Assembly (NCBI GenBank): GCA_045837725.1
Contig: JBEWZL010000011.1
Coordinates: 1-64,000 of the forward strand
Origin: Vermamoeba vermiformis
Lineage: Eukaryota
Direction of reading: 5' to 3'
DNA: 64,000 nucleotides
Shown here: piece after piece, positions 1-64,000 of the stretch
Position numbering within the stretch: the first letter of the stretch is position 1
How the letters are laid out: every line of letters begins with the position of its first letter
Position numbers and translations under genes: made by a program
Notes under the pieces: generated by a model
The model's input: only the letters and a program-made list of their open reading frames with translations
Database searches by the model: none
Told to the model about the DNA's origin: nothing

Positions 1-20
1 CGAAAAGAAAATAGCACACT
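1..20 (+). pseudogene. Protein kinase gene, portion upstream of the transposon insertion (runs off the window's left edge)
   Basis: Bases 2-20 read GAA AAG AAA ATA GCA CAC T (EKKIAH). Joined to 8310 onward they restore the catalytic loop IAHCDVKYSNVV in frame. Confidence 0.85.
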
Positions 21-38
21 CACTACCGAATGTAAAAC
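21..38 (+). repeat. Left terminal inverted repeat
   Basis: CACTACCGAATGTAAAAC versus the reverse complement of 8290-8307, CACTACCAAAAGTTGAAC (14/18 identical). Confidence 0.9.
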
Positions 39-41
39 CGC

Positions 42-126
42 AAATCACACCCGTGATTTTTTCCACAAATCACAGAGTATCTCTTGTGATGGAAACTATT
101 CTCACCGGGATGGAACTCACGGTGGG
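42..126. repeat. Left subterminal palindromic repeats (ATCAC/GTGAT core)
   Basis: AAATCAC-accc-GTGATTT (42-59); ATCACAGAG-tat-CTCtTGTGAT (69-90); weaker TCACCG...CGGTG (102-124). Confidence 0.8.
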
Positions 127-358
127 ATTTTGGTTTGCGGGGAATGAGTCATGAAACACAACGGCAGTTGTACCGATATCCGATGCATGCGTTGTTGATT
201 AGGAGCAGAACACACATTTGTATTGCAAGAATGATAAAAGTCTTTATTGAATAACAAGACAAATAGCATTTACATGTACCTAAAACAAAAAACAATATGC
301 AGTGTGCACTCAGCAGCGAAACAAAAAACTGGCAGTAATGCATTTCTAATTGTATCTA

Positions 359-2631
359 TTAATCTTCTGCTACGGACAACTTGTCTGCAGTTTCATCTTC
401 ATCGTTATCGCTGTCTGCGGGAGCTGATCTCTAAGAACTGTCAGTAGTGATTTGATAGATGATGCGTCGCTTACAGGGTAGGTTCGGTCAACTTTTCTTT
501 TCTTACGTGGAGGTTCGTCCAACTAGTTAAATCATTAACAACAATTGATATCAAGATTCGCAGTGAGTTAGGATACTTACAGGGTTTTTCATTCTGTCCA
601 AGATCAATTCCTTAATCTGGATTATAGTTAAATTAGTTAGTTTGGCGAATATTTAACTTACGACTGTTTTGGCTAACTTTTTGTCTTCCGGAGTAGGATT
701 TGTTTTGGTCCACTGACCAATTCGTAGTATTCGATCTACGTGGTCGGAAATATCAGCCTCTTCAATTGTAGGATTTTCTTTAAAGTATTCATTAACGGCA
801 ATAGCAGTGTTATCGACGAAAGTTTTATATAAAGTGCAGCGTAGGTATTCCTTGGACTTAAATAAAGTAGTTAAAACTAAGTAAAAAAGTTAGTCATACT
901 CACTTTGTCAACTGCAACTTTGAAGACAGCTTGATTTTCTTCATTGTCGGGGTCTAACGCAAGAGCTTCAGCAATAATCTCGGTTATCTTTCCAACGTTC
1001 ATGTATTGTTGAGTTGATCGATTTTCCGTGTGTGACTTGTGTGTTTTTGTTGGTGTCGTTCATGTTTTCCTTTGAGCTTAAATGGTTGGCTAGGCTAATA
1101 TTATTCCTGGGTTTAAGCGCTACTTCGTAACGAGGGCGCTTATTCCTTGGCTGCGTTTCGGCATTGTCATCTTCATCATTGCTATCGCTATCCGAAATTT
1201 GTCGTTTACGTGGCAATTTTTTGTGCGTTGACTGTGAGTTTTCGTCGTTTTGGTCGTCGACGAGGGCTAAATCTTCATCGTTGTCTTTGGAGCCGTTCAT
1301 GATACTTTGGAGCTTGTCAAACACGTTTTTGGAAAAGTCATTATTGACGTGCAAGTTTGAAACTTCCTGCTGTTTTGTCTTTAGATGATCGGCTGAAGTA
1401 GGTTGCCGAATGTTTTCAATGGCAGTACGATCGATTTTGGTTTTGTAAATATCACTAAACAGTGTTAATTCATCGAATTTAAAGCTGTGGTGTTAGCAGT
1501 ACATACGTCACTTTTCGCCTCAAATTTTCCAATTCTGCATCAGCGATGGCTGCAATTGTAAGGTGTGCATTCTTGTCGATGTTAGAAAACTGGCGCTTTA
1601 GGCTGTCGATCGTCGCCTTTATCTCACGTTCAAGACTAATTAGCTTATCAGGATTGTCAACATTCGTAATAGAATGAACGCAAAAACTCTCGGAGAAGAC
1701 CTGCATAGTTGGTGGTATCAGCTTCTCCAGCTGCTTGAGACAATCCTTGATTCCGTCGGTAAAGTGGTTCTTCCAAAGTAACACTACCTTTCGGAAGTAA
1801 TCTATTGCAAATTCATTAATTTAGTTTAAATTGCATCAAAATTAAAGTAACGCAAATTACCTTTACTGGTCGTAACAGCGCCGCACTGACTTTTGAGGCA
1901 GCTGTACGCTTCCTCTGTGACCGCTTTTTTGTTAATATTTTTGCCTCTGGTAATTGAAAGTTAGTACGTGGGTAAAAATGACTAAGTTAGTACTTTGGAA
2001 TCAACGAGCAATAAAGCTCTGCTAGTTCGGTGAAGGAAAAGTAGTCGACTAGCTTATTTGCCGTCGCACAAGCGACGACCACCTGAAGCAAATTAGAACA
2101 ACGCAAGATTGGTTTAATTTAATTCACATACTTTCTTGAGCAACGGCCGGATGTTTTCAACGCTTCCTGGCTGAGTTAGCACGATTGCTCCCCATTGGGT
2201 GATGCCAAGAGCCTTGGCAGCATGGACCCGCTTAAATCCATCGACGACACAGTATGTATTACGATGGAGCTGGTCGGACAGCTCCTTGCGTTGTTCGTCG
2301 TCGGGTCTCAAGCAAAAATTAGTTCGGTAAAAGTTGGTAGACGTTCACTTACTCCCATACAAGTAACGTAGAATGCTCCAAAATGCCATTTTGGAGGTGT
2401 GTGACCATCATTTTCAAGCTTTGTTCATTGACGGACTTGACGGGCCCGAGCAGATCAATTGTTGCAACGTCGTTTAACTGGACTTGAACATATTTTGTTT
2501 TAAAATTAAGTTGTCTAAAAATTAATACGTTATTTAAGGGCAGCACAATTAAATACAACTTACTCGCAGTATTTTTTCTGCTGATCTATTGTTTGTTTTT
2601 TTGAGGACGTGCCCTTTTTTTTTGCAGACAT
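359..2631 (-). CDS. Transposon cargo gene 1: ParB/Sulfiredoxin-like N-terminal domain, helical region and low-complexity basic/acidic tail (multi-exon)
   Basis: Spliced start MSAKKKGTSSKKQTIDQQKKYCE|QLNFKTKY. SVNEQSLKMMVTHLQNGILEHSTLLVW...YCVVDGFKRVHAAKALGITQWGAIVL matches the ParB N-terminal pattern. NLS-like PRKRQ and PRKKRK. 3' exons are approximate. Confidence 0.75.
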
Positions 2632-2685
2632 TGGTGGAGCTCAACGGTTATTGAATTAAAAATAAACAGCGAATGACGCGAACCG

Positions 2686-2780
2686 CGCGTGTCAAAAATA
2701 TCGAATGAAATTTCCCGTTAAGTCCGCTGCGTTGAATCAGGCTTAACTGCGGGAGATTTCCCTTCGTTATTTGACACGCG
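2686..2780. promoter_or_regulatory. Inverted-repeat bidirectional promoter candidate between the two cargo genes
   Basis: Arm 2686-2722 CGCGTGTCAAAAATATCGAATGAAATTTCCCGTTAAG resembles the reverse complement of 2742-2780, CGCGTGTCAAATAACGAAGGGAAATCTCCCGCAGTTAAG. It lies between ATGs at 2631 (-) and 2818 (+). Confidence 0.6.
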
Positions 2781-2817
2781 TTCTACTTTGAATATTTATT
2801 GCAACGTAAACACCACA

Positions 2818-5355
2818 ATGGACAAACAAATACACTCCGACGACGTTTATGAAAGCATCATTGAGGCCCAAATTAAACGAGGCAAGTTGACACATCTACA
2901 AATCGATTATTACATTATAAGATTAAACTAATTATAACTAATAACACTACGTTAATATTCATAAATATAGCAGTATTTATTAATTAATACTGTGCTGTGC
3001 TCGTATTATTATTTTAAAATAAAGAACGGAAACTAATCTGTATTTTCGCTGCGTTAGTGTCTAAAAACGGCAAAAGAATGGACGACATGATAAAATATTT
3101 TATTGAGGCCTCCAAACAACCGCTGAATGAAACGTTAAAGAGTACGTTGTAGATCGCAGCAATTATTTGACATCTAATATTTTTCATTTTTAAAGGAAAT
3201 GATATTATACGGGTTAGGCAATTTGAATGGCGAGCTGAGCAGTTTTTGCGCGTACGGCAAAACTTCTGGTTGGATGACGTTATAGTAAATTCCCTTGCCA
3301 CGTAAGTTTTTGCCAGATCGCGCGTACTTTGAAATAGTATTAATTTAAAATACAGGTTGTTTGTAGAGAAAGCAAACGTAAACGATAAAGTCATTGACTC
3401 TATTTTCTTGGAGGCCAACGAGTCGCGACAGCTTGTGGAGCTTCGTAATTATCGCTTCGTATACGCACCGTTATTTGACCGTACTATCTCCCATTTTCAA
3501 TTGCTTATTATCGACGCAAAGCGCAATTCTGCAATATTTTTGGATCCGAATCCACAACAAAAGAAAGGTATGTTCTTAAACAATTGTTAAAAAGTGCGTA
3601 GTATACTCATTATTGTAGGCACGAAGGCAACGCTGAATGCTCTGAAATCAAAGCTGGAGCGTGCTATTCCTGAGTTGTCTGCAGTCGCCAACTTCTCTGT
3701 CGTGTATCCACAGGCAACGCAGCAAAACGCGTTCGACTGTGGGTTGTATGTACTATCGTACATATACGAACAATGCAATACAACGGCTACCGTGAACAAA
3801 TTTTCAACTTGCTTAACGTGACAGCAATTGCTCGATTTGGTTCTTTCGTGCGTCTCAGAGGTAAGCAATCGGTACGAACATTGAATAAACATTTATTCTA
3901 ACGCAAAGTAGGGTGACAAATCTCGAGTGGAGCGCACGTTCAAAAAATTCGACGAGTCTAATTCAAAATTAATATTGGGCATCAGTACGGCGCATGAGCT
4001 TAGAGCGTTACAAATCAGCGAAGGTACGTATAGTTTTCACAAACAGCGCTTATTTATATATAAAATTAGATGAGTTGCTGCGCTACCTTGAAAAGTTAAG
4101 CAAACTTATTCCGCAGTACGTTCCGAACGAGCCCTCAGCGAGCTTGTGCGACACGATTGCGCATTTACACGATAAATACATGTACAATTATTCTTATGCT
4201 TTCATTTAATAAAGTCAACGTGGCTGACTACGAACGGCCTGTTCTACACAGTCACCTTACACTCGTTCGCGATGCAGCGCAGCACCTCCAGCCTTACATT
4301 TGGAATTTACTAATGGATCCAGCAACGGAATGGTGGTTACCGTTGCATGCTTTTAACGGTGGAAATGCCATGCCAAAGATCTACTGCGCGTTCTCGAAGG
4401 ATGTTGACTCATTACGACACTATGTACCTCATAGTACTCGCGGAGGAAGGCCTCTTTTGGCTTACCGTGCGCAATCAATTGATCAATTTACATTGAAAGC
4501 AGAATTCGACAAGCTCCTAAACCGATACGGATTTGCTTCTTGGAATTACGTTACAATTGTCCTTTACTCGGGAAGCAACTCAGGGATTAGTGCGCACCGA
4601 GATCGTCACCAACTACTTGGCTATGGCGAAGCCGAAGAACAAATAGCGTCGTTCATTTTTGGAGACGAAAGGTAATCACATGCTTAATACATAATTTCAA
4701 TACTCACACAAATTTTAGGACATTGACCATAATTGCTGGACAACGCGAGGTTTCCATTAATAATCCGTCGGGTTGCATGTACCTAATGCAAGGCATTCAA
4801 AAGTACTCACAGCACAAGAAAGACGGCGATACTGGAACTAGTGTTAGCGTCATTTTTAGGCAATTACTTCCTTACGCCGGGAATCAAAGCCAAGCAGACG
4901 CTCTGAACGTTCGCGTTAACGTTCCGTGGTCTGATTTGCAGTCGACACCTCAAAGTTGGAGGCCAACTGCGATAGACTTGCATCAGGACATTCCGATGAA
5001 GACTGCGTGGTTTAATCGACTGCACTTCAACTTAAGTGGCAGACACAAAGCCGATAGACAGGCCGTTTTCAGTCAACGCAACAAGATAATTAGCGTTCTA
5101 TCTACGTCACCAAGCAACATCGTTGACGACAATGCACAGCGGATTCTTTTCTATCTACCAACTTCTCACCCAAAAGCCAATGCGTTTGTCAAAACGAACA
5201 AGCTCAGAATCAGTTTTAGGGTGTATTGCAAGACGTTCTATTTTGCGGACATGCCCAAAAATGCGTACCTCTACTGCGGCGAGTATTATATCTCACACAA
5301 GATTAGACGCTGCAACAAATGCTTCTATTTACTAATTAGGAAAACAGCAACGTAA
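2818..5355 (+). CDS. Transposon cargo gene 2: Ulp1/C48 protease + AlkB-type 2OG-Fe(II) dioxygenase + SRA-like domain; in-frame TGA at 3819-3821 in this copy
   Basis: Ulp1: WLDDVIVN, SHFQLLIID, FLDP, QQNAFDCGLYV. AlkB: NYVTIVLY...ISAHRD...IASFIFGDER...SGCMYLMQG..QKYSQH...SVSVIFR. SRA-like: WFNR..SGRH...IISVLS...DD...N.F..T...FRVY...YLYCGEYYI. Junction near 4170-4214 is not canonical. Confidence 0.7.
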
Positions 5356-5465
5356 CCGCATTTTCGACGAAAACTACGGAACAAAGTTTGACCGGAATTG
5401 TGCCAGGATTTTGCGTGTTATCTGCATTACTTTTACCGTTCAATTTAATAAACCACAATTGTACA

Positions 5466-8102
5466 ATGAAAGTCAAATGGACCTGTACTTTGTGCGATAA
5501 GACACTCCTCGCACGTAACCGAAGTCGACACCTACTGGGCAAGAAGCACCTGCGAAAAGCTGCTGAATTGAACGACAACGAAAAAGATATAACCCCAATA
5601 TCGGTAACAGGTGCATATTTGCAATACTGCTATTCATTAAATGATAAAATTGTATTTTTTAATTAATTTTTCTGATTCGAATTTAACTTAATCTTCTCAG
5701 CCAAAGACGATGAGATACTACTGGAGGAGGAGAGTCCGCACACGGCAATCGATACGGTCCAGCAAACTACTAGCACTGATAATTCACCTGAATTGACTAT
5801 TGCAATGCTGATCCATCTGTATTGCACGCAGAAAAATGTCTCTCTTGCAAACGAGAAAACTCTGTTCAACATTCTATCGCTACCTCAATTCCATGCACTT
5901 GATGTTCCAACATTTGCAAGCTTTCAAAAGCAAGTTAAGGCAATGCTTCAAATTATCCAATACGATACGATAACGACGCGCTTCAAGCATCCGAAGCAAA
6001 AGAATTACAAGCCACAAGATGCGTTCAAGCTGGGCCCAATTTGCGAAGTTCCTGTCTACAATGTACTTCAACACTTGGAGCTCTTCCTTCGGGATCCACA
6101 ATTCAGTGCTAGCATCGTTACGCACTCCAATTATAACGGAACAACGTTCTCTACATTTGATACTGGAAAGTACTTTCACGACTTGTGCCTTTCTCTACCC
6201 GTTGGAACAATTCCTATCTGCCGTAAGCATGAACGAAACTATTCCAAATAGCAAAATTATCTAACCATTCGCAGTTGATTTATACTGGGATGACACAGGA
6301 ATTTCCAGCAAAAAGAAGTGCGGGCCAATATGGATTGGCATAGCCAATTGCAAACCAGACGTAAAGCGTTCAACCCAATCTCGAATGTTGCTATCAATTG
6401 TCCCTGGCAATGCTGATATCAACGTTGTTCTTTCAAATTTCGTAGAGCAACTGTCTAAACTCCGAGTGCAGCAATTCTACTTTGGCTGCTTTAACTGCTT
6501 CCTTACGTGCCATATCACTCTTTCTTTGGTACTAGGAGACGCTCCTGCTAGTAACGGCGTTATCGGACTCCGTGCACCAACTTGTTCAAATCCTTGCCGC
6601 TTGTGTTTGGTACCACTTCAAGAATTGAAGCAGATACCTGTCATTGATTTGACCATTAATACCGTGGACGATGTTACTTGGAAACTACGACGAGTTGATA
6701 AGCACATAGAGCTAGTATCTGACGTGCACAACAAACATAGACACGGCACAATGGAAGCACAAGAAAAACGATTAAAGGATGTTGGCGTATGCTTTTATTT
6801 GGTAAGTTCAATGCCCGATAAGCTACGGTTATTCATTTGTTGTTCAGAGTCCGCTATGCAAGATGCCTAATTTTGACATTTTTGCTCAATCGCCGTACTG
6901 CTTGTTGCACAATGAGTTTCTTGGTAAGTATTCTAAGTAGCAAAATACGAACTAATTACCTTAGGATTGATACCATTCCATATTGATTGCACCCTAGCAT
7001 TGCTGTCTCTGAGCGACATCGAAATTGTCAACGATAGAATCGTCAGTTTTCCCAACCTTCCCAATTTACCTTCTTTAAATGCCGATATAGAAGAGCGCAA
7101 GGGATGGGAAGGCAAAGCATATACTGCCTTTTACAAAATGGCATTATTTGTCTTTCGGAAACTTTTGTCGAACAAGGCAATGCTTTGCTGGTGAGTGTTA
7201 CTGCAACTGTTGCAATGTGGTTAATTATGAGTTTTAGGCGTGCCCACTGCCGCTTTATTAGATACCTAATGAAGCCATCAATTTCAAACGATAAAATTGA
7301 AAACATGATGGCAAGTTATTGGCAGTGGAAGCGTTTGTTCATCGAACTGTACCAAGCCCATGCTGACGCACAACCAAAAGCAGCTAACAAAAAAGCAATG
7401 ACTTTTATTAATTTACACGTTGGCGAACACTGGGCGTACTATATAAAACAATACGGAATGCCAGCAGAGTACTCGACGCAACATTGGGAGTTGCTCCATC
7501 AACAAGTAAAAAGAAAAGAGAAGAAATCCAATCATCAATTCCCAGCACATGACATCGCCAAGCAGATAATCGAACAGAAAGTGCTTCAGTATCGCTTTGG
7601 TTCTATTGACGTATGTTTAACATTCTAATAACTTTCCGCTAAACTTTTGCAGGATATATGCAAGAGTCAAAGCAAAATAACCCGATTAGTGGTCAACGAA
7701 TGTGTCCTACTTAACGTCAGCAGAAAACAAATACCGGACCATCTCAAATCACTTATTACAGACAATTTGGTGAACAAACAACTTCCCCTACACTACAAGC
7801 AGTACAAGTCAGTAGTCTTTGGCGGTAGCAGATTTTCGCATGGGGACAACTTTAGCTTTAAGATTGACGGCGAAAAAAAGTTTGCCCAAATTCTTACCAT
7901 AATCAACGTTGACTCATACACGGCATTTGTCGCTCAAGAATACAACTTCATGACACCAACTATCGATGTCAATCAAACGGAATATTACTGCGTTTACCAA
8001 ACTGACTCCTACATCGTAATGGATGTTACCGGAGCTCGCAAAGAGCAACTCCTCTACTGCGATGACTTGGATTGTTTCCTTGTCAATTTTTATTATCAAT
8101 AA
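5466..8102 (+). CDS. CACTA/CMC (Transposase_21/Plavaka-like) DDE transposase with N-terminal C2H2 zinc finger, 5 introns
   Basis: CTLC...RHLLGKKH finger; FDTGKYF; LYWDDTG (D1); LGDAPAS...PCRLC (D2); CLLHNEFLG; NLHVGEH..YIKQYG....STQHWELLH (E). All five GT-AG junctions keep the frame. Confidence 0.88.
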
Positions 8103-8204
8103 ATTTTACTATTATTAAAAATTAATTGTGCTATTGGTACTCAAACAATCAGATACCACTGTACATGAGGTTGTGTTTTGCTCTACATACGGTGCTATCT
8201 AGCT

Positions 8205-8290
8205 GTGATATGTATCACGCCGAGGAATTAATCACTAGTGATCACTCCTTGTGATCCATGCGTGATTTGAATCTCGGAGATATTCCCGAG
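8205..8290. repeat. Right subterminal palindromic repeats
   Basis: GTGATA-tg-TATCAC (8205-8218); ATCACTAGTGAT (8231-8242); ATCAC-tcctt-GTGAT (8241-8255); GTGATTTG (8262-8269); CTCGG...CCGAG (8273-8290). Confidence 0.8.
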
Positions 8291-8307
8291 TTCAACTTTT
8301 GGTAGTG
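8290..8307 (-). repeat. Right terminal inverted repeat
   Basis: GTTCAACTTTTGGTAGTG, followed by the CT target duplication. Confidence 0.9.
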
Positions 8308-8309
8308 CT

Positions 8310-8849
8310 GTGATGTCAAATACTCAAATGTAGTATTTGGTGAGGAAGGCACTTATCTCATTGACTTTGATCTGGCATTGGAGAATCCAGGTAAGGCAGA
8401 GGCTTGGCTGAAAGTAATTTGAGATGAGCTAACAATATATTCATGAATAGGCAGGAATCAAGGAACTTTTGGTTACAGTGCACCAGAAACAAAACAGCGT
8501 GGAGAATTATCGTACAAAAGTGATATTTATTCATTTGGCATCTTTTTATTTGAGCTGGCAAGAAGATGTGAACTTTACGACATGGATGAACAATTCTACA
8601 ATATTGATGAACTGAAAATGGCTCGCAATATTCGAATTGCCATAAAAAAGTATGCACTTGCTATTAATTAATTTATTTATTTGTTTAACCTCTTTTGGTA
8701 GACTTGCCTTCAGATCGCCATGGCATGCAGAAATAGTGGCGTTGATTGAAAAGTGCATGAATGAGGATCCGAACTTGCGGCCCAGTGCCAAAGAGCTCTT
8801 GGCTGAGCCATTCTTGGCCCTCAACAATCAGAAAGCCAGACTTCACTAA
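8310..8849 (+). pseudogene. C-terminal lobe of a Ser/Thr protein kinase interrupted by the transposon (3 exons)
   Basis: (HC)DVKYSNVVF...LIDFDLA | GTFGYSAPE...[14 protein letters not shown] | LIEKCMNEDPNLRPSAKELL, i.e. subdomains VIb-XI. Confidence 0.88.
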
Positions 8850-9007
8850 GTTGAGCACCTTATATATATAAATCCTATCATTCCCTCAGCATGCACAATT
8901 TTTTTGCGGATGGGATCGAAGTTTAAAATAATAAACGTCATTCAACGCTACATCTTTTTGGCTGTTCAATTGTATTAACATATTTTTACACGTGCATGTA
9001 AGCCTCA

Positions 9008-24667: not shown

Positions 24668-25001
24668 TATCATCTAGCGTCTCTTCTATGTGTTAAATAT
24701 ATATGCGATGTACAAATGGTAATAGCGGCGTTTGTAAGATTTGTATAGAAAAGATTTTATGTAAATCTGCTTAATGCTCATGTAATAATCCTTGTAAATA
24801 ACATTGTTTGATATGAAATTAATAAAATAAATATATATTATCCATCTTTAATTATTTAGATTGTTCTTGTCCGCCTCCAGTCCTATTTGCAGCGTTTTTA
24901 TTTTCCGAAAGAATTCTACGCAAAAAAAAGCATAGAGAAATTTTGGATGCGGCTTAAAAAGCTGTTTTGTTTCATTTATTTTATTATTACTGTATAACAC
25001 A

Positions 25002-26294
25002 ATGTCGTTGTATGTTGGTAGTGTATCGTTCTAACACTCAATAAAAAGGCCTAACATTAAAAAGCGAATAATTATTAATGACGTCACGCTTCTGCAGATC
25101 GGCCTTTGCATTGGATAATTAATTTAATAATAGTAGATACTAATACTTTTATTGCAGGCAATTTACCTGGGGACTTACGTTCTCGGGAATTGGAGGATTT
25201 GTTCCAAAAATATGGACGGATTCGTTATTGCGAGGTCAAATCCGGAAGAGGTAAGCGCAAAAATATTCTCATTTATTTTTAAATATTAGAAAATTAGCTA
25301 ATTTTAAATTTTTTTTAAGGTTTTGGCTTTGTCGAGTTCGATGACACTCGCGATGCCGAAGACGCTCTTGACGCATTAGACGGTAAGTCCTAATAATAAC
25401 TACATACTCCCATACAATAGTACTGATAGTATATTCCTTTGCAGGTACAAATTTTGAAGGCGGTCGCATCCGCGTAGAGTTTTCTCGTCAACGAAGTAAG
25501 TATTTTTCCTTTTCTTAGCAGTGTACTTTCGCTATTTTAAATTCATATAATACTATGTGCTCGTTAAAGTACTCGAGGAGACGGACTATTTTAAGCATTT
25601 ATAATTAACTTGTTCGTAGTCTCGGATTCAGCAGCTACATGACGCGTCATCCACTGAAGAGGGCACACGCGCGTCAAGTTGTTTTAAGTACTTAAATTAT
25701 TTTTATTATAATGCTCATTAAGGCTATTAGTACTTCTCTAAGCCGTGAATTCAAATCCGAAAATTTTTTTTTGCGACTGCATCCGTCTGGCAACGATACT
25801 AATGCTTTTTTCTTATAGGCACCGCGTGCTATAAATGTGGTCGTGAGGGTCACTTTGCACGTGAATGCAGAAGATCGAGATCACGAAGCAGAAGTTATTC
25901 TCGATCGCGTTCCAGATCTAAATCTCGTTCGCGCAGTCGCGGTCGTAGACACCGTTCTCGATCTCGCAGCAGATCGTACTCACGTGGCTCGAGATCTAGA
26001 TCACGCAGCCGTGATGGTCGTCGACGAAGACGTTCACCTTCTGATTCCAGATCGCCTCGAAGAGGTCGATCGAGATCTCGATCCAGATCCAACTCTCGCG
26101 AACGAAGCAGAGAACGCGAGAGATCTCGTTCACCTGCTAAGCACGACACTAAGACTAGTGCTGGCGATAAAGACGCTGTTGGCAAGAAGAGATCTCGTTC
26201 TCGATCTGTGTCAGCCTCACCTGATCGTAAACGTCAACGCACTGACAATGCTACGATTGGAGTGGCGACTACTGAAGACAATACTCATGTTTGA
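25002..26294 (+). CDS. SR splicing factor, RRM + zinc knuckle + RS domain (SRSF7/RSZ-like)
   Basis: MSLYVGNL...[17 protein letters not shown]...[21 protein letters not shown]; long RS tract. Confidence 0.93.
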
Positions 26295-26896
26295 AATGGG
26301 ATAGCGAGGGACTAGTCTCGATATAGAGTTACCTTATATGCAATCCCATTTCAAAATGTTGAGTTTGGATGAAGAGCTATTTCTAGCAGAGAGAATAATT
26401 ATAAGCTAATTTTAGTATTATTTTTAATTATTACATAATATTGTACAAAATGGAATAAAATTTATTTAATTTGAAGCACTTGCGAATTGAGATAATTATT
26501 GAGATTTAATTATTGGAGCACAAAAGCGATCGAAACCATTCGAAATCCTTACGCTTTAATACACTATTCGTTGCAGATTATTAACTTAATAATACGTCTA
26601 GTCTGGTGTAGGATCCGATAAAAATGTACCGCTTGCCAAATAAGGGTAAAAACTCAAATTGCACACGCGGGTCGGAACTATTTTATTGGGCCAATAATCC
26701 AGCGGCAAAAATAAAAATCTAATTGCCGACAATATTTGATTAGTTTAAATACAAACACCAAAACCACTACCACATCTGCTTCGTAAGTAATACTGTTTTA
26801 AATCCTTCTCACCTAGAACAACACTGACACCAATACATCATACGCAGATTATAATAGTACGGTTCTAATCTTATTTTTTTCTTATTGTAGAATAAA

Positions 26897-27624
26897 ATGG
26901 CTATGAAAAGAGTAACGCTGCAAGATGTGATCCTTCCAGGAGAGAAATACTGGCGCTTATCGGTAAATTTAGATACCATAATATAGTGATAAAAATATTA
27001 TAATATCAACTGCGAGCCTCGCCAAGGCGATGTTGCATTATGAATTTAAAGACCTCCATCCGAAATTAATTTTATTTCTATTGACAGGAAGTATGGGCTA
27101 ATAATAAGAGACCTGTAAGAATTGTAGCTTTGAGCAAAAATGGCTTTAGAGTGATCGATCCGCTGACTTTGGTACGACATGGGACACGATCCCGTTCTAA
27201 AATTAACTGTTTTTGACATATTGCTTTCATACAGACCGTATTATATGAAATGCCTTTAATCTACATTAAGAGCTACGAATACGGCGTGGACGCATTGAAA
27301 TTAATTTACACCAAGTTGGATGGAGAAGACGTTCAAGTTGAATTTAGACCGAAAAAAGTATGGCGTAATTAATATCATTTTATAGTGACGATCTAATACC
27401 AATCTTAGGGCATGTTGCATAATATGCTGAACTTTAGCACCAAACTGCCAATTGTGGTCTGGATGGAGTCCCTGATCCAAGAAATTGCCCGAGAAAGCAG
27501 TGCGCAAAACTCCTCTGTATCTACACCTCGTTCTATTCGTATGCCCGATGAAGACAGTGGTTCTGAGTCATTATCTTCACCTCGTCGCAATAAGAAGCAA
27601 TACAAAGGTTACAAACAGCTCTAA
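26897..27624 (+). CDS. Small protein, possibly PH-like/FERM-C fold
   Basis: Four exons splice in frame; RIVALSKNGFRVIDP..TVLYEMPLIYIKSY resembles FERM-C/PTB strands. Confidence 0.55.
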
Positions 27625-27837
27625 ATCCGTTGAGCAAATTGTATTTTTATCGCTTGTATTATTATATCATATGTACATTAGTATCAAATTTAGCATATTG
27701 CGCTCGCAAGAATCCGATTCGCAGCGGAATAAATTTTAATCTCCCGCTCGAGATTTGTAAAACACGCCAACATTAGGTTAAAACTGTACAAAAGCTCCGC
27801 AAGTTTTTATTTGAGGAGGGTATTAAGGCTTATAAGC

Positions 27838-30800
27838 CTATTTTAAGCCAAGAGCTTTGGCCAATCAAATCGCTGGATCAGATCCAACGCGTTGTTTTCT
27901 TCGAGGTACTGCTCGGCTTTGACGGAGATCATAATGAACTCGCTCACAAATTCCGAGAACAGCTCGTTTAGCCACGCGAGCACGAGAACTGTCGCCCACA
28001 CTGATTCACCGAACTGTTCAAACTGAAAAAAACAACTCGTTAGTTCCGGATCAAATCCAACTTAATCGATTGGAAAATTACGAATATATAAACAATAGTA
28101 CTTCTCAATACCACTATTAATTACGAAACGAGTACTGATAATGAAAAAAAGTAGCTAAATTAAATTTCTTGTACGATTAGGAATATTTGAAATTAATACT
28201 GTTCAATTATATTTGTACTAGTTTAGGCGTACCTCATTATGGCCAATAAATTCTAGGAATTTCTTGCAATCAATATTGAGCACAGGCAGAACTTCGTTCA
28301 ATAACCAGTACCCATCGGGATGTTGCCTGAACAACACTTTGTCCATATCGATCTTATTGCTCATTTTCTTAGTCTTCATCGATACGCTTCTAGTATTATT
28401 ATGACTCGTATCATATTCATTTTCATCGCCGGTCATTTCCGTCAGCTGATCCCGCAACAGTTGCATTCTTATTGTAGAGTCCTTGTACGAATCTTCTGAT
28501 AGGCAATCTAGTTCTGATATTGCATTGTCAAAAGCTTCTTTGCCTATCTTAACCGCCCTAAAAAGGATAAATTAGAAAAATAAAAACTTTTTTCCTTTTT
28601 TGGCTATTATTATCAAATTTTCATTTGCAGGCATAATGAGTTGTAATTACAATGCTATTGATGTCATTTTTGTGGTTAATTAACTTACTTGGCTATATCT
28701 TGCAAGACGTATCGACAGAATGAACTGTATTCGTCAGCGATTTGAAGTGTGTCCGGATGTGTCGGCGACAGATCTGTCTTGAACATTTTCTGCACTGCCA
28801 TGTACTGCTGATCGATTTCTATTTTTAGTGCGTTGAATTCTACGGGATTGAAGTTTGACATTTTGATGAATTCTTCGTGTTTGGGTTTCAACGTCAATTT
28901 TGACACCAAAAGTTCATTTTTCAGTGAAACATCGGCGTGATTGAGTGCGAGTGACTTGTCATAAGGCTTATATGAGCTAATTATAGCCGCATATTGGCTG
29001 TAAAGTGCTTCGATGTCATTTGACAGCTTTTTCATGACGCCTGAAATTTCTGCAATCTTATCCACGTGCTCTTTCTTGTTATTCGCGGCTAACAATTCTT
29101 CTTCTTCATTTCTGCGCAATCTCAGCATTCTCTGAATCGCGCGCTTGTTCACTGAAAAAAAGTTCAGTGAAACAATTCTTTAGTTTTTGTTTTTCCTAAT
29201 TTAGTAATCGGAGTTTTACGTACTGATATGCTCTTCGAATAATTCTCCGAGTTGTTTTTGTTCTTCGTAATTCAACGGTTGAGAATTTGCAATTTTTTCA
29301 CGGAGATCTGGTTTGCTGTCGAGCACGGAGGGCGGAACTTCTTTGTATTTTTCTTCTCTATTGTCAACATTGAATTTCAAATTCAATTCTTCGTTGAACT
29401 GAGCGCTGGATTGACACTCGTAGTTTGGAATTTCAATCGTGAAGCTGATTGGTGGTTCTTCTTCCACGGGCTGAGTATCCACGACCACTGCTGAATAGAC
29501 ACAATTAGTACTATTAGACTACAGACTATATTTTTCACGTCAATCATTTGTTAGCTTGATTGGTTCGATCGTTTTACCAAGTGTCAAAGTGTCAAAAAAT
29601 GACCTCACGAATTGAATAAAATTGGATTTAAATTGATAGTAATGGTGATTTAAGAGTTTTTTATATGTGTACGTACCAGGCTCAGGCACGGTCAAATCAA
29701 GTCCCTCCATGATCATCGTGGCGTAGCTCGGTGTGCCCGTGTTTTTGATCTCGGTCAGCACGAAGGCAGTGTACGGCGACAGCACGTTGAATGTCAGCGA
29801 CAAGTTCATGACGGACTCAATGGCCTTGCTTGACTTGTGCGATCTCAAGTGCGAGATCAATGCGCCGCACGTGATGGTGTGCAGTCCTGCCCCATCTACA
29901 TGTTTGGGCATCGTAAGCCTAATTAGGAAATATCAGAATGAGCTATTGCCTTATATGGAAAGTGTACTCGGCGGGGGTGGGGTACTTACGGTGTCGTAGT
30001 GCCATTAGATGTCATTTGCAGGGCGCGAGTGGGCTTTGAATTCATGAACCCATAAAAAGTATATTTTCTGTTCGGAGCGAGCGGCAACTCGATTTTCTCT
30101 GAATATTCGTTCACTGAACCGAATTCTTCACCCAATGCGGCCAATTTGACAGGCACGCCAAAGTCAAGTGTCACTGATGGAGGACCGAACATGACATCTG
30201 TCACACAAAAGTGTCAATAAATTTTCGCAAAGATTTGTGGTACTGACGACCATTGTCGGTTGAAATTTTTGCAAAGATTAGTGACTTACGCTGCAACAAG
30301 CCAATGATGCGCGACTGCAACGAACTGCTGTGGATGTGTTTGACAATCAACGACTGACCCTTGCCGTGCAGTGCGATGTTGATCAGATCTTGTTCGACGA
30401 CATCGCTGCCAATGCCGATAGTGTACACTGATGATTGGTGCGCGTGGGCATCGATCAGATCCAAAATTTTGGTTTGATCCGTGAATTGGCCGTCCGTCAA
30501 CAAGAACACCACGCGCGGAATAATCTCGCCCTGAGATACCATTCATGAATCAGTAAAAATTGTTGCAAAGATTCAGATTTTTTTTTCGTTTTTTCTAACG
30601 TTAGCGTGTGAGACTCACGTCTTTTCCTTTTAAGGAAGGTGCTTCTAAGACAGCTTTCAGTGGCTCGTACACTTTGGTGTCGCACATATTGGCATTCGAG
30701 TCATCGGAATATTTCATGGCCTCTTGGACTGACTCGGACGTCAACGATTTGCTTTCCTAAAAAGGAAATGTCTCAGGTCCAAGCATTAATTATCACTGAT

Positions 30801-32393
30801 AGAATTGAATTCTTACGGGCCACAACAAGCAGAATCGATCGCCAAATCGGACAATGTTGAATTTGCTGTTTGAAGGCAATGACGCTAAAAATAGTTTCAA
30901 CGCTCCTACAACCGGCCACTTTCAGTATTATTACCAAATAAGGAAATTAATGATACGAGTACGTACTGCACGCTTGTGTGATCTTCTCGCCGCTCATAGA
31001 ACCAGAACAATCGAGTATGAACACCACTTCGCGCTCTTGTTTCAGTGCTAAGCGTTGTTGCGCCGTGAACGGGACACCTGAACAAAAAAATTGTCACTAC
31101 TAAAGAGCAAACAACTAATACACAATAAAACAAGATATATTATTGCATTATAATAGCATATTTAAATTACAGCGTAAAAGTTAATTAAATTGAAAATTGG
31201 TCAGTTCCGGTTAGATAAATTGTGCAAATAAATTAACTTGGTTGCTAGGCGTAGTAAAATATTAAGGGAGTAATAAATGTTAGTATTGTTATTACTATGG
31301 GTACGTACTGAACGAAGCCATAAAAGCAAAAGGAAATTGTTGAAAGTCATGGCACTCTTCGACCACGTAACTCGGCTCAGGTTTGACGGATCTGATTGTC
31401 AGATCGATCGATCGGAACACTCGGAGATCTGTTTGTGACACTTCAATGACAGCGGTATTGCCTAAAAAGGAAATATTAATATTGAAATTAATGTTAAAGA
31501 CTTGTTATCGTTCTTGGTCTATATAAAACGTACCATCAATCTTTGCATCTATTTTATGATTTTTAGATGTAATTGAATCGATATTTTCGCTTAATTTTAC
31601 GGCGATTGGTTGGATCGTAACAGAGTCGCTGGAAATAAATACATTAGGTAAAGGTTAAATCCATTATTATTTCGATATTAAAATACCTGTATGTCATATT
31701 GAGTGCAGGAAAATTAATTTGACGCGTTTGCTGGTCTTTTTCGAAGTTGTGAGGCGCTAACCACGATAACTTTACGACAGCGACAGATCCGGGCAGGAAA
31801 TTGCCTAAAAATCGGCCCAAAATATTAATTAAATATTATATTGATTTTTAATAAATATTTCCAGCCATTACCAATTGATAGCTCGAAAGTGTTTGGGATC
31901 TTCTCTGACATTTCGCCCATGTAAGCGGTGCCACCGCTGGCAATATGATCGTCATAATTATCTGACGCTACATCTTTGGGCTCTAATGTCGCGTTGTAGC
32001 ATTTACCGTCTGTAACAATAAATTAATGTCAGATGCAATTTTCGAACTCAGTTTTGAACCAAAAGATGTTCGCTTAAACAAATACAAATATATTGTTACC
32101 TTTATATACTTCGAAGCCTTTTAATTGCGCGTTATCGGGCAACGGAAATCCATATTTGACTTCAACTGCGCAATTGTTTTCATTTTTAAAGACCTACAAC
32201 AAAATCTTAGCCTCAATATCTCCCCAGAAGATTATTGTAGTATGCATATTATAGATAGCTTTAACGCGTTTATTACCTGAATCAGCTCGGTATTCGTGGC
32301 AAAATCGTCGATCGAGATCTTAAAATTTCCTTTGACAAGTTTAAGGCCAGCAGCGGTTGCTTGGCTCTGGTCATCTACTTGTGGTTCAAGCAT
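27838..32393 (-). CDS. VIT + VWA domain protein (VWA5A-like) with an embedded divergent 14-3-3 domain
   Basis: [66 protein letters not shown]; 14-3-3-like LSPTHPD...[33 protein letters not shown]-terminal QHPDGYW and WATVL. Confidence 0.85.
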
Positions 32394-32548
32394 ATTTAAA
32401 TATCTTTTGATCGAAGATATTAACTTGATGCGTGGTCTTTGACAGATATTTTTGATGAGAATAGATCCTGGTGAAATTTAATTTTTATTTTTTTTGTTCG
32501 TATCGATAGCAATACGCAACTACAATACTGGTATCACAAGTATTATTT

Positions 32549-34508
32549 ATGGAACCTAATCAACCTGCATACAAAGCACTTTACGCGCACTCGCAGTATT
32601 TCCGTATGTTGACCTACTGGCGCAAATGAAAATAGTAATAGTAATAATTATAGATTATTGTATTATAGATTACGCAAATTTTCCTGATCACTATCAATGC
32701 CACGATCTACTGGCAGCACATCCCGAAGTTGAAGAATTAATTTACACAATTGGCGAAAAATGCATATTTGCTATTAATACCGACCAAAATATTAAGGAGA
32801 AGGTACACACATATTTAAAAAATAATAATCAAACAATTTCACGCAACTTAAATTTGAGAAATTACGCGGATTTGGTAATTGCATCCGTAGAGATCGAAGC
32901 TAATTGATATATATATTTAGCGTGTTTATGTACGTGGTCCTAATAATGCTATTCACTTGCCTCAAACACCGATGTCGATTGCAGCGAGCAATAAATACCT
33001 CGCTGTTGGTTATCACGACAGCTTGGTCGAATTTTACGACATTAACAAACGAACGTAAGTAATATATAGCTAGAATAGGACTATATTAGTGCAATTATAT
33101 TAATCGATATTGTTAAGGTTTTTGTTCTCGTGGGAGGCGCATAGTAGTATGATTAATTACCTCGATTTTTATTATGTGGAAGGCAGACCAATTCTATTAA
33201 CAGCCACAAATTATGACTTGGTGATTGGTAAGATTTAATTTAAATATTATTATTTCCTTTTTAGGCATATTACCAAAAAGCTGCTTAAACGGACGATCCA
33301 AATCTGCTGAAACAAATTATTCACTCTAATATATGCTAATATTTTATATTAGCGTATGATGTTGATAACAAACAAGTCCTATATTCGGTGCAATTGCCGC
33401 AAGCAGCAAACGGAGTCAAGATCTCGCCAGACAATCGAACAGTAGCGGTTACAAGTGACACTAGCGACATATATTTCTTTTCGCCTCATGACCTTATTGA
33501 AAGTGGCATGATTAAACTGCAAAAGACAGTCAGAGTGTTCGATCGGCCGATCACACAGTCAATTAGCTGGGATCCCACTTCAAGATACGTAGCGCTTGCG
33601 AGTGAAGGAGATAAGTCTTGTGTAGTCTATGATACCGAAGAAGAGCGAGTTATTAGGAGATATGTTAAGCCAGTAAGTACCATTTATTTAAACAAATGAA
33701 AACATTTATAAAATTTATTTTCTGAGAATTTCTTCCAGTACATTTTACCAGATCTGAAGCCGTTGTTGATTCCAGTAATAATAATATTACTTTTCGTAAT
33801 AATATTGTGAAATAACTGAATAATAATCAACTATTAAGCTCGTAGAATTTTTTAAACAAAAGATCTATTTTTTCTGCGGTAATTAATAGTCTTTATTATT
33901 TAGTATCCAGTTCGTATTGTCAAATTCAATAACTCAATGGAAGCGCCATTATTAGTGATAGGAGAAGATATCAAAACAGTCACAGTTATCGATTACATTC
34001 CGGACTTTCAAGATGCGATTGCAGCGAATGACCCAAATATGCCGTGCGTACGACAGAATGTTAAGAATCATACTGTACATGGTCCTTATCATGTCTTGGG
34101 CATTTGTTTCTCAAAATCTGGAACGAAACTTTATTGGGGTAAGTACGAAAAATTCTTTTTAACTTTAAAATTCAGATTTAATCTTAAAAATGCCATTAAT
34201 AATGTACTAATAGCAAGGTTATTTGATTGGCAATTTACGTTCTTAATATTTGTTTTTGAGGGAAATGGAAAAATGATCCGAATCTAACATTCATTTTATT
34301 AGCGTATTGTGCCACCACGGAAACGTTCGAAGACGGTGGAGATTTTTATAATATTTCCGAGAATACAATAGGCTGCGTTAAATCGCTTAAAGAGACGTGC
34401 ATTCAGTTCATTAGATCTACTCTAGCAGAACATCGAGCGCATTATAAGGGCATTAGGAACCGAGTGACTAAAGAGCTGTTTGAACAGATCAATATTAAGA
34501 CTACATAA
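32549..34508 (+). CDS. WD40 beta-propeller protein with a C-terminal BC-box-like motif
   Basis: ANGVKISPDNRTVAV, ISWDPTSRYVALASE, GICFSKSGTKLYW; ends VKSLKETCIQFIR...VTKELFEQI. Confidence 0.75.
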
Positions 34509-34962
34509 TAATAAAATCCAATAGAGCGTTACAAACTTCGCTTAATCAATCCTAATAGTTAGAACAATACTACTTAGTATTGTTCTTCGGTCTTTCAACG
34601 GTGTATAAACAACTCGAGAAAGCTACTGGTAAGTCCAAAAATCAATTTATTGCGCGATTACTTGGTCCAAATAAGGAATTACACAAGTATAGGCAAAAGT
34701 TTTGTCCGTACAGTTGGTGTTAGGTACATCGTAACTCTTACGTTGGTTTAACATTCGGATTCCATCTTTCTCGCAGTTGAAAATAGATGTAGAATACAAT
34801 TTCAACATAATTCCGCTGTAATTACGTAGATGAAAGATCTCCGAAATTACAAAACTTTGTTTGTTGAATTGTTGCAGCACATTCTATTCTTCCTTTCCAA
34901 AAATAAATAGGCCGCGGAAATTATTGTTTACTCAATACTAATTCAACCAACAAACAACACAA

Positions 34963-35200
34963 ATGGAAACCCAGATCGAGGGAACTGTCATCCAAGGTCC
35001 TGCTCAAAACAATGACGTTCATACGCACTGCAGATAATATACTCTATTCCTGCTATACGCACAGACAAGAACAAGCTATCTATGCACCACTCAATCTTGA
35101 GTACCTCGTGGGTCATCGCATCCAGGTCCGTGGAACAGCACACGGACATGATCTCTACCAAGCAGTCATCACTCAAATTTACCGCGATCAAAATCAATGA
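34963..35200 (+). pseudogene. Small intronless ORF split by a 1-nt frameshift
   Basis: METQIEGTVIQGPAQ joins MTFIRTADNILY...VGHRIQVRGT if one A is removed from CAAAACA near 35003-35010. Confidence 0.4.
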
Positions 35201-35404
35201 ATAAGGTTTCATAACCTGAATTATGTTTGGGATAGTATAAATAAATTATTTCATATTCATTCACCGGATTTGCAAAAAAAAGAATTGTACCCATTTCGCT
35301 GGATCGACCACGAATAATTGCGTCACCCATCAATTATAGTAGCGATCATCATGTTCATTAATAATGGAATTTACCACGATTTACAGACTCCAAAAGAATT
35401 CCGT

Positions 35405-36427
35405 TTAAGATCCTCTCCAAGAATCCGGCAAGATCTCAATCTACAAGTTAGAAGTTAAATTGTATTCTTATATATTTATCAGTTATATAGTTAATTACCC
35501 AATAGCCATCAGGGTCAGCTACGAAAGCAATGCCTTTCATTTTGCCTCCATCCGGTCGTTTCAGAATGTTGACACCAGCAGCTTCAAGACGAGCAACAGC
35601 AGCATCGACATTAGGCACTATAACCGCTATATGACCAAAGCCTCGAGGTTCGGTGTTGCCTGTGTGATAACCAGCGAAATTGGGATCGGATTCGGTGCCC
35701 CAGTTGCTAAAAAACAGATATTAACCAAAATAGCTCCGTATAATATTAAATATGTATTTAAGTATATTATAGTTTAAATCGACTCATTTAATGAGAAATG
35801 AAAAAAAAGTGGATGTGATCGGTACCAAAAAGATCCGCGTAAATGCTTAATTTGAAGTAACTATATGCTTTAATTAATACTAGTATGATATATTAAAGGT
35901 ACTTACTGAGTAATTTCGATGCAGTGAGTGCGCAAGCCAAATACATAAGCGAGTTGATCCTCTTGCGAATTAAAAATGGGAACTTTCTCGCCAGGCTGTA
36001 AATAACCAAAGAAATATAAGCTGAATTTGCCCCAATCGAAGTCTATCATATAATACGGATTAATATACTGCTAAAATTGTCCAAAATTTTCAAAAATATC
36101 GCGCGATCCCAAATTAATTTTAATTACAACTAAAAATTCAGATATTCAAATAATGCAAGGTCTATTTAAATTATAAAAATTATAGAAAGGTGTCGGTATT
36201 CAAATATTAATCAAATTTGGACCAAAAATAATTCTGATCAAGCAAAATTTTCTGGTGGATGCTCGTAATGTTTGTTATAATTATATGCAATAATATTTAC
36301 CCAACTTCATGAGCATAGACATGCCCAACAAATCGACGTAGAAGTGTTTAGTCTTCTCGGGATCTTTGGCGCGCATCATAGTATGATGCAATCTCCAGCC
36401 AGCAGTCGGTGAATTCGCGTCAGTCAT
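35405..36427 (-). CDS. GLO1: Lactoylglutathione lyase (glyoxalase I)
   Basis: [58 protein letters not shown]. Confidence 0.95.
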
Positions 36428-36790
36428 ATTTATGTACTAGTAGTGTTGATGTGTTGCAAAATAATAAATTAAAAAAGGCGAAAATGCTTGGTCACGAGTT
36501 TTTTGTTTTCGTTCCTCCTCTGAAGTCCCACGAGACGTTCTAAAGGACTGCCACAGTCAAGTCTAACGGCATAAAATATAGGAATACAAATTCAGACCGG
36601 TTGGAAGCGCGGATCCCATTGATTGAGACATTCGGATTACAACGGAGTACAAAAAACCTCATTCAAGGCATAATTGTCCTTTATTTTACTATGAATTGTC
36701 CTAAGTAAGCAGACTATTATAAAATTCAATGACTAGCCATTCATTGAACGAATAGGAATCTCAGAGCAATGTATCTCGGCCCCACAACCG

Positions 36791-39481
36791 TTACTTTTTG
36801 AATAAATTGTTCAAAAAGAATGAAACGAAATGATTTCCAGCGTATTTGAGTGACTTGCTCATCGCCGTAGCAATAGCTTGATAGCGCTGAATGTTGTATT
36901 CTTTGGCTGGATTGATCTGCGTCACGCCGAGCAATGAGAATCGTTCCGAGCAATATCGGAGAATACTGTACGCTGATAACGTGTAGCCTGCCATTTCGAG
37001 CACATCGATTTCCTAAAAAGGAAATAAAGTGTCAAATTAAAGTGTCAAACTTTCAACTCTTAGTTTTCTTCGCTGATTAATTATAAACTATTGTTCTATT
37101 GTTATCTATTGTTAGTGTTGTAGAAAAGGGTCTTACATCTTCAGACAGGCAATCCAGATCTGTTCTGAATCCGGTCAGTTTTGTCAAGTCGTCGTGAATA
37201 GCCTTCAATTTGTCGAGATTGAAGAGCGGAGATAAATCTGGGAATCCCGGAGTATTGTTGCGCAAGAAATCAGCGAGACTTTGGAAATGTTCTGAGCTCG
37301 AATCGGTCGCTTGGCGTACTTCAGACATGGTCATAGATTTGACATCCGGCTTTGAATTTTTAGCCTTCAAAATCATGTCTGTAGGTGTCTGTTCGTGCTT
37401 AATAAGGTCGTAGTAGATAGCGTAGTAATAGTCCCAAATGTCATCGAGGCCCCAAAGCGCTCCGTCCATCATTTCAAGCGCGACTTTTTTCTTCAAGATC
37501 TGCTTTCTCAATCTAACAATTCCATAATGAGTATTGATTTATAATAAATATAATATCGGTAAGTACTACCTTACAGCTTGACTGTTCAACAAATCGTTAT
37601 CGCGCAGAGCGCTGAAAATTGTGCTCGAACTTGGTTTTTGGACTTCAGGCACAGGAGCGCCCTTCAGTATAATTAGACTATAAATGTAGATATTATGGTA
37701 CTTACAGCATCGCTAACCATGATCATCATGTGCGGCAACTTCTTGTAATACTGCATACCGTTGAACGGATCCATGCCAATGTTGTCGTAAATAGCGCCGT
37801 CAGCAATATAAGCGACTAAATCTTCGTTGTACGCTGATTTGTACGGAATTTCAAGAGGTGAGAAGAAAATAGGAAAACCTGATGATGCAGCGAGTGCTTG
37901 GGACAATTTGATCTTTGTCGCTAGCTCTCTTGCTTGGGCCTAACCGCAGTTAGTAATTACCAAATATAGTAATAACGATATGATACGTACTAAGGGTACC
38001 GAGTAGCTTTGAGGCACATCATCGTTGACCATAACTTCTTCCTTAGTATCGTACAAAGGTCCCACAGTTCGTTGGGTGAAGTAGAACGGCAAGCCGGTTC
38101 TAACGTCAGTGCCGCAGAACACGAACAACGGATTGATCTTTGCAGGTCCAAATCCTTTCAAGGGACCTTCGAGCAATGGTTGCTGCGACTTTTTCTGGCG
38201 CCACAAGTCCAATTGAGCTTCATAATGGACTTTTCCTTCGCCCGCATCCGGCATTCTAAACTCGGGATCCACAAGTGCCTACCAAGAATGTTAGTTGGTC
38301 GTAAGTACTGGTGATTATAGTTAACGTACCTTAGATAAAGGTAAGCTGAATTTGCCTTCCAAAGAAGGAAAGTCGTAGTCAGGATAATTTTGCTTTTTCC
38401 AAGCGATGAACTCGGGCATCTTTCTGACTAATTTTTTGCCTTCACGTTCTGCAGTTTCGTATTGCTCGGACAAATACTTTGACGAGCTCTGTTTGTGAAC
38501 AATTCTGTCCCATATCTTTTTGCGGATTGAAATTGCTGTTTGCACGGCAAAGTTGTATTTGAGGAACTTGCGCAAGGGTTCCAAAACAAGAAATCTCAAT
38601 GACTCTGGTGAAAAATTGCAATAGCACAAGTCTTCCCAAGCTACGGCGACAAAGCCTATTGAATGATTGCGTATTAGCCAATAAATCTCGCTGGGATCTT
38701 GTCTGTGACACGTGTCACATCCAGATCTGAACTGTTTATCTTACCAAGTGCAAGACTGCCACCGGATACGGCAGAAAAAGTATCAATAAACCTTAATAAA
38801 CCAACTTCTAGCTATACGTAAAATATTATTAATTTAGTAAGTGACAGATCAGAAGCGGAAAAACTTTCAGATTCAATTCAAACTCACGAGTCTCTGGAAG
38901 GCGCCCAAGTGAAATCCAGCTGCTCTGGAACCTCCTCCAGAGAATGAGACGCCCATTAAGAAGTCAATTTCATCGTCAAGTCCTAATTGTTTCGGATTAG
39001 TTCCGCAGAGCACAGAATCTTCGAAAAATAATTCTTATTCTTGGAAAGAATACTAACTTAGCTGAGTATCTACATAAAGTACGAGGTCTTTGGTATTCCA
39101 GAACTCGTCTGAATAATTTGGCGCGTAAATATTAACTGCCCAAACCTCGGATGCCCTGTTCTTATTGAAAACTCTAAATTTTCTGGGTAAAGGCTCTTCT
39201 TTGCCATTTTTCCAAATTAATCCTAAATAAAAACATCAATATTGTAATTAAAGAACAATTATTAATTATTTTTGTTTTTTAGATCGAAGTTCCTTACCCG
39301 TTGCCTTCGGATAGACCTCCCAAACATCGCTTAAACGAATGAAATAATGATTTTCCTCCTCGTCCCTGATTTATTTAATATTAAACGCTCAGCAAGAAAA
39401 TAGAAAAACTTACCATCGCAAAGGAAGCAAGTGGCCTTCATCGTCACCATATTTAACACGAACTTGATTTAATCGTTCCAT
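36791..39481 (-). CDS. Patatin-like phospholipase, tandem copy A
   Basis: GVSFSGGGSRAAGFHLG, FSAVSGGS, LAASSGFP, DGAIYDNIG, RTDLD, GY. Confidence 0.88.
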
Positions 39482-39645
39482 TGTGCTGACTTTGCTTTAA
39501 AATAATTCTTAAACAAAAAATGCGACACGCGAAAAAAATGGCACTGGAATCACACTTCACAAAGTCAGATCTCCGAGAATCCTTTATTTGAAGCTAGTCT
39601 CGGTGCACCGAACAAAAGTATTGCTTGTATAATAAGGCTATAGCC

Positions 39646-42361
39646 TTATTTCTTTGCGGCATTAGGCTTAGCTTCGACTTTTTCGACTTTCTTTTCGGTT
39701 TTGGATTCGGTACTTGCGGCTTGAGCAGCAGCCTTGCCAAGGCTTTCAGTATCGAATATAGGCTTCATTAGATCAGGATTAGCCACGTGCCTATCTTTCT
39801 TACGGAACGGCAAGTTATTCAAGAAGAATGAGACGAGAATATTGTCGCTGTGTTTGAGCGCATCCGTCTTTAGAGCCAAATCTATTGCGTGTTCATATCG
39901 CTCAATAGCAAATCTCTTCGCAGGGTCTACTTTCTTTACGCCTTTGAATCGATCGGAAGAGTAGCGCAGAATGCTGTAAGCGGACAAAGTGTAGCCGACC
40001 ATTTCCAAGATCTCAGTTTCCTAAAAAGGAAAGAACGGCGTCAGTCCTATTATCTCCTACCAGCTTATAAGGATATTATATATGAATTAAATAGTTGCTT
40101 AGTTAAGGTTACCTCGTCGGAGAGTGCATCCAGATCGGTTCTGAAAGAAGTAATTTGAGCGAGGCCTTTATGGAACGACTCCAAGTTCTTAATGTCGAAG
40201 AGACCTGCCAAATTAGGAAATCCTTCCGGCATCGGTTTCTTCAAGAAGTCACTCAAGCTATCAAAATGTTCGTCGCTCAATGCTGATTGTTTGAACTCTT
40301 GTGCTGATGACGGCGAATGTATTTTAGTGTCGCTATTATTAGTATTATTCTTTTTGGTTCGACTTTCTACGTCATAATAAATTGCGTAGTAATAGTCCCA
40401 AATATCTTCGAGACTCCAAATCGCTCCGTCCATCAATTCCAAAGCAATTTTTTTCTTCAATTGTTTCTTGCGCAATCTAAAATAACATTAGGACTATATC
40501 AATATATACTATTAAATATTGTATACCTGACAGTCTGATCAATCAACAAGCCAATATCACGTTGCAAGACCGCAATAATGTCAGTCGTGCTCGGTTTTTC
40601 CACATCAACGACAGGTGATCCCTACATAATATAAATATATAATTACTATATGTCATATTATAATGATGCTATGAGTCACTTACTGCATCGCTAACCATGA
40701 TCATCATGTGCGGTAACTTTTTGTACCGGTTGAATCCGTCGAATGGATCTGTGCCGATATTATCGTAAATTCCTCCATCAGCTACATAAGCCATCTGCTC
40801 GCCGTCTAGATCGCTCTTGTACTTGAGTTCGAGTGGTGCAAAGATGACAGGGAACGCTGATGATGCTGCAAGTGCTTGGGACAACTTGACTTCTTTTACG
40901 AGTCTGTTTGACTCCTCCTATAATAATTTATATTAGACGATGCTAATAGTGATTATTATATCGTACTAATGGTAGTTTAAAGCGATGGTAGACTCGTTCT
41001 TGTTTTTCTTCGTGTTCGTCGTACAACGGGCCAACTGTTCGTTGTGTGAAATAGAACGGACGACCAGTGCGCACGTCCATGCCACAAAACACGAAAAATG
41101 GATTGAGATCGCTAGCTTTCGCTTGATTTCTCGTGTGATCTGCTTCATACACGGTGTATTTTTCATTGGCTCGTCGCATGCGAACTCCCGGATCCACCAA
41201 CGCCTAAAATAAAACATTAATATAATATATCAATTAGTATTGTAGGTCCTTACCTCGGTTAAAGGCTTGCCAAACATGCCGTTCAGTGAAGGGAAATCGT
41301 AATCAGGGTACTTCGCGTTTTTCCATTCTTGAAACAAAGGCATCTTTTTGACGTATTCTTTCGCTTCAATTTCTCCGCGCTCATATCGTGCAGCTAATCT
41401 ATCAGCTCGTTTTTTCTTGTTGATTACTTTCTCCCATAACTCGTGCAGTGAGAAAAGTGTCTTGGCAGCGAAATTATTTTTCAAAAATTGCCTCAGCGGT
41501 TCAATGACGAGGTATAATAAAGCTTTGCTATCAAAATCGCAGTACGCTAAATCTTCCCACGCCACAGCGAGAAAAGCTGTTCATGAAAATTAATGCAAGT
41601 CAAAAGAAATGTTTGACACGTGTCATCGTTCATTTAATTCGCTTACCTAGTGCCAGACTTCCGCCTGATACTCCAGTAAAAGTATCAATATATCTAAGGA
41701 AGCCAACTTCGTTCTGTTATTTTTAGTTTGGTTAGATCTGCAGCGGAATAACTTGAGATTGATTCAATATGCTTACTAGACGTTGAAAAGCGCCAATATG
41801 GAATGCAGCGGCTCTTGCGCCTCCTCCAGAAAAGGATATTCCCATCAAAAAGTCGATTTCGCCTTCCAGTCCTTTTAGATTCGGATTAGTTCCGCGCCAA
41901 AATCTTTAATCGAACAATTAACTGTATAAATGGCTTACTCAATGTTGTATCTATATCCAACACCTTATTCTGAGTCCAGAATTTCAAATCTTTTCGATCT
42001 GGCGCGTAGATGTTAACTGCCCAAGCTTCTGAGCTTCTGTTTTCATTTAATCTTATAAATTCGCGTGGTAACGCAATAATTTTATCTTTCCCATCTGCAT
42101 CTTTTTGTTTATACACCAATCCTGTATTTAAAATTAAATTACTTCTGAAAGTTAAAAATATCTTAAATTACCCGTTGCTTTAGCATAGAATTCCCAAACA
42201 TCATTCAAACGAACGAAATAAATGCCATCAGATCTATACAATATTGTCCCAATTAATGATTTGTGGAAAGAAAGATCTTGATCTTACCTTCGCAACGGAA
42301 CCTCGTAGACCTTGCCATCAGGAGATCTAATTTTAACTATTCCAGGTGGATTAACTTCCAT
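39646..42361 (-). CDS. Patatin-like phospholipase, tandem copy B
   Basis: GISFSGGGARAAAFHIG, FTGVSGGS, AASSAFP, DGGIYDNIG; intron positions match copy A. Confidence 0.88.
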
Positions 42362-42767
42362 CTTGCACTTTTAATAGCTGATTACAACCTTTGTTGCCAT
42401 CGATTTTAACTTCGAGTAATCAACCACAATACTACCACTAATATTCCATATTTTTGTAATATTTATCGTTGTTGTTCTTCAACGTCAAGATTCGAGAATC
42501 GAAGACTCGAGATCAAAAAAATTGATTGATCAGCGGCGATCGACAACAGAAAGCTCAGTGCGCACGATAATATTACAACTAGCGATAATAATCGTCGTGT
42601 TGCATTTGCCACGTAATGTCGCTACACGATCTCCGTCCTGCACTTTTGTTCTTCGATCGCGATTGGGACGAAATTCGGGACTAAAGGTTCGATCTACAAC
42701 ATTGTTGTTTTTCGTTCGTCGGCCCTGGTCAAATTTTTGTCTCGTTCAATAGCAACGCAATAGAAGA

Positions 42768-44620
42768 ATGAAATACTCAACTGAAGAGGTTAAAAAAGTG
42801 GACTTGATCGGTCCAACCATTCCATTTATGTTTCTCCTAATGTTCGTCGAAATTATCGTTGGATGGCTCATGAAGAAGAATAATTACCGATTTAATGATT
42901 CGTTCAACAGGTAATTGCGGTTATAATTGCGTAGAACGGAACTACGAAATTGTAAAAGTTCAAAAAATGCCTGAACGAATCCGAGCCGAAAATCCCTTTA
43001 TGTATATACCCAAAATTGCTCTACTATTCCGTACATAGTATAATGTATACTAATGATTTGGGGTTGTTTTGACTTTCGGCCCGATCTGCCGGATTCGAGT
43101 TTTAACAATTTCAAAGCGTTCCCAATCGTGAGTTATACCGACATTTAACGTTCTTTGTTGCAGTCTTGCGATGGGAGCCTTCGATAGAGTGATTGAAGTG
43201 TTTACAAGAGGATTTGAAGTTTGGATCTATGTTTCCGTTTACAATCACTTTGCAATCTTTGATTTACCAACGGATTCGTTATGGACTTGGCTTTTGGCTC
43301 TACTTACTGTCGACTTTCTATATTATTGTAAGTAACTATGATAAAGGCAAATGTATAACCAAGAAGCAGGGTTCCATCGAATGGGGCACGAAGTAAACAT
43401 TTTGTGGGCCACGCACGAGGTAAGATTTCCTAATTTGGCAATTACGACCAATTACTAACCCTCTTTCTCAGTCTCATCATTCTTCTGAAGAATTCGTAAG
43501 CAACCAAAAAATACAAATTCTTTTGTTTGTATCTAAACTCCACCATCCTTTTTAGAATATAACCACTGCGTTGCGTCAAAATGCATTCCAGACGTTGTTT
43601 GGCTGGGCTTTCTACCTTCCTGCAGCTCTATTTATTCCTCCAACAGTTCATTTTGCAAACAAGTTAGTTTGTCCAATATTTCGAGTGACTACAGTTTATT
43701 TAATTGTGTTTTTAGGCAAATTATGCTTTTGTATCAGATTTGGATACATACAGTAAGTTACAAATGCAAAGAACACAGCAATTAGGACACAAATTTGATG
43801 CTAATTTTCAGGAATTAATCGATAAAATGGGACCTCTGGAATACCTCTTCAATACTCCTTCTCATCACCGTGTACATCATGGTCGAAACAGGATTTACAT
43901 TGATAAGAATTATGCTGGGTATGAATCTGATCCCTTTTCACCAAATGTCAACTTACACTTTACTTAGGGTCTTTATCATCTGGGACAAGATGTTTGGTAC
44001 ATTTGAAAAGGAGAAGGAAAAAGCAATCTATGGCATTAGCACGCCACTACAAAGTTGGGACTTAGTTGCTGGACAATTTCGACTATGGAGCAAAATTTTG
44101 ACAGGTGTCAAATCAACACCAGGTTTCAGTAACAAAATGAAAGTAATGTTTTACGGCCCAAGCTGGCAACCTGGAAAACAGAGACTCGGCGATATAAAGG
44201 ACATTCCTGAGCCAAATCCAAATGAACCCAAGTAAGGCTCCAGATTCAATGGCTCTTTCAGGTTGTTACTTAACTTGGTTTATATTCGAATAGGTACGAT
44301 GTAAAACTATCACTTGCATCAAACATTTATGTGTTGGTGAATGCATTGCTGACATTGTGGGGTTTATTGACACTCGTGGAACAACAGACACTAATACCAC
44401 TGTCGATACAAGTTATGATTGCTGTATGGATATTGTTCTCGTTATCAAGCTTTGGATACTTAATGGATCGTAAGCCTTATGCTTTCAAAGTGGAATTGAT
44501 AAGAATTATAATGACTGGTATGATAACGAATTTTCAAACAGATCCAACAAAACAACAATCTAACTCTTCAAATTTAAATTAGGAGCACTCTTATTGTATA
44601 GTAAAGTACTTACAATATAA
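42768..44620 (+). CDS. AGMO: Alkylglycerol monooxygenase (fatty acid hydroxylase family)
   Basis: [93 protein letters not shown]. Confidence 0.92.
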
Positions 44621-44809
44621 GCACTTGAAATGGACGAATTAACATGAACCAAAAATAAATTTGATAAAAATGTCTTTAAGCGCATTCGCCAGTACGTCTT
44701 AATTATAGTTAAATAAATAATTTATTTACTTCGATAATAAGTTATTAAATATACGTAAGGTTAAGTTTACAAAAATTTGTTCTAGTCAATAATAACGATC
44801 CAGATCCGC

Positions 44810-47800
44810 TTAGTACTCGAACAAGCAACCAGGCAAGATCTTCATCATATCAGACACTACTGAAATATTCTTGCACTTGTTAACGTCAACGAATTGCAAT
44901 TGAGGACATTTCTTGGCGAGTTCCAAAGCAGCCGCATCCGTCACTAAAAATAATAATCAGAGTCAGATCTAGCTCCATAAGTGTCATAATATAATCATAC
45001 CGAAAGGATTCTCTCTGATGCTCAATATCATAAGATTAGGACAGAAGTTTCCGAGCGAGTTGAGTGACAGATCTGTGACTTCTTTGCAACCAGACAACAC
45101 CAAGCTAACGAGACGAATGTTTCGCTTAGATGCCAAGATTTGTACAGTACGATCAGAGACCATGCATCCTATTAACCGAAAAAAAAAAAGGTTAGATCCG
45201 CCGTCACAATTTTTTCGATGGAGATCCGGATCTTACCTGAGAAGTTGACGCGGTTGAGCTGTTTGCAACCATCAACGACGGCATCTAAGCTCTGATGAGT
45301 GATCTGTTCGCAGCCTTCAAGACGCAACTCTTCCAATACTTTGCAGTTGGCGATCTGTTTGACACCTTTGTCGGTGATCGCACTGGCATAAGACAAGTCG
45401 AGAATTCTCAACGAGAATGCACAGCTAATGGCTAAGTCTTCCAAGCCCGTGTCAGTCAACTTGCTCGCAGCTCGGAACAGATCCAAAATTTCGATCGTGG
45501 ATCTGGCCTTGGGCAACTGAATCATCAAGTTGGTGGAGCTCTCGCGACCCTCAATACCATCGTCATTATCTGCGTTGCGCTTCTTCTCGGCCTTCTTCTT
45601 GATTTGTTCGGTGAAAGTGCCTTCGTTGGCCTTGGCAATCTCTTCCATTTGCTTTTGATACTCGGACCAATCAACAGTTCCGCGGTTAGTGCGGTCCTTT
45701 TTGAAGCCAGCGCGGCCAACAGTGGTAGTGCGCTTCTTTCTAGGAACTAAAAGTACAGTGAGACACGCAGTCTAAATGCAAATACATCGTGGTTGCACGT
45801 ACCAGCTGAAGCTTGACTCAAGAACTCGTCCAATTTACCAGTGACGCGCGATTGAGCCAAAGCACGTTGAGCTAAACAGAACTCCTTTGTGGCCTCGTCG
45901 TCAATGCCTGCACCACCGCTAGCAACGCCCGTGTCGCGCAAACGAACGACGCGAACAGGACTGTAGCGCTCAGCGAGTTGCTTGAAAATAACATTGAACG
46001 AGTGTTGACAGTCCAATTGAAGTGCCTAACAAGACATTAAAATCACGCTGCACGTTGTAAGTTCTATGTGGTACTTACTTGCAAAGACAAGCAGTTCTTC
46101 AACACCATCTCCATCGATTCAGGCTCAAACTCACCACATTCAAGCGCGGACAAGGCTTGAAGATTTTTGTGGAAGTTAGCGAGGGCTTGAAGGGACAAGT
46201 TGCCCAAGGCGTTAGGACAGCCATCCACGTTCAAGACCAACAAATTGAGCTTCTTCAACAACTTCGCGAAGGTCTTGTCCGTGACATTCTTGTTGTTGTT
46301 GAATTGCAATTCACGTAAGTTGACGCAAGCCTTCAACTTCTTGATCTTTTCATCGGCGACATTAGGCCACAAAGCCAATCGTTCAATCATGAAGCCGTGC
46401 TTGGCGATCCAATTGAACAATCTGTCGCTAATGTGATTGTTGCCGGTCAAAATCAACGAGCGCAAAGTCGGAATATTTTGAATGGCTTGACCAACAGAGT
46501 TCTCGCTGATGTTCGGGCAGTTGGACAAAATCAAGTGTCGCAAGTTCGGGCAGTACTTGATAATGTACAACATCGAGCCTTCAAGCGAAGCAGAAGACTA
46601 TGACAAACGTTAATATGGCTTAACTACTAATGAATCTAATTGAACTTACGCCTGACAAGTCGAGCGTGCCAATAACACTCGGGAAGACTTGACACAACTT
46701 CTTGATAGTGAAGGCATTGACGGCATTAGGTGCATTGTGAACGTGCACTGATTGCAAAGGCAAACCGTCCTTGCTCTGGTACTCCGTGTCTTCTTCGAAT
46801 TCAGAAGACAAAGGCAAGGCAGGAACAGTGACGTAGCCAGTGGTCTTTGGAGGACGATACAAAGACGTCAACAACGAGTAGCCCGACGATTTGCTGTCGT
46901 CAAAGATGCTGATAAAGCCTCTAGGCTTGCTCTGCAAAGAGTATTAATACCAAGTTTGACAAGCGTACATCAAATCACTTACAACTGCATGCTTCATGCG
47001 ATGGTGCAAGAACACAGTGAACAACGAGTTCAACAAGGGACTGCAACGCACTGTACGCAACAAACCGGCTAACTTGGGACCTTGCATCTCGAACACGTTC
47101 TCAAACAATCTGATCGGATAACGAGTCATCTTGTCGGCGCCGACCCAACCAGCGCTGTTGCCCTTCAAATTCATGTTCGTGTTGCTTCGATTCAAGTTGG
47201 CGTTTGTGTTGCTGCGAGCCAACAAGTCCTTTGAATCACCAACTAAAAAAGTACATTAGCTTGACGCCAAGAAAGCAATTAATTTGGCTTACCAGGAACA
47301 GTTGTCATTGACTCCTTTAATTGCTGATCAGCGTTGTACTCTTGATTGCCCTTGAAGCAAACAAACTCAACGCTGAACGGGTCTTGGATGCCACTGGCTT
47401 TCTCGTCCAAGATTTGAATGATTTCTGCGTTCGTTAGTAGCTGATTTGGAGTCTTAAGTAGTAACTTACTGATCAAGATGTATTTGCCAGTCTTAGCTGC
47501 GGGTAAGATGACATCCATCTTTTGCTTGGGCAAGCCTTCTGCATCCAAATACTCCTTGTCGTTGTCAGTCTCGAACCAAGCAACAGGTTCATTGCCCTCA
47601 GCAATCTTCGACAGCTTTTTCTTTGAAGCGAGTGCCGCGCGCATTGACAACCAACTCTTCTCGGTCTTGTCGTTGAAGAAGTCAAACTCACGCATGTTGT
47701 TAGGAATGTGATCGAGAACGAAGATCAAGATTTTGCCCTTGTGGTTGAGTGGCAGGCCAGTTTCACTGCATAGAATCATAAGCACAAGGACATCAAGCAG

Positions 47801-50800
47801 AAAGATAATGTTACACTTACGCGTTTCTTGGGAAACGAACTGAGACACGTGTCAACGAGAAGCGTGAACCTTCGTACGAGCACAGCAAGTTGGCGTTGCC
47901 GGGAGAAGTCAATTGGAAGGCAGATTGATCGTTCAACAAAATGTTACGGCACACATCTAACGACTCGCTGGTGCTGTCCACGGACATCAAGTTGAACCAT
48001 AACTGCGAGTCCATCTTTCTCTTGGGGAGTTGATATCTTTGCAGCAACTGCGAAACGAACTTGCGTTGACTCTTGCGCTTGTTGACGTTGTCAAGATCGC
48101 TCTCGGGATTTGAGTAAACTTCAACGATTTCCTCTTCAGCAACCAACAATGAGCCGGACTTTTGCAAGGTTCGAGGGCCTAAGTTATCATTAGTAATTCG
48201 TTCTATTGTTCAATATTTAGTCTTCATACTTTCGACAGCCAGGATTTCTTTAGTCTTGGCTGACTTAGCGTCCTTTCCGTAGGCCACAACGACGGATTTA
48301 TCTGTAACAAGGATTAGTTCCACTGCAATCAAACACAGCGAGATTACCGCCAGTAGATAATGAAATAGTTCGAGGAGATAGGCTACCATTTCCGTTGTCC
48401 GCTCCTTGCGCCGCACTTTCAGTACGACCTCTTGGCGAGTGGGCATTGAGCTCGATCTTCACTGGCTCCGGTGACTTTGATCCCTTCTTCTTCTCAGTCT
48501 TTCGCTTCTCTTTCTCGAGCTCCCTAAGAAAACGTTACACCTTGTCCAGCAGAAGGTCAATATAACTTTGTCTTACTTAATCTTTTGTTCCTTAGTCACA
48601 GGGACGTTGCTGTACTCATTCGGGAACTCAGGGAACTGCTTGAGAATGTCCTTGATCTCGACTTTAGGTACTCTAATCTGTTGAATAGGGAAGTCCTCAT
48701 TGTCAGCTGTGCTCTGAGACAGCTCTTTAATGACGTATGTGAAGTGGCCATCAGTCACGGCAGGGGCGTACTTCAATGCAGACTCGTACATGATCGCTGC
48801 ACGAATGTAGTACTCGTCGGCATTGACTGAAGGCTTGGTCTTAGCCCAATCGACCAAAAGATTTCCAATTTGATAGAAGATCTTCTCGTCACTTCTGTGC
48901 ATCAACACGACCTTGAACATTTGGAAGCAAGACATAAACAGTTGCTCTAATTCAGTGGGCACGATAGGCTTCTCCTTGGCATCCAAAATTCTTCGAATGC
49001 GTTTGTAAGTCTCCACGGAGTGAATGATCAACTTGTCGAGGTTCTTTTCGTCGAGTGAGATTGCTTTCTCAAACTTCTCCACGGCTTCGTTGAACAGCAT
49101 TAATTGATCTTCGTACGAGCTCTTACGCTTGCCCAACTCGATCAAACAAATACCCCATTGGAAGTACGTTTCGTTGTTGTCCGGTTGCAAACTCGAGCAA
49201 GCGGAGTACTTGTCACGTGCGCTCTTCAAGTTCTCTTCAGCCTTTTGGTCGTTTCCTTTCATACCCTACAACATCTTAGTAACTATTCAAATTGCAAAGA
49301 CTTGCAGGTCAGAACGTACCTGTGCTAAAAGGACTTGAGCCCACAAGAAGATAGTGTTGGCAGAGTTGGTGTTGGACGCAACGGCAAGCACGAACTTCTT
49401 GTTCAAGATCTCCCACAATCTGTCGGCTTGAGCACCAGTAGCGATGGCGAATTGGAAGGCCATCATCTTAGCCTCAGCTTCTTCGACGATGTTCAAATGT
49501 TTCACGGTCTGAAATCGTTAGTACCAGACAAGTAGTAACGCGTGCAAATACTTACAGCATTAATTTGAGCAATATCAGTGTCGAGAAGCTTGATGGAGTA
49601 CGGGTGAAGCTTCAATTCGGCGAATGATTTCTTGGTCAATTCAATGCCGGTCATTTCTTGAATTCTGTTGAACAAGACCACGAAGTCATCGTTCGACCAA
49701 TCGTGCTTCAAGTTAAAGTCAGGATCCATTTCACGAATGGTCACGGATCCAGCAGCTGCCTTGAAAACGCCCAAAGCTCGAGGGAACTTGGATTGAATTT
49801 CCTTCTTGATGGTCTTCTTCCAGAACAAATCTGACTTCTTTTCTTGACCCAACAAAGTGTTCAAGTACTTCAAAATGATCTTCAAGTACGGATCTTCAGA
49901 GGGGATCTTGACTTGTCTCATCTTCTTTCGGAGAATTCGACGAAGACTGTTCTTGGCAACACGAGCAATCATCTAAAATCGTGTGAATACTGCATCACTT
50001 GGAGAGCTTAAGCAAAAGACCTACCTCAATGAGCAGAACTTTACGAAGACCAGCAGTCGGCACGAGCGATCTTACACGACCCAAGTGACGAATATTGATC
50101 TGATTAAGTGATTAGAATGCAGTCAAAGCAAGTATCAAAAGTAATACGTACACCTTCACGATGCATTTCTTCGATGATACCAATAGTCGAGTCACGGTAC
50201 ATCAACACGGGCATTCTGCTCAGACGTTGGGAGAACTCAGGAATGACTTCAGACAACAAGAAGCGAGTAGCGTCTTCGACTTCTTTATCGTCAATCTCTT
50301 TGTTGTGGCTGTAGAAGCTGGTGAAGGCGTCACTGTTCAAAGGAACTTTGTATCTTCGAACCAACTCAGGACGCAACATGAAGTAGTAAATACGACGGTC
50401 ACCACGCTTCAATCTACAGCGAGTGTAAGTCTCTACATAACGGCCTTTGGATACAACACTTACGGCTTGAGAGGAGCCTCGGGAGGGAATGTTCGAGCAA
50501 AGTCCAGCACGTAGTACTTGCCGTCAGTACCCTTGTGACCTTCAATATCTGAAGGACCAGTGATCACGACATCACCGACTTGATGCTTCTTTAAGTTGAG
50601 CACCTCTCCGACACGCTCCATCTTGGCGTTGAGCTCCGGAATATCAGCGTGAATGGTCTTGCCGGCATCAGCACTACCGTACTTGAGCGACTTGGCGTCA
50701 AGTGGCACGATGGAAATAGCGGTCAGGCGATAACCACTGTTAAAATTAGCATGCTATTGAGACTTTACTGAAGGCTATTTAACGTACCGATAATCAATAA

Positions 50801-52839
50801 GCGCCATCAAGGGGAAGTTGAGATCATTAACGTTCGAATTGTAGTAGCTCACAAGACCTCTCAATTCGTGACCAGCAGCCTTGGCGGCATTACGATCACT
50901 TTGGTGCTTGCCTCCGTACATCCAATAGTCAAAGTTCAATTTGCTAAAAGAATAGTCAGCACGCAAATACTTCAAATTATAAGGTACTTACACTTTCTCT
51001 CGTAAGTTGGTATCGACAGCGAACTTGAACAAAATACCTTGCACGATGTATTTTTCACCACCAGCAATACCACCCATAGATTTGGGCTTGATAGTCTTTT
51101 GTTCATTCGACAAGTATCGCTCTGAAATGATGATACGGCCGTACGTCTGTGCTGCGTACACGAAATCGTGTGCCAAATTACTGAGCTTTCTATATTTGTC
51201 TAAACCTTCCTCCATGGCACGGATCTTTTGGAACTGGTTGTTCCAATAGTTAGGGTTCTTGGCTGTATATCACGATAAGATTAATCCTACTGAAGACCAA
51301 TTACTTAATATAAAGCTTACCAGGATCATCGGCTTCGTATTCTTCCGCATCACTCGTCTCTTCCTCACTGTTACTTGCGCTATGACACCAACGTTTAGTA
51401 TATCAAAAATAATACTGCTTAAGAGCGTACCTGATCTCCTCCTCGTCTATAAACAATTGAACTGCGCTTGATTGATTTAAAGCTTCATTAGGGTCTGAAA
51501 AGAAGGCCGTAAGTACGTGTCACACGTGCCAAAAAAACCTTCGAGTCTTTACCCTTAGTAGGTCCTTGTCCTGCACCAAACTGTGTCATGTAAGTACCGC
51601 TCCTTACGGTGCCTAATCCTTTATCGGCGGCTGTAGGCTTTGCCGAAGGATTAGCCTTGGTGAGATCTCCGTCACTGCCGTAGATCGACTCTTTTGGTGA
51701 GGTCGGTGTCTTTGGAGTTTTTGGGGTCTTCGAGCCATTAGCTGCAGAATCCACGACTTCACTATCAGAATGATCGTCGTCATTGCCGTAACCACCAGCA
51801 CCTTTTACTTCTAAAAATAGCAATTTGAGTTTTTGTGGTATAAAGAAAAAATAATCAGAGAAATCACTTTAATGCATTAAATAGCATACACTTATAATAA
51901 TTACGATGTTATAACGAAATGTTTTGTAATTTTGTGATTTTTGAAAATTGTGCAACGGTTAACTAATTTCTTAACCTTAATAATCAAGTACTTTATAAAA
52001 CACGCGTGATTCGATAATTTGATTAATTTAACGTGATTAAACGTGTCCTTGATCCGCATCTTACCTTGACCGAGATAATTTACGTTTTGAACCAGTGTGA
52101 TTTCAGCATTTTGCAAGTAATTCAAGTTCATTGCTGGCTTCTTAAAGCTCTCTTCTTCAGATGAAGATACGACGTCTGATTCCTCGGCATCGCCTTTAGT
52201 TTCACCCGGCATCAAGTAGTTCGGATTTGCGGGAGCAATATCTTCGCCGTCTAATGCCGCTTCAATATCTACATTTTGTAAATAATTCATTTGACCAGAA
52301 ATGAGCGATTCGGGGCGCAGATCGGCTTGAGACAAATAATTTCCAGCTGCGACTACGCGCTCGCTGTCTGAACTGCTTTCATCAACCTCCTCGCTGCTGT
52401 CACTACTGCTATCATCGTCTCCAGTTGCTTGTACTTCTTCTTGGGAAAGATAGCTGTTGATTGGACCCATGTATCCGGTGGCAGGTATGGATTTGATAGC
52501 GGATTTGGTATTTTGCTTTTGAATTTCCTGCCTTTTTTGATCCGCGACTTTATTAATCGCCTTCTCTAACTCGTCAACATCAGAGGAATCGCTATCACTA
52601 AAGCATACGTTAGTAGTTGGAATACCACAAGCAGGGCGTAAATAAATAGTAATTCAAATATAAATATTTTTATACATATTTGGCACGAGGGTGGAATATA
52701 AAATGCTTTTGGTTTAATTTTTAAAATGATTTTACGATCTGCATAACGGTCGCATCCTTTGGTACCTTTCACTGCTCGAAGAACTCTTCGATTTCGCAGA
52801 TTTTTCGCTTTCTTCTACTTCGCCACGTGCGAGATACAT
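44810..52839 (-). CDS. Large Clu-domain protein with TPR-like repeats and C-terminal leucine-rich repeats
   Basis: Clu motifs GGIAGGEKY..GILFKFA, AGHELRGL, PLMALIDYRGYRL, DIEGHKGTDGKYYVLDFARTFPPE, LRPELV, MHREGINIRHLG; TPR-like 48573-49505; cysteine-containing LRRs 44810-46700. Start MYLARG at 52839 inferred from splice phase. Confidence 0.85.
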
Positions 52840-53242
52840 CACAGATCACTTATAGAACAAATAGAAGGTCTGTAATGGTCGGTCTGTGGTCGACTTCTAA
52901 AAAATCAAAACTGGTTTAAAAATCTTAAAATATCTCAAACAAATCACCACACATCAGTGAAGTACTTCACAACATTCATATTCGAAGCATTCATAACGCG
53001 ACAGTGCATGAAGCGAACTGAGGATCCCTCGACCTGACGTTTTGTAACGGTTACTATCTACATCTGGACTAATGCCTGGCTTCTCGTGCGTCTATTTATC
53101 AACAATCGCTTATGTCCACATGCTTTAGTCTATTCATACAGTTTATTCGATTGTCAAGCTTAGGTGTTGGCCTGCTGATTCAAATCTCGAAGTTTTACTT
53201 AAATCGCTTATTTACAATTATATACATTTTCCAATATGATAA

Positions 53243-55717
53243 TTATTCTTTCTTAAAATGCTCCTCGAGAACTTTTTGCAATATATTCGAGGCAACAGGC
53301 TTGGTAACAAAATCGTCAAATCCAGCCTGCAGAGCGATTGCTTTTTGTTCTATGATTGCATGGGCCGTCAAAGCAATTAACTTAGAATTTAGTCCCATTT
53401 TTCTAATTTTTTTTGCGGCTTCAATACCGTCTGGAAAGCGAATCTCGTTAGTCGACTGGATTTGGTGTTTCAAAACATGAGCTTACCTAAAATAGGCATT
53501 TCTAAATCAAGTAATATTACGGGGTACTTCACTGGATCGGCTTCTATCATATTAATAACTTCTTGGCCGTCATTTGCGATGTCCACGCGGTACCCCAATC
53601 TTTCGACCAGTTTTCTAATCACTATTTGATTCACCTTATTATCTTCAGCTATTAAAATTAACGGCTTGTCCTTCGTGATCTCCTCATGCGGTTTGCTAAT
53701 AATCACCTTCTTGCTATCAGATTTCTGGATCGCGTGTCGCTGTGTTATTGGCGGGCTTGCGATGACTTTTGTAATATTCACTCGCGGAGTTGAGGTGTCG
53801 CCAGTGGTATTAGTCTTCATTGTCCATATTTCTTCATTATCTACGTTCTCTTTAGTGAAATACATCTTCTCGCCGCTCGATACATTTGTCACGGATCTGC
53901 AAGGTGTCGTGTCATGTTCTCCATCTTGTTCGCTTGAATTACACGCTTGGTACGGAATGTAAAGATAGAACGTCGAGCCCTTGTTCTTGCCATAGCTACG
54001 GAGAGGTTAGTAACTCAAGGTAGAAAGCCATACTGTAGCAAACTTACCTCTTAACGTGAATAGATCCTTCCATCAAGTGGCACATCTTCTTGCAAATAGC
54101 TAAGCCTAGACCAGTACCGCCTTTTACGCCTTTAGTGGCGGCAAACTATAAACGACATTAGTGTCATAATAAGGGAAAAACCACGTGTTTACTTACCTGC
54201 TCAAAGGATTTGAATATAGACTTGAGTTCATCTGGTTCAAGGCCAATGCCTGTATCGGTAACGCTGAATTTGATGTACTTGTGCTGTTGAGAGTTATGCG
54301 CATGCTCTTTCTTGCTTTGAAGGGAGGTGCCGTACTTTTTGATTCGTTCTGCGTCTTTGACTGACACGCGGATGGTCACGCTGCCATTGTTGGTAAATTT
54401 GATCGCGTTGGACAGTAAGTTAATAAGGATTTGTTGCAGTCTGAAAGCGTCCGAATAGAAGTCACAGATCTTGCCTCGGATGACCACTTTGAACGACAGC
54501 GCCTTTCTATTCATTAAGGGCGATATCACTTCGAACGAGCGCGTCAAAAGTCCGCTCAAATTGACTGGTTCGCGCACGAGCTTCATTTTATCGGCCTCCA
54601 TTTTAGAAAAATCTAGAATGTCGTTGATAGTCGCCTAATTAAAGAGTATATTAATCTCCGTTTAGATTTGAGTAATATTCCGCCATTGTAGGGTTAATTC
54701 ATAAGAAACATTTCGTGTGCAGGCTTACCAGCAAGTGCTGCGAGCAAGTTTCGGCAATTTCTAGTAAGTGTTCGTAATCAACGTCGAGCCTTATAGATTT
54801 GAGCAAGTCAATGGCGCCAATAATTCCTGAAAGCGGCGTACGCAGTTCATGACTCATTCTGCAACAATAAAAATTATTAATAAGTTTGCCTAAATAGGAA
54901 AGAGACCACAGTTTACTCCAATGACCGTTATAATAAGAATTTGTATTAAAATAATGCCGATTCGTTTAGTGCTTACCTGCATAAAAAGTCGGTTTTGAGT
55001 TGGCTTGCTTTGGCGAAGTAATCTTGAGTGTCAGAATTCTTCTTATAATATACAAACGCCATTAATGATACGCCGACTGTTTGATATTGCGCATGGTACC
55101 ATAGGTAATCAAGCATCGGTTTCGGTAAGGTTCCGAAATCCAAAAAGTGCATCCCGTTTAGTTCCATTAAATAGAACGACGTAACTACGATATAGTTGAG
55201 CACGAACACTGTCATAATAGCATATCCATTTCCGAGGAGTAAAACAGCGCAGTAGAGAAAGCCGTCGGATCTTAGAAGAGAAATGAAAAATCCTCCGTGT
55301 CGGAACGTTGCCACGCACGATGCTATATATAATATAGCGTAAAGGAAGTAGCCTTAATGACATTATTAGCAAATACCAACTAAAGGTTGTGCGGTGCTTA
55401 CCCGAACTAGAGAGATCTAACCGCAACCAATACATTATTAAACCGGCGCACACTGTCATTATTAAAACTCCACTAACTTCTAAATAGTGTCCATAGCTCT
55501 CGAAGAACGGTACTCGTAGCGCTATCATTACTAAATAAAGCGACATTATGTAAATGATCCGCAAGTACGCCAGGACCAGCGTTCGGTGCGTGTGTCTCGC
55601 TTTATCATCAGTTCCAAACTCGTCTGTGCCGTTTCGTTGATGGAATAAAGTTGTCAGTCGCGTTGCAATACGATCTTCATTCGTGCGGAGAAAAGTAAAC
55701 GGATCGGTAAACTTCAT
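53243..55717 (-). CDS. Membrane-bound hybrid sensor histidine kinase (TM + HisKA + HATPase + receiver)
   Basis: MSHELRTPLSGIIG, LQQILINLLSNAIKFT, DTGIG, GTGLGLAIC, AEDNKVNQ, LLDLEMP, ALTA, TKP; several hydrophobic N-terminal helices. Confidence 0.93.
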
Positions 55718-56554
55718 CTATCAAAAAAGATTTGATTAAGCGCCACTAAATTTATAAATAATATCACTAATATTTTTAAATCAAATTTAAAGGAGTTCGA
55801 ATGCAGCAAACAGAAATAGTGAAGTAATAAATTTAAATCGTGTTGCAATAAAATAAAATAGGTGACTACGAGCGGAAAATACACTGCATGTAACAGAATA
55901 AATAGTTTCCGAGTTTACAAGAGGATTCTCAGCATATTAACGAATTCTAGAAGCTAAATTTACCTCTTATCCAATTCGATTAATTCTTTACAAAAGCCAA
56001 CGCGGTTAGTACTTCATGAGGTAAGGACGAATATATTATGTGCTTCGATCTTCGGCAACCAAATAATGCCCAAAATTCTGATTCACCGCAGAATAATTCC
56101 ATTTAAGGCTAAAACACGTGTTCCTGTTGCCGAGGCGTAAAACGATTCTTTCAGTTTCATCAGTAGTAAGCGATATCTACGTTGTATGGTTTCGAGTTTG
56201 CATCTTCTTTAAATTGGAATTTTCGTATCAAAAAGTTCGACTGGGGCCCGTTTATGTTTATCGGGTCGGACTGGAAAACGGACCCTCAAGAACTGACCCG
56301 AGATTTTGTCGTTTTATCGTCCCAAACCGAAACCGAAGCTTCTGTTCAGTCCGACCCAAGACGACATACACAACATGCATATTATTGTTAGTAACACGAA
56401 CACTGCACCAAAAAATATCAGTTCTTACTATATTCTCAGTTTCTTCGCGCCATCCGCTTCAGATTACCTGGAAATAATTATTGACAGCCATAAATAGCGA
56501 CGCAACCGGAAAAAATGGACACAATCCCTTCGCAAACAAAACATACAACAACAA

Positions 56555-57925
56555 ATGAGCTCTACAAAGGGTAAGAATACACCCAAGAAGGCTACGTCCC
56601 CGACTCCACGATCCACGCTGTCCAGAAATGCCAAAAAAAATGGAGCCGCTGCACACACACCAGGCAAAAATAATAATCTGCTTGACCCTCAAATTGATGT
56701 GAGTAGAACCGATAATTATTTTTTTCGATCCAGATTACAGTGTTAAATGTGAACAAGCGTAAAATCAGAAAAGCAGAAGAGCGCAAAAATCCCGATTTGG
56801 TAAGATAGAATGATAGGCTAATGCAACAGCCCGGTATTTACGCTCAATTCAACAGAAGAAAAACCGTACAATCTTCGAATTGGACAAAATTTACCGAGAA
56901 AATGCAGCTCTTGTGCTGTGTGACCAAGAATTCCCGGACGATCATCCTTTTATTGCTGGTATTATTCGTGGATTTATTCCGCAAATTCCTGGAGCGCCGA
57001 TACCGCATGTAATCACAATGCAAGAGCGAGTTGACTTGTGTCTCAGAATATCCTATCGTTTGTTTGCACCGTGAGTACCTTCCCTTAGTTATATGAGCAC
57101 TATTAATCCTATTGTTGTATTAGTGACAGGATGATGAAAGCCAAGCAAGACCTTGCCAAGCGCCGCAAACTGTACCAAGAACAGCACAAAGGCCAAAGCT
57201 CGTTCACTGAAATCTACGGTCCTACTCCATTCGTTACAGAGAAAAATGAACTCACGAGTGGCCAAGTGGACTCAGAGAGCGCCAAAAATGACAGAATGAG
57301 CGCTGTGTCTTACACGAAGGAAGACAACCTTGCTGCGCAGCGTTATGCGGCTGCAGCGTTTTTCGGATCGCCGCTCATGGCAGAGGGTCTGGCTAGCAAC
57401 AGCCCTCAAATTTCTGGTCTATTGTTGTGGTGGTTCCTCGCAGAGGAAGAGCCATATGACCCTCGTGCCCCACTCGATGGTTTCCGAGAATCTTGCGTTG
57501 AGCAGATTAGAGATGAAGTTGACCTTTTGGAAGGCTCATTGGAACAATATGAGAAAGTTTTGCGAGGCACCTACGGCACTTTGTGCGATCACAAAGACTA
57601 TCAAACAATTACTGTCATTACTGGCGTGTGGAATGAATTCGTGGAAAGAAGCCGAAAATCGCCTGGAAACGAGAATAAGCCTGCTGTGGAAGTCATCAAA
57701 GATGGCTTAATTGCTGTTTTGTCTGACGTGCCAAGGGCGTTTGAGATGACCAAGAAGATGAAAGAAGAGAGAGAACGTGCAGAACAAGAGAATAAAGTTA
57801 AGACAAAGAAGCTAGAGCAGAAATCGCCGTGGAAGGCAGTGTTTGTAGCTGCCGCATCCGTCGCAGTTTCGGTCGGATTGATTGCAGGTGCCTTCTTGTT
57901 CTTCCAAAAGAAATGGCGTAAATAA
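56555..57925 (+). CDS. Hypothetical tail-anchored membrane protein
   Basis: Multi-exon; ends in a single TM (AVFVAAASVAVSVGLIAGAFLFF) plus a basic tail QKKWRK. Confidence 0.7.
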
Positions 57926-58047
57926 GGGACCGACACGTTCAATAATAAAGTTTGCGTTTGTTTTAGGAGGTCACGTGTCACTCTTTTTTTGGTTCGCTTA
58001 ACCATATTTTTTTTTATTGTTCTACTTTTACGATACAAGCACTAGAA

Positions 58048-60032
58048 ATGACAGACAATAATATTGCTACTCAAGTAAGTTCTATTAAGCGTAGTATAGC
58101 GTGAATTTGAACGAGTCTTTACCGAAAGAAATTTCTTAAATCGATTATTAATTCAGAATTATTCTTAAAATTAGGTAAACGAGTTGAAAAATAAGGGCAA
58201 CGCGTGCTTTCAATCAGGAAATTACGAGGAAGCAATTCAGCATTTTTCTGCTGCGATAGCTCTTGATCCAAGCAACCACATTCTCTACAGCAACCGTTCA
58301 GGCAGCTACGCTTCATTAAAAAATTACATAAAAGCTCGTAAGTACATGCAGGTCAATTATGATTACTGTAAGTTATAACACGTCGGTTTCAAAGTTGAGG
58401 ATGCAGATCGAACCATTCAATTAAATCCCAATTGGGCCAAAGTAAGTAAATATTATTAACCTTGACAATTTAATCGGATTCTGCTGCGAGCGACTTCGTA
58501 ACAAGCCCGGATCTAATCTATAAATTTCCTAGGGCTATTCACGTAAAGGAACGGCGCTGTTTTACATGGAAAGATACACTGAAGCATTGAGCGCATTCAA
58601 CGAAGGATTGAAACTTGAGCCTGAAAATGCACAACTAGCTCAAGGCTTGCAACAGGTGCGTACAAGTCAAACTTCGTCGTCAACGCATTTAAAGCTTATT
58701 ATTGTCAGGTTCAATTGGCGCTAAAATCATCGCCGATTAAGAAAGGAGTTTGGGGTCAAATTTTAACTCCGTACAATTCAACGAAGCCTTATCCGATTAA
58801 CTGGAGCATGTACGTGACAAGATTTTCATGCCACTAGTCAGTTCATTTAACAATAATGATGCTTAGGGTCGATGAAATGGTCGATTGGTTCATTAACAAG
58901 GGTTGTGCTGGTATATTAGCAGTATCTCCGACTAGCGAGATGTCACATTTGACCGAAGACGAGCAATTGCAACTCGCTACTGCGGTGGTCAAGTAAGCGA
59001 TTCGGCGTGCACCATTGTTACGACGAAAAAAATATTAAATTGATGGTTTAGGCGAGTAAACAAGCATTTGCCCGTCATCGCTTGTGCACAACTTGGAGCG
59101 TCACTTGAAGGGAAGGCTGAAAGTATTAAAGTAAGCCATTTAGATGCACAAAGTAATCAATAATATTAAATTCTTGATAGAAAATGCACGCCACTGGAGT
59201 ATCGGCAGTCATTTTGCCAGTCAATCAAATCATCGCTAATTCAGACAGCGATGAGGAATTCAAGTCGAGACTGGAGTCATTGTTAAAGTTAACGGGAGAT
59301 ATTCCGCTCGGTATCTTTGAAACTCCCGGAAGATCTCTTAGCGCTGGTACGTCGCGGTCAAAAAACGAAATATTTTTCTAATGACACGTAACAGCTACTT
59401 TGGGCTGGATTTCATCGACAACAAAGTTCGTGCTGTACATTGATAACTCGAATTCAATTACCAAGATCAAAGAGAAGCTCGAAAAGGTCAATTCTAATCC
59501 GGGCCTGAAATATTGGATCACTAGCCCGACACTCTTGATGGAAGCGCTCCGCTTGGGTTCGTAAAGAATATTTAACCCAAAATAGAATTTTAAATTGACC
59601 CTTGGACAGGTGTCAATGGCTTTACGGGCACTGCTACATGTTTCTATCCTCAATTGTTTGGTAAGATTAAGAAACGAATCATTGGATTGTGTCTCGTTTA
59701 CTTACGTCGTTTTAGCGTGGTTGTTTGAGAATTATCACCGAGCTGACAGAGAAAATCCCGAGATGATTCAACGCTTCTTGTCAGTTTCACAGCTCGCCGT
59801 TGACAAGGGATTCCCATTAAGTGCAAAGTTGTACCTTCATTTTGGCGAGTTGAACAGAATGGACGGTGTGACGCGAGTGCCGCAACAGCCAGGCTTTGAA
59901 ATCAACGAAGAAGACATGTTGCGCGTCAATCATTTACGCGATCTCGTGCACTTCATTTCATTGTCTCTTGACGAAGAAAAGAGCGGCAACAAAGTAGCGT
60001 CGAAGAAAAAAGACAACTCCACCTTGCTTTAG
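58048..60032 (+). CDS. STI1/HOP-like TPR domain fused to a DapA/DHDPS-family aldolase-fold domain (catalytic residues appear altered)
   Basis: KNKGNACF...YSNRSGSY...WAKGYSRKG; then GVWGQILTPY, GILAVSPTSEMSHLTEDEQ, PLGIFETP, FVLYIDNS, GFTGTATCFYP, FPLSAKLYL. Confidence 0.82.
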
Positions 60033-60374
60033 CTTAAATGTTGGCATGTCCAACTCGTTGCATCATTTCCACGAAGAAAACCAGCCAGTGTCGGTCTGTA
60101 TTAAATTTGCAAGCAAGACCCGATAAAGTTAAACGGATCTGACGAAAAATTGCAGGCTATCAGTTTTTACTTTATTCGCTAGCACTACCACAAATGCACG
60201 TGATATTAAAATGTACTCCTCGATTACGAGTAGTTTGGTCAATATCTTATGGCCTTCGAGGCAAAATCTCTCATGCCGCTGCAACGAATCTACGGATAAG
60301 AAGCCCATCTAACCAAAAAATGGGGTATCTCTTTCCAAAAAATCAGCAATTTATTCAATTTGCATCAGGTAATT

Positions 60375-62800
60375 ATGGCAGCTCTAATTTCAACAGCAGG
60401 CGATTAATAATTTATTATTAAGTTGTGCCTTCTCGACGATTCTCTACAACTCGTGAGGGGTAGGCAATGTACACACCTTATTTAATTCTAACGCTTTTAC
60501 AATAGTGTAAAGAAAACTAGCCTACCTGCTGGCCATGCTTCGGAATTTTTGGATCAGATCGGATACGCTGACGATGCAGGCACACTGGATTTTTCTGGTT
60601 TGGTAAGCAGCTGTATGTTTTGATTTTGATTTGCACCATATATTCATTAAATTTAGGGCTTCGCGTGTTGGGTGATACTAGAACTCTATCCGATGCAAAT
60701 GAAATAGGGTCTAAAGTAGTTGAAGCAGCGTTCCTGACAGAGTTCCAAAAATTTAGACCAGAAACGAAACGTAAGCGCTATGAATTTATTTTCCTAATTT
60801 ACAAGCTAACGATTACAATTTAGCACGTCAGTGGTTGCACACGGATGTTGCAGACTGGTTAGTTCAGACAAGGGGCTTTCCAAATGGTCATCCTTTTGTG
60901 CAAGGCATTCGTGACAATCCCTTACTTTTTGCTTCTATGGTTCCATTGGCCGCCACAAATCCGCAAATATTGGCTGAAAATGGCGTAGATCCGAATTTAA
61001 CGGAGTTTTTAGCCAACGAGGTTACTAGTATTGCCAGAGGTACGCCTGAATTATACTAAGCTTGTAAACTTTAATTGACTTATATTTAGAAATGGCTTTT
61101 ACAAACACAACTTGCCGTCTTTCGAAGCGCGACATTATGCGAGGTATTGCAAAGCATAAAGCAAGGGTCAAGGAAGTTATAAAGTTATCAAAAGACAAGG
61201 ACTATCAGAAGAAGCTATTTCCATTTATTGTGAATCCGCTGCCATTGGCTACTTCTGACCCAACACGCTGGCAAACGTTTCATTTTACGGATTTAATGAG
61301 CGACTCAAATTTGAATAACCTTGCCGGTAATATTGCAAATTCTGTCAGTGGTGATGCACAAAAACGAACACTTATGAGTATCATCCAAAGTAAGTAAAAC
61401 TAAACAACCAAACGCCTATTCTAACTATGTGCAGTGAGTGGTGTGGGTAAAACTCACGCGTCTATAGTAATGGCAAAGAAGTATGGTGGCTTAGTTATTC
61501 GAAACGTTCCAAATGTCCATGACCAAATATTTGCTTTGGCTAAAATGTTTGTGGAAACCAATAGGTGTTTACTTGTGGGTGCTGACAGTGACAGAAATGT
61601 CGAAAATTACCATGCAGAAGCTAAATTTTTGGAATATGCCCAACGTACACTTATGCTCATTCCCCTGACATTCTTGCAATTTGTGGATTATTATGCAGGT
61701 AAATCAGTATTTGGGAATACTGTTACTCATCTATCTGTTGAGCAGCTACAGAAGAGCATACCAACACAGCTGATTTTCGAGAAGAAATTGTTCGAGTAAC
61801 CCTTTCTGGTGCAAATGATCTCATTCTCCAAATGTATGAGAAAAATTTGAACCTTGTTGCAAAAGACAGAAAATTCAACCAGTTCTTCGAAGAGATGCTT
61901 CATGTAGCAAAAAACTGAGGAATCACAATGATAATTTATGATGAAATTACTAAATGGGAAAATGCACTTTTGGGCTGCTTCATTCATGACAAACGAAAGG
62001 ATATGACAGAAGCTCAGCTTGTGAGTAATCATTTGATTGCAAATATGACCAACACTTTGATAGCTAGAGAGATTGAGAGAAGAGCAAAGAAACTCTGAGA
62101 CAAGTACTCTAACACGACAAACTTCTTTGCTCTATGTACAAATCCTTGCTATGGAAAGAATTGCAAGGGCAGAAAATCCCATTGCTGTAAGCGATTGATT
62201 GTCATAAGCTAAACTTATTTTGTTATTTAGCAAGTTATTGTCTCCTCAAAATACTCTTCTCCTGCCCTTGGTGATGACAGCTATTCAAGACACAGGCTTG
62301 CAATGACAATGGAGCCTTATGACCAAAGCCCTGCTGAGTTGTTAAAGCGCTTTGAGCATGAAATGAAAAAAACCTATGGTGCCAAGATTAGTTACCTTTT
62401 TACAAAACACAAAACAGCACTTTGTCGTCTTGCTAGCAGACCAAGTTACTTGTGGTCATTTTTTGAAAAGGTTAGTAATCAGTTTTTTTCTTGTTCTTAC
62501 CAATTCAACAGATGCCATCACCACAATTAAAAGACTTTAAGCAGTATGTGGATAAATGGGTGTATGAAGTTGAAAAAGCAGCTTGTCTCCAAGCTAAACA
62601 GTAGGTTGATAAAGCAAGAAAACTTGGAGAGATAGATGAAGTCCAATAGCTGGTATGTTCAATCCCTCTCACAATATAAGCTAAAAATACCAGGATTTAG
62701 CCAAAGTAATGGTTCAAGTTGCCTTTGGAATTTCAAGCAATACTCAATTGAAAGAATAAGTAGTGTTGCAGCAACAATTTGTAACCAACTTGTTATTAAA
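60375..62800 (+). pseudogene. Degraded P-loop NTPase gene (possibly Crinkler-type)
   Basis: Walker A SGVGKTH (~61437) and Walker B-like MIIYDE (~61930); frameshift near 61760; in-frame stops at 61916, 62602, 62647 and 62757. Boundaries approximate. Confidence 0.65.
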
Positions 62801-62869
62801 CAGAGTTTTTAGTACTTAATCTACCCAAATCTGCAAGATAATAGTGCTAGATGAATAATATGATTACAA

Positions 62870-64000
62870 TTATACTTTGTACACGACTTGACCGTGAAGT
62901 AACGGCGCTTGTTCCGAAGTTTGAATGATCTGAATAACAAAATCGAAAGTTAATCACTGAAATGCCGTATTTAAATTAATACTTAATTCAAAATAAGTAT
63001 TTTAAGGGTTTCGTTATATTGCTTTGTTTTAAGACGCTCTAACTAAAATTCAGCAGATTTGGCTTTTTCGGATCCGAATTTGTACACTAGCAATTTGTGC
63101 AGCGATTTAAAATATGTTATATATTTACGTACTCTGTATTCTCTTGTGCGAGGACCATCATTCGCAGCCACACCAGCAGCAACGCAAACACCGCAGCAAC
63201 AAACCAATATCAAAATGATCGGCAGAGCCACGCAAACCAAAACGAGAATAATAACGACGACTACGAATACTGCAATAGTCATACCCAAAATTTTAGTTCC
63301 GTCTTCGGCTGCTTGCGCTATTGAAAAAGGTCAGATCCAAATCCGGATTTGAAAATGTACTTACAAAAGCTGCAATCATTGCCAGACCATCTATAAATAG
63401 TGTCATCGCATGTACAAGTCAATGAGGTAATATTGCAACCGCCTTGGCCGGAGCACAAAGAAGGACAAAATGCTAAATTAAAAACGTGGGTATTAGCAAT
63501 GCAAACCTTCTACTTACGTATATAGCATATAGAATACATATCACAGTGTAAAATATAACGTACTTGCACAGCTTCCAGGGCAATATTGGATCGCGTAAGT
63601 GTAATTTACGTTGTCAGCGTAGATTCCGATGTAGTAATCGCCTTTTGCTTCGTAACGACCAATAGTATAGGTAGTACGATATCCAAAGCCCGATTTGACG
63701 GTAAAGTCGGAGCTATTGTATGCCACGAAGAACTGGATTCAAAGATATTACCGTTAATAAAAATTAGTGATAAAAATGTATGAAGATATTTGACGTGCTA
63801 AATAAGCACACTTAATTAAAGTAATTATTATAGCGTAGTATAAATTAGTATCAATCCCGGGATGAGTTCTAATTTTCGGGCGATTGTTGCAAATCCGGAA
63901 CTTTCAATCAACTCTTCAATGCAGTCATATTTAATTATTATAATTACCTTGGCCGCATAATCACTATCCACGGGGGTCATACGAATTAATTGGATTTGAT
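62870..64000 (-). CDS. 3' part of a single-pass membrane protein with an EGF-like module (runs off the window)
   Basis: CPSLCSGQGGCNITSLTCTCDDTIYRWSGNDCS; long TM followed by CCCGVC; last exon IIQTSEQAPLLHGQVVYKV*. Confidence 0.75.

What the first reader, a model, noticed from the sequence alone, without database searches (positions are those of the whole stretch)
4330..5355. AlkB-type dioxygenase joined to an SRA-like domain: candidate methyl-DNA reader-eraser
Seen: metal ligands HxD (HRD) and distal H (SQH) plus the terminal FR, spliced in frame (intron ~4672-4718) to a C-terminal domain with SRA spacing. The usual Asn of the NxY strand and the first Arg of RxxxxxR appear replaced (IVLY, SVSVIFR), so the chemistry may be altered or lost. 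Known: AlkB-SRA fusions occur in fungi. Inference: it targets and modifies methylated transposon DNA.
Basis: partly seen in the sequence, partly recalled or inferred. Interest (0 to 1): 0.75.

Follow-up and report, generated by a model that had tools for sequence, protein, structure and literature searches.

The report
Transposon-borne AlkB-like dioxygenase with SRA domain
A jumping DNA element that has landed inside a kinase gene carries a gene joining a very divergent AlkB-type oxidative demethylase to a domain that folds like the methyl-DNA reader SRA, probably a tool the element uses against DNA-methylation silencing.

Summary
The HRD, SQH and IFR motifs, the replaced Asn and first Arg, and the 47-nt GT..AG intron (4672-4718) are all present. 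The coding sequence starts upstream of 4330, at about 4215.

The C-terminal 125 residues fold as an SRA domain (pLDDT above 90). SUVH5, TagI, KRYPTONITE and UHRF1 SRA domains match at Z 12-14; the first unrelated fold is at Z 5.9.

The N-terminal half is AlkB-like only by weak, mutually consistent signals. No curated threshold is reached.

The gene is not a host gene. It lies in an 8.3-kb DNA transposon (21-8307) with 5'-CACTACC inverted ends and a 2-bp target duplication. Removing the element restores an open kinase reading frame. The element also carries a Ulp1-like protease gene, a zinc-finger/DDE-like transposase gene and a minus-strand gene. A metagenome element keeps the same gene order at about 51% protein identity.

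A relative encodes protease, AlkB and SRA as one 634-aa ORF, so a spliced three-domain protein is likely here too.

Function is inferred, not shown: reading and oxidative erasure of a modified base to counter silencing. AlkB-SRA fusions in fungi and TET/JBP-carrying transposons were already described, so this is a new variant of a known kind.

The parts
21..8307 (+). CACTA-like (CMCT-type) DNA transposon that carries the gene
   Evidence: The inverted ends begin 5'-CACTACC on both sides. tblastx to the metagenome element L001 is colinear from 490 to 8100. DNA contigs of run X1 join both ends to other flanks.
21..38 (+). left terminal inverted repeat
   Evidence: 14 of the first 18 bases match the reverse complement of the right end. 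It resembles the L001 ends.
8290..8307 (-). right terminal inverted repeat
   Evidence: Loose ends in runs X1 and X3 start exactly after 8307.
19..20 (.). target-site duplication CT, left copy (the right copy is at 8308-8309)
   Evidence: The same dinucleotide flanks both ends. L001 is flanked by TA on both sides.
8308..8671 (+). host protein-kinase gene interrupted by the element; its upstream part ends at window 1-20
   Evidence: Joining the flanks with one copy of CT gives one open frame carrying a kinase catalytic-loop pattern and a DFD motif. Pfam Pkinase scores E 2.2e-7 on 8447-8671. An uninterrupted look-alike contig is present in X1.
360..2600 (-). minus-strand element gene of unknown function, with a ParB-like box at 2114-2344; limits approximate
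   Evidence: Six CT..AC joints appear in the X3 contigs. It is conserved with L001. There is no Pfam hit.
2815..4209 (+). Ulp1-like (C48) cysteine protease gene, protease-only isoform
   Evidence: Pfam Peptidase_C48 hits are weak (E 0.0072 and 0.026). Five GT..AG joints appear in the X3 contigs. It is colinear with P0040 residues 63-270.
4215..4671 (+). AlkB-like exon 1. It starts at a candidate alternative acceptor (AG at 4213-4214). In-frame ATGs lie at 4196 and 4313.
   Evidence: No start codon is conserved among the relatives.
4595..4603 (+). H-R-D metal-binding motif
   Evidence: His and Asp are each present in 13 of 13 pieces.
4672..4718 (+). 47-nt GT..AG intron, phase 2
   Evidence: L001 has an intron at the same position. 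A 2-nt deletion and one substitution of the X1 copy fall inside it. Its splice joint was not seen in RNA.
4719..5355 (+). exon 2: the last strands of the dioxygenase fold, a linker, the SRA domain and the stop codon
4813..4860 (+). distal His (4813-4815), the conserved Lys two residues later (4819-4821), and the S-x-S-V-I-F-R strand ending in Arg (4858-4860)
   Evidence: His is kept in 17 of 18 pieces, Lys in 18 of 18 and Arg in 18 of 18. Ser replaces the first Arg in 17 of 17.
4972..5352 (+). SRA-fold domain (residues 85-211 of the exon-2 product)
   Evidence: The model has block-mean pLDDT 81-96 over residues 91-210. Foldseek and VIA-align top hits are all SRA domains.
5466..8102 (+). C2H2 zinc-finger plus DDE-like transposase gene, multi-exon; first intron at 5611-5700
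   Evidence: It shares 35-72% amino-acid identity with L001 across all blocks. The X3 contigs carry the intron joint. C-x2-C and H-x4-H motifs follow the candidate second Asp. There is no Pfam or PDB hit.

Best explanation
Shown:
- The gene at about 4215-5355 belongs to an 8.3-kb CACTA-like DNA transposon that inserted into a kinase exon.
- It encodes a very divergent AlkB-type Fe(II) dioxygenase domain followed by a domain with the SRA fold.
- Both domains, their order, and the neighbouring Ulp1-like protease and transposase genes are conserved in related elements of other organisms.

Inferred:
- The protein is made, at least in part, as a three-domain Ulp1 protease-AlkB-SRA fusion. This would use an alternative splice from the donor at 4023/4024 to the acceptor at 4214/4215.
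- The SRA domain binds DNA and flips out a modified base. Because the usual 5mC-pocket residues are not kept, that base may be 6mA or another mark rather than 5mC.
- The dioxygenase oxidises the methyl group on that base or a nearby one.
- The result would be that copies of the element stay free of a host silencing mark. This parallels what is proposed for TET/JBP genes carried by fungal DNA transposons.
- The metal triad is kept. The usual 2-oxoglutarate contacts (Asn, first Arg) are replaced in the same way throughout the family, and a conserved Lys two residues after the distal His is a candidate substitute.
For: SRA fold:
- The AF2 model of the window's own exon-2 product has mean pLDDT 78.6, with block means of 81-96 for residues 91-210.
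- Foldseek against PDB gave 40 hits at E <= 0.001, and every listed row is an SRA or SRA-like domain. The best are TagI at 3.7e-5 and SUVH5 at 4.7e-5 with TM 0.67.
- VIA-align against 48,161 chains gave SUVH5 Z 14.4 (rmsd 2.4 over 117 residues), TagI 13.7, KRYPTONITE 13.3 and NP95 12.0. The first unrelated fold is at Z 5.9.
- 5 of 19 family members give sub-threshold Pfam SAD_SRA hits.

AlkB type:
- 12 of 13 PDB sequences hit by P0016 are ALKBH2 (best E 0.027), aligned across the HxD strand.
- 4 of 13 N-terminal pieces hit PF13532 (best E 1.9e-4, below the curated cut-off).
- 28 of 30 nearest ESM Atlas clusters carry PF13532, at score 0.95.
- Catalytic residues are kept: HxD 13 of 13, distal His 17 of 18, Arg 18 of 18.

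Transposon:
- The window has terminal inverted repeats and a 2-bp duplication, and L001 has them too.
- Removing the element restores the kinase reading frame.
- X1 DNA contigs show other flanks at both ends and an uninterrupted look-alike of the kinase site.
- The L002 contig ends exactly at the L001 repeat end.
- Gene order is colinear over 490-8100.

Fusion:
- P0040 is one 634-aa ORF. It covers the protease (window 3225-4022) and then AlkB-SRA (4253-5340), and skips 4070-4209.
- The same donor-acceptor pair is in frame in the window and in L001.
- The AlkB ORF has no conserved ATG.

Expression of the element:
- Spliced contigs in run X3 cover the protease gene, the transposase gene and the minus-strand gene.

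Analogy:
- TET/JBP genes carried by DNA transposons, including the CMCT lineages (PMC12730594; abstract and passages read).
Against: - No curated family threshold is reached for either domain.
- Neither of the window's own two pieces gives a Pfam hit to either family.
- None of the 5 N-terminal pieces of the window's clade hits PF13532.
- Profile searches of PDB with the N-terminal alignment and the full alignment gave nothing significant.
- hhalign against E. coli AlkB was negative, probability 0.1%.
- P0029 alone finds no PDB chain.
- The N-domain was never modelled as a whole.
- The Asn and the first Arg that hold 2-oxoglutarate in AlkB are absent in every member: 0 of 13 Asn, and Ser in 17 of 17. 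The enzyme may therefore not use 2OG in the usual way, or may be inactive.
- In run X3 the AlkB-SRA region has depth of only 0.03-3. Neither its intron joint nor the proposed fusion joint was listed; only the protease-only joint 4023 to 4070 was seen.
- Substrate, DNA binding and any effect on silencing are untested.
- Whether the host has 5mC or 6mA is unknown.
Confidence: 0.5

Rival explanations
1. It is a repair or RNA-demethylation function for the element, not epigenetic erasure. The AlkB domain would remove alkylation damage (1mA, 3mC) or m6A from the element's DNA intermediates or transcripts. This would resemble AlkB domains in plant viruses (recalled) and in orchid Ty3/Gypsy retrotransposons.
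For: The nearest solved relative by sequence is the repair enzyme ALKBH2. An AlkB m6A RNA demethylase domain in LTR retrotransposons is in print (PMC9289625; only the search listing and the start of the abstract were seen).
Against: The partner domain has the fold of DNA base-flipping readers of modified bases, which a pure damage-repair or RNA enzyme would not need. No RNA-binding domain was found.
Confidence: 0.15
2. It is a catalytically silent binding module. Having lost the usual 2-oxoglutarate contacts, the AlkB-like domain no longer turns over. The protein would act only by binding modified DNA and bringing the Ulp1 protease to it, for example to strip SUMO from silencing factors.
For: Asn and the first Arg are replaced in all members. 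A relative has the protease fused in one ORF.
Against: The metal triad is strictly kept: HxD in 13 of 13 and the distal His in 17 of 18. The terminal Arg and a new Lys are each kept in 18 of 18 over pieces down to 25% identity. That is the pattern of a working active site.
Confidence: 0.15
3. It is a passenger or decaying gene. A host AlkB-SRA gene would have been captured by the transposon and carried along without benefit to the element.
For: The window's ORF has no conserved start codon. RNA signal over it in X3 is very low.
Against: Gene order and intron position are kept in L001 at about 51% protein identity, with open frames. The protease-AlkB-SRA order is also kept in the more distant P0016 group. 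The only indel between the window and the X1 copy lies in the intron.
Confidence: 0.07

Closest known systems
Fungal AlkB 2OGFeDO proteins fused to a divergent SAD(SRA) domain, predicted by Iyer, Zhang and Aravind (BioEssays 2016, PMC4738411, citing Iyer et al. 2009)
   Same: The two-domain architecture is the same. Their SRA is also described as divergent, and they suggest it could read m6A rather than 5mC and that the proteins may be m6A demethylases (passages read).
   Different: The passages I read say nothing of a transposon, a Ulp1 partner or changed 2OG contacts. I could not test whether those proteins are the same sequence family: their list is in a figure and supplements that I could not see, and the 2009 paper is not held. 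The taxon of this window is unknown to me.
TET/JBP dioxygenase genes carried by fungal DNA transposons (Kyakuja-Dileera-Zisupton, Plavaka, EnSpm, ESTA and others; Kojima 2025, PMC12730594)
   Same: A 2OG/Fe-type nucleic-acid dioxygenase rides as cargo in a cut-and-paste DNA transposon. This includes lineages with CA..TG ends and 2-5 bp duplications. The proposed role is escape from methylation silencing.
   Different: The enzyme here is AlkB-like, not TET/JBP. It has its own reader domain. The paper contains no mention of AlkB, SRA or Ulp1 (0 occurrences each).
SRA domains of SUVH5, KRYPTONITE and UHRF1/NP95, and of the bacterial enzymes TagI and ScoMcrA
   Same: The fold is the same: Z 10-14 over 115-126 residues. 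The R-x3-N-L-x-G-x-H, x-S-I/V and Y-x-G-x-Y motifs are recognisable.
   Different: Sequence identity is 10-16%. No Pfam threshold is reached. The position aligned with the first pocket Tyr is variable, and no Asp is conserved where the cytosine-contacting Asp is expected (the pocket residues are recalled).
AlkB / ALKBH2 / ALKBH3 oxidative demethylases (Pfam PF13532)
   Same: The HxD...H triad, the Tyr of N-x-Y, the terminal F-R strand and the order of strands are shared.
   Different: Asn and the first Arg are replaced, and there is a conserved H-x-K. All sequence scores fall below the curated cut-offs.
AlkB domain in orchid Ty3/Gypsy LTR retrotransposons (PMC9289625)
   Same: A transposable element has acquired an AlkB-family domain (search listing and start of abstract only).
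   Different: That case is a retrotransposon whose domain is described as an m6A RNA demethylase. No SRA domain is mentioned in what I saw.

Membership tests
AlkB-type 2OG/Fe(II) dioxygenases (Pfam PF13532) | Profile match at the curated threshold | tested here: not met
   The window's pieces give no hit. The best family member reaches 21.4 bits against a cut-off of 31.2. 4 of 13 pieces hit below threshold. hhalign against E. coli AlkB was negative.
AlkB-type 2OG/Fe(II) dioxygenases (Pfam PF13532) | HxD...H iron-binding triad | tested here: met
   The motifs lie at 4595-4603 and 4813-4815. They are conserved in 13 of 13, 13 of 13 and 17 of 18 pieces.
AlkB-type 2OG/Fe(II) dioxygenases (Pfam PF13532) | 2-oxoglutarate contacts: the Asn of N-x-Y and the first Arg of R-x-N-x-T-F-R (the roles of these residues are recalled) | tested here: not met
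   Val or Leu stands at the Asn position in 13 of 13 pieces. Ser stands at the Arg position in 17 of 17. The Tyr (13 of 13) and the last Arg (18 of 18) are kept.
AlkB-type 2OG/Fe(II) dioxygenases (Pfam PF13532) | Double-stranded beta-helix fold of the whole domain | tested here: inconclusive
   Only the last four strands were modelled, at pLDDT about 60. ESM Atlas features place the homologue's residues 1-215 next to PF13532 clusters in 28 of 30 hits at score 0.95.
SAD/SRA (YDG) domain | SRA fold | tested here: met
   Z is 14.4 to SUVH5, 13.7 to TagI and 12.0 to NP95. All 15 top rows are SRA or SRA-like readers, and the next fold is at Z 5.9. Foldseek gave 40 hits at E <= 0.001.
SAD/SRA (YDG) domain | Profile match at the curated threshold (PF02182) | tested here: not met
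   The best score is 16.1 bits against a cut-off of 30.7. 5 of 19 members hit below threshold, and the window's own piece is not among them.
SAD/SRA (YDG) domain | 5mC pocket: two stacking Tyr and a cytosine-contacting Asp (recalled from UHRF1 and SUVH5) | tested here: inconclusive
   By the HMMER alignment to SUVH5, the first Tyr position is variable. The second is aromatic, Phe in 16 of 19. No Asp is conserved. No residue-level structural alignment was available.
SAD/SRA (YDG) domain | Binding of modified DNA with base flipping | not testable with these tools
   This needs binding assays or a co-structure.
CACTA/EnSpm-Mirage-Chapaev-Transib (CMCT) DNA transposons | 5'-CA..TG-3' termini with inverted repeats and a 2-5 bp target duplication (as stated in PMC12730594) | tested here: met
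   The ends read CACTACC... and ...GGTAGTG. The duplication is CT in the window and TA in L001.
CACTA/EnSpm-Mirage-Chapaev-Transib (CMCT) DNA transposons | [quoted passage not shown] | tested here: inconclusive
   C-R-L-C and H-x4-H follow a candidate L-G-D-A-P-A motif in ORF 6265-6870. No profile or PDB hit supports the assignment.
Ulp1/C48 protease (the neighbouring, possibly fused, gene) | Profile match and the His, Asp, Gln, Cys catalytic residues | tested here: inconclusive
   Pfam gives E 0.0072 and 0.026 on two exon pieces, below the cut-off. The H..D and Q..C motifs are visible in the translation.

The most novel reading that the evidence does not exclude
A lineage of CACTA-like DNA transposons makes a three-domain anti-silencing protein: a Ulp1 deSUMOylase, an AlkB-like dioxygenase and an SRA reader. 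The protein would find a host DNA mark on the element, erase it oxidatively with a dioxygenase that holds its co-substrate in a way not seen in AlkB enzymes (Lys in place of Arg/Asn), and at the same time strip SUMO from the silencing machinery. It would be a new, self-contained reader-eraser family outside TET/JBP.
Probability: 0.25. Interest if true: 0.85.

Novelty: new variant of a known kind. Interest (0 to 1): 0.63.

Why it matters
Transposons that carry their own DNA-demethylation enzymes are known so far for TET/JBP in fungi. An independent case built on an AlkB-like enzyme with a built-in SRA reader, perhaps tied to a SUMO protease, would show that mobile elements have found this counter-silencing strategy more than once.

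The family is unnamed in every source I saw. It is invisible to Pfam at curated thresholds, and its 2-oxoglutarate site is altered but conserved, so its chemistry may be unusual.

The prediction that divergent AlkB-SRA proteins erase 6mA dates from 2009 and 2016. It becomes directly testable with a compact protein of about 375 residues. A working reader-eraser pair would also interest people who build epigenome-editing tools.

Tried and rejected
- **Own genome:** none is held for this window.
- **Earlier findings of the scan:** nothing by place, by sequence or by words.
- **First model:** the model from a 3-sequence alignment was poor (pLDDT 41.7) and was not used.
- **One alignment of all 31 pieces:** MAFFT stretched the N-terminal pieces over the C-terminal half. 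I used separate alignments (A5, A6) and a reduced full-length one (A7).
- **PDB searches that led nowhere:**
  - The A5 profile gave only TrwC at E 0.15.
  - The A7 profile had an unrelated mutase on top at E 0.37 and ALKBH2 at 0.83.
  - P0029 alone gave nothing.
  - The transposase piece gave nothing relevant.
- **hhalign:** A7 against the single E. coli AlkB sequence gave probability 0.1%. One sequence makes a weak target.
- **P0010:** this 3743-aa protein with 12 short matches is an unrelated repetitive protein. I dropped it from all alignments.
- **RNA holders:** no RNA holder was listed for the stretch. The raw RNA runs X12 and X14 of organism A gave 1 and 0 reads, which is no test.
- **TET/JBP idea:** I first suspected a TET/JBP enzyme in a Kyakuja-Dileera-Zisupton element, because of the H-R-D motif. 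I dropped this because all family signals point to AlkB-type and the ends are CACTA-like.
- **Other copies:** there is no further copy of the element or the gene elsewhere in the window.
- **Taxon:** I did not establish it. A divergent beta-tubulin-like ORF gave no resolution.
- **Literature:** searches with AlkB, SRA, transposon, EnSpm and Ulp1 in various combinations found no report of a DNA transposon carrying AlkB-SRA. Subscription papers and supplements were not searched.
Full report
**1. Observation**

Frame 2 carries the strand I-V-L-Y, then H-R-D at 4595-4603, and runs to 4671. A 47-nt GT..AG intron at 4672-4718 in phase 2 joins it to frame 1. Frame 1 holds S-Q-H (His at 4813-4815), S-V-S-V-I-F-R (Arg at 4858-4860), about 165 further residues, and TAA at 5353-5355.

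Conserved in-frame sequence extends upstream to about 4215.

**2. Relatives**

The window's two exon products give no meaningful Pfam hit and no PDB hit. The searches found the following:

| Search | Query | Result |
|---|---|---|
| word-indexed | exon 2 | 2 proteins among 35 candidates |
| full HMMER scan of 1.84 billion representatives | 3-sequence profile | 10 at E <= 0.001 |
| profile search | C-terminal pieces | 11 of 1773 candidates |
| profile search | N-terminal pieces | 20 of 3290 candidates |

One hit, P0010, is an unrelated repetitive protein that I dropped.

All relatives come from metagenome, JGI, Logan or unnamed NCBI records. Every name on record is 'hypothetical protein'. Most are pieces that stop at the intron or start after it. 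P0016 (359 aa) is a continuous full-length form.

There are two clades. The window's clade is 39-66% identical to it. The P0016 clade is 25-43% identical.

**3. The dioxygenase half**

Evidence for an AlkB-type domain is consistent but weak.

- phmmer of P0016 against PDB returns 13 sequences at E <= 10. Twelve are ALKBH2 (best E 0.027), aligned over the strand before HxD, the HxD motif and the next strand.
- 4 of 13 N-terminal pieces hit Pfam PF13532. The best is E 1.9e-4 at 21.4 bits against a cut-off of 31.2. All four are in the P0016 clade and none is in the window's clade.
- ESM Atlas features of P0016 residues 1-215 lie next to PF13532 clusters in 28 of 30 hits, at score 0.95. The tool says shuffled proteins reach that level about once in 100.

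Against this:

- Profile searches of PDB gave nothing significant.
- hhalign against E. coli AlkB was negative.

Conservation argues for a working metal site. The HxD His and Asp are each kept in 13 of 13 pieces, the distal His in 17 of 18, and the terminal Arg in 18 of 18.

The Asn position is Val or Leu in 13 of 13 pieces. The first-Arg position is Ser in 17 of 17. A Lys two residues after the distal His is kept in 18 of 18. The roles of Asn and Arg in holding 2-oxoglutarate are recalled knowledge of AlkB, not tested here.

**4. The SRA half**

With a 19-sequence alignment, the window's own exon-2 product gave a model of mean pLDDT 78.6. Block means are 81-96 over residues 91-210 and about 60 over the first 90.

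Foldseek against PDB gave 40 hits at E <= 0.001, and all listed rows are SRA or SRA-like domains. These include TagI at 3.7e-5, SUVH5 at 4.7e-5 with TM 0.67 and rmsd 2.8, KRYPTONITE, UHRF1, UHRF2, SUVH6/9 and LpnPI.

An independent all-against-all alignment to 48,161 chains gave these top matches:

| Chain | Z |
|---|---|
| SUVH5 | 14.4 (rmsd 2.4 over 117 residues) |
| TagI | 13.7 |
| KRYPTONITE | 13.3 |
| SUVH6 | 12.7 |
| NP95 | 12.0 |
| ScoMcrA | 10.6 |

The modification-dependent restriction enzymes AspBHI, SauUSI, MspJI, LpnPI, AbaSI and PvuRts1I follow. The first unrelated fold is at Z 5.9.

Sequence signals agree but are weak.

- 5 of 19 members hit SAD_SRA, best E 0.0094.
- The only PDB hit of the C-terminal profile is SUVH5 SRA, at E 0.45.
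- ESM features point to the SRA families at 0.79, which is a lead only.

By the alignment, the positions of the 5mC-stacking Tyr and the cytosine-contacting Asp (recalled) are not conserved. The second aromatic is kept, as Phe in 16 of 19. The base that this domain reads is therefore open.

**5. The gene sits in a transposon**

tblastx shows that the 9.7-kb metagenome contig L001 is colinear with window 490-8100, in this order:

- a minus-strand gene;
- a Ulp1-like protease gene;
- the AlkB-SRA gene, with its intron at the same codon;
- a zinc-finger/DDE-like gene.

L001 has 44-nt inverted repeats of 82% identity at 113-156 and 9549-9592. They begin 5'-CACTAC.

The window has the same kind of ends at 21 and 8307. 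Of the first 18 bases, 14 match. Both elements are flanked by a direct 2-bp repeat: CT in the window and TA in L001.

Joining window 1-20 to the sequence after 8309 gives one open frame. It carries a protein-kinase catalytic-loop pattern and a DFD motif. The kinase continues downstream (Pfam Pkinase E 2.2e-7). The element is therefore an insertion into a kinase exon.

Public reads and contigs support mobility.

- In DNA contigs of run X1, both ends of the element also continue into other flanks.
- In X1, a 506-nt look-alike of the kinase site with 6 differing letters and 6 gaps runs through the insertion point uninterrupted.
- Contig L002 is identical to L001 but for one base, and stops exactly at the repeat end.

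CA..TG ends, 2-5 bp duplications, and C(2)C and H(3-4)H motifs are given as features of the CACTA/EnSpm-Mirage-Chapaev-Transib group in PMC12730594 (passages read). The window's ORF 6265-6870 shows such motifs, but no profile confirms the transposase family.

**6. A likely three-domain protein**

P0040 (634 aa) is in the same 90% cluster as P0016. It is one ORF with a Ulp1-like protease followed by AlkB and SRA.

It is colinear with window 3225-4022 and then with 4253-5340. It skips the window's 4070-4209, which is the last exon of the protease-only form. Its cluster mate P0039 reads on into what looks like an unspliced intron at the same point.

In the window, the donor at 4023/4024 and an AG at 4213-4214 behind a pyrimidine-rich stretch are in frame with the AlkB ORF. 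The same holds in L001.

The conserved N-terminus of the AlkB ORF has an ATG only in L001 among the pieces aligned. I therefore infer an alternative splice that makes a protease-AlkB-SRA fusion. This is not shown for the window.

**7. Expression**

Run X3 is from another organism label, and its RNA status is a guess. Its contigs carry GT..AG joints for five protease-gene introns, including 4024-4069. They also carry the first transposase intron (5611-5700) and six minus-strand introns. Copies at 95% identity or more are therefore transcribed and spliced.

Over the AlkB-SRA gene the depth is only 0.03-3. Neither its intron joint nor the fusion joint is listed.

The X1 copy differs from the window in this gene by:

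- four exon substitutions, which by my reading of the codons are two silent and two replacing;
- one intron substitution;
- a 2-nt deletion inside the intron.

A complex prediction of the two exon products gave weak support.

- The score was 0.56 and the best of 3 controls was 0.00.
- By the tool's calibration, the mark was reached by 51 of 78 solved complexes and 2 of 108 mismatched pairs.
- At 0.60 or under, it was reached by only 5 of those 78 solved complexes, and by all 4 mismatches that passed (of 180).
- The runs agree in at least 25% of their contacts, and the partner's pLDDT is at least 27.
- The two chains are halves of one domain, so a pass may reflect likeness to solved dioxygenases.

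**8. Mechanism and rivals**

The best reading is that the element carries a reader-eraser that keeps its own DNA free of a host mark. The SRA domain would flip out and bind a modified base, and the AlkB-like domain would oxidise the methyl group. The protease domain, if fused, would act on SUMO-dependent silencing.

Only the architecture, its conservation and the transposon context are shown. Everything about substrate and effect is inferred.

The rivals are repair or RNA demethylation, a catalytically silent binding module, and a decaying passenger gene. They are weighed in their own section.

**9. Comparison with what is known, and novelty**

A divergent SAD(SRA) fused to AlkB 'in several fungi', possibly reading m6A, is already predicted in PMC4738411 (passages read), citing a 2009 paper that is not held. 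Transposon-borne TET/JBP genes are described in PMC12730594. An AlkB domain in orchid retrotransposons is described in PMC9289625 (listing only).

Five searches found no report of a DNA transposon carrying AlkB-SRA, with or without Ulp1. I could not see supplements or figures that may list the fungal proteins, so they could be the same family.

I rate this a new variant of a known kind.

Noticed in passing
window 1-20 and 8308-8671: A protein-kinase gene is split by the transposon. Both halves are still open, which suggests a fairly recent insertion. A look-alike without the insertion is present in DNA run X1.
   Followed up: yes
window 2114-2344 (minus strand): The element's minus-strand gene has a stretch that recalls the ParB box (D-G-x-x-R-x-x-A-A-K-x-x-G). 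There is no Pfam hit, so the resemblance rests on recall only.
   Followed up: partly
P0040, P0039 and P0042 (cluster of P0016): One cluster holds a 634-aa protease-AlkB-SRA ORF, a 320-aa protease-only ORF that reads on into an apparent intron, and a 359-aa AlkB-SRA ORF. This fits alternative splicing, or a mix of cDNA and genomic contigs.
   Followed up: partly
window 2879-3056: One X3 contig skips 176 bases here, with AG..TT ends rather than GT..AG. It may be a deletion variant of another copy or an assembly artefact.
   Followed up: no
window 19336-20538 (minus strand): This 400-codon open frame encodes a divergent beta-tubulin-like protein. Pfam Tubulin scores E 9.3e-31. The best PDB beta-tubulins reach only about 346 bits.
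   Followed up: partly
L002 against L001: The two metagenome contigs differ by 1 base in 5123, and L002 ends exactly at the element's terminal repeat. This is typical of an assembly break at a repeated element.
   Followed up: yes
window 4200-4214; P0023, P0030 and P0031: The stretch that reads F-N-K-V in the AlkB frame is kept in four relatives. It contains both the protease gene's stop codon and the candidate AG acceptor.
   Followed up: partly
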